From: Longimicrobiales bacterium
GTDB taxonomy: Bacteria; Gemmatimonadota; Gemmatimonadetes; Longimicrobiales; Gaopeijiaceae
DNA: 64,000 bases
Direction of reading: 5' to 3'
Assembly: GCA_965248195.1 (NCBI GenBank)
Contig: CBDFIQ010000002.1
Location: 2,208,001-2,272,000 of the forward strand
Positions 1 to 64,000 of the stretch are shown piece by piece (positions within the stretch are counted from its first letter, which is position 1; each line of letters begins with the position of its first letter). Made by a program: the position numbers and the translations under genes. The notes beneath the pieces are model-generated. The model did not search any database and was not told the DNA's origin. It was given only the letters and a program-made list of their open reading frames with translations.

Positions 1-1
1 G

Positions 2-268
2 CAGCTCACCGTGCTCGTACCGCAGCCCGACGTGAACTATTCGTTCGGAGGTATGCTCCCGCGCGGCAGTGGCATCGTCTTTGGCCACGTGCGTCAGCCC
101 GGGGTCTCCTCGCTCGCCGTCGACGAGGAGGAGCAAACTCGAGTCATGGAGAACGCCATCAGAGCCTTCAGCGGAATGCGCCCGCCGGACCTCCGCTCGC
201 CGCTGACCGCGTTCCGTCCGCCGCCTGACCTACCGCCTGTCGGGAGCTTCTTCGGTCTCGCTTCCTGA
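2..268 (+). CDS. 3' end of a probable FAD-dependent oxidoreductase (D-amino-acid oxidase-like); partial, starts before the window
   Basis: Frame is open from base 2. QLTVLVPQPDVNY...MLPRGSGIVFG resembles the C-terminal half of bacterial DAO-like oxidoreductases. Confidence 0.45.
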   Translation, partial: QLTVLVPQPDVNYSFGGMLPRGSGIVFGHVRQPGVSSLAVDEEEQTRVMENAIRAFSGMRPPDLRSPLTAFRPPPDLPPVGSFFGLAS

Positions 269-394
269 GGGAGGCTGACGGGGGAGTCGGGCGAGGGCCA
301 GCCGTTGCTGCGCGACGTCCCACTCCGCTTCGATCATGTAGGGAAGATTCATGCTGACCGGAACGAAGCGAGCGGCACCTGCGTATCCAGGGAT

Positions 395-2107
395 GTGATC
401 AAATGTCCGCCAGCCTCTGCGCGGCTGCCGTCAGGTGCGGTGTTGTCGGTCCTGGCGCTGGTCCTCGCCGCGTGCGGCCGAAGCGCCGCCTCTGATCCTC
501 TTGCCGAGGTGACGTACGCCGAGCACATCGCCCCGGTGCTCTATGAGGAATGCGTCGGGTGCCATCGGCCAGGAGGCAGTGCGCCGTTCAGTCTCGTTAC
601 GTACGACAACGCCAGCGAGCGCGCCGAGGGGATCGCTAGCGCGACGGCCGCCAAGGTGATGCCTCCGTGGCTCCCCGAATCGGACGGCGAGTTCGTGGGG
701 GAACGCCGCCTCACCGACGATGAAATCGCGCTCTTCCAGCGCTGGGTGGAGGACGGGGCTCCTCGAGGCGACCTGACGGCGGCCCCGTCGCCCCCGCCCC
801 CGCCGACCGGTTGGCAACTGGGCGAGCCGGACCTCGTCGTCGACTTTCCCGTCCACACGCTCCAGGAGGAAGGGCGGGACGTCTTCCGGAACATAGTCGT
901 CGGCGTCCCGATCGATCGCCCACGGTACGTATCGGCGGTTGAGCTGCGACCCGGCGACCCCCGAGTGGTCCACCACGCTTTGATGGGGGTGGATACTACG
1001 GATTCGTCGCAGATGTTGGACGTCCGAGACGACGCTCCCGGCTTCGACGGCATGGAGCTGGGCAGCAACGCCGGGTTCCCAGACGGCCACTTGCTGGGGT
1101 GGACGCCGGGGAAGGGGGCGCGCCCTCCGCTCGAGAACATGGCTTGGCGCCTAGAGCCGGGCACCGACCTCGTGCTGAACCTGCACTTGCGCCCGACGGG
1201 GAAGGAGGAGCGCGTCGAGTCGCAGGTCGCCTTCTATTTCACGGAGACGCCGCCCGAAGAGCGCCCGGTGCTCATAGTGCTCGAGTCGCCGATGATCGAC
1301 ATCCTGCCCGGTGAGCCCGACTACCGAGTCACGAACAGCTACGAGCTGCCCGTGGGTGTCGACCTGTTGAGCATCTACCCACACGCGCACTACCTCGGCA
1401 AGGACCTTCGCGGATACGCGACCCTCCCCGATGGTTCGGTCAGACAGCTCATTCGCATCCCGAACTGGGACTTCAATTGGCAAGATGAATACCGGTTCGC
1501 CGAGCCCGTGCGGATGCCGGCAGGCACGGTCCTGACCCTGGACTTCACGTTCGATAATTCGGCCGACAACCCTCACAACCCGAGCGACCCGCCCCATCGC
1601 GTCGTCTACGGCTTGAATTCGACGGACGAGATGGCCCAGCTGATCCTCCAATTGCTTCCTCACGACGCGTCGGACCGGGCGACCCTCATCGCTCACGCGG
1701 CATGGCAGCACGAGATCGAGGCCATGTCCTACATGGCTGTCCAGGAAATCCAGAAGGGCAATCAGAGCCTTGATGACGGACACCCGGATCAAGCGATCTT
1801 TCACTACCGCGAGGCCATGCAGTACCAGATCGACCACGCCGAGGCTCTCACCGGGCTCACTCGTGCCTTCTTGATCAAGAGCGACTTCGAGTCGGCTCGC
1901 CTCGTGGGTGAGAGGGCCACTGAGGTCACGCAGGGTCGAGACCCCATGGCGTTGAGCGCGCTTGCCGAGGCGTATGCTGGTGTTCGGGACGGCAGGGCGG
2001 TGTCCACCGCAGAGGAGGCGCTGCGCCTCGCGCGCGGACTGGGGCGCACCGCGCTAGCGGATTCCATCGAGGCTCGACTGCCCGACTACCGCACGTTCAG
2101 GCGGTAG
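395..2107 (+). CDS. Lipoprotein: c-type haem (CxxCH) + copper type II (PHM/DBH-like) monooxygenase domains + C-terminal TPRs
   Basis: Lipobox LAAC; CVGCH; VVHH, LHL, YPHAH and DEM copper-ligand motifs; NWDFNWQ; helical TPR-like tail. Start uncertain (ORF open from 305). Confidence 0.75.
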   Translation: MIKCPPASARLPSGAVLSVLALVLAACGRSAASDPLAEVTYAEHIAPVLYEECVGCHRPGGSAPFSLVTYDNASERAEGIASATAAKVMPPWLPESDGEFVGERRLTDDEIALFQRWVEDGAPRGDLTAAPSPPPPPTGWQLGEPDLVVDFPVHTLQEEGRDVFRNIVVGVPIDRPRYVSAVELRPGDPRVVHHALMGVDTTDSSQMLDVRDDAPGFDGMELGSNAGFPDGHLLGWTPGKGARPPLENMAWRLEPGTDLVLNLHLRPTGKEERVESQVAFYFTETPPEERPVLIVLESPMIDILPGEPDYRVTNSYELPVGVDLLSIYPHAHYLGKDLRGYATLPDGSVRQLIRIPNWDFNWQDEYRFAEPVRMPAGTVLTLDFTFDNSADNPHNPSDPPHRVVYGLNSTDEMAQLILQLLPHDASDRATLIAHAAWQHEIEAMSYMAVQEIQKGNQSLDDGHPDQAIFHYREAMQYQIDHAEALTGLTRAFLIKSDFESARLVGERATEVTQGRDPMALSALAEAYAGVRDGRAVSTAEEALRLARGLGRTALADSIEARLPDYRTFRR

Positions 2108-2231
2108 CCGATTCTCTGCAGGTAGTTCTTCTCCCGCGTTGAGAAAGAACGCGGCGTGATAGAGGCGGTCTATATGCCGGCCGCAGCTTCTTCGAACATC
2201 GGGTGCACGTGCATGTGCCCTTCAGCAGTTT

Positions 2232-3386
2232 TCAGGGAAGCCAAAGAACCGGGTTCGGGAAGAACTGGGAGAATGCGAACCAGAACGACACGTACCCCTC
2301 GGCGATCGTCCGGAGCTGGTCACCCGCCAATAGGCCGGAGAGCCCCTTCCCCTCTATACTCCACTGAGTCCCCGTCTCCACATCCACGAAGGCGCCGTTC
2401 CTCACCTCAAAGGTCAGATCACGGGTGGGGGTCCCCGGCGTAAACGCCATCGCCGCGGCCGCCCCGCCGTCCCAGAACACGACGACCGGGTCTACCCCGC
2501 CCTGTCCCCCATTGCCGTCGCCGAGGATCGTATGGACCACCGTAAGATCGCCGACGGCGGCGTCACGGAGGGCACCGAAGGGGAAGGCGATTCCTCCCTG
2601 ACCATCGACGAACGGAATCCCCAGTATCCGCTCCTTCGGAGGTCTCCGCAAATCAAGGTTCTCGAGGGAGGCTAACGTGAGGTAGTTGCCCTCCACTTCA
2701 TAGTCCCCATACGGATAGCGTGTGTAGTCCCTGTCGAACTTGGTGGCCCCGCTCAAGAGCCGCGTGTCCGGGTGGAGCGCCAACCAGTCTTCCCACTCGA
2801 TCTCGATGGCCGCAACCATCGTCAGCTTTTCCCCTTCCGAGGGGCCGCAGAACCCTCCGGCCAACATCTGCGGCCACAGTGAGTCGTCCTCGGAAAAAGC
2901 GGTCTCGACGACGGGGCGGCCGTACATCACCAGATTGTTGTTGAAGAGGAGCCCGGATACCCCGAACTCGACACCCTCGCCACCCCGGCGCTGAAAGACC
3001 ATGCTGGACCCGGTGAGCGGGCAGTAGGTGACCGCCAGACCGAGCTCGTTCATATTCGCGATCTCATGCCACCAGAGGATGTTATGCGGAAAGGCCAAGT
3101 ACTCGCCGTTGATTTCGAGCCCGATCACCCGATCCGTGGGGAGCAGGAAGTCGATCAAGGGGCTATCCGGGCCGACCAAGTCAGGGTCCGTAAGCGCTGG
3201 AATTCCGTCCCTCGCAGACCCCGAGATGAGACTCAGCTGAAGTTCCTGGCACAGCGCGGTAAGCTGGGGCTCTTCTCCCCCACCCCCAGACGGCTGCACC
3301 CCATCGGAGCACGCCGCTACGGCTACCGTGACCAAAGCCAGGCCGGAGCAGAGGAAGGAAACTCTTTCGAACCTTTGTTTTTCCAT
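2232..3386 (-). CDS. DUF3179-family lipoprotein
   Basis: Lipobox VAAC; RDGIPALTDP, WHEIAN, TYCPLTGS, FGVSGLLFNNNLVMY and C-terminal FWFAF motifs. Confidence 0.8.
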   Translation of the reverse strand: MEKQRFERVSFLCSGLALVTVAVAACSDGVQPSGGGGEEPQLTALCQELQLSLISGSARDGIPALTDPDLVGPDSPLIDFLLPTDRVIGLEINGEYLAFPHNILWWHEIANMNELGLAVTYCPLTGSSMVFQRRGGEGVEFGVSGLLFNNNLVMYGRPVVETAFSEDDSLWPQMLAGGFCGPSEGEKLTMVAAIEIEWEDWLALHPDTRLLSGATKFDRDYTRYPYGDYEVEGNYLTLASLENLDLRRPPKERILGIPFVDGQGGIAFPFGALRDAAVGDLTVVHTILGDGNGGQGGVDPVVVFWDGGAAAAMAFTPGTPTRDLTFEVRNGAFVDVETGTQWSIEGKGLSGLLAGDQLRTIAEGYVSFWFAFSQFFPNPVLWLP

Positions 3387-3630
3387 ATTTGGACCCCCTG
3401 AGCCGCCCAGACAACGCTCTCTTTCAAGTCCATCGCGCGGCGCACGCATGCAGAATGCTCCGATCTGTTGGCCGAACTCATACCCCGCCTGAACAGTTCC
3501 CCCGCGCAAGCAAACCCGCAAGGCAGGGTTGGGGAACAACGAATGACATCGGTATCTTGTTGGGGAGCCCGCCCTTCAGACGCCGCGCGAGCCGATCACT
3601 CTGAGAACAGATGCTACAATGAAGTCTTGT

Positions 3631-3886
3631 GTAGACCGAGGTCAACGGGTGGCCGCCGTGAACCGCGAGCTCAGGAGTTCGCTCATCACGTTCCCATCGG
3701 ACGGCCGCCTGCCGGCGCGGACGCCCGATGCCCGAATTCACGATCGACAATCCGGCGACCTACACCGAGCCCTAGGGAGCCAAGATCTCGATGAAGGCGA
3801 TGGACGACCAACTTTTCGAGTCCGCGTGGCATGAAGGTAATTACTCCCTGTCGAACGTACTGAGTGACGCGCGGTATCAAAAGTGA
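3631..3886 (+). pseudogene. Collapsed remnant of the conserved exported hypothetical family that usually accompanies DUF6152
   Basis: RSSLITFPSDGRLPA is joined out of frame to EFTIDNPATYTEP*GAK...LFESAWHEGNYSLSNVLS, with an internal TAG and a large internal deletion relative to the family as I recall it. Confidence 0.65.
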
Positions 3887-3969
3887 GTGGAAGCGGCAGG
3901 AAGCCGGGTTGAGCCAAGGTGAAAAAAAGAGAGTGGAGGCAGAAGAAGCCGGCACTGAGCCGAGGTGAA

Positions 3970-4434
3970 ATGATGAGAACTAGAAAATTGATCTACGGGG
4001 CTTTGACGTTCGCGGCTGTCGCCCTTTTGGCCTATGCGGCCCCCGTGGTAGGCCACCACGCATTTGGGGCGGAGTTCGACGTAGATGCCCCGATTCGCCT
4101 CGAGGGCCCCATCGTGAGGGTCGAGTGGGTGAATCCGCATTCGTGGATTCACATGGAGGTGACGAACGAGGACGGTACGAAACGAGTCTGGATGGTCGAG
4201 GCAGCCACACCGAACGTCCTTCTGTACCGAGGGCTCCGCCGAGAATATCTGACGATCGGCTCCGTGTTGATCGTCGACGGGTATCAGGCGAAGGACCACT
4301 CTCTCCCTCGGGCCAATGGCCGTGACCTTACGTTCACCGACGGCACGAAGTTCTTCTTGGGATCGGAAGGTATCGGCGCTCTGGAGGACGGTGCCGAGCG
4401 CAGGTCCCTCGCGGGCGGTCGCGGGAGGTACTGA
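3970..4434 (+). CDS. DUF6152-family exported protein
   Basis: Signal peptide, then HHAFGAEFD...VEWVNPHSWI...WMVE; GAGG RBS upstream. Confidence 0.85.
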   Translation: MMRTRKLIYGALTFAAVALLAYAAPVVGHHAFGAEFDVDAPIRLEGPIVRVEWVNPHSWIHMEVTNEDGTKRVWMVEAATPNVLLYRGLRREYLTIGSVLIVDGYQAKDHSLPRANGRDLTFTDGTKFFLGSEGIGALEDGAERRSLAGGRGRY

Positions 4435-4478
4435 GGGGGCAAGCTGCGGGAGGCAGGATTATCCCGCGTCTTGCTCAG

Positions 4479-4715
4479 GTGCTTTTGGCGCCCTGTCTTG
4501 CAGGCGTCGCGGTTGCGCTCTATTCACCCGCGGCGACGCAGGCTCCATCCAGCGCTTCCGGGCAGTGGGTCGTGTCTCGGATGCCCGATGGCCGACCGGA
4601 CCTCCAGGGCAACTGGACCAACGTGACGGTCACGCCGATCCAGCGCCGGGAAAGACTGGGCCCGGTACTGACCCCGGACGGGTGGCGGCGATCGATGTGT
4701 TGTAGTACGCCTTGA
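4479..4715 (+). pseudogene. Truncated N-terminus of the same exported hypothetical family as 3631-3886
   Basis: Signal-like segment, then RMPDGRPDLQGNWTNVTVTPIQR, then an early stop. Confidence 0.6.
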
Positions 4716-4905
4716 CTAGCGAGCGAGAGGCCGGTACGCCGCCGTGGCTTGGAAGCCCGTTAACGGGGCAGAGGGCAGCACCGTCCCCGTCGGGGCTACT
4801 GGCGTATCCGTCCCGACAAGAGCAGGAACCACCCGCACGGCTGCGGAGTTTGTACCTCACACAAGCGAGCCAGAGGCGCGCTACCACTTAGAGAGGAGGA
4901 TGACG

Positions 4906-5388
4906 ATGAACAGGATATATGGAGCGACCGTCATGCTGGGCTTGGTCGCCTCGAGCGCGGTCTCGGTCGAAGCCGCTGAGCTGGGCGGCCCCGGAGACGA
5001 GGTCAGCAACGAGATAGTTGTAGTGAACGACTACGTCACGCGGGTCCGCGTCTACGTGGAGGATTCTGAAGGCTTTCTGCACCAGCTGGGTCGTGTGGGC
5101 CGGGGAGAAGTCAAGCGGTTCGAGGCCCCAGCAGACATCTTGGAGCGTGGCGACTTCCGGGTCAGGGTCCATTCGCTCGCCCCAGACTGGTGGTCTCTTC
5201 ACGTCGAGGCGCCAGCAGACATCTTGGAGCGCGACTTCCCGGTCAGGGTCCCTCCGCTCGCCCCGGACCGGTGGTCCGATCACGCAGGGATCAAGACCAG
5301 GGCGCTCAATGTCGAGGATGACGAGACGGTGATCATGTGGCTCAGGACAGACCTGACGCAGTCGGTGGTCGAAGTCCGCAAGGGCTGA
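4906..5388 (+). CDS. Small exported hypothetical protein with an internal 28-aa duplication
   Basis: GGAGG RBS at 4895-4899, signal peptide, EAPADILER...LAPDxWS present twice. Confidence 0.7.
   Translation: MNRIYGATVMLGLVASSAVSVEAAELGGPGDEVSNEIVVVNDYVTRVRVYVEDSEGFLHQLGRVGRGEVKRFEAPADILERGDFRVRVHSLAPDWWSLHVEAPADILERDFPVRVPPLAPDRWSDHAGIKTRALNVEDDETVIMWLRTDLTQSVVEVRKG
5120..5276 (+). repeat. Imperfect tandem duplication with 84-nt period inside the CDS
   Basis: 5120-5195 and 5204-5276 are near-identical. Confidence 0.9.
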
Positions 5389-5404
5389 ATTACCGTTCGC
5401 AGGA

Positions 5405-5462
5405 ATCGTAGGGCCGTAGGGCATCGTAGGGCCGTAGGGCATTGATGCCCTGCGGCGCCTAC
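5405..5462. repeat. 18-bp tandem repeat merging into a GTAG-initiated hairpin (REP-like or terminator)
   Basis: ATCGTAGGGCCGTAGGGC x2; stem GCCGTAGGGCAT / ATGCCCTGCGGC. Confidence 0.65.
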
Positions 5463-5640
5463 TATTACAGTGAAGAGTGAAGATCCAAGACACTCGGAGA
5501 TACCGAAAGGTAGCCCCCGGGGGCACCCGCAGGGGCACCGTGGAGCGTGGGGAACAGCGCACGTCAACGAACGAACGGCAGGGAACCGAGCCTGCGTGTG
5601 CGGGGTAGGAATTTCGCTGATTCTGCTGGAGATGGATGCA

Positions 5641-6387
5641 ATGCCACACCCCTCGATCCGACCCTGGGCTGGAGCGCTGGCTGCTCTGGGGCTTCTCCTC
5701 GCCAGCCAGCACGCCCTGGCCCTCACCGCCACCCCACAGCAGCCGCTGCCGGGAATGCAGAGGGAGGCAGCTCCCCTCCAGGGTATCGTCGTCCACGAGT
5801 CGAACGGCCAGCCCATTGAATCGGCTACGGTCACGGTGCTCGGCACGGACATCGAGACCCAGACCGGGAGATACGGCGACTTCGCGTTTCCCGACCTACA
5901 CTTCGGATTGATGTCGGTCCGTGTCACCGCACCGGGGCACCCCAGCCTCGTGCAGGAAGTCGAGATCAAGCGCGATGGGATCGTCTTCGTTCGCTTCGTT
6001 CTCCCTTCGGTCGCCGCCGTGCTCTCCGAGCTGCTGGTGGGGGTTTCCCGCGACGAACCGATGGCCGGCCTGCTCACCGCGGCGGACCTGCTCGCGATCG
6101 AAGTCCCCTCCGCGCGTGTGAGATCCGGCAACGCCGGAAAGACCGACTACGCGATCCGGCTGCGGGAGTCCGCCACCAGCTTCACGCAGAGCGTTGAGCC
6201 CCTCGTCTTCGTCGATGGCGTCATGATCTCGGGGCTCGGGCAGGCGTTCGAAGCCCTGAGCCAGATTTCGGCCTGGGACGTGGAAGACATCGAGGTTCTG
6301 CGGGGCCCTGTGGCTGCGTTCCTCTATCCAATGGCGGCGAACGGCGTCGTGCTGGTGAAGACGCGGTCGGGCCGCCACGGCCGGTAG
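5641..6387 (+). CDS. Carboxypeptidase-regulatory-like + TonB-dependent receptor plug domain protein, no beta-barrel
   Basis: Signal peptide; GQPIESATVTV; PLVFVDGV...DVEDIEVLRGP.AA.LY...AANGVVLVKTR; the protein ends right after the plug. Confidence 0.8.
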   Translation: MPHPSIRPWAGALAALGLLLASQHALALTATPQQPLPGMQREAAPLQGIVVHESNGQPIESATVTVLGTDIETQTGRYGDFAFPDLHFGLMSVRVTAPGHPSLVQEVEIKRDGIVFVRFVLPSVAAVLSELLVGVSRDEPMAGLLTAADLLAIEVPSARVRSGNAGKTDYAIRLRESATSFTQSVEPLVFVDGVMISGLGQAFEALSQISAWDVEDIEVLRGPVAAFLYPMAANGVVLVKTRSGRHGR

Positions 6388-6454
6388 AGCCACCAGTACC
6401 ACGAGAGGATCCGGACCGACCGTAGGGGCTACACGGCCGCCGCATACCGCCCGG

Positions 6455-6949
6455 CTAGTTGTTGAGAGCGCCCTGCTCGATCCAATTCCGGATGTTGGTC
6501 AGATCGATGCTATCGAGCGGTACGCCCCCTTGAGGCATGAGCCCTCCCACCCTCCGACGGTCCTCAAGGGCGATGACCAGGTAACTGTCCTGGGCATTGT
6601 TGGGCACGACCCGAATGAAGCCGGATTCTGCCTGTGCCGGCTTGTTCACGAGGTTGCCGAAGGCAGCCCCCGCTCGAAGATCCAGGCCCCCCCTACGGGC
6701 GTCACCATGGCAGCCCTGGGCCGTACAGCTCCGATCATCGAAGATTTCCTGGATGTCCGCGGAAAAGGACGGCTCCGCCTTAATGAAATGCGGACGACCG
6801 CCTCCGCCGCCGTTTCCCTCACCCCCGTCCGGTTGCGTAGGATTCCCGTCTCCCTCGCAAGCGGCCAGAAACAGAACCGCCGTCAGCCGTGCCAGCGTGC
6901 GCACCCGAGCCTTCGTCCAAGCTTTCCCAAAATCCACCGTCGGCCCCAT
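6455..6949 (-). CDS. Lipoprotein with a cytochrome c-like domain (CX4CH)
   Basis: Lipobox LAAC; SFSADIQEIF...CTAQGCHG; MPQGG candidate distal Met; IRNWIEQGA C-terminal helix. Confidence 0.7.
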   Translation of the reverse strand: MGPTVDFGKAWTKARVRTLARLTAVLFLAACEGDGNPTQPDGGEGNGGGGGRPHFIKAEPSFSADIQEIFDDRSCTAQGCHGDARRGGLDLRAGAAFGNLVNKPAQAESGFIRVVPNNAQDSYLVIALEDRRRVGGLMPQGGVPLDSIDLTNIRNWIEQGALNN

Positions 6950-7228
6950 CTCTCCCTCAGTTCGTAGCGTTGTCGTTTGCTTTCGCAACCAACCGGGGCT
7001 GGCGGGACAACCCCTGGCCCCGGTTGTCCGCGATCCCTCGTAGTGTCCCGCCCAGGGGAAGGTTCCCACAAATGAATGGGGGCGACCCGGACCCTCACCG
7101 GCGCACTGTCGTGGTATCGTCAGCCGGTTGGATTGTCTGCACGTCATGACGGGCTTCTGCTTGCGCCTACCGGCCCGCTCTCGGATGTTGACCTCGGGCT
7201 GATCCTCTCAAACCCAGGACGGAGGAGA

Positions 7229-7891
7229 ATGATGAAGACCCTTGGTGTCCTCTCGGTCCTTCTCCCTAGGGTCGTCCTCGCTAGTCTGTCCGCTGGAGAA
7301 GCCCAGGTGCGGCAGGTTCTTCAGCCCAGCGAGCTTTGCAGCGACCATTCCGACGCGGCCATCGCGACGTTCGAGGATGCGAACCTGGAAGCGCCGATTA
7401 GGGCTGCACTCTCGTTGGGTGAGCAGGATGATCTTACCTGCGGCTTGGTATCGGGGCTGACGGTGTTAGGTGCTCGCTCCGCTGGGATCGGGAGCCTGGT
7501 GGGGATCCAGAATCTCACGAGCCTGAGGCGGCTCGAACTGAACAACAACTCTATCACCGACATCAGCGCACTGAGCGGGCTCACGAGGCTTCAGTTCCTC
7601 TTCCTCGCGAACACCTCCATCACCGACATCAGCGCGCTGGGCGGGCTCACGAGCCTCACGCAGCTCTGGCTCTTCGAGAATTCGATCAGCGACTTCAGCG
7701 CACTGAGTGGGCTCACGAGCCTGACGCAACTCTTCCTCAACAACAACCCGACCACCGACATTCAGCCTCTCCTGGACAACACAGGGCTCGGACGGGGCGA
7801 TCAGGTCTTTCTCATGAACACGAACGTGAGTTGCACGGACGTGGCTGCGCTGGAAGCCAGGGGAGTTTTTGTGGACTCTGGCTGCCCGTGA
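7229..7891 (+). CDS. Exported internalin-like leucine-rich-repeat protein
   Basis: GGAGG RBS; FEDANLE cap; four to five 22-aa repeats LTxLxxLxLxxNxITDISAL (66-nt DNA period). Confidence 0.85.
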   Translation: MMKTLGVLSVLLPRVVLASLSAGEAQVRQVLQPSELCSDHSDAAIATFEDANLEAPIRAALSLGEQDDLTCGLVSGLTVLGARSAGIGSLVGIQNLTSLRRLELNNNSITDISALSGLTRLQFLFLANTSITDISALGGLTSLTQLWLFENSISDFSALSGLTSLTQLFLNNNPTTDIQPLLDNTGLGRGDQVFLMNTNVSCTDVAALEARGVFVDSGCP

Positions 7892-8187
7892 CCAAAGCCC
7901 ATTAGAGAGACGGCCAATTCCCCCACCTGATCACTGAGGTCGATCTCCAGTGAAGCCGAGGCATGGGGACCTGTCAATTCTGGAGTCGCGGCCGTCTCCC
8001 CGCCCGCAGGATCGCTCCGAGTCAGCTAAGCGGTGACAAATGACCTGTGAGAAACCCACCGTCTTGAAAGATGAGACGCCGCGCAGAGGAGCTTCAGAAC
8101 GTGGTCTTCGACATCCAAGAGCGGGCCGATAGGATCGCCTACGGAGAGAGGAGCCGGTCGGCGAACGCTCGGGGCCGCACTCACCCG

Positions 8188-9831
8188 TTACCGGACAAGC
8201 GGAGGAACGCTGGCGGGTGGACGCCGGTGCATGGTTGCTTGTTCGTAGGAGTAGGCCAGCTTGATGAGCGTCGGCTCGCTGAACGGTCTGCCGAGAAACT
8301 CGACGCTCACGGGTAGGCCCTCGGTCGTAAAACCTGCGGGGACGACGATGGCGGGGAACCCTGTCATCGAGCTGAGAATGTGTCCCCCAGGACCGCGTTC
8401 TCCGATTCGCGGGGCTGGCTCTGTTTTCATCGGATACACGAGGGCGTCCAAATCCTGGTCGGACATGAGCTGGACGACGACGTTCCGCAACGCTTGGTGT
8501 CTCAAGAGGCGCTCGAGATACTCCTCGTCATTCAAGGAAGCGAATTGCTCGGTCGCACGAAAATTGCGTTCGAGACGTGGAAGGAATTCACCCGACTCGA
8601 TGAGATCAGTCAGCGATTTGATCGGAGCGTCGTAATCTGGACGATTGAGATACTCGTTGATCGAAGTCCGAAACTCGTATGTGTTCGTTCGCGCATCGGA
8701 GAGAATTCCGACGAGATCGATCTCCACCCCCTGGTATTGATCCACGTACGCCGGATCGAACCGCGGAAGCATTTCGCTGAGCAGGGAATCGAACGGAACG
8801 GAATCCACGATGAACGCCCCTTGCCCCTTGAGCTCCGACACAGCGGCGCTCACCAGCAGTGACGTTTCCGTGTGATCGGGGCCGAAGAGCTCCCGAACCA
8901 CGCCGATGCGAGCCCCTTGGAGTCCGTCTGCCCGGAGAAATTCCGTATACGATGGCGGAATTTCGCCCACGCCCCACGCCGTGGAGATGTCCCTTGGGTC
9001 GTATCCTGCGATGGCGTCTAGGACGATCGCGGCGTCTGCCACCGTACGCGTCATGGGTCCGGCTCGGTCCTGCGTGAACGAGATCGGGACGATGCCGTAG
9101 CGGCTGACTACTCCCCGGGTCGGCGCGATCCCGACCAGGTTGTTGTTCGTGGAGGGATTGCGAATCGAGGTTCCGGTCTCCTCACCCATCCCGACGGTAG
9201 CGAAGTTCGACGCTACGGCAGCTCCCGTGCCGCCGCTCGAACCCCCGGGTATATGATCGAGAGCGTACGGATTCCGGGTCTGTCCCCCCAGCGAGCTTAA
9301 TCCTGTGCTCCCACTGCTGAATTCGTCCAGATTCGCTTTTCCCAGGATGATCGCGCCCGCTTGCCGCAGGCGTCGTACCACGAAGGCGTCCTCCGGCGGA
9401 ACGACCCCTTGCAACGAGATGGAACCCGCAGTGGTCGGCATATCCGTCGTGTCGTAGCTGTCCTTCACAATTACCGGGATGCAGTGCATCGGCCCCGTGA
9501 GGCCGGATCGGGAGAACTCGGCGTCCAGCTCTTCGGCGGTCCGGAGCGCACGCGGGTTGAGTGTGATGATCGCGTTGATTGCCGCACCTTGCTTGTCATA
9601 GGCTTCAATCCGGGCCAGGTACATCTCGACCAACGAAAGACAGTCGACGTCACCGGAGCGCATGGCCTCGTGAATTCTCTCGATCGTCGCTTCTTCGAGG
9701 ACGAACGGTTCCGGAGCCTGAGAAAGGTCGCACGAGGGGAGCGCGACGAGAGGCAGGAACAGAAGAAGTGCGGCTGGGAAGTGCCATGCGGTCGGAGAAG
9801 GTCTCCAGCCGCCTCGGCGCCCCATTTTCAC
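8188..9831 (-). CDS. Amidase-signature family enzyme, probable lipoprotein
   Basis: IVKD (Lys), GGSSGG (cis-Ser), ETGTSIRNP (nucleophile Ser); hydrophobic N-terminus ending LPSC. Confidence 0.9.
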   Translation of the reverse strand: MKMGRRGGWRPSPTAWHFPAALLLFLPLVALPSCDLSQAPEPFVLEEATIERIHEAMRSGDVDCLSLVEMYLARIEAYDKQGAAINAIITLNPRALRTAEELDAEFSRSGLTGPMHCIPVIVKDSYDTTDMPTTAGSISLQGVVPPEDAFVVRRLRQAGAIILGKANLDEFSSGSTGLSSLGGQTRNPYALDHIPGGSSGGTGAAVASNFATVGMGEETGTSIRNPSTNNNLVGIAPTRGVVSRYGIVPISFTQDRAGPMTRTVADAAIVLDAIAGYDPRDISTAWGVGEIPPSYTEFLRADGLQGARIGVVRELFGPDHTETSLLVSAAVSELKGQGAFIVDSVPFDSLLSEMLPRFDPAYVDQYQGVEIDLVGILSDARTNTYEFRTSINEYLNRPDYDAPIKSLTDLIESGEFLPRLERNFRATEQFASLNDEEYLERLLRHQALRNVVVQLMSDQDLDALVYPMKTEPAPRIGERGPGGHILSSMTGFPAIVVPAGFTTEGLPVSVEFLGRPFSEPTLIKLAYSYEQATMHRRPPASVPPLVR

Positions 9832-9851
9832 GACACTACCTGGCGACGTTG

Positions 9852-10823
9852 TCAGCGGGTCACGTTGACGGTCACGTCCTGGTCGACGAAGTAGCCTCCG
9901 TCATCCGTACGGCCACGAAGCACGTAGGTGCCCGGCTCGTGGAAGGTGACCCGAGTCACCCAAGTCCCGTCCTCCGGCTCATCCGGCGGGACCCAAAACA
10001 GCGACCACCGGGACTGGAAGGGCCTCGTATCCCACCACGTCTTCACCTGGTCGGGATCGAAGATCACCGCGTCGCCGTTGCCCCGGTAGACGAACCAGGA
10101 GTGGATCAGGGCAAAGTGCGTGCGCATGGTGTGGCTGGTGGGCTTTGTTGCCAACGCCTTCTCCAGGTCCAGCCCTCCATCCTCGGTGACGGGCAACGTA
10201 CTGTTGTCCCGCGCCAGAGATCCGTCATCGCTGACGTGCGCCACCAACGTCAGTGGCTCGCCCACCCGGACGTTCCGTACCCTGTCTCCCTCGAGCTCGG
10301 CAATCGGCGGCTGGTTTTCCGCCGCGCCTTCCCGAAATCCGCCGCCTCCGTACACTCCGCGCTGGGCCTGGTAGGTCTGGTCGTCGAGATAGTAGTCCCG
10401 GTGGAGCGATCCATACGCTCTCTTCGTCTCTCCCTGGGTCCTCAGCGTCCACACCAGCTCCTGATCACCGAAGTCCGGCGGAACCTGGACCTTGAAGACC
10501 ATGCGGGTATAGCGGGGCAAGAAGTAGCTCGGCTGTCCGCGGTCGGCCGGACCGGGCGAGAAGCTGTTGTCCAGCCCGACCGGAATCTCGAGCCTTTCCT
10601 CCCAATTCCGGTTCATGTAGCCGAACAAGAGGTTAAAGGAGCCGTTCGGGTTCCTCTGCCAGCCCTCGTAGCTCGGCGAGACCGTCTGTCCCCTCTGGTA
10701 AGTCAGCCCGTCCTGGCCCTCGACTCCCCGATGCGTCAGCAAGACGCCCAAAGCAAGGACCAGGAAGCACACACCTCCGGCGGCTCCGCCCCGCACCGGG
10801 GAACGGCCTTTGATGGTCAGCAT
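9852..10823 (-). CDS. Conserved exported hypothetical protein with an Ig/PKD-like C-terminus
   Basis: Signal peptide; GQTVSPSYEGWQRNPNGSFNLLFGYMNRNWEE; TF.EPGTYVLR...DDG. Confidence 0.75.
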   Translation of the reverse strand: MLTIKGRSPVRGGAAGGVCFLVLALGVLLTHRGVEGQDGLTYQRGQTVSPSYEGWQRNPNGSFNLLFGYMNRNWEERLEIPVGLDNSFSPGPADRGQPSYFLPRYTRMVFKVQVPPDFGDQELVWTLRTQGETKRAYGSLHRDYYLDDQTYQAQRGVYGGGGFREGAAENQPPIAELEGDRVRNVRVGEPLTLVAHVSDDGSLARDNSTLPVTEDGGLDLEKALATKPTSHTMRTHFALIHSWFVYRGNGDAVIFDPDQVKTWWDTRPFQSRWSLFWVPPDEPEDGTWVTRVTFHEPGTYVLRGRTDDGGYFVDQDVTVNVTR

Positions 10824-10846
10824 CTATCGATCTCCTCCTTTGCCGG

Positions 10847-12367
10847 CTATCGATCTCCTCCCTTGCCGGCGGCGCCCACTGCCGCAATTTGGCCCTCGGC
10901 GTCCAACATGTCGGCCGGCTTGGAGGACGGCGGCGGAATCGTGGCCTTGCACAGCGGACAACCGATCACCCAATTGTTCGGCCCCAGATCGAGCTTCTCC
11001 ACCCGTTCGGCCATCTCTCGCTTGAACTCCTCGTCGCTGAGCGCGACCTCCACGGAAAAGAGGTGGAACATGTTGGACCTCGTGATGCTGCCCGGCCCCG
11101 ACCAGTTCCTCGGATCACTGATGCTGGGATTCTGTTCCGTGTTGTTCAGCTCGCCCGTGACCCTCAGGATCGTGCCCTTCGGCAGCAGCGGCGCGGCGTC
11201 CTCTCCGTACCAGTAGTTCCGCACCCAGTTGTGATCGTAGCCGATACACCAGAGGGTCTCCTCGAAATTGCCCCACATCGCCTCCAGGCACATCCGCCAC
11301 CCGGCCGCGTGCAGATGAGCCTCCGAGGCGAGAAGCTTCGTGTGCTCCTCCAGCACCCAGCTGCGGGTCAGTGGGTTGTCGGCCACGCCCGCCTGGACGT
11401 CGTGCGCCAGGCCGGCGCCATAGCGGTTCACCACGATCGGCGACTCGTAAGGAGCCTGGTAACCCTTCGGATGGAATTTGTAGCCGAACTCCAAGTGAGC
11501 CGAGGTCTCTCGTCCGTTCGAAGAGAGATGCAACGAGCAACTCGATATCTCCGAGTCCCCGCGCAGTAGCCGCCCCTCGTCTTCGGGAAAGATGTCGGCA
11601 TTCCGCCCCACTTCGTGGACGGGCCAGGTTCCCACACCCCTCCCGTTAAACGTCCCTCCCTCCTGGTCGGGCACTCGTGTCGAATAGGTCAGGTGGTGAA
11701 CGACCCACCGCGATCCCGCTGTCACGTCTCCATAGTTGGAAGGCACGTCGTTGAACTCCCGGACCTGGACTGCAGCCACGTACCGGTCCTCCCCCACGCC
11801 AATGGGTATGGTCCCCGGAGTCGGTGAGGGGATACAGATGAACTTGTCGGGCTCGTCGGCTCCCATGATGAAGGTCTCCGACCTCACCGTCAGGTCCGGC
11901 TCGAAGGCCCAGCCCTCCTTGTCATCGAACTCCTGGGGCGGCGGCGCGTCCGTGGGATTCCCTTGCGGGGCGCCATGGTCCGCCCACATCGCGATCTTCG
12001 CGATCTCCTCGTCGTCGAGCATGAGGATGTCAGGACCGTAGTCCTGGATGCCGAGGTCCCGCTCCAGGTAGTACGGCGGCATCGTCCCCGCACGGTCCCG
12101 CAGCCCCGTCTTGTACTTCATCAGCGGAGCGAAGGCCCGCACCTGCTCGTACGTCACCAGCGGCATGGGCGCCACCCCTCCCTCCCGATGGCAGGTCACA
12201 CAGTTCTTCTGGAGAATCGGCGCGATGTCCCTGGCGAACGTCACGTCGGCCTCGTCCGAAGGTCCCTGCAATTGGGCGCCAACTCCCACAGGCGCTACAG
12301 CGGAAGCGACCAAGACGACGAGACCGGCGATCCAGCGCCTGGGGCCAATCATCGCTTTTCCTCTCAT
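10847..12367 (-). CDS. Exported c-type haem (CxxCH) + PHM-like copper monooxygenase-fold protein
   Basis: AGGAGG RBS; signal peptide; TFARDIAPILQKNCVTCH; VVHH, SLHL, EAHLH, SNMF; C-terminal CPLC. Confidence 0.75.
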   Translation of the reverse strand: MRGKAMIGPRRWIAGLVVLVASAVAPVGVGAQLQGPSDEADVTFARDIAPILQKNCVTCHREGGVAPMPLVTYEQVRAFAPLMKYKTGLRDRAGTMPPYYLERDLGIQDYGPDILMLDDEEIAKIAMWADHGAPQGNPTDAPPPQEFDDKEGWAFEPDLTVRSETFIMGADEPDKFICIPSPTPGTIPIGVGEDRYVAAVQVREFNDVPSNYGDVTAGSRWVVHHLTYSTRVPDQEGGTFNGRGVGTWPVHEVGRNADIFPEDEGRLLRGDSEISSCSLHLSSNGRETSAHLEFGYKFHPKGYQAPYESPIVVNRYGAGLAHDVQAGVADNPLTRSWVLEEHTKLLASEAHLHAAGWRMCLEAMWGNFEETLWCIGYDHNWVRNYWYGEDAAPLLPKGTILRVTGELNNTEQNPSISDPRNWSGPGSITRSNMFHLFSVEVALSDEEFKREMAERVEKLDLGPNNWVIGCPLCKATIPPPSSKPADMLDAEGQIAAVGAAGKGGDR

Positions 12368-12509
12368 GGCTTCTCCTCCTCGCACTGAAACAAAACCGCA
12401 TCGTTCATAGCATCAAGAATAAAACCGCATCGTGCATACACAACAGGCCCGACCCGAACCTTCCTCACATCCCGAGCGTCGTCCGGGCCGCAACGGTCGG
12501 AGCTCCGGA

Positions 12510-14015
12510 TCAGAAGCCGATGGGCCTCTCAGCAGCAGGGCACAGAGTGGCCCGGTCCGCACGAGTGAAATTTTCGTTGTTATCGTACTCGGAGTTCGGC
12601 ATGATCATCCGGACCCCGCCCTCCAGACCGAATTCCCGGGTGGGAAAAACCCCCTCGTCCCGCGGAAACCAAAAGAGGTCCACGTTCTGGATCTTCGTGG
12701 ACCACCAGCGTCCTCCCTCGAGCCAGAGCTCCCTGCGCTTTTCCTCGAAGACCATGTCCCGGATCTGGTCAGCGTTGCCGGGGTCCGCGTAGGTGACTCT
12801 CGGCAGGCCGTGAAAGTCGCGCAGGTCGTTCACGAGATCGATGGCGGACTGCCCGCCGTCGATTTCGGCCCGGATCAGCCACATCTCCCGCCAGCTGACC
12901 AAGGGGAAGGGGTCGTCCTCCTCCATGTACTTAGTGGGCGCGTCTCCGGGCTGGCCGGCGGAGCCCTCCTTGAAGACGTGCTCGACCCTCGTATCCCCCA
13001 CGGCTCCGGCGTCCACCGTCGTCCGGATCGGGATTCCGCTGTCCAGTATGGCCCGTCCATCGGGCATGAGGCCCAGGTTGAGGTACCCCGTGTAGGGGAT
13101 CAGGGCAGGCCACGGCAGGCCCGTCGCCGGGTTCGGCGTTGTAATGCCCTGGGCCCGGGCATCGGTCCCCGGCATGCTCCACCAGTCGTTGACGCGCAGC
13201 ATTTTACCGAACGGGAGCCGGAAGGCGGCTACCGCGACCTTGTTCCTCCGCTGGATTCCCACGTCTCGGGTCACCAGAGCGGTGAAATTCATCGGCACCC
13301 TCCCGACGTCGGCCAGCGCGCCGGTGAGGTCGCCTTTGGCCCAGCGCATCCGCGCGCGGAGGCCGTAGGCCATCGTCTCGGCGCTCGCCGCGATCCCGTG
13401 GGGCATTCCGAAATCACCGATGGTTGTGATGTGACCCAGCGCCGTCTGGATCCACTGCTCGCCCAGGGTCAACGTCGCGTCCGGCGACATGAGGGGACCG
13501 CCGTTCACGGCCATCTCGCAGAAGAACTCACCCAGAACCCCGATATCTGCCGCTATGTAGAGCGCGAGCTGCGCTTGCAGCAGCTCCCTGTTCGGCACTT
13601 CCGCGGCTGTCCACAGGGTGTCCAGCTTGTCGTAGGTCTGCTCGCCCACGGCCCTCGATGTTTGAATGTTCTGGTACCAGTTGGCGTCCTGCTCGACGCC
13701 GTCGCACCCCCCAGTCCCAGGACCGGTGGCGTACGTCGAGGGGGCGGCCATTCCTTGGATCCTCTCCCAGACGTCCTCGTGGCCCATCGCCTGTAAGGCT
13801 AGACTCGAATATGCGCACTCGAACATCGCGATGACCGAGTTCACCAGGGTCTCGGCCGCATCCGGGTCGTTCACAGCGTCGTCCGTCAGCTGGGAGGGCA
13901 GCTCCACTTCCAGCAGGGAGTCGCACGCGGTCAACGCACCGAGGCCAAAGGCGAGGATCAGGCATACGGTGCCTGCCTTCCCCAGCGCTCGAATGGTCGG
14001 TTGTCGGTCACTCAT
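12510..14015 (-). CDS. SusD/RagB-like outer-membrane lipoprotein
   Basis: Lipobox LTAC; EMWLIRAE, EKRRELWLEG.R; lies directly downstream of the SusC-like gene. Confidence 0.85.
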   Translation of the reverse strand: MSDRQPTIRALGKAGTVCLILAFGLGALTACDSLLEVELPSQLTDDAVNDPDAAETLVNSVIAMFECAYSSLALQAMGHEDVWERIQGMAAPSTYATGPGTGGCDGVEQDANWYQNIQTSRAVGEQTYDKLDTLWTAAEVPNRELLQAQLALYIAADIGVLGEFFCEMAVNGGPLMSPDATLTLGEQWIQTALGHITTIGDFGMPHGIAASAETMAYGLRARMRWAKGDLTGALADVGRVPMNFTALVTRDVGIQRRNKVAVAAFRLPFGKMLRVNDWWSMPGTDARAQGITTPNPATGLPWPALIPYTGYLNLGLMPDGRAILDSGIPIRTTVDAGAVGDTRVEHVFKEGSAGQPGDAPTKYMEEDDPFPLVSWREMWLIRAEIDGGQSAIDLVNDLRDFHGLPRVTYADPGNADQIRDMVFEEKRRELWLEGGRWWSTKIQNVDLFWFPRDEGVFPTREFGLEGGVRMIMPNSEYDNNENFTRADRATLCPAAERPIGF

Positions 14016-14050
14016 AATCGGTATCTCCTCCAGTAGTCGATCATCGGATG

Positions 14051-14110
14051 AGACCGTACGTACGGTAGGCGGCGGTGGCATCTACTCTGCCACCGCCGCC
14101 CCGTACGGTC
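14051..14110. terminator. Long intergenic stem-loop between the susC-like and susD-like genes
   Basis: Perfect 13-bp stem GGCGGCGGTGGCA / TGCCACCGCCGCC with outer GACCGTACG / CGTACGGTC arms; no U-tract. Confidence 0.6.
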
Positions 14111-14125
14111 AGGTCAAGCTCGGTT

Positions 14126-17100
14126 TCAGAAGCTGACCCGCAACGTCATGTGCACGCTCGAGGTCGGTGGCGTGATGTAGTAAAAACCTCCACCATCGGG
14201 GCCGAACCCGGAAGTTTCGGGATCAGCGACGGCCACACCGCCGACAGTCGGGTGCTTCTGCCAGATGGTCCAGAGCTCCCGACCCGAGAACACGAGGGAA
14301 GCGCGGTCCGCGCCGCTTTTCGCGACCAGGGACGCGGGAAGCTGATACCTGACCCCGAGCTCACGCAATTTCCAGAAGTCCCCCCTAAACGCTTCGTCCA
14401 CGAGGTGGTCCCGGAAGGGGCCGGAATTAATACGGCCGGCCAAATATACGGCGTCGTCATTCTCCCAGTACTTCCGCACGCCGCTAAAATTGCCTTGCCA
14501 CGGGGCGTTGGACTCCTCGACCCAGCCACCGTGCTTACCCTGCGCCAGGGCGAAGATCTGGAGGGAGTTCTGGAGCAGGGAGACGGTGGGATTGACGGTG
14601 AATGTGTACGGGTGGAACCTCCGGCCGATCAGGAGTTCCAGTCTTCCAAGCCCTTCGCACTGCACTGCCGGGCCGCCCCTAGTGTAGCCGCGCGATGCAT
14701 CAAGAGCGCCGGCGGGACCCGTCCTCACCCCGCTGTCGCACATGGCGCTCGCTCGGTCGACCCCACCAGTTGGGAGCAAGTCGGCGCTCAAAACGGTGTA
14801 ATTGGTGGTTTCGTTCGGCCAAGGATACCCGAGCTTGATCTGACGGCCAGTCGAAACGTCGCCCAGCTCCTTGATCTCGTTGTCGGTGTGGGAAGCGTTG
14901 AGATGGAGGTCGAATGAGAAGTCGGCGCTCTCGTAGATCCGGCTGTTCACGACGACCTCCCATCCCCAGTTATCAAGCCGGCCCAAGTTCTGTTGGACCG
15001 AACCCGGAAAACCGACGCTCGGCGCAAGGCTCCGGTTCAGCAAGGCGCCTTTGTTCTGCTGGCTGTAGTAAGTGAACTCCGTGGAGACCCGGTCGTCCAG
15101 CACGGCCATGTCGAAGCCAAGCTCGAGCTCGGTGCTGACCTCGGGGCCCACCTCCGGGTTACCCGGCTGCACCGGAATGATGCCCGCCTTTCCGCCCGGG
15201 GCCGGAATCACTCCGTAGATGTTTGTGCCGGCGAAGGTGTTCGGCTGCCGTCCCGCCTTCCCCCACGCTCCGCGCAGGCGCAGGGAATTGACGAAGTCGA
15301 TGTTCCAGAAGGCCTCTTCCGAGAGGACATAGGTGGCCGAGAACTTCGGGTAGGTCTGCGCATCGAAGTCGGAACCGAAGGCGGAGTTGTCGTCGAAGCG
15401 GACCGCGGCGGTTACGAAGAGCCGGTCGTTCCAGCCCACCTGCTCCTGGACGAAGACGCCCAGCGACCGGTTCGTGATGTCATCGAAATTGATGATTGCT
15501 TTTTCGACCGGGACCTGGTTGATGGTCCTCGACAGCTCCGACGCGAAGTCCGTTCCTATGACCTGGATTCTCTCGTAGCTGCGGGAGTAGAATTGGCCTC
15601 CAAAGGACGTCTGGAGCCCCCAGGTCTCGGTCGGCTCGTAATTGACGCTGGCGGTGTACTCGAAGCTCACGTTCGTCGTGACGGGCCGTTCGTAGTCGAT
15701 CGTTCCCAAGGCCGTCTCGCGATAGACGGGAGACTCATCCACCGGGAAGTATCTCTCGTTCGTGTCCCATCCCTTGTCGAGCCCGAGGACGACGCGCTGG
15801 CTGAGCCACTCCCCGACGGTGTGGTTCAGCGTCCCGCCCCCGATGAACCGGTTGTAGTCCCGCGTGGTTTCGACTTCCGCGGCGTCCCCCGGGGTTTGCT
15901 CGTAGTACCCTTGCGTACGGGGGCAGTCTCGCGCACCCAGTTGATTCAACCCGACCACGCATTGCCAGATGGGGTCCTTCGTGTTCCTCCAAGCTCCGCC
16001 TTCACCGGAAACGGGGTCGCCGTACCTCGTGAAGCCGTCGGTGTAGCTCCCATTGACGTCGAACGTCAGGTTCTCGGCGAGGAGGAGGTTCAAGTTCGCC
16101 CTCACCCGGGTCTTCTCGTCCCTGTTATACCATTCGATCCCCTCCTCACCTGAGAAGTTGCCCGAGATGTAGTACCGGACGGAGGGGGTTCCTCCCCGGA
16201 CGCTGATGTCGTACGTCTCGATGCGACCGTTCCGGTAGAGGTTCTCCGTGGGCCAGTCGAACACTCGCTCCCCATTGGCGCCGAGGATCTCGCCGCTGAT
16301 GTATTTGTTCGACATGTCGTACATGTTGTACGGGATGAGGTCCCCGGCCGGGCAGGGGGGGGCGGCCGCCGAGGCGCACGTGAAGTTGGTGCCTATTTTT
16401 CCCGCCGGATCCATAAGGAAGTTCGCCCCCGTGCTCACCGCAACGTCGAACTGGGGCGCGCCCAACGCGCCCCTCTTGGTGATAATTTGGATCACTCCGG
16501 CGGAGGCCTCGGTTCCATAGAGGGTCGCGGCCGCAGGTCCCTTGATGATCTCGATGCTCTCGACCTCCTCCATGTTCAAGTCGTTTAACACGTTGGTATT
16601 ACCCCCGCCCAGGTCGTCGTCTGAAAATGAGCCACCGAAAGTCTGTCCGATGGGCGGGCCGGCCCTGGACTCGTTGTTCACCCGCACGCCGTCTATATAG
16701 ATGAGAGGGTTCGCCGACAGGGCGAAGCTTCCCATTCCGCGGATGCGGATCCGGGAGCCGGCCCCGACGGTTCCGGTGCGCCGTTGGAACTGGAGGCCCG
16801 GAACTCGTCCGGTGAGCGCGGCCTGCATCGTGGGGAGCGCGATCTGCTCCTGGAGCACGCTCGCGTCCAACCGGTCGACCGCATTCCCGAGCGCGCGCCG
16901 CCGGGTGCCACCCGCGGTTCCAGTCACGATGATCTCGTCGAGCGCCAGGGCTTCCTCGGTGAGAGTGAAATTCTGCTCCACCACCTGCCCACCACCCACC
17001 GTGACCTGCTCCGCGACCGTGCGGTAACCGATCCGCGCCACGTTGAGGTCGTGCGTGCCCGCGGGGACGTTCTGAAGCAGATAGCGGCCATTCTGCTGCG

Positions 17101-17290
17101 TGAGGCCGCCGAGGTCCAAGCTCGGGATGAAGACCTGGACCGCCCCAATCGGCAGTCCGGTCTGCGTGTCGAGGACTCGGCCGGTGACTGTGCCGCCTTG
17201 TTGGGCTGCGAGTCCCGGCGCGGCGATCAAGATCGCTGCCGTTAGCGCTCCCAGAACTCGCGTCATACCCAAACTAATTAATCTGGACAT
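14126..17290 (-). CDS. SusC/RagA-like TonB-dependent outer-membrane receptor
   Basis: N-terminal carboxypeptidase-like domain; plug motif IEIIKGPAAATLYGTEASAGVIQIITK; RFDDNSAFG; C-terminal Phe. Confidence 0.92.
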   Translation of the reverse strand: MSRLISLGMTRVLGALTAAILIAAPGLAAQQGGTVTGRVLDTQTGLPIGAVQVFIPSLDLGGLTQQNGRYLLQNVPAGTHDLNVARIGYRTVAEQVTVGGGQVVEQNFTLTEEALALDEIIVTGTAGGTRRRALGNAVDRLDASVLQEQIALPTMQAALTGRVPGLQFQRRTGTVGAGSRIRIRGMGSFALSANPLIYIDGVRVNNESRAGPPIGQTFGGSFSDDDLGGGNTNVLNDLNMEEVESIEIIKGPAAATLYGTEASAGVIQIITKRGALGAPQFDVAVSTGANFLMDPAGKIGTNFTCASAAAPPCPAGDLIPYNMYDMSNKYISGEILGANGERVFDWPTENLYRNGRIETYDISVRGGTPSVRYYISGNFSGEEGIEWYNRDEKTRVRANLNLLLAENLTFDVNGSYTDGFTRYGDPVSGEGGAWRNTKDPIWQCVVGLNQLGARDCPRTQGYYEQTPGDAAEVETTRDYNRFIGGGTLNHTVGEWLSQRVVLGLDKGWDTNERYFPVDESPVYRETALGTIDYERPVTTNVSFEYTASVNYEPTETWGLQTSFGGQFYSRSYERIQVIGTDFASELSRTINQVPVEKAIINFDDITNRSLGVFVQEQVGWNDRLFVTAAVRFDDNSAFGSDFDAQTYPKFSATYVLSEEAFWNIDFVNSLRLRGAWGKAGRQPNTFAGTNIYGVIPAPGGKAGIIPVQPGNPEVGPEVSTELELGFDMAVLDDRVSTEFTYYSQQNKGALLNRSLAPSVGFPGSVQQNLGRLDNWGWEVVVNSRIYESADFSFDLHLNASHTDNEIKELGDVSTGRQIKLGYPWPNETTNYTVLSADLLPTGGVDRASAMCDSGVRTGPAGALDASRGYTRGGPAVQCEGLGRLELLIGRRFHPYTFTVNPTVSLLQNSLQIFALAQGKHGGWVEESNAPWQGNFSGVRKYWENDDAVYLAGRINSGPFRDHLVDEAFRGDFWKLRELGVRYQLPASLVAKSGADRASLVFSGRELWTIWQKHPTVGGVAVADPETSGFGPDGGGFYYITPPTSSVHMTLRVSF

Positions 17291-17366
17291 TCCACATCCT
17301 CCCATGTCGAAGAAGACACGCGCTCGGCCGATCAACTCAGCCGCCCCTATCTTTTGCACCGAGGTC

Positions 17367-17395
17367 AGACTAGGCCGCAAACAAAAGGCTGTCAA
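17367..17395 (-). promoter_or_regulatory. Sigma70-type promoter of the susC-like operon
   Basis: Minus strand reads TTGACA-N17-TAGTCT about 77 nt upstream of the start. Confidence 0.65.
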
Positions 17396-17702
17396 GCTCG
17401 CCAGAAATTAACCAAAATCAAGATTTCCACTGTCAGGTTCGACAGCGCTCTTCCGGGCGCGCACAGTAACGTCTCGCCGCAAAATCATCGTCTCGACCGC
17501 GTGCTCGACGACGCCCTCTCTTCGCAGCTCGGTGGTTTGCAACCGGCGATATCGGAAACTATAGTTGGCGGCAGTAACGGCTGTCGCATCGTCAGATGCC
17601 GTTACTCAGCACACGACGTAGCGGCTGGATCGAGCCGCGCCCTCAGGAGCTGACAGTAGGGTGGCAGGAAACGATCAACCTAACGCCAAGGGGAACTTTC
17701 CT

Positions 17703-19310
17703 ATGAAGCTGCAAGACGGCTGGAACCGCCGCGACTTCGTCCGGGTGACCGCTAGCGCCGCCGCGGGCGCCGCCGCCCTCCCCGCCCTGCCCGGATACTC
17801 GCGCGCCGAAGCCGCGACTCCCACCGCAACCCAGTCCGATGAGCTGGCGAGCCTGACGATTGCTCAGGCATCGCGCATGATCCGGGGGAGAGAGATCAGC
17901 TGCACGGAGCTCACGCAGGCCTGCCTGGCCCGGGCCGAGGCGTACAACCCCAAAGTCAACGCTTTCATCACGATCATGCACGAGGAAGCTCTCGCGCAGG
18001 CCCGGCAGCTCGACGCCGAGGCGAGCGCGGGGAACTTCCGCGGACCTCTGCACGGCATCCCCGTCGGGCTCAAGGACAACATCGACACGGCGGGAACGCG
18101 CACGACGGGCGGCAGCCTCGTGTTCGAGGAGAACGTCCCCGAAGAGGACGCCTTCGTGGTCAAACGCCTGAAGGAGTCCGGTGCCGTCATCATGGCTAAG
18201 GCCGGCCTTCAGGAGTTCGCGATGGGCGGGACCAACGTCTCGACGTACTTCCTTCCCGTCCGCAACCCTTGGGCGCTCGACCGCATCTCGGGCGGCTCTT
18301 CCGGGGGCTCGGCCGCCGCAGTGATCGCAGACATGACCCTCGGAGCGCTGGGCACCGACACCGGTGGCTCGGTCCGCATGCCCGCCGCCTACTGCGGCAT
18401 CGTCGGCCTCAAGCCCACGTATGGCCTGGTGTCCATCGGGGGGATCATCCCGCGCACATACTCACTGGACCACTGCGGTCCGATGACGAAGACGGCCGAA
18501 GACGGTGCCTTGCTCCTGTCCGGCATGGTGGGATACGACAAGCACGACGTGGCCAGCGTCGAGCATCCTCTCGAAGACTACCGCGCGGCCCTGAGTCAGT
18601 CCGTGAGTGGGCTCCGCTTGGGAATCCTGAGAGAGCCTTTCTTCGACTTCCTCGACGCCGAGATCGCGAGCGCCATGGAGGAGGCCATCGGCGTCCTGAC
18701 GGAGCTGACCCGGAGCGTCAGCGACACGCGCCTACCGCCCCAGGGGAAGTACTCGAGATCGTACCTCTCTGGGGAGATCGAGGCGTTCCACTGGGAGTGG
18801 TACCAGCGGAGCGCCGGCCGCTATTCGCTCAACCAGAGGCGGACGATCGCGGCCGTCCACAGGAGGCTCAACGACGTCGAGACGACGCAGTGCTCGACGA
18901 GGGTGGTGGACTACATCAACGCCCAGTGGGAGCTGCAGCGAATGCGGAAAACCATTGACGACGCCTTCGTAGACCACGACCTCGTCGTGCTTCCCACATG
19001 GCGCGTGATGCAGCCCACCATCAACGAAGCGCTCGATCGGGAAGAGAACGGGGGGGAGCCGACCGAGCCGAGGGCCACGTCGAACTGCTCACCCTTCAAT
19101 AGCTTCGGCATTCCCGCGGCCTCGATCCCATGCGGCTTCTCGGCAGACGGCCTCCCCATCGGGCTCATGATCGCCGGGCCGCGCTTCTCGGAAGGTAGAG
19201 TGTTAGCCCTCGCGAACGCCTATGAGAAGGCCACGGAATGGCATACCCGAAGGCCGGCCCTCAGCCTCGACATGCCTGTCCCACCCATCGACCGGAAGGA
19301 CCGCCGGTAG
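17703..19310 (+). CDS. Tat-exported amidase-signature enzyme
   Basis: NRRDFV twin-arginine motif; GLKDNID, GGSSGGS, TDTGGSVRMP. Confidence 0.9.
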   Translation: MKLQDGWNRRDFVRVTASAAAGAAALPALPGYSRAEAATPTATQSDELASLTIAQASRMIRGREISCTELTQACLARAEAYNPKVNAFITIMHEEALAQARQLDAEASAGNFRGPLHGIPVGLKDNIDTAGTRTTGGSLVFEENVPEEDAFVVKRLKESGAVIMAKAGLQEFAMGGTNVSTYFLPVRNPWALDRISGGSSGGSAAAVIADMTLGALGTDTGGSVRMPAAYCGIVGLKPTYGLVSIGGIIPRTYSLDHCGPMTKTAEDGALLLSGMVGYDKHDVASVEHPLEDYRAALSQSVSGLRLGILREPFFDFLDAEIASAMEEAIGVLTELTRSVSDTRLPPQGKYSRSYLSGEIEAFHWEWYQRSAGRYSLNQRRTIAAVHRRLNDVETTQCSTRVVDYINAQWELQRMRKTIDDAFVDHDLVVLPTWRVMQPTINEALDREENGGEPTEPRATSNCSPFNSFGIPAASIPCGFSADGLPIGLMIAGPRFSEGRVLALANAYEKATEWHTRRPALSLDMPVPPIDRKDRR

Positions 19311-19333
19311 ACATGTGAGGTGTCCTGCCCGCC

Positions 19334-21004
19334 TCAATACTCGATCACATCGCCGGGGAGCGGCGGGGCCAGCGGCGTCGGTCGCCGCATCATCGTGGCC
19401 TGCTCGTAGTCGTAGGCATAGCCGATCAGCTTGCCTTCGTCATACGGCCTTCCCAAGAAGGAGATGGTCATCGGCAGGCCCTGGGAACCGAATCCCATTG
19501 GGACGACGATGCCCGGAAAGCCAACGGAGCTATACCCGGCAAGCGTGGAAGGACTGCGGACGTCGCCAGACGGCACGTAGGTCGGGTCTTCGGCGTTAAA
19601 CGTCGGATCTCTGACCGGCCGCGCAAAGCTGGCATGGAACGGAAACACCAGTGCATCGAGGTCGTAGGTCTCGAACAGATCGAGCTTCAGTTGGGTGTTC
19701 CTCGGCAGGACGTTCTCGATCAAGTCGCGGTAGTCGGGATGGTCGGTGGACGTCACGCTGGCCCGCTCCAGCAGATTCAAGACTGACTCCTCGGCGGGGA
19801 GCGATGAAGCCGCAACCTCTGTGTTGTAGACTTCGAGAAACTCCTCCACCGTCTTTGGAACCGCAGGCCCAAAGGTCGCGAGATAGGCCTCCCAATCGGC
19901 CTTGAACCGGTAGTCGGCGATCGGCCGGACCCCGCTCACGAACGAGCCGTCGAACGTAACGGGGTCGATGATTTCAGCGCCCAGCTCCCGCATGGTGGCG
20001 ATCGCGGCCTCGGCGAGGGCATCGATTTCCGGGTCGCCGCCGAAGTAGTCGCGCGCCACACCCAGCCGGGCGCCCTGGAGCGCGCCGCGCTCCAGAAACT
20101 GCACGTAGTCGAGGCCTTCGGCCGCCTGGCCAGCGGGGTGGGCAGCGTAGACGCTCAGATTCAGATTGTCCGGGTCGGCCGGATCGCGTCCGGCGATGGC
20201 GGTGAGCACGATCGCGATGTCGGTGACCGTCCGGGCCATCGGACCCCCGGTGTCGAAGTGCAGGTTCTTGGGTGCGATGCCATCTCGGCTGATGAGCCCC
20301 GTGGTGGGTCGGAGACCGACGATCCCGCTGAACGAGGCGGGGTTGCGAACCGACTGGCTGGTATCGGTCCCGACGGCGACGACACACAGATTGGCCGCCA
20401 CGGCCACCGCCGACCCGCTGCTTGACCCGCCCGCGCCGCGAAGCAGGTTGTAGGGATTGACGGTCTGTCCGTCGACCGAGTTGTAGCTGTTACCTCCCGC
20501 GAATTCTGCCAACGAGGCCTTGCCGAGAATCAACGCCCCCGCCTCTCGCAAAGCCCGCGTGATGAACGCGTCGTCCGGGGGAATCGCGTCCTTCAAGATG
20601 ACGGAGCCGTTGCTCGTCGGCATGTCGTCGGTGTCGATGTTGTCCTTGAGCAAGACGGGGATACAATGCAGGGCGCTCCGCGGGCCGCTGGACGCTCGCT
20701 CTTCATCGAGCGCTTGTGCGGCTTCCAACGCGCGAGGATTGACCGTAATGATGCTGTTCAGAAGTGGACCGGCGTCGTCGTAAGCCGCGACACGGTTGAG
20801 ATACATCTCCACGAGCTCTCGACACGTCAACGCGTCCGCGTCGAACGCGGCGTTGATGTCAGCGATTGTTGCCTCTTCCAACCGAAAGATCGAAGCCGGT
20901 GCCGGTGCCGGTGCTTCGGGGGCCGTCCGGCCGCATCCGCTCGGAATGAGGAGTATTGCCGATGCCAACGCGGCGACGACGGACCGTCTGTCAAGAGCAT
21001 TCAT
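19334..21004 (-). CDS. Amidase-signature enzyme, probable lipoprotein
   Basis: DRRSVV...PSGC N-terminus; LLKDNID, GGSSSGS, TDTSQSVRNP. Confidence 0.9.
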   Translation of the reverse strand: MNALDRRSVVAALASAILLIPSGCGRTAPEAPAPAPASIFRLEEATIADINAAFDADALTCRELVEMYLNRVAAYDDAGPLLNSIITVNPRALEAAQALDEERASSGPRSALHCIPVLLKDNIDTDDMPTSNGSVILKDAIPPDDAFITRALREAGALILGKASLAEFAGGNSYNSVDGQTVNPYNLLRGAGGSSSGSAVAVAANLCVVAVGTDTSQSVRNPASFSGIVGLRPTTGLISRDGIAPKNLHFDTGGPMARTVTDIAIVLTAIAGRDPADPDNLNLSVYAAHPAGQAAEGLDYVQFLERGALQGARLGVARDYFGGDPEIDALAEAAIATMRELGAEIIDPVTFDGSFVSGVRPIADYRFKADWEAYLATFGPAVPKTVEEFLEVYNTEVAASSLPAEESVLNLLERASVTSTDHPDYRDLIENVLPRNTQLKLDLFETYDLDALVFPFHASFARPVRDPTFNAEDPTYVPSGDVRSPSTLAGYSSVGFPGIVVPMGFGSQGLPMTISFLGRPYDEGKLIGYAYDYEQATMMRRPTPLAPPLPGDVIEY

Positions 21005-21110
21005 GGTTCCGCTTCTCCGGTGATTGGGGGCTGTGGCAGTAGAATCCCCGGGTCTATCGCGTTATGGGCGCCGCGGGCGGAAACCAAAGTGCTGCGGTTC
21101 TCGAGCCAGT

Positions 21111-22403
21111 CTACCACTGCGGCAGGTAGGTACGCCCCCCCTTGATGGTGCGCCAGGGCACGAGCCTTTCCCGACCGGTTCTCACTGCGCCATAGGAATC
21201 TTCGAACCTCTGCTCCCCGGTATGCATCTCGAAGATGGCGACATCGCCCTCGGCACCGACCTCAAGCGTCCCGATCTGGGCGTCCCATGCTAACGCGGAG
21301 GCCGGCACTGCCGTGGCCCTCCGCACCGCGTCTTCCAGCGACATCCCCAGATAGAGAAACTTGGAGAGTGTCGTGGCCAGATCATAGACCGGCCCTTCCT
21401 CGCCCACATTATATGCGTGAACGTCACTGCTGATCGTACTCGGCAGAACGCCCTGGTTCATGGCCATTTCCATGGTCTCGAAGGAAAAGCTTCCTTGGCC
21501 GTGTCCGACGTCGAACAGCACTCCCCGCTCCAAGGCGTCGCCCGCGGACGTCCGGAGAATTCCTTCGCCCGTCAGGATGCCCTGGTCACTTGACTCCGGC
21601 GTTCCCGACCGGCGGAAGCTGTGGGTGAGAATGTCTCCGCCTCTGAGCATCCCGAGAAGCTGATCAATGGGCGTTACGGTGCTGGTAATGTGCATCATGA
21701 TGGGTAGTCCAACAGCCTCCGCTACCTCGAGCGCCCGCTCCGTCGCGACTAGGTCGTTGGGGCCAGACTGCCCCCTCCCGTTGCGCACTTTTACGCCTAG
21801 GATTACGTCTCGATGCTGCTCGATCGTCTGAATCGCACGATTGACGTTCGCGTGCTCCAGGTCCTCCAGTTCTCCTCGCAAATTGGTGAGCATTCCCGTG
21901 ACCGAGATGTTCAGGAGCGCTCTAATCCGTGTAGCTTGCACGTCGATAACGTACTTGCGGAACCCGGGAAACGTCTGAGCCCCTGCGGAACCCGGATCGA
22001 GAACGGTGGTGGCGCCCCGGCTCAGGCAATACTTGTCCGCGTTGATGCCGTAGTGGGAGACGCCCTCGTAGACATGGGCATGCAAATCGACGAATCCCGG
22101 CGTCACGATCCGTCCATCCGCCTCGATGACTTGCCCCCAACCCGCAGAATCGATCCGTGGTGCAACTTCAGCGATTCTTCCGCCCCGGATGCCGACGTCA
22201 AATGTCCCGTCCAGGCCCTGTGACGGATCGATGACCCGCCCGCCGCGGATCAGGATAACCGCATCCTGCTCTCTCTCTCTCTTGAGCGAAGTCGGCGCGG
22301 CTGCGGCGACCTCCGGGCCATGGAGGCCTGCAGTCAATCCAGCAGCCGTTCCTGCGGCGGCTGTCAGAAAAGCACGGCGAGGGATGGCGTGTGTGTGGCA
22401 CAT
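21111..22403 (-). CDS. Tat-exported amidohydrolase (dihydroorotase-like / deacetylase subgroup)
   Basis: PRRAFL Tat motif; DLHAHV, GVKVR, MMHI, THSF and SSDVH metal ligands. Confidence 0.85.
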   Translation of the reverse strand: MCHTHAIPRRAFLTAAAGTAAGLTAGLHGPEVAAAAPTSLKREREQDAVILIRGGRVIDPSQGLDGTFDVGIRGGRIAEVAPRIDSAGWGQVIEADGRIVTPGFVDLHAHVYEGVSHYGINADKYCLSRGATTVLDPGSAGAQTFPGFRKYVIDVQATRIRALLNISVTGMLTNLRGELEDLEHANVNRAIQTIEQHRDVILGVKVRNGRGQSGPNDLVATERALEVAEAVGLPIMMHITSTVTPIDQLLGMLRGGDILTHSFRRSGTPESSDQGILTGEGILRTSAGDALERGVLFDVGHGQGSFSFETMEMAMNQGVLPSTISSDVHAYNVGEEGPVYDLATTLSKFLYLGMSLEDAVRRATAVPASALAWDAQIGTLEVGAEGDVAIFEMHTGEQRFEDSYGAVRTGRERLVPWRTIKGGRTYLPQW

Positions 22404-22565
22404 CTCGACTACCCCACTGAAAGGGGGAAGGTGAAATCCGCGGAACATCCATATACCCTCGGTGACCGCAAGGCAAGGGGAGCCAGGAGCCGTGCCGTGC
22501 GCATCCGGGCCGGGCTCCTTGCGCCTTCCCCACAGCTTTCTTGACTCCGATCGAGCGGGTACGTA

Positions 22566-22707
22566 AGTGTAGTGTTGCCAAAGTCTCATTGGCCTTGCTC
22601 ACCTTCTTGAGGATCTGGCGCACGATGTCGAGATCCTTCGCCGTAGTTCGCACGACCGTGTTCATGAACTCGAGAAACTCCTGATGGCGATGCTCCGGCA
22701 TGCACTC
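22566..22707 (-). mobile_element. IS630-family transposase remnant, internally deleted, including the right end
   Basis: ECMPEHRHQEFLEFMN...KDLDI is fused directly to the C-terminal ILKKVSKANETLATLH; the DN..xH catalytic segment is missing. Confidence 0.75.
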
Positions 22708-22894
22708 CTGAATGATGTGCTCATGCGCCCCTTCGAGGCCCTTCCCGCCCGGGCCCCCCGCGATTTGGCGCCGACGAGAGCGGGATCACGCTCGGGGATG
22801 ATAGCGGACCCGGTGGGACCGGGAGCGTGCCGCTGGGCATCTCCACCAGCGGAAACTCCCGAAACGTGATCGAAGCCCCGCCTGAGGCGCGTCG

Positions 22895-23665
22895 GTGATC
22901 CCCGCTCTGGACGAATGGATCGCGGGGCTCGGCGGCGGGGGCGCCGCCATGGCCCTGCTCGCGGCTCTCCTGCTCGGTCTCCGCCACGCCGCCGATCCCG
23001 ATCACGTAGCTGCCGTAGCCGCCCTCATGCTCTCCCGGGATGAAGGCTCGGAGGCAGATGCCGGTTTCCTGGGTCTCTGGTGGGGCCTCGGGCACGCGGT
23101 GGCCATACTCGCCCTGGGGATGCCCCTGGTCTTCTTCGGCCGCCTCCTCCCGGCGTCTGTCCACACGGCGGCGGAAGTGGCCGTCGGCCTCCTCATCGTC
23201 GCTCTCTCCGTGCGTCTGCTCGTCCGCTGGCAGCGGAGTTATGTGCACGCTCACCCTCACCGCCACGGCGACTTGGTGCACTCGCACCCCCATCTTCACG
23301 AGCACCGGCACGAGACGGAAGACGCGGCGTCCCACGGCCATGCCCACAGCGCGTCTCTGGGACGGTCCCCCTTTGAATCCTTCGGGATCGGGCTCATCCA
23401 CGGCGTCGGGGGATCGGCCGGAGCGGGCGTCCTGCTGGTCGCGTCGGCGCAGGATCCCCGTGCCGCGATCCTGGTCCTTCTCCTCTTCGCCTGCGGCACC
23501 GCCGCCTCGATGACCATCCTGTCTGCGCTGATGGGGCGCTTCCTGGTCCGCCGCTCCGTATCAGCCCGAATGGGGAGCATGATTCCGGCATGGGGCGCTG
23601 TCGGCTTCCTCTTCGGCGCGTGGTACGCCCTCGGCGCGCTGGAGCTGCTTCCGTACGTGTTCTGA
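22895..23665 (+). CDS. NiCoT/UreH-like nickel/cobalt permease
   Basis: GLRHAADPDH signature; WGLGH; His-rich loop; GLIHGVGGS; about six TM helices. Confidence 0.8.
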   Translation: MIPALDEWIAGLGGGGAAMALLAALLLGLRHAADPDHVAAVAALMLSRDEGSEADAGFLGLWWGLGHAVAILALGMPLVFFGRLLPASVHTAAEVAVGLLIVALSVRLLVRWQRSYVHAHPHRHGDLVHSHPHLHEHRHETEDAASHGHAHSASLGRSPFESFGIGLIHGVGGSAGAGVLLVASAQDPRAAILVLLLFACGTAASMTILSALMGRFLVRRSVSARMGSMIPAWGAVGFLFGAWYALGALELLPYVF

Positions 23666-23767
23666 CCTTCCTTTTTTCTCGCCTTTCTCTCCGTATTGTC
23701 CGTCGCTGGGTGCTCAACAGGAGACTCACCGTGACGAATAAAGCTGACTGACACGACCGAGCGCTCA

Positions 23768-23795
23768 GTCTGGCGGGGGTAACTCCCGCCTAGAC
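23768..23795. terminator. Hairpin between the convergent NiCoT and DUF5916 genes
   Basis: GTCTGGCGGGGGT-AA-CTCCCGCCTAGAC. Confidence 0.5.
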
Positions 23796-23863
23796 GATGT
23801 GGCCGGAGTCATCGGCCCGCGAGGCCTTCAGCCTCACCTTCCTCTGCCCGGCCCTTGAAGCGC

Positions 23864-26233
23864 CTAGAACCTGAACAGGTACTGGACCTTCGCAAAGAGC
23901 GCCCGGTTCGTCCGCCGGAGGTCGCTCTCGAAGAAGAGCTGCTCGTCGACGTCGTCGCCGTTGATATCTCCCCTGATGAGATCCGCCTGCCGGTAGTGGT
24001 CGTCGTAGCCCACGTACAGGACGGTTCCCGCGTTCACCCGGTAGGTGAAGAGGACGTTCAGGTCGAAGGTCTCGTCAAAGGTGTTGTACTCAGTGATGTT
24101 CCGGAGCTGAAGGCGGTCCGTGAACTGGAAGGTGCTCAAGGCCCGGAAGATCTTCACGTTGAAGACTTCCTCGTCGCCGTTCCTCGGGTCCGTCAGGCGG
24201 CTTGAGTCGATGCTGAGGTTGGACGTCAGGCGCGAGATGGGACGGAGTGTGGCGTTGAGCCCCCACTGGACCTCATCCCCTAGATAGGGGTCGTCGGTAA
24301 AGCGGATTTGGTCACCCATCGCGAAGCGGGCTCCGAACGCGACCGTCTGGCTGGTGTTGACGTTGGCCCGGACATTAAAGCGCGGCTTCTCGAAGTCGAT
24401 GCCCGCGAAGCGCTCCATGTTCCGCTCCACCTGGATATAGGTGCTGATGTTGTGGGCGAAGAAGAAGTTGAGGCCGTACCGGAGCAGCTCATCCTGGAGC
24501 ACGTCGTCGAAGTCGTAGTTCCGGTAGTAGCGGAGACCGTGCCACGAGTTGATGATCCAGCTCTTCTCGTGCCAGAACGTGTAGCTGATCCGCCCGTCGA
24601 GCTGCCGCTGATCACGCCGGCGGACGAAGCCCGCGTCGGTCTCGAAGTCCGGGGAGATCTGAAATGCCTGGGCCCACAATTCGAGATTCCGCCCTCGGTG
24701 GCGCACCATTGCGTCCGTCAGGTACCCCCTACGCTCCACGCCGTCCAGGTCCCGGTGCCGGGTGCTCATGAGGTTGAACCTGACAATCCGGGCGGATCCC
24801 AGGCGGAGGTTTCCATCCAGGCCGGCAAGGCGGCTGTTGCTGCCCAAGAACTCCCGGTCGGTCACCACTGCGCCAATGTAGGACTGGGAAGAAACTTCGA
24901 ACTTCCCTCTTCCGATGTACGTCTGGGCCTTCCGCTCGAAAGAGGGATCCGCTGGGTCGTCTACCCGTCCCGGGGCTGCGTCGTTGGCGGCCAGCACGCC
25001 GAAGCTCAATCGTCCCACCTTCCCACTCAGCTTTGCTCCGTAGTCCGGGTCTACGATGGTCCGGGTGTGGACCACCGTCACGGGAGCAGAGACCTCGAAG
25101 ATCTCGGACCCCTCCACGAAGAAGGGGCGAAGCTCTTGGAAGAAGAGCGGGAACCTCCGGTTGACCTCGATCTGGGGCCGATCCGACTCGATTTGCGAGA
25201 AGTCCGGGTTCAGGGTGAAGTCGGCCGTTACGTTCGAAGTCACACCGTACTTTACGTTGACGCCGGCATCCGGCTCCATGTCTTGGTTGACGAAGCCAGG
25301 ACCGGCGTTCCGAGTCGGCTCGATCTCCCCGTACTGGATGGCCGTGAGGGTGGGGAGAACCTCCAGGTTCCGGGTCGTCGACAGCCCGGTCATCCCGTCC
25401 AGGACCCCCATCTGTGAGTAGAAGCCGGACTCGGCCCGCGACATGGGAGCCCACACGATGGTCTCCTGGTCCTTGCCTTTGATCTCCCGGACGATCTGGA
25501 GGCCCCACCGGTGGGTCTCGCCCTCGGGCCGCCGGGGATAGCGCAGGCTCTTTAAGGGGATAGCCATCTCGGCGGTGTAGCCGTCGGGAACGATCTGAGC
25601 GCCGGATTCGAACAAGGCGTCCCAAGACCGGTCCGCCCGGGGAATGGCGGTGCCACCACGAGGACCGCGCCCGTCCCCGCCCCCCCCAGCGTTGAGGATT
25701 CCGTCCCCCTGGACGCCGTAAGCGTTCACGTCGAAGCTGTAGGCGCGTTGCTGACCCAGGAACGGGTCTAGATAGATCGTGAAGAGGTCGTCTGCCATGG
25801 CCCGGTCGCGGTCGACGCGGCTCGCGCGCATGATGGACGGGTTCTCGTAATGTGCATAGAATCCGAAGTAGAGATAGTCGTCGTCGTAGGCGACGAAGAC
25901 CTCGGTGTTCTCGGTCGCGGAAGCCCCGTCCCGTGGCGACTCCTGCACGAAGTCGGCGAGCACTGCGGTCCCCTGCCACGCCTCTTCATCCAGCCGTCCG
26001 TCGATCTCTGGAGGTGTGTCGAGGCGGGTGGGGCGGACCCTCGGACGGCCCGGCACCAGCCCGAGCTGCACGTCGGCGAGCTCGGCGGTGGCTCGCTCGT
26101 CCCGGGAACCGTCGGCTCCTCCAGCAACCTGGGCGCTCACAGGTCCTGAAAGGACGAGAAGGGCTACGATCGCTCCGAAGCCCCCCGCAAGTCGGCCCAG
26201 GTGGGCGGCTCCTACGACATCCCTGCGAGACAT
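23864..26233 (-). CDS. CBM9-like + DUF5916 outer-membrane protein
   Basis: PPEIDGRLDE..W; GYTAEMAIPLKSLRY; TLNPDFSQIESD; LFFQELRPFF.EG; C-terminal YLFRF. Confidence 0.85.
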   Translation of the reverse strand: MSRRDVVGAAHLGRLAGGFGAIVALLVLSGPVSAQVAGGADGSRDERATAELADVQLGLVPGRPRVRPTRLDTPPEIDGRLDEEAWQGTAVLADFVQESPRDGASATENTEVFVAYDDDYLYFGFYAHYENPSIMRASRVDRDRAMADDLFTIYLDPFLGQQRAYSFDVNAYGVQGDGILNAGGGGDGRGPRGGTAIPRADRSWDALFESGAQIVPDGYTAEMAIPLKSLRYPRRPEGETHRWGLQIVREIKGKDQETIVWAPMSRAESGFYSQMGVLDGMTGLSTTRNLEVLPTLTAIQYGEIEPTRNAGPGFVNQDMEPDAGVNVKYGVTSNVTADFTLNPDFSQIESDRPQIEVNRRFPLFFQELRPFFVEGSEIFEVSAPVTVVHTRTIVDPDYGAKLSGKVGRLSFGVLAANDAAPGRVDDPADPSFERKAQTYIGRGKFEVSSQSYIGAVVTDREFLGSNSRLAGLDGNLRLGSARIVRFNLMSTRHRDLDGVERRGYLTDAMVRHRGRNLELWAQAFQISPDFETDAGFVRRRDQRQLDGRISYTFWHEKSWIINSWHGLRYYRNYDFDDVLQDELLRYGLNFFFAHNISTYIQVERNMERFAGIDFEKPRFNVRANVNTSQTVAFGARFAMGDQIRFTDDPYLGDEVQWGLNATLRPISRLTSNLSIDSSRLTDPRNGDEEVFNVKIFRALSTFQFTDRLQLRNITEYNTFDETFDLNVLFTYRVNAGTVLYVGYDDHYRQADLIRGDINGDDVDEQLFFESDLRRTNRALFAKVQYLFRF

Positions 26234-26264
26234 GTCTATTCTATAGATGTCTATTCTATGCTTC

Positions 26265-27092
26265 TCAATCCCTCCGGTAGGGGCTCTCTCGTCTGTGTCG
26301 GCACCGCGTGAGGTCAACGAGCATCGTCAGCACCTCGATGAGTCCGTCCCGGTCGGTGAAGCTAAAGCCGTGCCCCGGAATGATCTTGGTGTTCGGTCCC
26401 GACATGCCGATGGCGATTTCCATGGCTTCGATCATCCCCGACACACTTCCGCCGTTGTACACGTCGATGATGGGATACATGTTGGTCCGGAACACGTCCC
26501 CGGTGTGGAGGACGTCCGAGTCGGCGAAGTAGACGAAGCTGTCACCGTCGGTATGTGCGGGTGGGACGAGAAACGCCCGAACTTCCTCGCCATTCATATG
26601 GAAGGTCACGGCGTTGTCGAAAGTGAGGAGCGGGCGGGCCCCTTCCGGGGGTGCAGGCGAGATTCTCCCACCCCCTCGGGGAGTCCGGAGCCGTTCCAGC
26701 ATCCGCAGCCGAACGTTGTCGTGGGCGACGAGCGTCGCTCCCATGTTGGCCAGAGCTTCATTCCCCCCTTGGTGGTCGATGTGGACGTGGGTATTGATGA
26801 CGAACCGGATCTCCTCATCGGAGATCTCCCGAACCCCTTGGATGACGCTCTCCGTCAGTCTCGGGACCTGGTCGTCCACAAGGAGAACCCCCTCGGAGCC
26901 GGGCAAGACCCCGATGTTGCCCCCAGCGGCAGGGGTCTGGAGCATGTAGACCTGTCCCTGAACCGGGATGACGATCATTTCCACACCCTGGACAGTCTCG
27001 GACGCGGGGGCCGGGGCCTTGGCCACAACGGCGAACAGGAGAAGGGGAAGAAGGATGAGGAGCGAAGCTGGTCGGTAGGGAGATGTCTTCAT
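26265..27092 (-). CDS. Exported MBL-fold metallo-hydrolase (cyclase-like), C-terminus probably truncated
   Basis: NTHVHIDHQGGN, AHTDGD, HTGD and PGHG motifs; sequence becomes atypical after MLVDL. Confidence 0.85.
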   Translation of the reverse strand: MKTSPYRPASLLILLPLLLFAVVAKAPAPASETVQGVEMIVIPVQGQVYMLQTPAAGGNIGVLPGSEGVLLVDDQVPRLTESVIQGVREISDEEIRFVINTHVHIDHQGGNEALANMGATLVAHDNVRLRMLERLRTPRGGGRISPAPPEGARPLLTFDNAVTFHMNGEEVRAFLVPPAHTDGDSFVYFADSDVLHTGDVFRTNMYPIIDVYNGGSVSGMIEAMEIAIGMSGPNTKIIPGHGFSFTDRDGLIEVLTMLVDLTRCRHRRESPYRRD

Positions 27093-27209
27093 GGTCGCTC
27101 CGAGCGCGGAAGGGGAAGGAAGGGAAACAAGGGTACGCTCCCTCGGCGACTTACGGCAACCAGATCGGTATGAGAAAGCAAAGTCGGCCTCCGTTACGGA
27201 GTCACCGTA

Positions 27210-27418
27210 TGATGCGATGCTCCAATAGTGAAAAGGGCTCGAAGCCCACGGGCACGGAAGCTGGCCAGATGAAGATACGAACGATGATCCCAACGTAACG
27301 ATCGGACTCGACCTCGGCGACCGCTTCAGTACTTTCCATGTTCTCGACGACCCACGGGTGTGTCTCGAGCAGAGTCAGATCCGCACCACGCCCAAGGGGC
27401 TACGAGTGCGGCTGCTGC
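27210..27418 (+). mobile_element. IS110-family transposase remnant (left end plus frameshifted N-terminus)
   Basis: VTIGLDLGDRFSTFHVLD...QSQIRTTPKGLR matches the start of the DEDD RuvC domain; the ATG at 27269 is out of frame; truncated at the maf stop. Left boundary approximate. Confidence 0.75.
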
Positions 27419-28030
27419 TCAACAGGCTTCTGGCCTTGCCGGCAATGCGAAGGCGTATTCCCAACCGCTCTCCTCGAAGAGCTTCAGGAGGAGAGCCACG
27501 GGTAGCCCGACCACGCTGTAGTAGTCTCCCCGAATTTCGGTCACCAGCGCTGCACCGAGCCCCTGGATGCCATAGGCCCCTGCCTTATCGAGGGGCTCGC
27601 CGGTCGCCACGTAGGCGTGCGCGAACTGGGGTGAAAAGGGACGAAACGTGACCTCGGTGGTCGAGACCCCGCTACGCACTTCGCCGGACGGGCGAGCGAG
27701 CGCGAGGCCGCTCGCCACGGTGTGAGTCCGGCCTTCCAATCGTAACAGCATTGCCTCGGCCTCTTCTGGCCCCGAGGGCTTTCCCAGAATTTCGCCGCCC
27801 AGCGTCACCACGGTATCGCCCCCGAGCACAACCGCGCCGGGACACGCGGAGGCGACAGCGGTGGCTTTGTCACGAGCGAGCCGCTCGACGTGGGCCTCGG
27901 CGGACTCTCCAGGTTGGACGGTCTCGGAAACCTCGGCGGGCTGGACCGTGAAACTCAAGCCGAGCATTCGGAGGCACTCGCTACGGCGGGGGGAAGCCGA
28001 CGCGAGCACGAGGGGGGGTGGCCCACTCAC
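27419..28030 (-). CDS. maf: Maf-family nucleoside triphosphate pyrophosphatase
   Basis: [36 protein letters not shown]. Confidence 0.93.
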
Positions 28031-28467
28031 CGTTCGATGACGAGGGTCACTGGTCCATCATTGGTCAACGAGACATCCATAATCGCTCCGAACTTCCCCG
28101 TAGCCACCATGCCCGGGTGGCGGGCATCGAGAAGGTCCACGAACCGGTCGTACAGCAGTATCGCGGTCTCGGGTGGTGCGGCCTCGATGAAGCTCGGGCG
28201 ACGGCCTTTACGGAGGTCCCCGTACAGAGTGAACTGGCTCACCACCAGAATCGAGCCGTCCACGTCGGCCAAGGTGCGATTCATCTTGCCAGCGTCGTCT
28301 TGGAAGATTCGAAGTCCGACCACCTTGTCGGCCATCCACTCTACGTGATCGGTCGTGTCACTCGCCTTGAAGCCCACGAGCAGGAGGTGCCCAACACCGA
28401 TCTCGCCGACCACCCTTCCCTCTACGGTGACGTTGGCTTCGCGGACGCGCTGAAGCACGACCCTCAC
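28027..28467 (-). CDS. dtd: D-aminoacyl-tRNA deacylase
   Basis: RVVLQRV, LRIF.D..GKMN, VSQFTL, NDGPVT. Confidence 0.95.
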
Positions 28468-28477
28468 CGCGGGGCCG

Positions 28478-30316
28478 TCACTCCACCGTGACCGACTTGG
28501 CCAAGTTGCGTGGTTGATCCACGTCCCTTTTCCGGTAGATGGCTGCGTGGTAAGCCAACAGCTGCAACGGGATCGAGGTGAGCACAGGCAACAGAGCGGG
28601 AACGGTCTGAGGCACCTCGATGACGTGATCCACCTTGCCGAACAGTTCCGGCGCGTCACCGCTCACGACGGCCAGGATACGGCCGCCCCGGGCGCTCACT
28701 TCCTCGATGTTGGAAACGACCTTCGCATACACAGGATCTCGTGGGGCGAGTGCGACCACGGGCATGTCTTCGTCGATGAGGGCGATAGGGCCGTGCTTCA
28801 TTTCGGCTGCCGGATATCCTTCGGCGTGGATGTAGCTCACTTCCTTGAGTTTGAGCGCTCCCTCGAGCGCCACGGGAAACTGGTATCCGCGGCCTAGATA
28901 AAGAAAATTCCGAGCGTCGCCATACTCCGCCGCGAGCTTCTTCGTAAGGGGCTCCAAGGCGAGCGCCTGCTCCACCTGATCCGGTAACTCCTGCAGCGCC
29001 GCGACAAGCTCCCTACCCTGGAGAATGGAGAGCTGCCGGCGCCGCCCGATGTAGAGTGTAAACAGCGCCAACGCCAGAATCTGATTCGTAAAGGCCTTGG
29101 TCGATGCCACCCCGATCTCCGGACCGGCGTGGAGGTATATGCCGAAGTCCGTTTTCCTGGCGATGGACGATCCGACCACGTTGACGATCCCCATGGTCGA
29201 GGCGCCCCGTGCGCGAGCCTCGTCGAGCGCCGCCAGGGTGTCGGCCGTTTCACCGGATTGGCTGATCGCCAAGACCAACGTACCGGCTTCGATCACCGGG
29301 CTCCGATACCGGAACTCGGACGCGTACTCGACCTCAACGGGTATGCCCGCGAGTTCTTCGAGCATGTACTCGCCGATGAGAGCCGCATGCCAACTCGTCC
29401 CGCAAGCTGTGATCACGATCCGGCGGATCCCCGCCAGTTCTTCGTCCGACAGCGTGATCCCACCCAGCCGCGCATCTCCGGTCTCCTCCAACAACCGTCC
29501 ACGCATGACGTTGCGAAGGCTCTCAGGCTGCTCGCAGATCTCCTTCAACATGAAATGTTCGTAGCCGCCCTTCTCGGCATCCTCGAGATTCCACTCGATC
29601 TGATGGACGGAGCGCCGTACGTCGCCCTGTTCGATGTGGAAGACGCGGTAGCCCTCGGACGTGAGGACCGCGCAATCGCCGTGGTCGAGATAAACGACGT
29701 CCTTGGTGTGTTGGATCACGGCGGAAGCGTCGGAGCCGACGAGGTTCTCACCATTCCTGCCGATTCCGATGAGCAACGGACTCCCCTTTCGGGCCACCAC
29801 GATCTTCCCCGGATCGCGGCTGCTCACGACCGCGATTCCGTACGCGCCCTCGACCTGGTCGAGCGCGGCGAGCACCGCGTCCTCGAGGGCGGAGTTCTCT
29901 CGGAAGGCCTCATCGATGAGGTGGACCATCGCCTCCGTGTCCGTCTCCGTCTCGAAGGTGTACCCGAGCTCAGAGAGCTTGGATCGAAGGACATCGGCGT
30001 TCTCGAAGATCCCGTTGTGAACCAGCGCGATGTCTCTTCCCTGACTCCAGTGGGGATGCGCGTTGACGCGGTTCGGGGCGCCATGCGTCGCCCAGCGTGT
30101 ATGCGCGATTCCGCACGTGCCTGGCGGCATACCCTCTTCCAGAACACTCTCCAACTGAACGAGCTTGCCTGCTTCCTTCACCGTGCACAGGCGGCCCTCG
30201 GGGCTGATCACGGACAATCCGGCCGAATCGTATCCCCGGTACTCAAGGCGCCGCAGACCCTCCAAGAGGATCGGACCCGCCTCTTTGGCTCCCACGTATC
30301 CGACGATTCCACACAT
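28478..30316 (-). CDS. glmS: Glutamine--fructose-6-phosphate aminotransferase
   Basis: [34 protein letters not shown]. Confidence 0.98.
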
Positions 30317-30376
30317 GTCGCTGCGTCCTCCGGTTCTTGCGACTTGATACTACATTACCTGGTCTGCGACTCCGAA

Positions 30377-31777
30377 CTACATCAGCCCTTCCAGAACGGC
30401 GGTCGCCCGGTCGATCAACTCTTCCGCCTCGCTCCGCCCAGGCGCCTCCGCAATCAGACGCACGACCGGCTCCGTACCCGAGGGCCGGACGTGTAGCCAG
30501 GCCTGACGTTCTGCCCAATGCAAGCGAGCACCATCGGCCGAGTCGAAACCGTCGCTCGCGAGCTGGCGCTCCAACTCGGCATACGCGTCGGAAAGCGCTT
30601 CCCTCGGAAAGTCGATCTTCGCCTTCACGATCGTATATGACGGCCAACGATCCACGGCGGCCGAAAGCGTCGATCCCTCGTCTACCAAATGCTGTAAGAT
30701 AAGTGCCGAAGCCACGGGCGCATCTCGCGTATGGTGGAGGTCGGGGAGGATCACGCCACCGTTCCCCTCTCCCCCCACGACCGCACCCTCGGATTGCATA
30801 CGACGCGCCACGTGGATCTCCCCGACCGGCGCTCGGACGAGCTCGCCTCCGTGAGCACGAACTACGTCCTCCACGACGCGACTGGTGGAGAGGTTCGTCA
30901 CGACAATCCCGGGGGTCCTCCGGAGCACCACCGCAGAGGCGAGTGCGAGCGTCAGATCCTCCCCCAAAGGAACGCCGCTCTCGTTTACGAGTGACAGTCG
31001 GTCCACATCGGGATCGACCGCCAATCCAAGATCCGCGCCCTCGCCGCGCGCGAAGTCGGCGAACTCGGCGAGGTTTTCCGCCGTCGGCTCGGGATCCCGC
31101 GGAAAACGTCCGTCCATCTCGGTGTTGATCGCTACGACGTCGCACCCTAACCCATCGAGAAGCTGGGGCATGATCGTGGCCCCAGCGCCTCGCACGCAGT
31201 CGAGGGCGACCTTGAACGCCCGGGCGCGCAACGCCGGAAGATCCAACTGTGGCAATTCGAGGATGGCTTCCAGGTGACGGCCTGCGGCGCCATCGTCGGC
31301 CCTCAGGTTACCGAGCCCGTCCCAGGAGGCGCGGACGGGATCTTCATGCAGAGCGAAGTCGAGGAAAGCCGACATCGTCCCGGCATCCAGAAATGTGCCC
31401 TCCGGGGCCGCAAGTTTGAGCGCGTTCCACTCCGCCGGATTGTGGCTGGCCGTGACTTCGATGCCGCCGAGGGCATCCGAGTTCTCCACGGCGAGCATGA
31501 GCGTGGGCGTGGACACGACGCCAAGATCCACGACGTCGCAGCCGACGGACACCAGGCCCGATGATGCGGCGCCGACGAGCATCGGCCCCGAGGTCCGGGA
31601 GTCTCTTCCGACCAGGATGTCACCGCCCCTGGCGTCTTCAGTACCCGCCGAGCGTCTTACGAAGGCCCCGAAAGCCGCGGCCAAAGAACACACGAGTTCG
31701 GGCGTCAACGGGTCACCTACCCTTCCCCGAAATCCCGCTACACTCACGACGAGCCCGTCGGGAATCATCAAAGGCAT
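30377..31777 (-). CDS. glmM: Phosphoglucosamine mutase
   Basis: TASHNP, DPDVDR, GEGNGG, RPSGTEP; lies upstream of glmS. Confidence 0.88.
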   Translation of the reverse strand: MPLMIPDGLVVSVAGFRGRVGDPLTPELVCSLAAAFGAFVRRSAGTEDARGGDILVGRDSRTSGPMLVGAASSGLVSVGCDVVDLGVVSTPTLMLAVENSDALGGIEVTASHNPAEWNALKLAAPEGTFLDAGTMSAFLDFALHEDPVRASWDGLGNLRADDGAAGRHLEAILELPQLDLPALRARAFKVALDCVRGAGATIMPQLLDGLGCDVVAINTEMDGRFPRDPEPTAENLAEFADFARGEGADLGLAVDPDVDRLSLVNESGVPLGEDLTLALASAVVLRRTPGIVVTNLSTSRVVEDVVRAHGGELVRAPVGEIHVARRMQSEGAVVGGEGNGGVILPDLHHTRDAPVASALILQHLVDEGSTLSAAVDRWPSYTIVKAKIDFPREALSDAYAELERQLASDGFDSADGARLHWAERQAWLHVRPSGTEPVVRLIAEAPGRSEAEELIDRATAVLEGLM

Positions 31778-32071
31778 GTAGTCAGAAGCCTTCCGGGCAC
31801 AGGGCCACAGCCTCTTGGAGTCCTGGGCCACCCGGATGGGGCGGCCCCACGAACACTACCCAGGGTGCTGGAGCACCGTCAACGACCGCGGGAAGCTTTG
31901 TACAAGTTGTCCAGAGGTTCCGTGGGTGGCACCGGCGGGGAAGCCCCGGGTACAAGCGGGCCGTTCATCGCAGGCCTAGCCGATCGCCCGTGCGGTGCAA
32001 CACGTCTTTCCCGGTGTCGATCAAAGCATCCGGGATATCGCTACCTGAACCGACCGAACACGAGGAACTGA

Positions 32072-33232
32072 ATGAAGCATCCACCGTCGGACGGGAGCCG
32101 TTTCGGGACCCTCGCGGTACACGCCGGTCAGGAGCCCGAACCGATGACGGGTGCGATAACGGCGCCAATCTTCCAGACTTCCACCTACGTCCAGCCGGAC
32201 GTCGCCGTACCGAAGCAAGGGTACGATTACGCTCGCGTAAAGAACCCGACTGTAGAGGCGCTCGAACGGAAGGTCGCGGCCCTCGAGGGCGGGACTCGCG
32301 GAGTCGCGTTCTCGAGCGGGCTGGCGGCAATCGAAGCGGTGGTCAAGCGCCTCTCCGCAGGCGATCACGTGGTGTGCGAAGAGAATACGTACGGCGGCGT
32401 GACACGCATGTACACGCGTGTGCTCGCGAAGCTCGGGCTGGAATTTTCCTTCGTGGACACGAGGACTCCGGAGCGGATACGGGACGCGATGCGGCCCAAC
32501 ACCCGACTGGTCCATGTCGAAACGCCCACGAACCCGATGATGAGGATCTGCGATATTCGGGCGGCAGCCGACATCGCACACGAGGGAAACGCCATCCTCA
32601 TGGTGGACAGCACATTCGCGTCACCGTTCAACCAGCGGCCCCTCGATTTGGGCGCGGACGTGAGTATGCATTCCTCCACGAAGTACCTGAACGGACATTC
32701 CGACATCATCGGCGGTGTGCTCGTGGTCAACGATGACGACCTCGCCGAAGAGATTCTTTTCGTCCGGAAATCTTCCGGAGCCGTCCCGGGGCCGATGGAC
32801 GCCTGGTTATGCCTTCGCGGCACCAAAACGCTCCACGTTCGCATGGCCCGCCATAACGAGAACGGATTGGCCGTAGCCGGATTCCTGGAGGCGCACAGCG
32901 CCATCGATCGGGTCATCTACCCGGGTCTGGAGTCGCACCCCCAGCATGAGTTGGCAGCACGCCAGATGTCGGGCTACAGTGGAATGGTGGCACTCGACGT
33001 GAGCGACCTGGCACGGGCCCGAGCTCTGGCCACCGGCACTCGTGTGTTCCAGCTTGCGGAGAGTTTGGGCGGTGTCCAATCGCTCATCAGCGTCCCGGCG
33101 CTTCAGACCCACGCATCGGTGCCGAAGGAGATGCGTGAGGCGATGGGCGTCACCGAGGGCCTGGTACGGCTTTCGGTCGGCATCGAGGAGGTCGAAGATC
33201 TAATCCAAGACCTGGACCAGGCGCTGGTCTGA
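32072..33232 (+). CDS. Cystathionine gamma-lyase/synthase (Cys/Met metabolism PLP enzyme)
   Basis: PIFQTSTY, ETPTNP, HSSTKYLNGHSD, LAESLGGV, RLSVGIE. Confidence 0.92.
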   Translation: MKHPPSDGSRFGTLAVHAGQEPEPMTGAITAPIFQTSTYVQPDVAVPKQGYDYARVKNPTVEALERKVAALEGGTRGVAFSSGLAAIEAVVKRLSAGDHVVCEENTYGGVTRMYTRVLAKLGLEFSFVDTRTPERIRDAMRPNTRLVHVETPTNPMMRICDIRAAADIAHEGNAILMVDSTFASPFNQRPLDLGADVSMHSSTKYLNGHSDIIGGVLVVNDDDLAEEILFVRKSSGAVPGPMDAWLCLRGTKTLHVRMARHNENGLAVAGFLEAHSAIDRVIYPGLESHPQHELAARQMSGYSGMVALDVSDLARARALATGTRVFQLAESLGGVQSLISVPALQTHASVPKEMREAMGVTEGLVRLSVGIEEVEDLIQDLDQALV

Positions 33233-33258
33233 AACGGGGCCGCCCCGCCGCGGCGTCC

Positions 33259-33286
33259 TGAAACTTACCCGCCGAGTGGAGCGTAA
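33259..33286 (+). promoter_or_regulatory. ECF (SigW-like) promoter upstream of the M48 peptidase
   Basis: TGAAACTT-N15-CGTAA, the same motif and spacing as at 41050. Confidence 0.6.
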
Positions 33287-33347
33287 AGCCGGATAGAGCG
33301 GAGGGCTACTCGCCCGTACCGCACGCATCATAAGGAGATCGACAGCC

Positions 33348-34373
33348 ATGGCTGAGAACGACCTAGACGACGGAAACGACCAGGAAAACGGGAACGGCCG
33401 AGACGAACAGGACCCGAGAGCCACGCGCGTGCTGAAGGACATCGCTCCACGTGCCTGGGAGCACCCGGCAGACCGGGCCGCACTGGCGGCGTTAAGAAGG
33501 ATTCCGGTGTTCGACGACGTGCTCCGCAAACTCTTCGGCTTCTTCGGGGAGAAACCGATTCGCCTGGCGTTCCTCGCAAGCTCCGTAAGAGTCTCGGAAC
33601 GGCAGTTCCCACGAGTTTGGAGCCTCTATCAGGACGTTCTGCGGACGCTCGACGCGCCGAAGGATTATCCGCTCTTCGTCTCGCAGACGCCGATCGTCAA
33701 CGCCGGCGCCTACGGGATGGACGAGCCGTTCATCATCCTGAACTCGGGCACCGTGAATCTTCTCGACGACGAGCAGCTGTCATACGTCATGGGTCATGAG
33801 CTCGGCCACATCATGAGTGACCATGTTCTCTACCGGACGATGACCGTCCTGCTGATTCAACTCGCAAGCATGGGGTTCCCGATCGTCGGACTCTCCGCCC
33901 GGGCCATCCTCGTCGCACTCCTCGAGTGGTCCAGAAAGAGTGAGCTGTCGAGCGATCGGGCCGGGTTGCTGGCCATCCAGGACCCCCAACGGGTCATGGG
34001 CACGATGCTGAAGATGGCTGGCGGGGGGGACGACGACGAGATGAATTTGGACGAGTTCATCATCCAGGCGGAGGAGTACCGGGAATCCGGCGACGTTGCG
34101 GATCAGGTCTTCAAAGTTCTCAACCTCATGGGCCAGAGCCATCCCTTCTACGTCCTGCGCGTGGCTGAAATTCGCTCGTGGATCGAGGACGGCGAATACG
34201 ACCGGATCGTTCGCGGTGAATACCAGCACCGGGGAGACCCAGACCCGGCGTACAATGAGGATCTGACGGACGCGGCCAAAGCATACGCAGAAGGAGCCAA
34301 GGACCTCTTTGGCCAAGTCGCAGATGCGGCCAAGCGGATGGCCGACGATATCATGGGAAGCGTCAAACGGTAG
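33348..34373 (+). CDS. M48-family Zn metallopeptidase
   Basis: WEHPADR, NAGAYG, GHELGH, ELSSDRAG, SHP; AAGGAG RBS. Confidence 0.92.
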   Translation: MAENDLDDGNDQENGNGRDEQDPRATRVLKDIAPRAWEHPADRAALAALRRIPVFDDVLRKLFGFFGEKPIRLAFLASSVRVSERQFPRVWSLYQDVLRTLDAPKDYPLFVSQTPIVNAGAYGMDEPFIILNSGTVNLLDDEQLSYVMGHELGHIMSDHVLYRTMTVLLIQLASMGFPIVGLSARAILVALLEWSRKSELSSDRAGLLAIQDPQRVMGTMLKMAGGGDDDEMNLDEFIIQAEEYRESGDVADQVFKVLNLMGQSHPFYVLRVAEIRSWIEDGEYDRIVRGEYQHRGDPDPAYNEDLTDAAKAYAEGAKDLFGQVADAAKRMADDIMGSVKR

Positions 34374-34384
34374 ACTGGGGGGCC

Positions 34385-35677
34385 ATGCGAATCCTCATCG
34401 TCGGAAACGGAGGCCGAGAGCATGCGCTGGCGTGGAAGCTTCTCAGAGATGCGCCCGAAGCCACACTGTTCGTTACGCAGCCGAATGGGGGGATGACCTC
34501 AGGCGTCGAGCCCGTCGCGATCGCGCCCGGCGACGTCGAGGCACTCACCGGCTGGGCTGCCGCACAGAACATCGACCTGGTCGTCGTCGGACCGGAGGCC
34601 CCGCTCGCAACCGGTTTGGCGGACCGCCTCGAGCGCGGCGGAATCCCCACGTTCGGGCCCACGAAGGCGGCCGCTCGCATCGAGTCCAGCAAGAGCTATG
34701 CAAAGGCGTTGATGCAACGAGCCGGCGTCCCCACGGCGGACTTCGCGTCGTTCGTCGACCACCGCGAGGCCTCCGCCTACGTGCGGGAACATGGCGGGCC
34801 CATGGTCGTGAAGGCTTCCGGGCTGGCGGCCGGGAAGGGTGCCGTCGTTTGCGAGACGGTCGAGGAGGCCCTCCGATCTCTCGAGAGTATCATGGCCGAC
34901 CGGGCCTTCGGGGAGGCAGGCAGGGAGGTCGTCGTCGAGGAGTTCATGCAAGGGGAGGAGATGTCGGTTTTCGCGTTGGCGGACGGCCGTGATGCCGTGC
35001 TGATGCTCCCCTCGCAGGATCATAAGCGCGTGGGTGAGGGGGATGTGGGACCAAACACCGGCGGCATGGGTGCGTACGCGCCCGTCTCCCTCTCCTCCGA
35101 TGTACTCCTGTTACAGATCCACGACGAGATTATCGTGCCGACATTGGCCGCGCTCGCCGAAGACGATTCCGAATTCCGGGGAGTCCTATACGCGGGAATC
35201 ATGCTCACCGAGGACGGACCCCGGGTCGTGGAGTTCAACTGCCGCTTTGGCGACCCGGAAATTCAGGTGGTCCTTCCGTTGCTGGAGTCATCCCTTCTCG
35301 ACCCGATCTTGGAGATCGCGCGGGGAGGGCGGCTCGGGGGCGCCACCCTGGAGTGGAGTGAAGGGACGGCCCTCACCACCGTGCTCGCGTCGGAGGGATA
35401 TCCGGGTCCCTACCCCAAGCGTCGCGCGATCCACATTCCGGAGTCGGTGACGGACGATCCGGATGTGCTCCTCTTTCACGCAGGCACGACATCGGGTTCC
35501 GATGGGCTCGAGACCTCCGGAGGGCGCGTAATCGCTGCCACCGGATTGGGTGCGACGCTGAGCCAGGCGGCCTCGAAAAGCCGAGCAGCGGCGACCGCCA
35601 TCGATTTCTCCGGGAAACAATTTCGGAGGGACATCGGCTGGAGAGAGTTCGCACGGGCCGAGCGAGACTCTCGCTAA
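34385..35677 (+). CDS. purD: Phosphoribosylamine--glycine ligase
   Basis: GNGGREHAL, VGPEAPL, QDHKR, GPNTGGMGAY, EFNCRFGDPE. Confidence 0.97.
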   Translation: MRILIVGNGGREHALAWKLLRDAPEATLFVTQPNGGMTSGVEPVAIAPGDVEALTGWAAAQNIDLVVVGPEAPLATGLADRLERGGIPTFGPTKAAARIESSKSYAKALMQRAGVPTADFASFVDHREASAYVREHGGPMVVKASGLAAGKGAVVCETVEEALRSLESIMADRAFGEAGREVVVEEFMQGEEMSVFALADGRDAVLMLPSQDHKRVGEGDVGPNTGGMGAYAPVSLSSDVLLLQIHDEIIVPTLAALAEDDSEFRGVLYAGIMLTEDGPRVVEFNCRFGDPEIQVVLPLLESSLLDPILEIARGGRLGGATLEWSEGTALTTVLASEGYPGPYPKRRAIHIPESVTDDPDVLLFHAGTTSGSDGLETSGGRVIAATGLGATLSQAASKSRAAATAIDFSGKQFRRDIGWREFARAERDSR

Positions 35678-35703
35678 ACACCCATCCCCTATCGCACCCG
35701 CCC

Positions 35704-36537
35704 ATGCCTGAGCTACCGGAGGTCGAGACCATCGTCCGGGGCCTTCGCCCCACCCTCCCCGGGAAAACGATCCAACACCTCCAGATCATTCACGCAGACG
35801 TCCTTCGCCAACCGTCGACGGACTTTTCCGACCGTCTGCGAGGCCGCGTATTCGAATCGGTTCACCGGCGAGGGAAGAACATCGTTGCGCACCTGACTGG
35901 GGGTACGGTCCTGGTCGTGAACCTGGGCATGACCGGCCGCCTCGTGCTGGCCCAAGACCAGACACGGATGACCCACCCCGCGGTGCGTTTTACCCTGAGC
36001 GCGGGGCCCGTGCTCGTCTACGACGACGTTCGCCGCTTTGGAGCGGTGGAGGCGATGGACGGGGCGGAATGGGCCGCGCGCGATCAACGCCTTGGGCCTG
36101 AGCCGCTCTCTGCTAGCTTTAGCGCCCGGCGGTTGCACGCGGACCTCTCCCGGTCCATCTCACCGATCCGGTCGTGGCTGCTGGATCAGCGCCGGGTGGC
36201 GGGGGTAGGCAACATCTACGCGAACGAGGCGCTTCACCTGGCTGGCATTCACCCGCAGCGACCGGCCAGGTCCGTCAACGAAGGCGAAGCCCGCAAGCTC
36301 CATAGAGCCCTCCGCCGGACCCTGCGGCGCGCCGTGGAAAACCGGGGAACGACGCTCAGGGACTACCGGGACGCCTCCGGAAATCCCGGTGACAACGCGA
36401 CGCATTTGCGAGTCTACGGAAGAGGCCAGGAGCCCTGCCTCCGCTGCTCTACGAGGATCTGTCGATTGGTATTCGGAAATCGCACGGCTTTTTTTTGCCC
36501 CAGTTGCCAACCCGGCGGAACGGGTGAAATCGAGTGA
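35704..36537 (+). CDS. mutM: Formamidopyrimidine-DNA glycosylase
   Basis: MPELPEVET, LLDQ..VAGVGNIYA.E, C-terminal CxxC...CxxC zinc finger. Confidence 0.97.
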   Translation: MPELPEVETIVRGLRPTLPGKTIQHLQIIHADVLRQPSTDFSDRLRGRVFESVHRRGKNIVAHLTGGTVLVVNLGMTGRLVLAQDQTRMTHPAVRFTLSAGPVLVYDDVRRFGAVEAMDGAEWAARDQRLGPEPLSASFSARRLHADLSRSISPIRSWLLDQRRVAGVGNIYANEALHLAGIHPQRPARSVNEGEARKLHRALRRTLRRAVENRGTTLRDYRDASGNPGDNATHLRVYGRGQEPCLRCSTRICRLVFGNRTAFFCPSCQPGGTGEIE

Positions 36538-38066
36538 CGGGTAGGCACGACGTGGTCCGCCCGGCCTTCCGCTGGGTCGTAGTGATGGCAGTGCTCACCG
36601 GATGGGTCGGCGCGTGGGCACGGGCAGGGAGCTCCCAGGCTCTCACCGGGACGCAACTGCCTGTGGTCGAGCACGAGCTCGCCAACGGTATGCGCTGGCT
36701 GGTGCTACCTCGGACAGCCTCACCCACGGTTTCCTTCATCGTGAAATTTCGGGTCGGGGCCGTTAACGAGGTTCGAGGGCAGACGGGCATGGCCCACCTA
36801 CTCGAACACCTACTGTTCAAGGGGACCGAGACGCTCGGGACCCGGGACGCCACCGCCGAACGTGTACTCTTCGTGCACATGGATGCTCTTCAGGATTCGA
36901 TCCTGGCGCTCGAGGCGAGAGCCGATACCACCGCAGTACCCATGCTCAAAGAAAGGATCGACTCGCTGGAGACGGAGGCGAGAGCGTATGTGCTGCCCAA
37001 CGAGTTCGAGAGGGTCCTGTCGACGAACGGCGGTCGCGGCCTCAACGCCACCACGGACTGGGAGTCCACGACCTACTTCGTGGAACTGCCGGCGAACCGT
37101 GCACAGCTTTGGTTTCTCCTCGAATCAGACCGGATGGCCAACCCGGTGTTCCGGGAGTTCTACGCCGAGAGGGACATCGTCGCCGAAGAACGCCGGCTAC
37201 GGGTGGAGACGAATCCCGGCGGGCTGCTTTTCGAAGCCCACATGGCCGCGGCGTTCACCACGCATCCATACGGACAGCCAGTCGTAGGCTACATGGCAGA
37301 TATCCAACGACTCCGTCGGCCGGACGTGGAGGCCTATTTTCGTCGCTATTATGGGCCCAGCAACGCCGTCGTCACCGTCGTCGGAGACGTCGACGCCGAT
37401 CAAATTCTTGCTTGGGCCGATGAATATTTCGGAGATCTTCCCGCCAGTGAGACTCCGGGCCCGATCCTGTCGAGGGAGCCCGCCCAAAGGGGAGAACGAA
37501 GAGTGGAGGTCACTTTCGACGCCGAGCCCCAGGTGCGTATCGGTTGGCTGGTCGTCGAAACTTCGCACCCAGACGCACCGGCCCTTTCGATCCTCTCCTG
37601 GCTCCTCACCGGAGGACGCACGTCGAGGCTACATCGGCGCCTCGTGATTGAGGATCGAGTCGCGACGGCGATCTATTCGTCGATGGGCCCCGGCGTCCGG
37701 TTTCCCGCAATCTTTACGATCGATGCCACGCCCCGTTTCCCCAGCAATACCGACGATGTCGAGGCCGTCGTGTACGCCGAGTTCGACTCCCTTCAGCGAA
37801 CGCCTCCGTCCGAGCGCGAGATGCAGCGAATTCGAAATCAGCTCGAGGCGGGTGAGTTTCGGCGGCTGACATCGAACTTGGGCCTTGCGCTCCAGCTGGC
37901 GGGGTCCGCCTCCGCCTTCGGCGATTGGCGCGCGACGTTCAGTTTTACAGATCGCCTGGCGGCGGTCGAGCCCGAAGACGTGCGCCGGGTAGCACGGCGA
38001 TTCTTTACTCGGGATCATCGAACTGTAGCCACCGTGGTTCGCCCCGACTCGGTGGCCGGTCGTTGA
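36534..38066 (+). CDS. M16 (pitrilysin-like) peptidase, catalytic subunit
   Basis: AHLLEHLLFKGT (HxxEH), EERR, HPY; signal peptide. Confidence 0.92.
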   Translation: MTGRHDVVRPAFRWVVVMAVLTGWVGAWARAGSSQALTGTQLPVVEHELANGMRWLVLPRTASPTVSFIVKFRVGAVNEVRGQTGMAHLLEHLLFKGTETLGTRDATAERVLFVHMDALQDSILALEARADTTAVPMLKERIDSLETEARAYVLPNEFERVLSTNGGRGLNATTDWESTTYFVELPANRAQLWFLLESDRMANPVFREFYAERDIVAEERRLRVETNPGGLLFEAHMAAAFTTHPYGQPVVGYMADIQRLRRPDVEAYFRRYYGPSNAVVTVVGDVDADQILAWADEYFGDLPASETPGPILSREPAQRGERRVEVTFDAEPQVRIGWLVVETSHPDAPALSILSWLLTGGRTSRLHRRLVIEDRVATAIYSSMGPGVRFPAIFTIDATPRFPSNTDDVEAVVYAEFDSLQRTPPSEREMQRIRNQLEAGEFRRLTSNLGLALQLAGSASAFGDWRATFSFTDRLAAVEPEDVRRVARRFFTRDHRTVATVVRPDSVAGR

Positions 38067-39538
38067 GTTTGCTTCGGCCGGCGAGGCCCCGGTTCGCCCG
38101 GGTCATCGCTCTGGTGTGGGTCAGCTTCCCGATGGGGTTGTTTGCGCAGGAGACCACGAGGTCGGCACTCGCCGCGATGGAGTTCGCACCCTTGGAATTC
38201 CGGCAACCGGATCCTGTACAACATCGCGTTGATCCCGGAGTGGAGGTCTTCTTCGTCGAAGACCACTCGCTACCCCTAGTGTCCGTGTTCGCCCGCTTCC
38301 GTGGTGGGCCCTCGTACTTTTCGAGGGAGGAGCATGGGGCCGCGACCGCTGTTCCGCTGCTCCTTCGCTCGGGGGGCACCCTCGATCTTTCCCCCGACTC
38401 CGTCGACGAGCTCCTGGAGTTCTACGCCGCCCAGACCTCTTTCGGGGGAGGAGGCCCGTCCTCGTTCAGTTCGTTCAACACTCTGACGCGTTACCTGGAC
38501 GAGGTGCTCGAGGTCTGGGGTTCTCTGCTGAGGAACCCGGGCTTCGATGCAACCCGCGTCGAGGTATGGCGTGGCCAGCGACTCGACAACGTGAGGAGGC
38601 AGTCGGACGTCCCTGCGCGGTTGGCGATCTCCAAGTTCAACGACCTTTTGTTCGACGATCACCCCGTGGGGTGGGAACTGCGGCCCGAGGATCTCGATCC
38701 GGAAGATCTAGCCCCGGAGGCCCTGTATTCGGTACACCGGAGGATCTTCTGTTGGGGGAACCTCACGCTGGGCGTCACGGGAGACGTCACCTGGAACGAA
38801 ATGCGTCCGAAATTAGAGCGGCTACTCGACCGATGGCCTTCGTGTGACGGTGATCTCGAGCCTCCTCCGCCGCCGACGTTCTCCGTCGAGTCCGGAGTGT
38901 ATGTCATTCAGAAAGACCTCGCCCAGAGCACAATTATCATCGGGAAACCGAGTGACGTGCGTTTGGCTGATAACGAGGACTATTTCGCCGCGCAAATAGG
39001 TAATTCCATCCTGGGAGGCGCGGGCCTCACAAGCCGCCTCGCACGTCGGGTCCGTACCGAGGAGGGGCTCGCGTATGGGGTGGCTTCAGTATGGACCACG
39101 CCCAGGCGGTCAGGGGGAATCATCGCCGCAACCACCCAAACGAAGAGTGAGTCGACCGTTCAAGCGATCCGCCTCATTGCCGAGACCCTCGGGGAAATAG
39201 CGTCGAGCCCCCCGGATGACGCGGAGGTGCGTGATGCGGTCGACCGGATCGTGAACGGTTTCATCTTCAATTTTCAAACTCCGGCCCTGCTCGTATCCCG
39301 CCAGATGCTCTATCTGAGCCAGAATCTTCCCCTCGATTGGTTGCCTCGGTTTCTCGAGGGGGTTCAGGGCGTGACTCCAGACGGCGTCCACGAAGTCTTC
39401 CGCAGGAACCTGGCCCCGAACGGGCTGGACGATATGGTGATCGTCATCGTGGGTGACCCGGCAGGTTTCGATCCCGGCTTGGAAGACCTGGGCCCCGTTC
39501 GGATTCTGGCTGAGGACCAAGCGCCGCCCCGTCGCTGA
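38063..39538 (+). CDS. M16 peptidase, non-catalytic partner subunit
   Basis: No HxxEH; SRLARRVRTEEGLAY motif; the TTG start overlaps the upstream stop. Confidence 0.88.
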   Translation: MSLLRPARPRFARVIALVWVSFPMGLFAQETTRSALAAMEFAPLEFRQPDPVQHRVDPGVEVFFVEDHSLPLVSVFARFRGGPSYFSREEHGAATAVPLLLRSGGTLDLSPDSVDELLEFYAAQTSFGGGGPSSFSSFNTLTRYLDEVLEVWGSLLRNPGFDATRVEVWRGQRLDNVRRQSDVPARLAISKFNDLLFDDHPVGWELRPEDLDPEDLAPEALYSVHRRIFCWGNLTLGVTGDVTWNEMRPKLERLLDRWPSCDGDLEPPPPPTFSVESGVYVIQKDLAQSTIIIGKPSDVRLADNEDYFAAQIGNSILGGAGLTSRLARRVRTEEGLAYGVASVWTTPRRSGGIIAATTQTKSESTVQAIRLIAETLGEIASSPPDDAEVRDAVDRIVNGFIFNFQTPALLVSRQMLYLSQNLPLDWLPRFLEGVQGVTPDGVHEVFRRNLAPNGLDDMVIVIVGDPAGFDPGLEDLGPVRILAEDQAPPRR

Positions 39539-39551
39539 CGAAGGCTCTAGA

Positions 39552-40280
39552 TTACGCCCGGATCGCTACGTGGATCGCCGCGATCCCGCCCGTCACCAAT
39601 CGCCACTCGACATTCTTGAACCCGGATTCAGCCAAGAGACCAGCCAACTCGGTGGGTCCTGGGAATTCCTTCACTGATTCGGGCAAGTAGCTATAGGCCC
39701 AGGGGTGCCCAGAAACGACGCGCCCCACGACGGGGAGAATCCGATGGAAATAGAAGTTGTAGAAGCCTCGAAGCACACGGTTGGGCGGGTCTGTGAACTC
39801 CAGAATCACGAGTCGGGCGCCCGGACGAAGGACCCGAGCGAAGGCGGAGAACCCAGCGCGTAGGTCAGAGAGGTTGCGCACGCCGAAGCCGATCGTCGCC
39901 CCGTCGAAGCATGCCTTCGCGAAGGGCAGTCGTAGCGTGTCGCCGCAGATGGGTGTCACGGAAGGGCGGAGCTTGCCGCGCCCTTGGACCAGCATCGGCA
40001 ATGCGAAATCGGTCGCGATCACGGACCCTCGAAAACCGGCCTGCTTCGCCAGCTCCAGACTCAGATCGAAGGTGCCGGCGCATGCATCCAAGTACCGCCC
40101 CGTCTCGCGCTCCTGCCATCGAAGCATCCGGATCGCACGCCGCCGCCAGCCCCGGTCGATGTTCATGCTGAGCACATGATTCAACAGGTCGTACCGCGGG
40201 GCAATTTCCGAAAAGAGTGTGCGGACTTGGTCCTCTCTCTCGGCGCCATGGGAGGGTCTTGCTTCCGGAATTGTCGCCAT
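39552..40280 (-). CDS. ubiE: UbiE/MenG quinone C-methyltransferase
   Basis: FSEIAPRYDLLNHVLS, LDACAGT, FGVRN, YSYLPESV. Confidence 0.9.
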   Translation of the reverse strand: MATIPEARPSHGAEREDQVRTLFSEIAPRYDLLNHVLSMNIDRGWRRRAIRMLRWQERETGRYLDACAGTFDLSLELAKQAGFRGSVIATDFALPMLVQGRGKLRPSVTPICGDTLRLPFAKACFDGATIGFGVRNLSDLRAGFSAFARVLRPGARLVILEFTDPPNRVLRGFYNFYFHRILPVVGRVVSGHPWAYSYLPESVKEFPGPTELAGLLAESGFKNVEWRLVTGGIAAIHVAIRA

Positions 40281-40449
40281 TTGCTCGACCTTTTGGTTAC
40301 TTTTTCCACCTGAAAGCGTGACGCAGTTCGAAGGCGGGGCGGCCGGGAGCCGCGTACCCGGGAAGCATACGAAGTTTCCCGGCCGCACAAACTCCGTGGG
40401 TCGGAGGGCGCCTCCGCCCGGCAGACTCGTGAGGGCGGAGCCACTCCAC

Positions 40450-41040
40450 TTGGATTTCAACACCCAGACGGACAAGGAACTGGCGGCGCTGGCAGCGGCC
40501 GGGAACGAGGGCGCTTTCGCCGAGTTGCTCCGACGTTATGAGCGGCCCGTCTTTTCGCTGATCTATCGCATGGTGCGCGACCGGCCTCTCGCCGAGGACC
40601 TGGCACAGGAGGCGTTCATTCGAGCTTTCAACGCCGTCTCCTCTTACGACCCGCGCTACAAGTTCAGTAGCTGGATCTTCAAGATCGCCAACAATCACAC
40701 GATCGATCATTTGCGACGACGCAAGCTCGACACCGTGTCGATCGACGGCTCGCCCCACGCCCGAACGGCCCAGGAAGAAGAGCAAACACGGCTGGTCGTG
40801 GAATCAACAGACGAGAATCCGCAGGAATATGTGGAGCACCGGGAGCTCGGCGATCAGATCGAGCATGCAATCGGCAAGCTCCGTCCCGAGTACCGGACCG
40901 CCGTTCTCCTGCGCCACGTCGAGGGGTACGCATACGATGAGATCTCGGAGATCATGGGCCTACCTTTGGGAACGGTCAAAACATATTTACACCGCGCCCG
41001 AGGCGAGCTGAAGGAAATGCTCGCGCACCTGACTTCGTGA
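40450..41040 (+). CDS. ECF RNA polymerase sigma factor (SigW-like)
   Basis: AEDLAQEAF, KFSSWIFKIANN..ID.LRR, GLPLGTVKTYLHRAR; start uncertain (40429 or 40450). Confidence 0.93.
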   Translation: MDFNTQTDKELAALAAAGNEGAFAELLRRYERPVFSLIYRMVRDRPLAEDLAQEAFIRAFNAVSSYDPRYKFSSWIFKIANNHTIDHLRRRKLDTVSIDGSPHARTAQEEEQTRLVVESTDENPQEYVEHRELGDQIEHAIGKLRPEYRTAVLLRHVEGYAYDEISEIMGLPLGTVKTYLHRARGELKEMLAHLTS

Positions 41041-41049
41041 GCCCTTTCG

Positions 41050-41077
41050 TGAAACTTTGGAAAACACGCGCCCGTAA
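41050..41077 (+). promoter_or_regulatory. ECF (SigW-like) promoter between the sigma and anti-sigma genes
   Basis: TGAAACTT-N15-CGTAA. Confidence 0.6.
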
Positions 41078-41109
41078 GGTCTTTGGTGAAATCATGAGGA
41101 GTAGATAAC

Positions 41110-42060
41110 GTGGCAAAGAAGCACTCGAAGACACACCTGACCGCTGAGCGGATCCAGGCTTTCCTGGATGGTGCCCTTTCCGGGGACGAGAGGGCCGAAG
41201 TCCAGGAACATGCTACGTATTGTGGACGTTGCCAGGCAGAGGTGGAGACCTGGCAGTTTCTTTATTCCGAGCTCGGGGACCTCCCTCAGCTGAGTCCCGC
41301 ACCGAACTTCCGGGACCGCGTGCTCGCCGGCCTCGACACGGCCGTTCCGGCCGCATCCGGCGAGAAGAGACTGCTCGGATGGTTACGCCGCGGGGCGGTC
41401 CGGGCTGCGGAGCACCTCGACCCCGAGCGGCTTCAGGACTACGTAGAGGGTCTTCTGCCTGCGCGGCACATGGCCAGGGTTTCCGCCCACCTCGATGCCT
41501 GCGGCGTTTGCCGAAGTGATGAGGCGCAGTGGCGGAGCCTCATTCAAGGCGTCGAGAATCTGCCTGTGATGGCTCCCTCGAGCGCCTTCGCCGGCCGGGT
41601 CATGAGCCAGGTCCGGATCGGCCGCCTGGTTCGGCCGGTGGCGGCCAGAACCGCTCGCGGGCGGGCCTGGGCCTGGGCAGGCCGCCTGATCCCGCGAACG
41701 CAAAGGACCTGGGCCGTCATTTCGGGCATAGCCCTCACGCCCGCTACGGTAGTCGCCCTACTCGCGTATACGGTGTTCTCGAATCCCCTCGTGACCCCCG
41801 CGGGTCTGGCGTCCCTCCTCTGGTGGAGAATCAGTGGTGGCGCCACTACGTTGGTGGGTTTCTTGGCAGACGGACTCGTCGAGAGCCCAGTAGCCTTTTT
41901 CGCCTATTCGGTCTTGGATCTCTTGGCCGGTGCGCCGGCGATCACCGGGATGGTCGCCGTCTCTTTCGCCGCCGCATCGGGCCTGGCCGGCTGGGTACTG
42001 TACCGGAATTTGATGACCACACGCACAGTGGATGGAGAATATGCCAGAGCATCTGTTTAA
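41110..42060 (+). CDS. Membrane anti-sigma factor with two zf-HC2 (ZAS) domains
   Basis: HATYCGRC and HLDACGVC, each preceded by an H-L-x-x-E-R helix; C-terminal TM helices. Confidence 0.88.
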   Translation: MAKKHSKTHLTAERIQAFLDGALSGDERAEVQEHATYCGRCQAEVETWQFLYSELGDLPQLSPAPNFRDRVLAGLDTAVPAASGEKRLLGWLRRGAVRAAEHLDPERLQDYVEGLLPARHMARVSAHLDACGVCRSDEAQWRSLIQGVENLPVMAPSSAFAGRVMSQVRIGRLVRPVAARTARGRAWAWAGRLIPRTQRTWAVISGIALTPATVVALLAYTVFSNPLVTPAGLASLLWWRISGGATTLVGFLADGLVESPVAFFAYSVLDLLAGAPAITGMVAVSFAAASGLAGWVLYRNLMTTRTVDGEYARASV

Positions 42061-43357
42061 GGCGATCCGGTTTGCCGGATCGGCACTGCTGATCTCGATC
42101 CTGCCGGCGGCGGTGGTCGGACAGGCTCGGCCGGTCGTATCCAATCAATTGGCAATTTCTCAAACCGAGGCTGCCCTGCACCTCGAGTTCGCCGATGACG
42201 GGACGCTCGAGATCGCGTTGAGGGACGGCTCCGTGATGATCGACGGCGAGGAGCGGGGGAGCTTCGAACAAGGCGACGCCCTCGACACCGCGTGGCGAGG
42301 CCTTCTGAGCGAGATCGTCTCACTCTCGGACGGCCCATTGAGTGAGGCCCTTCGGATTTGGGAGGCTCCCTCTTCGCTGGAGGAGGGAGCGTTGCAGCTG
42401 GCCCAGCTGCTCGATCGCACGCTGGAAGATGCCCTGGAGTCCGACAACGTCTCGGCCTCCGCCGACCCGGAACCGGCGGTCGTGATCGACGCAACGGACC
42501 CGGATCTCAGTCTGAGCCTCCAGGAACTGGCGGACCTATCGGACCGCATCAGACTGGAGATGCGAGAGGAGCTCCGAAGTGAGCTTCGTGACGAACTACG
42601 CCGAGAGCTCAGAAACGCTGGAGAAGAGAGTCGAGGCTACCGGCCCCTGCGTGCGCTCGGGCATGGGATCACGGAGATCATGGGGGGCGTGATCACGTTT
42701 CTGCTTCTTTCTCTGCTCGCGTTGGGAGCCGTGTACTTCGCGAAGGATAACCTCGAAATCGTGGCCGACACGGCGCTGAGGAACCCCATGCGGGCTGGTA
42801 TGGTCGGACTCGCCGGTGCCTTCCTGGTTCTGCCAACCTGGATACTGGGCTGTGTAGCGCTGGTAGCGTCGGTGGTGGGCATCATCGCTCTGCCCTTCTG
42901 GCTATTACTTTTTCCAGTTGCCGTAACGTTGGGAGCTGGGCTCGGCTATTTGTCCGTTGCGAGAAACGTCGGTGAATGGGTGGCCTCCAGGAACATCCGC
43001 AGCCTCGAATGGCTCCGGCCGACCAACACGTTCTACGCGGTCACCGCGGGGATCGGGGCTCTGCTCGCGTTCCCCGTCGCGGCCAGCATCCTCGACATCG
43101 TGCCGTTCTTAGGATTCTTCAGCGGGCTCCTCGCCACGCTCGGGACCATGGCCATTGTGGCCACGTTGCTGATCGGATTCGGAGCGGTGCTGCTGACCCG
43201 GGGCGGACGCCAGACGGATTTCTACCGTGGCGACGATCCCCTCGGGGGCGAGAGATGGGACGACGAGAGTATGTCGGAGGAGGTCCTCGACGCTGAGGAG
43301 TTTCCTGATGAAACCAAGGCGGAGGGAACAAAAACGGGAGATCAGGACGATGCCTAA
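42041..43357 (+). CDS. Multi-pass membrane protein of the ECF operon
   Basis: Signal peptide, acidic domain, ELR-repeat coiled coil, about six TM helices; overlaps the anti-sigma stop. Confidence 0.75.
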   Translation: MPEHLFKAIRFAGSALLISILPAAVVGQARPVVSNQLAISQTEAALHLEFADDGTLEIALRDGSVMIDGEERGSFEQGDALDTAWRGLLSEIVSLSDGPLSEALRIWEAPSSLEEGALQLAQLLDRTLEDALESDNVSASADPEPAVVIDATDPDLSLSLQELADLSDRIRLEMREELRSELRDELRRELRNAGEESRGYRPLRALGHGITEIMGGVITFLLLSLLALGAVYFAKDNLEIVADTALRNPMRAGMVGLAGAFLVLPTWILGCVALVASVVGIIALPFWLLLFPVAVTLGAGLGYLSVARNVGEWVASRNIRSLEWLRPTNTFYAVTAGIGALLAFPVAASILDIVPFLGFFSGLLATLGTMAIVATLLIGFGAVLLTRGGRQTDFYRGDDPLGGERWDDESMSEEVLDAEEFPDETKAEGTKTGDQDDA

Positions 43358-44195
43358 AGGCGTCTCGAGATGGACAGGGGTGGCCTTGGTTCTGGGCCTG
43401 AGCGTCGTAGATGCAGCCAGCGGGCAGAATCGGCGGACGGTCACCATGTCCAGGCAGGTGGAGGACGAGCAAAACCTAGAGGTGAACGTCGAGTACGCGG
43501 CGGGCCGGTTCTCGGTCGGCCCCGCAGGGGCCGGAGTCCTCTACCACATGCAGATCGAGTACGACGAAGGCGTCTCCGAGCCGCTCGCCGAATATCGGGG
43601 CTCTTCGCTGCGGATCGGAGTGGAGAGTCTCGGCCGGCGAGTCCGGCTGGGGGGAGACCGGGCCGGCACGATGGAGCTGGCGCTCTCCCGGGACGTGGCG
43701 ATGGACCTGAACATGGACTTCGGCGCAGTCCGGGCGGAAATCGACCTCGGGGGTATCCCGCTCACTCGCCTGGAGATCAATACCGGGGCGTCGCAGACCC
43801 TCATAGACATCTCGCAGCCGAACCCTGAAACGATGTCCCAGGCCAGCATGGACGTTGGAGCGGCTGAATTCACGGTGCGGAATCTGGGGAATTTGAATAC
43901 CTCAGAGATCGAGATCGACGCCGGAATAGGAGACATAGAACTGGGCTTCACCGGTGAGTGGCAGCAGAACGCGCGAGTGTCGGTAGACATGGGACTCGGG
44001 TCGTTGGTGCTGCGCTTTCCGAGAGGTCTCGGTGTCCGGCTCGAGAAGGACACGTTCTTCACGTCGCTCGATTCCGAGGGCCTCGTCAAGCAAGGCGACA
44101 CATACTACTCGTTGGACTATGACGAGGCCGAGTACCAGATTATTATCGATGTCGACGCCGCATTCGGAAGCATCCGCGTCGCCTGGGTGGATTGA
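43350..44195 (+). CDS. Exported beta-solenoid protein (DUF2154/toast-rack, LiaG/LiaF-like)
   Basis: Repeating units such as xDxGAxxxxID; signal peptide. Confidence 0.7.
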   Translation: MPKGVSRWTGVALVLGLSVVDAASGQNRRTVTMSRQVEDEQNLEVNVEYAAGRFSVGPAGAGVLYHMQIEYDEGVSEPLAEYRGSSLRIGVESLGRRVRLGGDRAGTMELALSRDVAMDLNMDFGAVRAEIDLGGIPLTRLEINTGASQTLIDISQPNPETMSQASMDVGAAEFTVRNLGNLNTSEIEIDAGIGDIELGFTGEWQQNARVSVDMGLGSLVLRFPRGLGVRLEKDTFFTSLDSEGLVKQGDTYYSLDYDEAEYQIIIDVDAAFGSIRVAWVD

Positions 44196-44263
44196 TCAGT
44201 GCTGTGTTGTAGAAGTTCGCGAGCCGTACGCTTCTGGAACACCACGCAATGGAGGCAAGAGAG

Positions 44264-44500
44264 ATGATTGGTACGCTGCTCACCTTCTTCGCTGTCGGTC
44301 TCGCGACCCTGATCGTGGCGGGAATCGTGCTCTCTGTTCTGGGCACCGTGCTTTCGATCGGATTCGGCCTAGCGACTTTCCTAATGTTCAAGGTCGCGCC
44401 GATCCTACTGGTCGGGTGGGTGGTCCTGAAGGTGATCGACAAACGCTCGAATAGTGGGAGCCTCTCGGCGGCGGATCGTCGTTGGCTAGAAGGCGACTAA
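44264..44500 (+). CDS. Small two-TM membrane protein
   Basis: GGAGG upstream; hydrophobic; last gene of the ECF operon. Confidence 0.7.
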   Translation: MIGTLLTFFAVGLATLIVAGIVLSVLGTVLSIGFGLATFLMFKVAPILLVGWVVLKVIDKRSNSGSLSAADRRWLEGD

Positions 44501-44538
44501 GGCGGCAAAAACGTAGGAAGGGACGTAGGAACCAATCC

Positions 44539-45678
44539 CTAGCTCGTCTGCGCCGGCGTCAGCGCCTCGGCTACCGTATCGGCGATTCCCCGTAGAGCCA
44601 CCCCCGCGCCTGAGTCCGGCGCGGACAGAACCGTCGGCGCGCCTTCGTCTCCCGCCGACCTCACCGCCGGATCTAGGGGCACCCGCCCGAGCAAGGGAAG
44701 CTCCATCTCCTCGGCGAGACTCTCCCCTCCTCCGCTTCCGAAGATGTCGATCTCTTCATCACAGTGGGGACACACGAAGCCCGACATGTTCTCCACGATG
44801 CCCAGAACCGAGGTGTTCACTCGTTCGAACATCTTGATTCCGCGGCGTACGTCACCGGTGGCCACGTCCTGCGGCGTTGTGACCATCACGACTCCATCGA
44901 CGTCGATGGTCTGCACCAGGGAGAGCTGCGCATCACCCGTGCCGGGAGGCATGTCGACCACCATCACGTCGAGATCTCCCCAGGTGACCTGCTCCAGAAA
45001 CTGCTTGATGATCCCTGTGATGAGGGGGCCACGCATGATCGCGGGCTGCTCCTTATCGAGAAGGAAACCGATACTCATCAGGCGAACACCGTGCGCCTCC
45101 ATCGGCTCGATCATCTCCTGGCCCTTGGCCCCCGACACGCCGGGCCGGCCCTCGGCTCCGAACATCACCGGGATATTCGGTCCGTAGATGTCGGCGTCCA
45201 GAAGGCCCACCCTCTTCCCAGTAGCGGCGAAGGCAGCCGCCAAGTTGGTCGCCACCATGGACTTGCCGACACCCCCCTTTCCCGAACTCACGGCCACGAC
45301 GCGCGTATTCTCACCCAGGATGCCGGATTTTGGAGTCGGGGCAGGCACGACGCCGGGGCCTCGCCCGGGGCCTCGCCCGGAGACGGAGGAGGGCGGGGCC
45401 CCCGGAGCTCGTGGCCCGTCCCCGCCCCCAGACTGCGGTAGGGTGACATTGATCTTCACAGTGCCGACTTCGTCGAGCGCCTCCACGGCGCCCCGGGCCT
45501 CCCGTACGAGCCCCCCAGGATCGTCCGCCTGAATGCCGAACGAAAAGCGGACGTCACCGGTCTCACCGACTTCCAGACCCTGGACATGCCCACTCTCCAC
45601 GACATCACGGCCGGTCTCGGGATGACGCACGCCGGCCAAGGCCTGGAGAACACGCCCCCGGAGATCCCGGTCACTCAT
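44539..45678 (-). CDS. mrp: Mrp/ApbC/NBP35 Fe-S carrier ATPase
   Basis: SGKGGVGKS, DADIYGP, DMPPGTGD, ENMS...CPHC. Confidence 0.95.
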   Translation of the reverse strand: MSDRDLRGRVLQALAGVRHPETGRDVVESGHVQGLEVGETGDVRFSFGIQADDPGGLVREARGAVEALDEVGTVKINVTLPQSGGGDGPRAPGAPPSSVSGRGPGRGPGVVPAPTPKSGILGENTRVVAVSSGKGGVGKSMVATNLAAAFAATGKRVGLLDADIYGPNIPVMFGAEGRPGVSGAKGQEMIEPMEAHGVRLMSIGFLLDKEQPAIMRGPLITGIIKQFLEQVTWGDLDVMVVDMPPGTGDAQLSLVQTIDVDGVVMVTTPQDVATGDVRRGIKMFERVNTSVLGIVENMSGFVCPHCDEEIDIFGSGGGESLAEEMELPLLGRVPLDPAVRSAGDEGAPTVLSAPDSGAGVALRGIADTVAEALTPAQTS

Positions 45679-45750
45679 TTCGACTCCTCCATGAAGTACT
45701 GACTCGCGCCACCGGATCGGACGGAATCGGCGCGCGGGACGACGAGCAGC

Positions 45751-45780
45751 AAAAAAAGGGGCGCCCCCTGGGGTGGCGCC
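45751..45780 (-). terminator. Possible intrinsic terminator between nfu and mrp
   Basis: Minus strand GGCGCC-loop-GGCGCC-CC-T7. Confidence 0.4.
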
Positions 45781-45837
45781 GGTCGGGAGGACGAGCTCCC
45801 CGCGTAAAATATACGGCCTGTCAGTCCGCCAGGGGCT

Positions 45838-46074
45838 TCAAACCGCCTGCACCTCCCTGATGCCCGGAACACTGCTCTTGAGGCGCCGTTCGATCCCCTC
45901 CTTCAGCGTCATCATGGAGATCGGGCAATCCTCGCACGCACCAAGCAGGCGAAGCTCGACCACGCCGCCCTCCTCAATGAAGCGCAGAAACTCGACACCC
46001 CCTCCATCCGCCTTTAGCGCAGGGCGTATCGACTCCAGGATATCCTCGATCTTTGTCTCAATGGTGTTCGGCAC
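45838..46074 (-). CDS. NifU C-terminal (Nfu) domain Fe-S carrier
   Basis: IRPALKADGGGVE, LLGACEDCP, TLKEGIE. Confidence 0.92.
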   Translation of the reverse strand: MPNTIETKIEDILESIRPALKADGGGVEFLRFIEEGGVVELRLLGACEDCPISMMTLKEGIERRLKSSVPGIREVQAV

Positions 46075-46125
46075 GAGAACACGTCCGTGATCGGATGCTT
46101 CAAGCCCGTGAAAAATCTTGGCATT

Positions 46126-46142
46126 TTTACTACACGAGTCAA
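46126..46142 (-). promoter_or_regulatory. Near-palindrome resembling an IscR/Rrf2 site over the -35 of nfu-mrp
   Basis: Minus strand TTGACT-N5-AGTAAA in an AT-rich intergenic region. Confidence 0.4.
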
Positions 46143-46270
46143 CCGGAAGACGATATATTGACAACTATGGGAGAATCTCTGGAACGCTTGCGTTCTGGGG
46201 ATAGTAAGCGAACGCTCTGTGAGACACATGTTTCAGACTCCCGTGCCCTGTCGGTGAGGGCTCCGGAGCC

Positions 46271-48676
46271 ATGCTGAGAGGAAAGCACGTGCAAGAAGAG
46301 TTGGCATCCGCCCGCCCCAATGATCCCCCGCTAGTCGGCGCGTCACCGCACATCGCCGACTACTGGCAGGTGATCTCCCGCCGCCTCTGGCTGGTCGTGC
46401 TGATTTTCGGGGTTACGACGGCCTCAGCCATCTGGGCCGCATCCCAGCAGCGCACGATCTACGAGACCCGCAACTCCATTCAGATCAACGATCCACTCGA
46501 GATCACCCGGGGGCTCAGCAGTCCATCGATGCGCGTGAGCGGCCTCAACATTTATGTGGATCCGAACGAGTCAGAGATTCAGGTTTTGACCTCGGCCCAG
46601 GTCGCCCGGCAAGTGATCGACGAGCTTGCAATGCGGGTGCTCCCGGAAAATACCAACCTGACCCGCTCTGAGCTGTTTCTCGATGCCTGGATGGATCCGG
46701 ATATGCCCGACGGTCCTCTGCAACTCGTATACGATGAAGAAGGCGTTCAGGCTCGGATTCTGGACACGGCTGGTAGGGAACTCGCCGCAGGCCCGGTCGG
46801 CACAGTGCTCGACATTGGGCTGTTTCGGCTGACCCCTCAACCGCCGCCCAACGAGGCCCGGAGCTTCGGACTCGTGATTTATCCGGCCAGTCAAGTCACT
46901 GGTGAAGTTCAAGGCAGGTTGGCGGCCCGGCCTCGCGAAAGGACGAACATCGTTTCCCTGAGCTACCGGGGGCCCGACCCGATCCTCGCGCCGAGGATCC
47001 TCAATGGAGCGACGGCCGCACTGCAGGGCTTCGGACGCGATAGGGTGAGAGACCGAGCCCGACGGGAGCTCGATTTCATCGAGCAACGCCTGGACAGTGC
47101 AATGACACTCCTCCGGGAGTCCTCCCGAGAAATCCGGAGCTTCAAGGAGAGCGCCGAATTTACGAACCTCACGATTCAAGAGCAGCAGCTCCTCGATAAC
47201 TTTCAACGCACCGACGAGCGCATGCAGGCGCTCATCCAACAGGAGGACGTGCTCCAGGATCTCACCGTGAACCTTGAAGCATCGGGTGTCGAGGGTGTGG
47301 ACCTGGTGGCTTTCCTGGCTGCGCTCCCGCCGGGAGTAAACCCACAAATCCGAGGCATCGCGGATGATATCCGGGGACGGAGGAACGAGGTTCAGGTTCT
47401 CATCACCGAGGAGGGGAGGACCGAAGACCATCCTCAGGTAAGAGCCATCCGGGCACAGCTCGCGACGAGAGAAAATGAACTACGGTCCGCCGTCGGGGAA
47501 AACCTGGTGGTGTTGAGTGGGCAAATCGAAGACGAGCAGAGCCAGCTCAACCAGATTCGGGCAGATCAGGCCAACTTTCCCGGACTCGAAAATCAACTCG
47601 ATGAGTTGAACATCCAGTTGGGGCTCGATCAGGAAAACGTACGGTTCCTGACCTCGCAACAGTATCAGGCCCAAATCACCTCGGCCGCGGCTTCTGCCTA
47701 CGTCACTGTCGTCGACTCGGCCGGTGCCGCCTACCCCGTGACTACAGCGGGTCAAACCAACCTGTTGTTGGGCGCAATACTCGGGCTGATTCTCGGTGTC
47801 GGCGCAGTGTTCTTCCTCGAATACCTCGACCGAACCGTACGTACCAGCGCCGACGTGGAGATGCTTCTGGGTATCCCGGTCCTGGGCGTTATCCCGCGGC
47901 TTCGCAAGAGCCCGGCGGAGTCCAAGGCGGAGGACCGCGATTCCAATCTCCCGTTGTTGGTCGCACTCGACCCCCTCGATCCCGCCGCCGAAGCCTACCG
48001 GAACCTCCGCATGAACCTCATGTTCATGAACACGGAGGATAAGCCGATCAGGACGCTGCTCATCTCGAGCCCCGGTCCTAGCGAAGGGAAATCCACGACG
48101 TCGATCAACTTCGCTGCCATGCTCGCACAACAGGGGGGACGGGTCCTGCTGGTAGACGCCGACATCCGGCGGCCGGCGCTCCATCGGGCCCTGGACGTGC
48201 TCCGGGAGCCCGGTTTGACCGATCTTGTGATCGGGGACGCCTCGATCCGCGAGGCAGTTCGGCCGAATGTGCTGCCCAATCTGGACGTTTTGCCGAGCGG
48301 TCCCTTTCCACCGAATCCATCTGAACTGTTGAATTCAAAGAAAATGCAGCAGCTCCTCAAGGATTTCGAGGGGACCTACAACCACATCATTCTCGACAGC
48401 CCGCCTATTCTCGTGGTCTCTGATTCTGCCATCCTGGGGACACATACCGATGGCCTGGTTTTGGTGCTCCGCTCAGGGGAGACCGAACAGAGAGCGGCTG
48501 AGAGAGCAGTCGATCAGGTTCGCCGGATCGGGGTCCGGGTCTTTGGAGCGGTGCTCAACGAAGTGGCATCCTCGACCGTGGAGGAGAGCTACTACATGCA
48601 GTACCACTACAGCTACCACCCGAAGCAGCGCACGGGGTGGGAGAAGCTGGTTCGTTCCCTTCAAAGGACCTCATAG
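46271..48676 (+). CDS. Wzc-like polysaccharide co-polymerase / BY-kinase
   Basis: Two TM helices around a coiled-coil periplasmic domain; AEAYRNLR, GPSEGKST, DADIRRP, DSPP; Tyr cluster YYMQYHYSY. Confidence 0.92.
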   Translation: MLRGKHVQEELASARPNDPPLVGASPHIADYWQVISRRLWLVVLIFGVTTASAIWAASQQRTIYETRNSIQINDPLEITRGLSSPSMRVSGLNIYVDPNESEIQVLTSAQVARQVIDELAMRVLPENTNLTRSELFLDAWMDPDMPDGPLQLVYDEEGVQARILDTAGRELAAGPVGTVLDIGLFRLTPQPPPNEARSFGLVIYPASQVTGEVQGRLAARPRERTNIVSLSYRGPDPILAPRILNGATAALQGFGRDRVRDRARRELDFIEQRLDSAMTLLRESSREIRSFKESAEFTNLTIQEQQLLDNFQRTDERMQALIQQEDVLQDLTVNLEASGVEGVDLVAFLAALPPGVNPQIRGIADDIRGRRNEVQVLITEEGRTEDHPQVRAIRAQLATRENELRSAVGENLVVLSGQIEDEQSQLNQIRADQANFPGLENQLDELNIQLGLDQENVRFLTSQQYQAQITSAAASAYVTVVDSAGAAYPVTTAGQTNLLLGAILGLILGVGAVFFLEYLDRTVRTSADVEMLLGIPVLGVIPRLRKSPAESKAEDRDSNLPLLVALDPLDPAAEAYRNLRMNLMFMNTEDKPIRTLLISSPGPSEGKSTTSINFAAMLAQQGGRVLLVDADIRRPALHRALDVLREPGLTDLVIGDASIREAVRPNVLPNLDVLPSGPFPPNPSELLNSKKMQQLLKDFEGTYNHIILDSPPILVVSDSAILGTHTDGLVLVLRSGETEQRAAERAVDQVRRIGVRVFGAVLNEVASSTVEESYYMQYHYSYHPKQRTGWEKLVRSLQRTS

Positions 48677-48727
48677 ACGGCGCCCACCGCTCCTTCTTCT
48701 CCACCGCCTTACCTCAGCACGCCGGCC

Positions 48728-49909
48728 TCACCTCAGCCCCTCTAGGGCCTGCCCGAAGTCCTCCTTGAGGTCCTCCACGTCTTCCAGGCCGACAGAAATC
48801 CGCACGAAGCCGTCCGGAATGCCCATGCCCGCCCGCATCGCCTCGGAAAAATGGATGTGGGAGGTGTGGCGTGGCTGCGAGACGAGCGTTTCGACACCCC
48901 CGAGGCTCGGCGCCATGAGAGCCAACTCCAAAGTGGCCGCAAAGGCATCGGCGGCGACGCCCCCGCCCTCGAGTTCGATGGAGAGCATTCCACCGAAACC
49001 CGACAGGATCTCCGACGCCACATCGTGGTCCGGATGCTCCCGTAATCCCGGATAGTGCACCTCGACCACACCCTCGCGACCGAGGAACCAGTGAGCCAGT
49101 TCCATGGCATTTTGGTTATGCTGGGCCACTCGCATCTGGAGGGTCTTGAGACCACGGTCCAACAACCACGCCATATGGGGATCGGGAGCGGGACCATACA
49201 GCTTCATCATGCTCCGGACCCGCTCGATGAGCTCACTCGATCCCGAGACGACACCCGCGACCAAATCCGAGTGTCCGCCTAGATATTTGGTGGCGCTGTG
49301 GATAACCGCACCCACTCCTAAGTCGGCGAAGCGGATGTTCACCGGGGACGCGAAGGTGGCGTCCACCGCCAGCAGAATGTCACGGTCTCGAGCGATCTCG
49401 ATGGGCGCCCGCGGGTCGAAAACCCGGAGTGTCGGGTTGGTAGGCACCTCCAGGAGGAGGACGCCGGTCTGGGGTGTCAAAGCCCGCTCCCAGTCCTCTT
49501 TGTTCTCGGGGTCGATCAGGGTGGTGGTGATGCCCCGTCTCGGCAGCTCGTCTTCCAGGAGCGTCCTCGTTGCCCCGTAGAGGTGCCGGGAAGAGACGAC
49601 GTGTCCCCCGTCGGGAAGGGCGGCGAGAATCGTCATCGTGATCGCCGACATACCGCTCGAAAGGAGCAACCCTGCCTCCGCGCCCTCGAGAGCGGCCATC
49701 TTCTCGCCTACGAGAGCCTGATTCGGATTGTTGCCGTACCGGGAATAGAGAAGCTGGGAAGCAGGCTCACCGGCCCCTCCGACAAACGTAGCGCTCTGAA
49801 CGACCGGCAGAACGACCGGGGCTCCAGGGACGGGCTCGGGCGAACCGGCATGAATTCCGATCGTGGCCGGACGGGGGCCCCCGCGTTCCCCACTCGCCTT
49901 CCCTTTCAT
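48728..49909 (-). CDS. Second Cys/Met metabolism PLP enzyme (cystathionine gamma-synthase / methionine gamma-lyase-like)
   Basis: YSRYGNNP, EVPTNP, HSATKYLGGHSD, SLGGVETL, RISVGLE. Confidence 0.9.
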   Translation of the reverse strand: MKGKASGERGGPRPATIGIHAGSPEPVPGAPVVLPVVQSATFVGGAGEPASQLLYSRYGNNPNQALVGEKMAALEGAEAGLLLSSGMSAITMTILAALPDGGHVVSSRHLYGATRTLLEDELPRRGITTTLIDPENKEDWERALTPQTGVLLLEVPTNPTLRVFDPRAPIEIARDRDILLAVDATFASPVNIRFADLGVGAVIHSATKYLGGHSDLVAGVVSGSSELIERVRSMMKLYGPAPDPHMAWLLDRGLKTLQMRVAQHNQNAMELAHWFLGREGVVEVHYPGLREHPDHDVASEILSGFGGMLSIELEGGGVAADAFAATLELALMAPSLGGVETLVSQPRHTSHIHFSEAMRAGMGIPDGFVRISVGLEDVEDLKEDFGQALEGLR

Positions 49910-49922
49910 GCGGATCCCTCCC

Positions 49923-50507
49923 TCACGAGGTCGCCCCCACCAAGGCACTGAGCGCGTGATAGATGCCGTCGCCGGGGGGCGCGAATACGACGCGACGGAG
50001 CACGAGTTCATCGAGAGCCTCTCGATGATGGGACCCCGGAAACACCTCGGCCACCTCCGCCGCGACGATCTTGCCGCGCCCCTCGAGGACCGTCCAAACG
50101 TACTCCTCCTCCTCCGTCCGCGTTCCCATGAGTGTACAGCACCCGTCACTGCCTTGCGCCACCGCAAGGAGCTCCTGCCGCTCCAACACGGTCTGGATCG
50201 GTTCCTGTAGGCTCTGGCGCACGCCCCGAAAGACGAAGAGGGCATCCACGGGCCGGTCTTCTTCGAGGAATCGCATCAGGAGCTTCGCCACGATCTCGTC
50301 TGCGCAAGAGAAATCCATGACGGTCACGTCCGAAAGGTCGATCAAGGAAAGAGCCGTTCGCGAACTCCCAGCGACCTCCTCTTCGATGGCGAGACGAACC
50401 GCGCGGCCTGTGGGCCGTGTCACCAGGTGAGAATAGAGAGATTCGACAGAGCTACGTAAGACGCGTCCCACGTCGATGGAGATAGGCTCGACCCCTGGCT
50501 CAATCAT
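49923..50507 (-). CDS. STAS-like domain + probable C-terminal winged helix
   Basis: IDLSDVTVMDFSCADE (STAS phospho-loop with Ser); tail VWTVLE.RGKI.AAEVA...ALDELVLRRVV...G.Y resembles a wHTH. Confidence 0.65.
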   Translation of the reverse strand: MIEPGVEPISIDVGRVLRSSVESLYSHLVTRPTGRAVRLAIEEEVAGSSRTALSLIDLSDVTVMDFSCADEIVAKLLMRFLEEDRPVDALFVFRGVRQSLQEPIQTVLERQELLAVAQGSDGCCTLMGTRTEEEEYVWTVLEGRGKIVAAEVAEVFPGSHHREALDELVLRRVVFAPPGDGIYHALSALVGATS

Positions 50508-51393
50508 GATCGTCGACCCGCTCCGGCAGGACGATGTTGATTTGTGTACCCGGAAAATCCGAAAGCCCCTCCTCCAGGGGTGGCGCATCGAACCACTTCG
50601 GGACGTCAGCGATGCGCACGGTCCCGCTACGTATAGAGATCAGGCCATCCCAACGACGAACCTGCTTCCGAATCTGTTGAATGCCCTGCCCCCGTCCCGA
50701 GTCCGGGAAGCGCGTAAGGCCATGAATGAACGCCGCTTCCAGCGCAGTCACATCCCCCCACCGATCGGCAAACCGTGCTGAGTGCTCGTCGGAAAGAGAC
50801 CCGCGGAATCCCCTTCCGAGATCGACAACCGAAATGATGACCACGTGCCGGCCCAGGCGCTTCGACCAGTTGTAGGACTGGGCGGCGACCCAACCCGGAG
50901 CCTCGGCATGTTCGAGAATGTTTTGGCAGACCTCACTCAGGATCACGCTGAACTGCACGACCGAGCTCTGCGGATGGCCTAGGGTATTGGAAAGGATCGC
51001 GCCCGCCCGTTTCTGAACGCGTTCCACCACATCATGGACGTCGCTGTTCGTCGTGATGGGCGTGATCTCCAGGAGGACGTCGGACTCCCCCGGCGAACGC
51101 CGGGGGAAGGGCGTCCCCGCCGCGAAAATGCCCTCGGCCGCCTGGAAGAAGCCCATGCGGCCCAAGTAGCTCTTGACGTCGCCCGCAGCGCCCAGTTCCA
51201 GAACTGCTGCCTCACCGCTTCGGTCCCGCCCGACGGAGCCGGCCGCAAGGAGGCCCACCATACCGTTGGGACCGACCCAGCGGAGGTGCCGTCCATCGAA
51301 AAGGACCTTCTCGCTCCCGGCCTCCACAACCTCGGCAAAAAGCGCATCGAGCGTCTGGAAGTCCAAGGATGCCGGGAGGTCGATGACCCTCAT
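50500..51393 (-). CDS. Degenerate STAS + GHKL ATPase (SpoIIAB/RsbW-type Ser kinase)
   Basis: N-box SEVCQNILEHA, G1 DLGRG, G2 GRGQG; no His-phosphoacceptor helix; the ATG overlaps the lepA stop. Confidence 0.75.
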   Translation of the reverse strand: MRVIDLPASLDFQTLDALFAEVVEAGSEKVLFDGRHLRWVGPNGMVGLLAAGSVGRDRSGEAAVLELGAAGDVKSYLGRMGFFQAAEGIFAAGTPFPRRSPGESDVLLEITPITTNSDVHDVVERVQKRAGAILSNTLGHPQSSVVQFSVILSEVCQNILEHAEAPGWVAAQSYNWSKRLGRHVVIISVVDLGRGFRGSLSDEHSARFADRWGDVTALEAAFIHGLTRFPDSGRGQGIQQIRKQVRRWDGLISIRSGTVRIADVPKWFDAPPLEEGLSDFPGTQINIVLPERVDDHD

Positions 51394-53195
51394 CAATCGT
51401 CGCCGAGCTTGAGCACGGCGAGAAACGCCTCCTGGGGAATCTCCACCGAGCCCACCTGCTTCATCCTCCTCTTTCCGGCTTTCTGCTTCTCGAGCAGCTT
51501 CCGTTTCCGCGTGATGTCGCCCCCGTAACACTTTGCAGTCACGTTCTTGCGGAGTGCCTTGACGTTGCTTCGTGCCACGATCTGCGTCCCGATCGCGGCC
51601 TGGAGCGCCACCTCGAACTGTTGGCGAGGAATGAGCTTCTTGAGGCGGCGGACCAAGTCGCGGCCATAATCCATCGCCTTGTCCTCGTGGATGATGACCG
51701 AAAACGCGTCTACGGGATCGCCATTCACCAGGATATCCAGCTTGACCAGGTCGCCTGGCCGAAACTCCAGAAACTCATAGTCCAGGGCGGCGTACCCACG
51801 CGTTCCGCCCTTTAACTTGTCGTAGAAGTCGAGTACGATTTCGGCTAGAGGCAACTCAAAATCGATCTCAACGCGTTTCGGGTCGAGATATTGCATTCCC
51901 CCGAAAACTCCCCGGCGGTCATGGCAAAGCTTCTGTACGGAGCCGATGTACTCCGCGGGACACACGATACGCGCCTTTACGATCGGCTCCGCGACATCCA
52001 CGATGCGGCCCCGTTCCGGAAGCATCGTGGGGTTCTCCAGAACGACCTGGGTTCCGTCGGTCAGGGTGACGTGGTACTCCACGTTAGGCACGGTGGTAAT
52101 GAGCTCCACGCCGAACTCCCGGTCCAGCCGCTCCTGGATGATTTCCATGTGCAGCAGTCCCAGGAATCCACAACGGAAGCCGAAGCCGAGAGCAACCGAG
52201 GTCTCCGGTACATAGTTCAGGCTCGCGTCGTTCAGCTTGAGGCGGTCGAGGGCGTCGCGCAGGTCTTCATAGTCGTCGGCGTCAGTAGGGTACAGTCCGG
52301 CGAAAACCATGGAGTGTACATCCTTGTAGCCCTTCAGGAGTTCCGAAGCCGGGTCGGCCGCATCTAAAATCGTATCGCCCACGCGCGTGTGCGAGACGTC
52401 CTTGATCGCGGCGATCACGTAGCCCACCTCACCCGGTCCGAGCTCGGGCTGCGGGACACGTCCCAGGCGCATGACGCCCACCTCGGTGACCTCATAACTC
52501 TGGTCGACCGCGCCGAAGGTGATCAACATGCCAGGCCTCAGCACACCGTCCACTACACGAACGTTGGGAACCGCCCCCTGATATTGATCGTACGACGAGT
52601 CGAAGATGAGCGCCCTGAGGGGCGCCTCCCGATCGCCGCTCGGGGGCGGTACGTCACGGATCACGGCCTGCAAGATCGGCTCGATCCCGATCCCTTCCTT
52701 AGCGCTCGCCAACAGGATGGTCTCCGGATCTGTTCCGAAGAGGTCCGCGAGTTCCTCCCGCCGTCGTTCAGGCTCCGCCCCCGGAAGATCGATCTTGTTG
52801 ATCACGGGGATGACCTCGAGGCCGGCGTCCAAGGCGAGGAAGAGGTTCGAGAGCGTTTGGGCTTGCACTCCCTGTGTGGCGTCCACAACAAGAATCGCGC
52901 CCTCACACGCCGCCAGTGAGCGGGACACCTCGTAGGTGAAGTCGACGTGCCCCGGGGTATCGATCAGGTTCAGAACATACGCTTCGCCGTTCTCGGCGTT
53001 GTACACCATTCGGACAGCGTGGAGCTTGATCGTGATTCCGCGCTCCCGCTCCAACTCATTGGAGTCCAGAACCTGGTCCCGCATGTCTCGCTGGTCCAGG
53101 GTCCGAGTGGCCTCGAGCAGTCGATCGGCAAGCGTCGACTTGCCGTGATCGATATGCGCGACGATACAGAAATTGCGTATGTGGCCAAGGTTCAC
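51393..53195 (-). CDS. lepA: Elongation factor 4 (LepA)
   Basis: [57 protein letters not shown]. Confidence 0.98.
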
Positions 53196-53291
53196 GTAGG
53201 AGGCGATTCCGCTTCGAGGGTGGCGTCCGGTGGAACGCTACCAAGATAGTCCGGTGGAATCCGCCGCAGAAGGAGGGTTCAGCGAGTCCAG

Positions 53292-54674
53292 CTAACGGGG
53301 TCGACGTCTCGGAGGCGGTCTCGTGGCTCCTCTGTTTGCCCGGGGCGTCCCGGGGCGCTCTCGAGGCGCCGCACGGGCTGTGGACGACCCGTTGGACCGC
53401 TCCGGAGACCGACGGGTCGACGGGGCCGATCGCGACCCGCCGGATGGTTCGGCAGGTGGACGCGTCGACGGGGTTCGAGAGGGGGACCCGGCCCTGGGAT
53501 TGTCCGGTCTCCGCGTGGAGGGCCGATTCGCCTGGGGCCCCCGGAGTGGCTGCGTCGACTTCGACCTTGGCCTTTCGGATGGTGGCCGGGTGCCGCGGCT
53601 CGGAGCGGCCGACCGTCGCTCCAGGCTCGGACGCCTCGGTCCCCGGGCCTCGACCGGTGGCGCGGTCACCCGTCCGCCACCCGTGCCCACCTGAGGTGCG
53701 CCAGGCCGGCCCGATGCGTCGGGGCGACGGGTTGGGGTCGTACGTGGCACGACGGGTGGTGACGCCACCCGACCACTGCCCGCACGCCGACCGGTCCTCG
53801 GTCGGTTGGCCAGAGGAGGGGGATCGTCTCTCCGACCCTGCCGCACCACGGTGACCGGCGTACCCGGATCACCCGCAGCCCGCTCCTTGAGCTCGAAACG
53901 CGGGCGTACCGGGCTGCGAGGGCCCACCATCACGACACGGTTCGTCCGGTAACGGTAGGAGGGATAGAAATACGGGTCATCGTAGACGACCACCCTGAAA
54001 TTCACGCATGTGTACCGGTAGGGATTCCATGTGCTGTACGGGCGGAACCCGTGGCACTGATAGCACAAGAACCGGGGGAACTCGTGGGCGCTTCCCACGT
54101 TGTAGGAAATGAAATCCAGGCCGTAGTCCACCAATTCCCAATTAGGGACCAGGCGGGCGACGTAATCGTCCATGGCGACGTAGGGATCCGAGTGCACCGT
54201 ACTTCCTACGGCGGAAAGATCCCATCCACCGTCGTAATACGAGTACCTGAAATCCGAAAGATCGAACGGAGTCGGCGACGTCACGACGAAAAAATACCCG
54301 ACTCCCGGCCGGTCATCGACGTTCCAATAAGCAGAACGGGGGAAGAGCAACCGGTAATCCCGATCCGCCCTCGCATAATGATTTTCCGTGGGGGAGCGCG
54401 GGTACAGCATCCTCGTCGTACCGTCGGTGTCGATTTGAAGGATCGCGACATATGCATCGGCGTTGGTCCGGTAGTAGATGCGAACGCGGTCGCCCGCCTC
54501 CAGCACCGGATCGACTCCACGGTCCAGCCAGATCCGGGGCTCCTGGACCTGTTGCACCTGCACGTGGGAGGCGGACCGGTCCAAGCCATGCGCATCACCG
54601 GCTGGCTCCAGCGCACCGGAGCCCAGGCCCGGAGCAAGTACAGTCACTATGGTGACGGCCCCCACGATCCACAT
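53292..54674 (-). CDS. Exported DUF4384-domain protein with a CxxCH motif and a long Arg/Pro/Ser-rich disordered tail
   Basis: GDRVRIYYRTNADAYVAILQIDTDG..RMLYP; CYQCH; low-complexity C-terminus. Confidence 0.8.
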   Translation of the reverse strand: MWIVGAVTIVTVLAPGLGSGALEPAGDAHGLDRSASHVQVQQVQEPRIWLDRGVDPVLEAGDRVRIYYRTNADAYVAILQIDTDGTTRMLYPRSPTENHYARADRDYRLLFPRSAYWNVDDRPGVGYFFVVTSPTPFDLSDFRYSYYDGGWDLSAVGSTVHSDPYVAMDDYVARLVPNWELVDYGLDFISYNVGSAHEFPRFLCYQCHGFRPYSTWNPYRYTCVNFRVVVYDDPYFYPSYRYRTNRVVMVGPRSPVRPRFELKERAAGDPGTPVTVVRQGRRDDPPPLANRPRTGRRAGSGRVASPPVVPRTTPTRRPDASGRPGAPQVGTGGGRVTAPPVEARGPRRPSLERRSAAPSRGTRPPSERPRSKSTQPLRGPQANRPSTRRPDNPRAGSPSRTPSTRPPAEPSGGSRSAPSTRRSPERSNGSSTARAAPRERPGTPRANRGATRPPPRRRPR

Positions 54675-54729
54675 TTTTCCCCCCTCCTCGAACCAGAGCT
54701 CTTCTTCATTCGTATTCAATCCTGCTTCT

Positions 54730-54745
54730 AGCACGACGCGTGCCA
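54730..54745 (-). promoter_or_regulatory. Sigma54 (-24/-12) promoter of the DUF4384 gene
   Basis: Minus strand TGGCACGCGTCGTGCT (GG-N10-GC), about 55 nt upstream of the ATG. Confidence 0.65.
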
Positions 54746-54923
54746 CACCGAAAAGGTACGATCGGGGCTGGAAAACCAGTGATGTCACCAAATTCAGTCC
54801 AGCATTCGTCCGAAAAAGTGGACGGGACGGGCACGCCCAGGGACACGCGCCCCCAGCCCCATTGCCTTTCTCGGGTGGGGCAGTAGTCTCCTCAGGCCAA
54901 AAGTCCCTGCTCAGAGGTATTCC

Positions 54924-55826
54924 GTGCGCTCACGACCGGATCTGTTGGATCCCCAAACGCTCTCGCAGTTGGGCGGAGTCGAGTTGATCGCCCGCCAAGT
55001 CGTGGAGGGGTTCATCATGGGTCTCCACCGCTCCCCACACCGAGGATTCTCGGCTGAGTTCGCGGAACTTCGCGCCTATCAGCCGGGCGACGATCTGCGC
55101 CACATCGATTGGCGTATGTTCGGTCGATCCGATCGGTATTACGTGAAACAGTTCGAGGAAGAGACCAACCTGCGAGCCTACGTGTTGGTCGATGTCAGCA
55201 CATCGATGGGGTGGACATCCAGCCCGGGTGCGCTTCCGACTAAACTCTGGTATGCCAAGCACTTGGCCGCGTCGCTCTCGCTGATCCTCCTCCGTCAGGG
55301 GGACGCCGTGGGCATGGCGGCGTTCCACGAACAGGTCGTGGCGCGGGTGGCCCCGAAGGGAGGGCCGCGTTCCTGGCACGAACTCCTTCGCAGACTGGCG
55401 CCCCTCGAGGCCCAAGGGAAGACATCGGCTCACACCGCGCTCCGTGACATCGCCGTCCGGCTGCGTCGCCGGGGCCTCGTGGTCCTGTTGTCCGATCTCC
55501 TGGTGGACCCTGAAACCACGCGGATAGCACTTCGCTTCCTGAGGCATCAGGGACACGAAGTCCTCGTTTTCCACCTGATCGACCCGGGTGAGAGAGAGCT
55601 TCCTGCCGCGGGAGACACACGCCTCTTCGATCCCGAGACCGGGGATGAGCTCAACGTAAACATCGCCGACGTCCGCGTGGCGTACCGGGAAGCCGTGAAC
55701 GATGCCCTCGAGGAATGGGACCGGGGCCTGCGCCGCCACGGGATCGACTACGTTGTGGTCGGAACCGAGACCCCGCTGTCGAGGGCGCTGCGCTTTTACC
55801 TGCGAAAGCGGGAGCATCTTGGCTGA
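54924..55826 (+). CDS. DUF58-family (MoxR-associated vWA-like) protein
   Basis: G.HRSP.RG.S.EFAE.R.Y.PGDD.R.IDW, KQFEEETN, DVSTSM. Confidence 0.92.
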   Translation: MRSRPDLLDPQTLSQLGGVELIARQVVEGFIMGLHRSPHRGFSAEFAELRAYQPGDDLRHIDWRMFGRSDRYYVKQFEEETNLRAYVLVDVSTSMGWTSSPGALPTKLWYAKHLAASLSLILLRQGDAVGMAAFHEQVVARVAPKGGPRSWHELLRRLAPLEAQGKTSAHTALRDIAVRLRRRGLVVLLSDLLVDPETTRIALRFLRHQGHEVLVFHLIDPGERELPAAGDTRLFDPETGDELNVNIADVRVAYREAVNDALEEWDRGLRRHGIDYVVVGTETPLSRALRFYLRKREHLG

Positions 55827-57775
55827 TGGGATTCCTTTCGCCGATCTTTCTCTTGGCGGGGCTGGCGGTGGTGGTCCCACTGATCCTGCATCTCTTCCAT
55901 AGGCATGACGCGAAGAGGATGGTGTTCCCGGCTCTCCAGTACCTCCTCCGTACCGAAAAAGAGCACGCCCGCACCATCCGCTTTCGCCAACTCCTCCTTC
56001 TCCTTCTCCGTATTGCGACCGTTCTGCTCCTGGTCGGAGCTGGCGCTCGCCCGTTCCTACGCGGAGGCGGCGGGGTTCACGACCCGACAGCCACGATCCT
56101 GATCGTCGACAATTCAATGAGCTCCGGATTGATCAGAGGTGGTGCTCGGGTCTTGGACCTTCTGAAGGCCGTGGCGCTTCGAAGCATCGATCGTGCAAGC
56201 GATGAGGACCGTGTCTGGCTGATCCGCGCTGGAGAGCCTTGGGGGCCGGCCATCACGGGGTCCCGGGCCGACGTTAGCGCCGCTGTATCGGAGACCGAGG
56301 TTACGGACGCCCGGGGAGATCTTCGGAGCGCGCTGGAGCGGGCCGTGGCGCTGGCGACGGGGTCCGAGCTTGCCGCGGCCGAAATCCATCTGATTTCCGA
56401 CCTCCAGGCGTCCGCGTTCGAGGGAACCGGCTCACCGGTCGAAGGCGGGCCCATACCCTTCGTCGTGTTCGACGAAGGGTCCGGTGACAGAGAAAACGCC
56501 TACTTGGACAGCCTGATGATCGGTGGCGGCTTGCCTCCCCTGGCGAACCAGCGAACGAGGCTGTCCGTCCGTTTGGCAGGCGATGCGGACAGTGCGGACG
56601 TCCCTCTCCGTCTGGTCGTCGCCAATCGGATTCGCGGAGCGGCGGCAGGCGGGGTGGGCATCTCCGTGCTCCTCCCCATCGGACCCTTCGCGGCGGGCTA
56701 TGTGGACGGTTATGTCGAGACGGATCCCGATGATCTTCGCGGGGACGACCGGAGGTTTTTCGCGTTTCAGGTCCGCTCGGCCCCTACCCTCGCGATGTCC
56801 GGCTCAACTCCCTTTTTCCTGTCGGAGGCGATCCCGGTGTTGATCGACGCGGGGCGCGTGCGTCCGGCTCCGATTCGTGACGCGGACATCCTGATCAGCA
56901 TGGCCGGCGCCGGAATGACCGAAGCAGCGAGAGAGGGACGGGCGGTGGTTGTGTTGCCACCGAGCGACCCGGCGCTACTCCCCGGCCTCAACCGTGCGCT
57001 TTCCGCGGTGGGGATACCATGGCGGTATGAGTCCACAACCGCCGTAGGCGAGGCCAGCGTGACCCGCTGGGGAGGGCCCGTCAATCTGGACGAAGTGCGT
57101 ATCCGATCCCAATACACCCTGATACCGGACACAGAGGGGCTGAATCGAGGCGTGTTGGCGAGCCTTTCGTCCGGCGACCCCTGGCTCGTGGAGGGCACTA
57201 CCCCGAGAGGCTCCTACCTGCTCTTCGCCTCGGACCTGGACGAACGGTCCACCAACCTCCCGTTGACGGCGGCGTTGATGCCCCTCATGGAGTGGATGGT
57301 GTCACGGTGGGGTGATAGGGAGGGACCAGAGGGAGGGATGATCGCCGGCATGCCGCTCTCACCTCCCCCGGGGACGACGAGTATTCGAGACCCGGCGGGA
57401 ACGCTTCATCCGGTCGACGACACGCAACCCTTCGGGGCAACGCCCGCCGCGGGTCTGTACGAATTTCTGGCGGGCGACTCCACAATTCAGATGATCGCCG
57501 TGAACGCCCCGAGGGAGGAATCCATCCTGTTACCGATTGAGACCGGCGTGCTGAGAGATCTCCTGCCGGGGCCCTCAACGCTGGTCACGGACAGTGCACG
57601 GTGGGCGAGAGCCGTGTTCTCCGCCGGCCAAGGTCCGGAGATCTGGCGCTGGCTCCTGGTCGCTACGGCCCTGGTTCTCGTCGTGGAGAGCCTTGTCGCG
57701 GCCTCGGGCCCGTCGTCGGAAAGATCCCGTTCCGGGGCGCCCCCCGCGCTACAGGAAACCGGAGAGACCTGTTGA
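55826..57775 (+). CDS. BatA-domain / vWA membrane protein
   Basis: F..P..L.GL...VPLILHL, ARP, DNSMS MIDAS-like motif, ISDLQ; C-terminal TM helix. Confidence 0.85.
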   Translation: MGFLSPIFLLAGLAVVVPLILHLFHRHDAKRMVFPALQYLLRTEKEHARTIRFRQLLLLLLRIATVLLLVGAGARPFLRGGGGVHDPTATILIVDNSMSSGLIRGGARVLDLLKAVALRSIDRASDEDRVWLIRAGEPWGPAITGSRADVSAAVSETEVTDARGDLRSALERAVALATGSELAAAEIHLISDLQASAFEGTGSPVEGGPIPFVVFDEGSGDRENAYLDSLMIGGGLPPLANQRTRLSVRLAGDADSADVPLRLVVANRIRGAAAGGVGISVLLPIGPFAAGYVDGYVETDPDDLRGDDRRFFAFQVRSAPTLAMSGSTPFFLSEAIPVLIDAGRVRPAPIRDADILISMAGAGMTEAAREGRAVVVLPPSDPALLPGLNRALSAVGIPWRYESTTAVGEASVTRWGGPVNLDEVRIRSQYTLIPDTEGLNRGVLASLSSGDPWLVEGTTPRGSYLLFASDLDERSTNLPLTAALMPLMEWMVSRWGDREGPEGGMIAGMPLSPPPGTTSIRDPAGTLHPVDDTQPFGATPAAGLYEFLAGDSTIQMIAVNAPREESILLPIETGVLRDLLPGPSTLVTDSARWARAVFSAGQGPEIWRWLLVATALVLVVESLVAASGPSSERSRSGAPPALQETGETC

Positions 57776-58066
57776 AGGAGTACAGCGGGTCGCGCACAGG
57801 GCGCTTGTGCGCGTTCAGACAAGGAACAACGACGAGGCGTAGCAACGCTACGGTGAGGAGGAGAGACGCAGGATCAACCGCACAACCGCCCTGTGCCCAC
57901 GAACATGAAGGGCATGACCTTACAAGTTGAAGGGTTGCGGTGGCACGGCCCCATCTCCGTTGTTGGAGTTCTTAGCCATAGCTACGGCTATGGCGTCGTC
58001 GCTCCGCCTAGGAGCTAGGACCGTGGCATCCGCAACGCGGCCCACTGTACTCCTTCAACAGGCCTC
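57764..58066. mobile_element. MITE-like structured element, about 303 bp, with 31-bp imperfect terminal inverted repeats
   Basis: GAGACCTGTTGAAGGAGTACAGCGGGTCGCG at 57764-57794 versus the reverse complement of 58036-58066 (28/31 identical); two long internal hairpins; no transposase ORF. Confidence 0.75.
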
Positions 58067-58077
58067 ATTGGACTGAC

Positions 58078-61000
58078 GTGCCTGGAAGCCTTCACCCCAT
58101 CGTCCACGCTCTGGGCACATGCCCGGGCTTTCATCGGCTCTGCCAAGCGCTGCCGGACCGAGGCGAGCGGCGCACGCTGTCCGGGGCCATAGGCTCAGCC
58201 GCGACCGCGTCGGTAGCGGCCCTACACCAACACTTCCCTACGCGACTCCTGGTCGTGGTCGCGCCTTCGCCTAGGCGAGCGATCGAGATCGAAGTGGATG
58301 TCGAGCTTTTTCTTGGCGAAGGCACCTCCTTTCTTTTTCCTCAACGCGAGGCACGCCCGTACGAGTCGAGCGAACCTCATCTTGAAATCGGGGCACTTCG
58401 CGTCGAGGCCGTTGAGGCGCTCCTGGGGGGGCGGACCCGACTGCTCGTGACGACCCTGCGCGCATTGCAAGAACGTGCCCCGATCCCGGCCGAACTCGCA
58501 GAATTACGGATTTCGCTTCGTGTGGGGGAAGAGGTGGGGTTCCAGACTCTGATCGGGGACCTCGCCGAACGGGGCTTCGAGCGCGTGCCGATCGTCGAGG
58601 AGGTCGGACAGTTCGCGGTTCGTGGAGGCCTTCTCGACGTTTTTTCATTCGGCACACCGGAGCCTGTACGGATCGAGTTTTCGGAGGACGAAATCACCTC
58701 GCTTCGCTTTTTCGACATCCTCGATCAGCGCACGAGCGGCACCACCACCGAAGCGCACATCCTGCCGGTGGACTTTCAGCGGGACCCAGAGTCCAAGACG
58801 CTGATTTCCCGGTCCCTTTTGGAACTGCTTCCGGCCGATGCCATTCTCCTTCCCGTCCACCCTGAGGACGCCGGGGAGTGGCGGCCCGAACTCGACCGGA
58901 CATGGAGCTATGTCTGCCGGCTGCACGAGGAGCTCACTTCGGAGGGGCGCTCTCCGGATCCCCCGGACACGCTATTCCTTCCGGCCGCTGATGGGGAGGC
59001 AAGGCTCGCCGCTCTGGCCCGCATCGATTTGTCGGCCACCGCCGGGGGGGAGATCTCGCTTTCCTGCAGCCTTCCTCCCGCGATCCAGCGGGACATGTCA
59101 CGTCTGAGGGCGTCACTCCGTGCCGTTTCGGCTTCGGGGGGTCGCAGTCTCTTGCTGTGCGACAATCAGGGCCAGTGCGACCGGCTGGAGGAAATCCTCG
59201 GAGGCTCCAAGAAAATTCCGCCGGGGGCGAATGTGATCGTCGGGTCCCTCTCCGCCGGATTCGTGCTGGAGTCGGCCGCACCGCCCCTTCAGGTGCTCAC
59301 TGACCACGAGATCTTCCGCCGCTCGCGGAGAGTCCGGAGCAGGCGTCGGTTCCGCGGGGCCGTGGCGCTCGAAAGCCTGGCCCAGCTGAATCCCGGGGAC
59401 CACGTCGTCCACATGGATCACGGGGTCGGCGTGTTCAGAGGGTTGCAGCATGTCGAGGTCGGCGGTGAGGAGCTCGAGTCCATGGCAATTGAGTATGCCG
59501 GCGGAGAAATCTTGCGTGTTCCAGTATATCGACTCGACCTGGTCGAGCGTTGGGTCGGCGAATCCGAGAGCGTCGCTCCTCCCGCCGTACACCGGATCGG
59601 GGGGAAGCGCTGGAAGACGCTGAAGCGGAAGACGAGCGAAGCGCTCGAGATGATGACCGTCGAACTCCTGCAACTCTACGCAAGGCGGGAGGCTGCCGTG
59701 GGGTTCGCCTTTTCACCCGACACCCTGTGGCAAAAGGAGATGGAATCGTCCTTTCTGTATGAAGACACACCGGACCAGCGGACGGCGACTGAAGCGGTAA
59801 AGCGCGACATGGAGTCCACCAGATCCATGGACCGGTTGATCTGTGGCGACGTTGGATACGGAAAGACCGAGATCGCGATCCGGGCAGCCTTCAAGGCGGT
59901 CCAGGACGGGAAGCAGGTGGCCGTGCTCGCGCCGACCACGGTGCTCGTGGCGCAGCACCGGCACACTTTCGCGTCGAGACTCGCGGATTATCCGGTGAGC
60001 GTTGGAGAGCTCAGCCGGTTCCGTACGCCGACCGATCAGAAGAAACTTTTGAAGGGACTCGCAGGTGGCCAGGTCGATATCGTCGTGGGGACGCACCGGC
60101 TACTCTCTTCCGACGTCGAGTTCGCCGATCTGGGCCTACTGATCGTCGATGAGGAGCAGCGGTTCGGGGTGCGCCACAAGGAACGCCTCAAGCGGTTGAG
60201 GGCGTCGGTGGACGTGTTGACGCTAACGGCCACGCCCATCCCACGCACCTTGCACTTGTCGCTCGTGGGCTTGCGGGACCTCTCCCTGATCCGTACTCCG
60301 CCTCGGGATCGGATGCCTGTCATCACGCATGTAGTTCCGTGGTCGGACCACATCCTTGCGGAGGCCCTGCTCAGAGAGTTCGACCGAGGAGGACAGGCGT
60401 TCTTCCTACACAATCTGGTTTCAACCATCGAGGGTGCCGCCGAGCGGATCCGGGCGCTCGTCCCGGAGGCCCGGATCGAAATCGCGCACGGGCAGATGAG
60501 GCCTCGGGAGTTGGACCGGGTCATGCGGGGCCTTGTGGAAGGGGAGGTCGACATCCTGATCTGCTCATCGATCATCGAAAACGGCCTAGATGTCCCGAAC
60601 GCGAACACGCTGATTGTGAACGGGGCTGAAAATTTTGGACTCTCCCAACTCTACCAGATCCGTGGGCGAGTGGGGCGGTCCGACCGTCGAGCCTTCTGCT
60701 ATCTCATTGCGCCCACCGAGCTCAGTGATGAGGCCGAGCGCCGCCTCAGGATATTGGAGCACCATACCGAACTGGGAAGCGGGTATTCCGTGGCTCTGCA
60801 GGACATGGAGTTGAGGGGTGCGGGAAACCTGCTCGGTGGCGAGCAGTCCGGGTTCGCACACTCCATTGGCATCGAAGCCTACATGCGATTGCTCGAGCAG
60901 ACCGTCAAGCGGCTCAAGGGAGAGGAGGAAGGCCGTGAATTCCCCGACCCAGATGTTTCGATCGCGGGCTCCGCATACCTACCCGATTCGTACATCTCGG

Positions 61001-61398
61001 ACTCTGGCCAAAAACTACATCTCTACCAAAGGCTTTCGAAGCTCAGCCGGATGGCCGAGGTGGCCTCCCTACGAGAGGAATTGGCGGATCGCTTCGGTGC
61101 CCCTCCTGTCCATGTGGGGCACTTGCTCGATGGCGCAGCACTACGAATCCTTGGTAGGCGAATCGGCGTCGAACGTATACTCGTAAGAAAGAGCGAGGCG
61201 AGAGTGAATTTCAGAGCCACAGTGGTGCCGCGCCTGTCGGTTCTCGAGCGCCCTCTCCAAGAACGCTCCGTGGACGTGGAGGTACGACGCATGACGCCAC
61301 TCTCGCTGGTCCTTCATCAAGCGGGCCCCGATTCGCTAGTTTCGACGTTGATCCTGGCCCTTACCAAATTGATCGAGGCGCGGGACGAGGCAGCGTAA
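58078..61398 (+). CDS. mfd: Transcription-repair coupling factor
   Basis: VRGGLLDVF, VVHMDHGVG, CGDVGYGKTE, DEEQRFGV, QIRGRVGRS, RGAGNLLG. Confidence 0.97.
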   Translation: MPGSLHPIVHALGTCPGFHRLCQALPDRGERRTLSGAIGSAATASVAALHQHFPTRLLVVVAPSPRRAIEIEVDVELFLGEGTSFLFPQREARPYESSEPHLEIGALRVEAVEALLGGRTRLLVTTLRALQERAPIPAELAELRISLRVGEEVGFQTLIGDLAERGFERVPIVEEVGQFAVRGGLLDVFSFGTPEPVRIEFSEDEITSLRFFDILDQRTSGTTTEAHILPVDFQRDPESKTLISRSLLELLPADAILLPVHPEDAGEWRPELDRTWSYVCRLHEELTSEGRSPDPPDTLFLPAADGEARLAALARIDLSATAGGEISLSCSLPPAIQRDMSRLRASLRAVSASGGRSLLLCDNQGQCDRLEEILGGSKKIPPGANVIVGSLSAGFVLESAAPPLQVLTDHEIFRRSRRVRSRRRFRGAVALESLAQLNPGDHVVHMDHGVGVFRGLQHVEVGGEELESMAIEYAGGEILRVPVYRLDLVERWVGESESVAPPAVHRIGGKRWKTLKRKTSEALEMMTVELLQLYARREAAVGFAFSPDTLWQKEMESSFLYEDTPDQRTATEAVKRDMESTRSMDRLICGDVGYGKTEIAIRAAFKAVQDGKQVAVLAPTTVLVAQHRHTFASRLADYPVSVGELSRFRTPTDQKKLLKGLAGGQVDIVVGTHRLLSSDVEFADLGLLIVDEEQRFGVRHKERLKRLRASVDVLTLTATPIPRTLHLSLVGLRDLSLIRTPPRDRMPVITHVVPWSDHILAEALLREFDRGGQAFFLHNLVSTIEGAAERIRALVPEARIEIAHGQMRPRELDRVMRGLVEGEVDILICSSIIENGLDVPNANTLIVNGAENFGLSQLYQIRGRVGRSDRRAFCYLIAPTELSDEAERRLRILEHHTELGSGYSVALQDMELRGAGNLLGGEQSGFAHSIGIEAYMRLLEQTVKRLKGEEEGREFPDPDVSIAGSAYLPDSYISDSGQKLHLYQRLSKLSRMAEVASLREELADRFGAPPVHVGHLLDGAALRILGRRIGVERILVRKSEARVNFRATVVPRLSVLERPLQERSVDVEVRRMTPLSLVLHQAGPDSLVSTLILALTKLIEARDEAA

Positions 61399-61489
61399 AG
61401 ATGTCGCACGATGGAACGGTCCAAGCCGCCACACGTGGACGATGTGCGGCCCGGCAACCGCCGGGTGTGGCAGGCCTCTCTGGAGATGA

Positions 61490-62959
61490 GTGACGATGAC
61501 ACATCAGCCTGGACGTACTTCTTGTCTCTTGGGTAGACGGGCCAAAGGGATGGTCCTCGGGATCCTGGCCGTTCTTTGGGCGTGCGAAACGGAAACGGGG
61601 AGGGTTCTCGCGCGGGCGGCCGGCCATGAACTGACCGTGGATCAGATGGTGGAAATCCTCGCCAGGCAAAACACGGTACCAAATCAAGCCGACGTCGTGG
61701 ACGCGCTCGCAAATTTCTGGATCGACTATACACTCCTCGCGCTGAGGGCCCGGGAGGATCCCCTTTTTACGACACTCGATCTCGATCCTCTCCTCCGGCC
61801 GGAGCTCGAGCAGGAGATCATCGACGCGTACATGGACTCGGCCCTCCGAGCCGACACGGCTATCTCCGACCAGGATTTAAGAGCCATGTGGGAGGCCGAC
61901 CCTCCGGCCGACTCAGTCCGGGCGCAGCACATCCTTCTCGCCTTTCCCGGGCAGGCGACCCAGGCCCAGGTGGACAGCGTGGTCAACCTCGCGGAACTGC
62001 TCCGAGCGAGGGCGGCGGCGGGCGAGTCCTTCGAGGCTCTGGCCGGCCAGTACAGTGAGGACAGCGGCAGCGCGGTCCAAGGGGGCGACATCGGATTCTT
62101 CGGCCGAGGAATGCTGGTGCCGGCGTTTGAAGAGGCCGCATTCTCCTTGGCCGTGGGTGAAGTCGGCGGCCCGGTGTCGTCTTCGTTGGGGCTCCATGTC
62201 ATCAAGGTCACGGATCGGAAGGCAACGACTTTCGAGGCGGCACGCAGCACCTTCCGGGACTCGCTCGTTTTGCGGAGGTTACAGGAGGCCGACTCGATCC
62301 TCCTGGCCGAAATCGACGAAGAAGCTGAGATCGAGGTTGAGGCCGGGGCCGTCGATGTCCTGCGGGAACTCGCGATGAACCCAGGGATTCCGCTCAGCGG
62401 CAGGGCAGCGGACCGCCCGCTCGTGTCATATCGCGGGGGATCGTACTCGGTATCGGACGCACTGCTCCTGCTCACTACGCGGCAAGCCGACCTCCCGGGT
62501 CAGCTCGCGATAGCCACCGACGAGGCCCTGACGGCTCTCCTGAACCGCCTCGGGCAGGCGCAGGTCCTGCTCGCCCGAGCAGCCGACGCGGGGATCATTC
62601 CGACCGAGGAACACGTCGATTCCCTGGATTCTCTTGCGCGCCAGAGACTAAGAGAGGCGACCGACGAGCTCGGCCTTCGCAGGATCGCTCTCTTGGAGGA
62701 TGAGACCGCCGACGAAGCCTTGGACCGCCAAACCCTCCAGGTGCTCCGGGAGATCTCGGCAGGGACGCGTAACGTGATTCCGATGGCCTCGATCATGGTG
62801 ACGCTCCGCCAAGAGAACGACTGGAACGTTCTCGAGAGTGCGGTCGTAGCCACGGTCGAGCGCATCGACGATCTGAGGGGGTCCGTGCAGGAAACGCCGA
62901 CCCAACCGGCCGCCGTCCAACCCGGTGTACCGCCCGTCGTCGACTCCGTCCAGAACTGA
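61490..62959 (+). CDS. Parvulin-type peptidyl-prolyl isomerase (lipoprotein)
   Basis: VRAQHIL, FEALA..YSED.GS...GGDIG.F.RG.LVPAFEEAAF; lipobox LWAC; start uncertain. Confidence 0.88.
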   Translation: MTMTHQPGRTSCLLGRRAKGMVLGILAVLWACETETGRVLARAAGHELTVDQMVEILARQNTVPNQADVVDALANFWIDYTLLALRAREDPLFTTLDLDPLLRPELEQEIIDAYMDSALRADTAISDQDLRAMWEADPPADSVRAQHILLAFPGQATQAQVDSVVNLAELLRARAAAGESFEALAGQYSEDSGSAVQGGDIGFFGRGMLVPAFEEAAFSLAVGEVGGPVSSSLGLHVIKVTDRKATTFEAARSTFRDSLVLRRLQEADSILLAEIDEEAEIEVEAGAVDVLRELAMNPGIPLSGRAADRPLVSYRGGSYSVSDALLLLTTRQADLPGQLAIATDEALTALLNRLGQAQVLLARAADAGIIPTEEHVDSLDSLARQRLREATDELGLRRIALLEDETADEALDRQTLQVLREISAGTRNVIPMASIMVTLRQENDWNVLESAVVATVERIDDLRGSVQETPTQPAAVQPGVPPVVDSVQN

Positions 62960-63015
62960 CGCTGGGCGCGGCGGTCGCCTCAGGAACACGTTTTCCTCCC
63001 TGGTTTAGAGAACGC

Positions 63016-64000
63016 ATGAAACTTTCATCCGGAATCTTCGCGCTCCTCGCGGCGGTCTCGTTCCTGATCCCCTCGCCGGTCGAGGGACAACAGCCCCCGC
63101 TGGGCATCAACTTGGTCGAGCGGGTGGTCGGGGTCGTCGGGGATTCGGTGATTTTGATGACGGAACTCGATGAATTTCTCCTAAGGATGGAGGCGAACGG
63201 GTGGACTCGCCCGACGGGAGCCGCCGAGCTCCTGGAGGCACGGCTAGAGATCCTGGACCAACTCATCAACCAGCAGCTGATCCTTCAGGAAGCGGCCAAA
63301 GACACGCTTCTCGAGATCGCCGAGGAGGAGTTGGAGGACCGCGTCCAGCAAGAGATCGACGGTCAGGTCCGCCAATTCGGTACTTTGGGCCGGCTTCAAC
63401 AAGCGCTGGCCGAGCAGAGTATGACGCTGGCCATTTACCGTGAGCAGCAGAAGAACACCATCCGACGCCAGTTGCTCCAGGAGCGGTATTTCGCCAAAAG
63501 CGGACAGGACGCGTCGGACATCGTCGTGACGGAGGAGGAGGCGCGGAAATATTTCGATGAGAATCAGGACCAGATTCCTGAGAGACCGCCGTCGATTCGC
63601 TTCGAGAATATCCAACTTCAACCTGAGGCGAGCGATTCCGCCAAGGCAGAGGCCCTTGCGGAAGCAGACAGCGTTCTGGCTCTTCTCCGGAACGGGGAAG
63701 ATTTCCCCGAGCTCGCGGCTCGCTTCTCGGACGGCCCTTCCGCCTCAGAGGGTGGAGAACTCGGGTGGATGCGCCAAGACGGAGGCCTCGTAGAGGCTTT
63801 CGAAGAAGTCGCCTTCGGGATGGCACCGGGAAGGGTAAGCGCTCCCGTTGAGACGGAATTCGGATACCATCTCATTATGGTGGAGCGGGTGCGGGGGGGG
63901 GAGCGTCGCATATCGCATATCTTGATTCAGCCGGAGATCACAGCGAGCGACGTCGAGGCAAACGATATCCGAGCGGAGTCGTTGGCTGCCCGGTTGAAGG
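63016..64000 (+). CDS. SurA-like chaperone/PPIase; partial, runs off the window end
   Basis: ATG at 63016: MKLSSGIFALLAAVSF...VERVVGVVGDSVILMTEL; parvulin motif FPELAARFSDGPSASEGGELGW...TEFGYHLI. Absent from the ORF track because it has no stop. Confidence 0.88.
   Translation, partial: MKLSSGIFALLAAVSFLIPSPVEGQQPPLGINLVERVVGVVGDSVILMTELDEFLLRMEANGWTRPTGAAELLEARLEILDQLINQQLILQEAAKDTLLEIAEEELEDRVQQEIDGQVRQFGTLGRLQQALAEQSMTLAIYREQQKNTIRRQLLQERYFAKSGQDASDIVVTEEEARKYFDENQDQIPERPPSIRFENIQLQPEASDSAKAEALAEADSVLALLRNGEDFPELAARFSDGPSASEGGELGWMRQDGGLVEAFEEVAFGMAPGRVSAPVETEFGYHLIMVERVRGGERRISHILIQPEITASDVEANDIRAESLAARLK

Follow-up and report, generated by a model that had tools for sequence, protein, structure and literature searches.

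The genes K and S, which overlap within the 64,000-nucleotide stretch of DNA analysed here (the window), are read as encoding a domesticated post-translational phospho-switch, an interpretation that we hold with a probability of a little under 60%. By sequence, K and S belong to the CapK/VapK-CapS superfamily, and the pair is a near single-copy, vertically inherited core feature of class Gemmatimonadetes. Kinship with CapK/CapS and VapK/VapS had been put forward in an earlier note on this DNA and is supported here. CapK with CapS, and VapK with VapS and VapC, are described by Chambers et al. (EMBO J 2026, PMC13373217); there, CapK/CapS is a DNA-damage switch over bacterial immune genes, and structures are given for CapS (PDB 9Z71-9Z73) and VapK/VapS/VapC (PDB 9Z7O). 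Known pairs of this kind accompany defence loci in a patchy distribution, whereas Gemmatimonadetes, a class abundant in soil and sea, retain theirs as they would a housekeeping gene.

The locus and its two proteins

Four consecutive genes, lepA, K, S, and a lyase gene, lie on the minus strand of the window. The first, lepA (EF-4; 51393..53195; TIGR01393, 938 bits against a cut-off of 534), is probably the first gene of an operon with the other three. One base of its TGA is shared with the ATG of K (50500..51393), which encodes an HTH-less STAS-GHKL serine kinase of CapK/VapK type (297 aa). The stop of K overlaps the start of S (49923..50507; 194 aa) by 8 nt, and S carries a CapS-type, DUF4325-like STAS domain followed by a degenerate winged helix. 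After 13 nt, the lyase gene begins with an ATG at 49909 (48728..49909; PLP Cys/Met-metabolism lyase, PF01053, E = 7e-112; no model above cut-off in an NCBIfam profile search). This gene order and its overlaps are as the earlier note had described them.

A strict sigma-70 scan upstream of lepA found zero promoter sites. A candidate -10 hexamer of a lepA promoter, TATCTT, lies at 53243..53248 on the minus strand, and visual inspection showed similar TA-x-x-TT hexamers ahead of lepA in many loci. The expression data, one run recorded as RNA (6% of words) with contigs mostly from relatives, reveal neither transcription nor co-transcription. PADLOC gave one partial match for K, to the GHKL part of the DrmA model, and one weak match, and none for S or the lyase. 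About 8 kb from these genes, the other strand carries a putative ECF sigma/anti-sigma cluster, annotated from motifs.

K starts straight at a STAS strand, with no N-terminal HTH, and this STAS domain stands in place of a His-box domain (profile match to the anti-anti-sigma factor 4HYL, E = 6e-4). The kinase motifs are E154-x3-N158, D191-x-G-x-G195, and G233-x-G-x-G237, and E154, N158, D191, G193, G195, G233, G235, and G237 are invariant in 59/59 sequences. The codon of the N-box residue N158, equivalent to CapK N218, lies at 50920..50922 (minus strand). The model of K (pLDDT 90.5) has a GHKL fold; a degenerate STAS domain and a GHKL kinase without a His box had already been described in the earlier note. 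A PDB sequence search with K returned zero matches, and no K relative was found among 76 pattern matches in viral contigs.

In S, the motif M64-D-F-S67-C-A-D-E71 contains the predicted phospho-acceptor Ser67 (codon 50307..50309, minus strand) at the position of CapS Ser54. The conservation expected of this serine was borne out in 59/59 full-length S proteins, a count that omits the S of locus L079 (mis-called start) and that of L069 (no tail); alignments A1 and A2 were built from 58 of 61 loci. Invariant residues are L28, T30, R31, G34, R38, D57, D65, S67, C68, A69, D70, and E71. A redox role for Cys68 was considered and set aside, since outside relatives without an adjacent lyase gene conserve the residue just as strictly, and since CapS has a hydrophobic Phe at the aligned position. 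The model of S (pLDDT 94.5) resolves into a STAS fold at residues ~5-125 (Z 8-9 to RsbS/SpoIIAA) and a winged helix at residues ~130-187 (Z 7-8 to small wHTH domains), the C-terminal fold that had been anticipated. S alone was without a Pfam match; a PDB sequence search gave one match, taken as chance, and Foldseek gave zero matches at E<=0.001, with CapS absent from the fold-search matches listed. Profile matches to 9Z71 (E 0.11) and 9Z72 (E 0.94) cover the wHTH part only.

Modeled together with ATP and Mg, K and S dock with an ipSAE of 0.84, against 0.05 for the best control. Between runs, at least 94% of contacts are shared, partner pLDDT is at least 89, and S67 contacts E154, Q157, and G237 inside the active site of K. 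The docking mark is reached by 116 of 157 solved pairs and 2 of 215 mismatched pairs; the pass may nevertheless reflect memory of SpoIIAB-SpoIIAA by the modeling.

Inheritance and gene neighbourhood

The pair was found in all 184 genomes from eight Gemmatimonadetes families, with K in every one and a single S match in 183. Window-type queries gave no match in 15 genomes of other classes. Of two genomes from a further family, f9, the first yielded no more than a distant K homologue (E 4e-25), which sits next to a short STAS gene, and the second yielded none. The K tree holds 18 of 23 well-supported lepA splits, with a patristic Spearman correlation of 0.84 (53 genomes), and dN/dS over seven within-genus pairs is 0.055-0.096 for K and 0.061-0.079 for lepA. 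Since neither gene is broken and purifying selection acts on both, the pair is not a chance arrangement. That it is a vestigial module carried inside an essential operon is highly improbable: the loss of operator and DNA-binding features would fit, but the pair is retained in 184/184 genomes with lepA-like dN/dS and invariant catalytic and acceptor residues, and it is kept although flanking genes have been lost or moved.

S lies directly 3' of K in 58 of 61 loci, a cyclophilin gene being inserted in the remaining three. The two genes overlap or are at most 10 nt apart in 54/61 loci, and the overlap therefore leaves no room for an operator spacer.

Linkage to the flanking genes is looser. In 57/61 loci, lepA is encoded no more than 8 kb upstream on the same strand, yet it directly abuts K in only four, all from the window's genus; at other loci, genes spanning 1-5 kb intervene (GT9/GT2 glycosyltransferase, ROK kinase, PfkB-like kinase), and the abutment arose by loss of these genes. 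The lyase is downstream in 47/61 loci and was not found in 14 (two of them with just ~2 kb of downstream DNA), including every locus of families f6 and f7. Upstream of lepA in 55 loci there is no conserved operator, the best palindrome being GC-rich and present in 10/55, compared with 5-7 in shuffles.

These counts bear on the possibility that S represses the lepA-K-S-lyase operon in the manner of CapS and so ties EF-4 and sulfur amino-acid metabolism to DNA damage. Overlapping genes, probable co-transcription, and the frequent presence of lepA and lyase speak for such a repressor, but the confinement of lepA-K abutment to one genus, the lack of a shared lepA operator, the missing f6/f7 lyase, and the loss of recognition residues make it distinctly improbable. 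We propose instead that lepA and the lyase are co-transcribed passengers. Of the domestication suggested in the earlier note, the separation from defence genes held in 184/184 genomes. Control of lepA and of sulfur metabolism is not supported, in view of the rarity of abutment, the lyase-free loci, an S that lacks the CapS DNA residues and wing, and the failure to find a conserved lepA operator.

Two links to the SOS response were also rejected. A candidate LexA box, TTCGG-N6-TTCGG, occurs at no shared position in 61 loci, arguing against SOS control of the operon, and 197 of 201 genomes, every K/S carrier among them, have a lexA match above cut-off, which argues against the pair as a LexA substitute.

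The conserved neighbours are lepA, GT9, ROK, PfkB, lyase, and ftsE/ftsX-like genes, with no immune or stress operon; ftsE/ftsX/envC-like genes lie 3' of the pair in three families. A classical partner switch, in which K would be an anti-sigma factor in the SpoIIAB/RsbW mode, S its antagonist, and a sigma factor encoded elsewhere the output, is quite unlikely. The folds do resemble SpoIIAB/SpoIIAA and RsbS, K is more conserved than S, and the window's genome has two SpoIIE-type phosphatase matches. Against this, no sigma gene is among the conserved neighbours, no SigB/F/G-type sigma exceeds the cut-off in that 92%-complete genome (TIGR02980; best 130 bits vs 234), and the sections of PMC13373217 consulted report no binding of a sigma factor by CapK/VapK.

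Outside relatives and the winged helix of S

The nearest outside relatives of the pair are in Nitrospirota, Entotheonellia, Brocadiae, and Deltaproteobacteria, sampled as a few redundant clades, and a tree rooted on one long branch places Gemmatimonadetes inside them. HTH-less outside pairs, at loci L173-L252, occur in Thermodesulfovibrionales, Entotheonellia, Ca. Kuenenia, and Deltaproteobacteria, as judged from record names. By sequence features these look like true CapS systems. Their S recognition helix keeps N159 (22/27), T163 (26/27), N167 (27/27), and K170 (27/27), and the wing keeps G, G, and R in 24, 26, and 23 of 27, respectively. On the 3' side of K, their loci carry a TTGACA promoter together with the palindrome TTCAATTGAA; TTCAATTGA(A) is present within 900 nt after K in 45/56 loci, and 28 of the 36 regions that precede S contain it. 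A scan for the promoter-plus-palindrome pattern gave at least 120 matches, which may be chance in AT-rich DNA. Their cargo is variable: ribonucleotide reductase, UvrD-nuclease, restriction-modification, or an AbrB-PIN pair.

At Gemmatimonadetes loci the palindrome, allowing one mismatch, was found in 2/61 and 3/80 cases, none between K and S. TTCAATTGAA is absent from the window's whole genome, which is uninformative because just 0.66 occurrences are expected. The winged-helix region of the window's S (residues 131-186; 49950..50117, minus strand) keeps the fold and has lost the recognition residues and GG wing; counted from sequence, its net charge is -6. Median tail charge is -2 in Gemmatimonadetes (n=59) versus +5 in outside relatives (n=28). 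The Gemmatimonadetes recognition-helix columns are variable or acidic, with the commonest residue at just 19-29%, and 58/59 sequences have gaps where the wing would align. Where K identity is 45-55%, the wHTH is 25% identical, compared with 48% among outside relatives. In four genomes of one genus, S stops right after the STAS domain while K is intact. We infer that Gemmatimonadetes S has lost DNA binding, and the window's S is predicted not to bind 53196-53290.

The winged helix is under purifying selection (dN/dS 0.08-0.29) and Arg171 and Arg172 are kept in 44 and 48 of 59 sequences, so non-specific or re-specified nucleic-acid binding is conceivable. S might bind nucleic acid non-specifically or at lineage-specific sites, in a nucleoid-type or RNA mode, with phosphorylation switching binding by breaking the dimer. 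Besides the kept fold, the arginines, and conserved W138, this would accord with profile matches to EutK-C, Z-alpha, and TFE wHTH domains and with a W-x3-R-A turn seen by eye in several f4/f8 rows of the alignment. We consider it unlikely, as the tail is mostly acidic, has its wing deleted, and is missing altogether in the four genomes noted above.

Proposed mechanism and comparison with known systems

As a domesticated phospho-switch, the pair would descend from a CapK/CapS-type DNA-damage regulator fixed once, early in the class, inside a string of housekeeping genes, and would have been inherited vertically since. The stages of its domestication can be read from outside relatives with operator and wing, through their loss in Gemmatimonadetes, to the disappearance of the wing domain in one genus. 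K is predicted, with good support from sequence and model, to transfer phosphate from ATP to Ser67 of S. By analogy with CapK and VapK, there is perhaps an even chance that the trigger is single-stranded nucleic acid in the STAS/GHKL groove of K, lined by Trp39, Tyr174, Trp176, Arg179, and Arg182. Phosphorylation would then free or reshape the Ser67 face, acting on a self-dimer or a bound partner. The output is probably protein contact and not operator repression, because S has lost its DNA-reading parts and the operator spacer; the reading predicts a new phospho-regulated partner protein in a phylum that has received little study.

In PMC13373217, ssDNA is proposed as the CapK/VapK trigger, with CapK Trp68 and, as proposed, VapK Phe54 stacking on it. 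Matched by eye, as were all residues compared with CapK, CapS, and VapK, Trp39 of K (codon 51277..51279, minus strand) falls at the Phe54 position and is W in 53 and F in 6 of 59 Gemmatimonadetes sequences and F in 27/27 outside relatives. The Trp68 position corresponds to residue 9 of K (S in 32/59, T in 8/59). Since an aromatic is normal at the Trp39 position of ordinary STAS domains (Tyr in 4HYL) and the Trp68 position is Ser/Thr, these residues argue only weakly for ssDNA sensing by K. More tentatively, the once-captured regulator could have become a LexA-independent phosphorylation checkpoint, triggered by single-stranded nucleic acid and governing some core cell process through protein contact. 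Division is one candidate process, because ftsE/ftsX/envC-like genes follow the pair in three families.

Compared with SpoIIAB/SpoIIAA and RsbW/RsbV, the pair likewise joins a GHKL serine kinase to a STAS substrate with equal docking geometry in the model, but K has an extra STAS domain, S has a wHTH, and no cognate sigma was found. The outside pairs share the motifs LVTRxTG and D(F/Y)SCADE, while the basic CapS-like wHTH, promoter, palindrome, and variable cargo set them apart; TTCAATTGAA is offered as a testable operator for this HTH-less branch of CapK/CapS, whose members come from Nitrospirota, Entotheonellia, and anammox bacteria. With CapK/CapS the pair shares the order of kinase gene then STAS-wHTH gene, a STAS-GHKL kinase with the N-box Asn (N218 = N158), the acceptor Ser on STAS helix 2 (S54 = S67), and a basic hairpin after the N-box strand (CapK K237/K239 region). 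Unlike CapK (HTH-STAS-GHKL), K has neither an N-terminal HTH, reported to be dispensable in CapK (PMC13373217), nor a W68 equivalent, and S lacks the CapS DNA contacts N145, K151, and the G169-G170 wing. In CapK/CapS, palindromic operators sit between the kinase and substrate genes and ahead of the downstream operon, whereas the window pair has neither; CapK/CapS lies patchily next to immune operons, whereas Gemmatimonadetes K/S is core, single-copy, and vertical.

VapK/VapS/VapC resembles the pair in its HTH-less STAS-GHKL kinase of ~300 aa, in the aromatic at the F54 position (W39 in K), and in a STAS substrate proposed, in the same article, to work by protein contact and not on DNA. It differs in that no PIN/VapC or other toxin gene is adjacent to K and S in 61 loci, and in that VapS carries a short inhibitory helix where S has a winged-helix tail. 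If the checkpoint reading is true, its output would be of a third kind, next to repression by CapS and toxin neutralisation by VapS.

Gene order around the K/S pair

The window carries lepA, K, S and the lyase gene in succession on the minus strand, at 53195-51393, 51393-50500, 50507-49923 and 49909-48728, respectively, where the earlier note had placed them. lepA and K overlap by 1 nt, K and S overlap by 8 nt, and a gap of 13 nt precedes the lyase gene. The GC content of this region is in line with the rest of the window. LepA passes TIGR01393, and the lyase, a PLP-dependent Cys/Met lyase, matches PF01053 with no NCBIfam model over its cut-off. K showed only weak HATPase_c matches, while S was without a domain match in the same profile scan. 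Structure models built from 58-row alignments agree with the domains proposed earlier: K folds as STAS and GHKL (pLDDT 90.5) and S as STAS with a winged-helix tail (pLDDT 94.5).

We compared 61 loci of about 16 kb each from eight families. The usual order is lepA, a GT9 or GT2 glycosyltransferase, a ROK kinase, a PfkB-like kinase, K, S and lyase. In families f4, f5 and f8, genes resembling ftsE, ftsX, envC and nfo, named from sequence motifs, come after the lyase gene. lepA lies upstream of K in 57 loci, yet adjoins it in only four, all from the window's genus; five further genomes of that genus show the same adjacency. Intermediate orders also occur, namely lepA-pfkB-K (L034 and L271) and lepA-ROK-K (L041, L044 and L049), and the PfkB-like gene of the window's genome is located apart, at C2:336141-335149. 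The lepA/K overlap thus arose recently through deletion and is a poor guide to what the pair targets. The lyase was found in 47 of the 61 loci and in no f6 or f7 locus. K and S themselves are split by a cyclophilin gene in three of four f2 loci.

Several neighboring features were also recorded. Upstream of lepA (53292-54665, minus strand) lies a gene for a DUF4384 protein whose long tail is rich in Pro and Arg; it occurs in only 6 of the 61 loci. A cluster of ECF-sigma-like, zinc-finger anti-sigma-like and two membrane/secreted genes, annotated from motifs (40219-44195, plus strand), is convergent on the K/S locus from about 5-8 kb away. A second Cys/Met PLP lyase paralogue lies at about 32093-33226 (plus strand; 36% identity), with a third copy on contig C1. 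In family f4 (L079-L090), a TA-T/C-A/C-TT hexamer sits some 7 nt 5' of the lepA start and suggests a leaderless mRNA.

Distribution and inheritance

S was found in 38 of the 41 relatives, among them all 29 genomes of high quality. Across the phylum sample, whose S, K and LexA tallies count one unpublished genome (G189) that contributed no sequence, S occurs in 184 of 201 genomes, comprising every genome of families f1-f8, and was found in neither of the two f9 genomes nor in any of the 15 from other classes. K has the same distribution, plus one distant f9 match. Exactly one S match was obtained in 183 of these 184 genomes, and two K matches in a small minority. Eighty close K relatives bear names almost all from Gemmatimonadota/Longimicrobiales, which indicates the class. 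For 53 genomes, 18 of the 23 well-supported splits in the lepA tree also appear in the K tree, which groups the genomes into the same families. Within the genus, dN/dS is 0.055-0.096 for K and 0.06-0.08 for lepA; in S it is 0.05-0.17 over the STAS part and 0.08-0.29 over the tail. The K/S pair thus behaves as a core module with vertical inheritance.

Two groups of divergent sequences were also seen. One f9 genome (L395:1157-2352, plus strand) has a short STAS gene followed by a distant K homologue, in reverse order and with no winged helix. Nine divergent K-like representatives (P0022, P0026, P0027, P0036, P0076, P0083, P0131, P0047 and P0127) are nested among Gemmatimonadetes rows, several without the N-box Asn, and may be pseudokinase paralogues or assembly errors.

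DNA-binding features of S and its relatives

A profile search returned 3967 K-like proteins. By name, the closest non-Gemmatimonadota group belongs to Deltaproteobacteria, Nitrospirota, Entotheonellia and Ca. Kuenenia/Planctomycetota, and we took its best 80 metagenome loci as an outside set. Outside S shares STAS motifs with Gemmatimonadetes S and keeps a CapS-like recognition helix (N-T-S/A-G/S-T-R-L-L-N-L), a GG wing and a basic tail (median charge +5). The spacer 3' of the outside K holds TTGACA, a -10 box and the palindrome TTCAATTGAA. Of 36 regions upstream of S, 28 carry the palindrome and 23 an additional half-site; among the 56 loci whose DNA extends far enough, 45 have the palindrome no more than 900 nt from the K stop. 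These counts come from a few redundant clades and are not independent samples. These loci (L173-L252, e.g., L179:6900-7160, L230:6830-6900, L243 and L252) represent an HTH-less CapK/CapS branch with promoter and palindrome after the kinase gene. Among the clusters listed, their cargo includes ribonucleotide reductase, a UvrD-nuclease, a restriction-modification pair and an AbrB-PIN pair. Several have TA pairs, methylases or R-M genes lying between K and S, much as at an insertion hotspot.

In Gemmatimonadetes S, the recognition-helix positions vary, 58 of 59 proteins have lost the wing, and the median tail charge is -2 (-6 in the window's S). When K divergence is matched, tail identity is 25% against 48% outside, roughly half the conservation. 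In 54 of 61 loci, automatic start calls put S in overlap with K or at most 10 nt from it. Upstream of lepA, no common palindrome stands out in 55 loci. In four genomes of one genus (g67), S stops just past the STAS domain, with the adjoining K intact. Sequence comparison shows that the DNA-contact features of CapS and the spacer have been lost in Gemmatimonadetes. A K+S tree rooted with a Nostoc plasmid pair places Gemmatimonadetes, a group with support 1.0 on a long stem, within the operator-bearing group; because the root branch is long, the sequence of changes is drawn chiefly from parsimony with CapS. Since the S tail is still under selection and R171/R172 are kept, residual nucleic-acid binding by it is possible.

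Proposed mechanism and comparison with CapK/CapS

Sequence features indicate that K is an intact kinase and that S carries an invariant acceptor, S67, in line with the phosphorylatable serine noted earlier. In a K+S+ATP model, S67 is predicted to dock in the K active site, contacting E154, Q157 and G237, with the invariant LVTRPT loop inside the interface. The model scored 0.84 versus 0.05 for the best control, a pass that could stem from resemblance to solved SpoIIAB-SpoIIAA. K would thereby phosphorylate S, whose output would be a protein contact. Single-stranded nucleic acid may activate K, as suggested by Trp gained at 39, 168 and 176 and by the retained R179/R182, although STAS domains commonly carry an aromatic residue at position 39 and the position of CapK Trp68 is not aromatic in K, aligning with S9. 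No S partner was identified, and no SigB/F/G-type sigma factor scored over cut-off in the window's genome. A small Molydop_binding-like (double-psi barrel) gene lies directly 3' of S in all 15 f5 loci (among them L069:7681-8001, minus, and L065:8501-8827, plus), which makes its product a candidate partner of S in f5.

LexA is present throughout the genomes that carry K/S. A direct repeat, TTCG-N7-TTCG (L254-L262 upstream of lexA; G000 C2:1213271, C2:708229 and C1:1485445), is a candidate Gemmatimonadetes LexA box, found in 10 of 11 lexA upstream regions. It also precedes genes that look AlkA-like and macro-domain-like by sequence, and it did not appear among the matches listed in one literature search.

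The literature covered, which excludes most subscription journals, yielded nothing on the K/S pair, and the words "Gemmatimonad" and "lepA" are absent from the main text and 12 of 14 supplementary files, including three datasets, of the paper on CapK/CapS and VapK/VapS (Chambers 2026, PMC13373217). Residues were matched by eye to its Table S2. CapK N218 corresponds to K N158, the K237/K239 hairpin to Q172-Y174-x-W176-x-K178-R179, VapK F54 to W39 (the table numbering being offset by 5) and CapS S54 to S67. The layout of the outside K-S spacer resembles that of the capK-capS spacer with its narrow palindrome. The CapK HTH is missing from K, as in VapK. At the kinase step, K/S resembles the CapK/VapK switch, but it departs from CapK/CapS in HTH, DNA-contact residues, operator and context.
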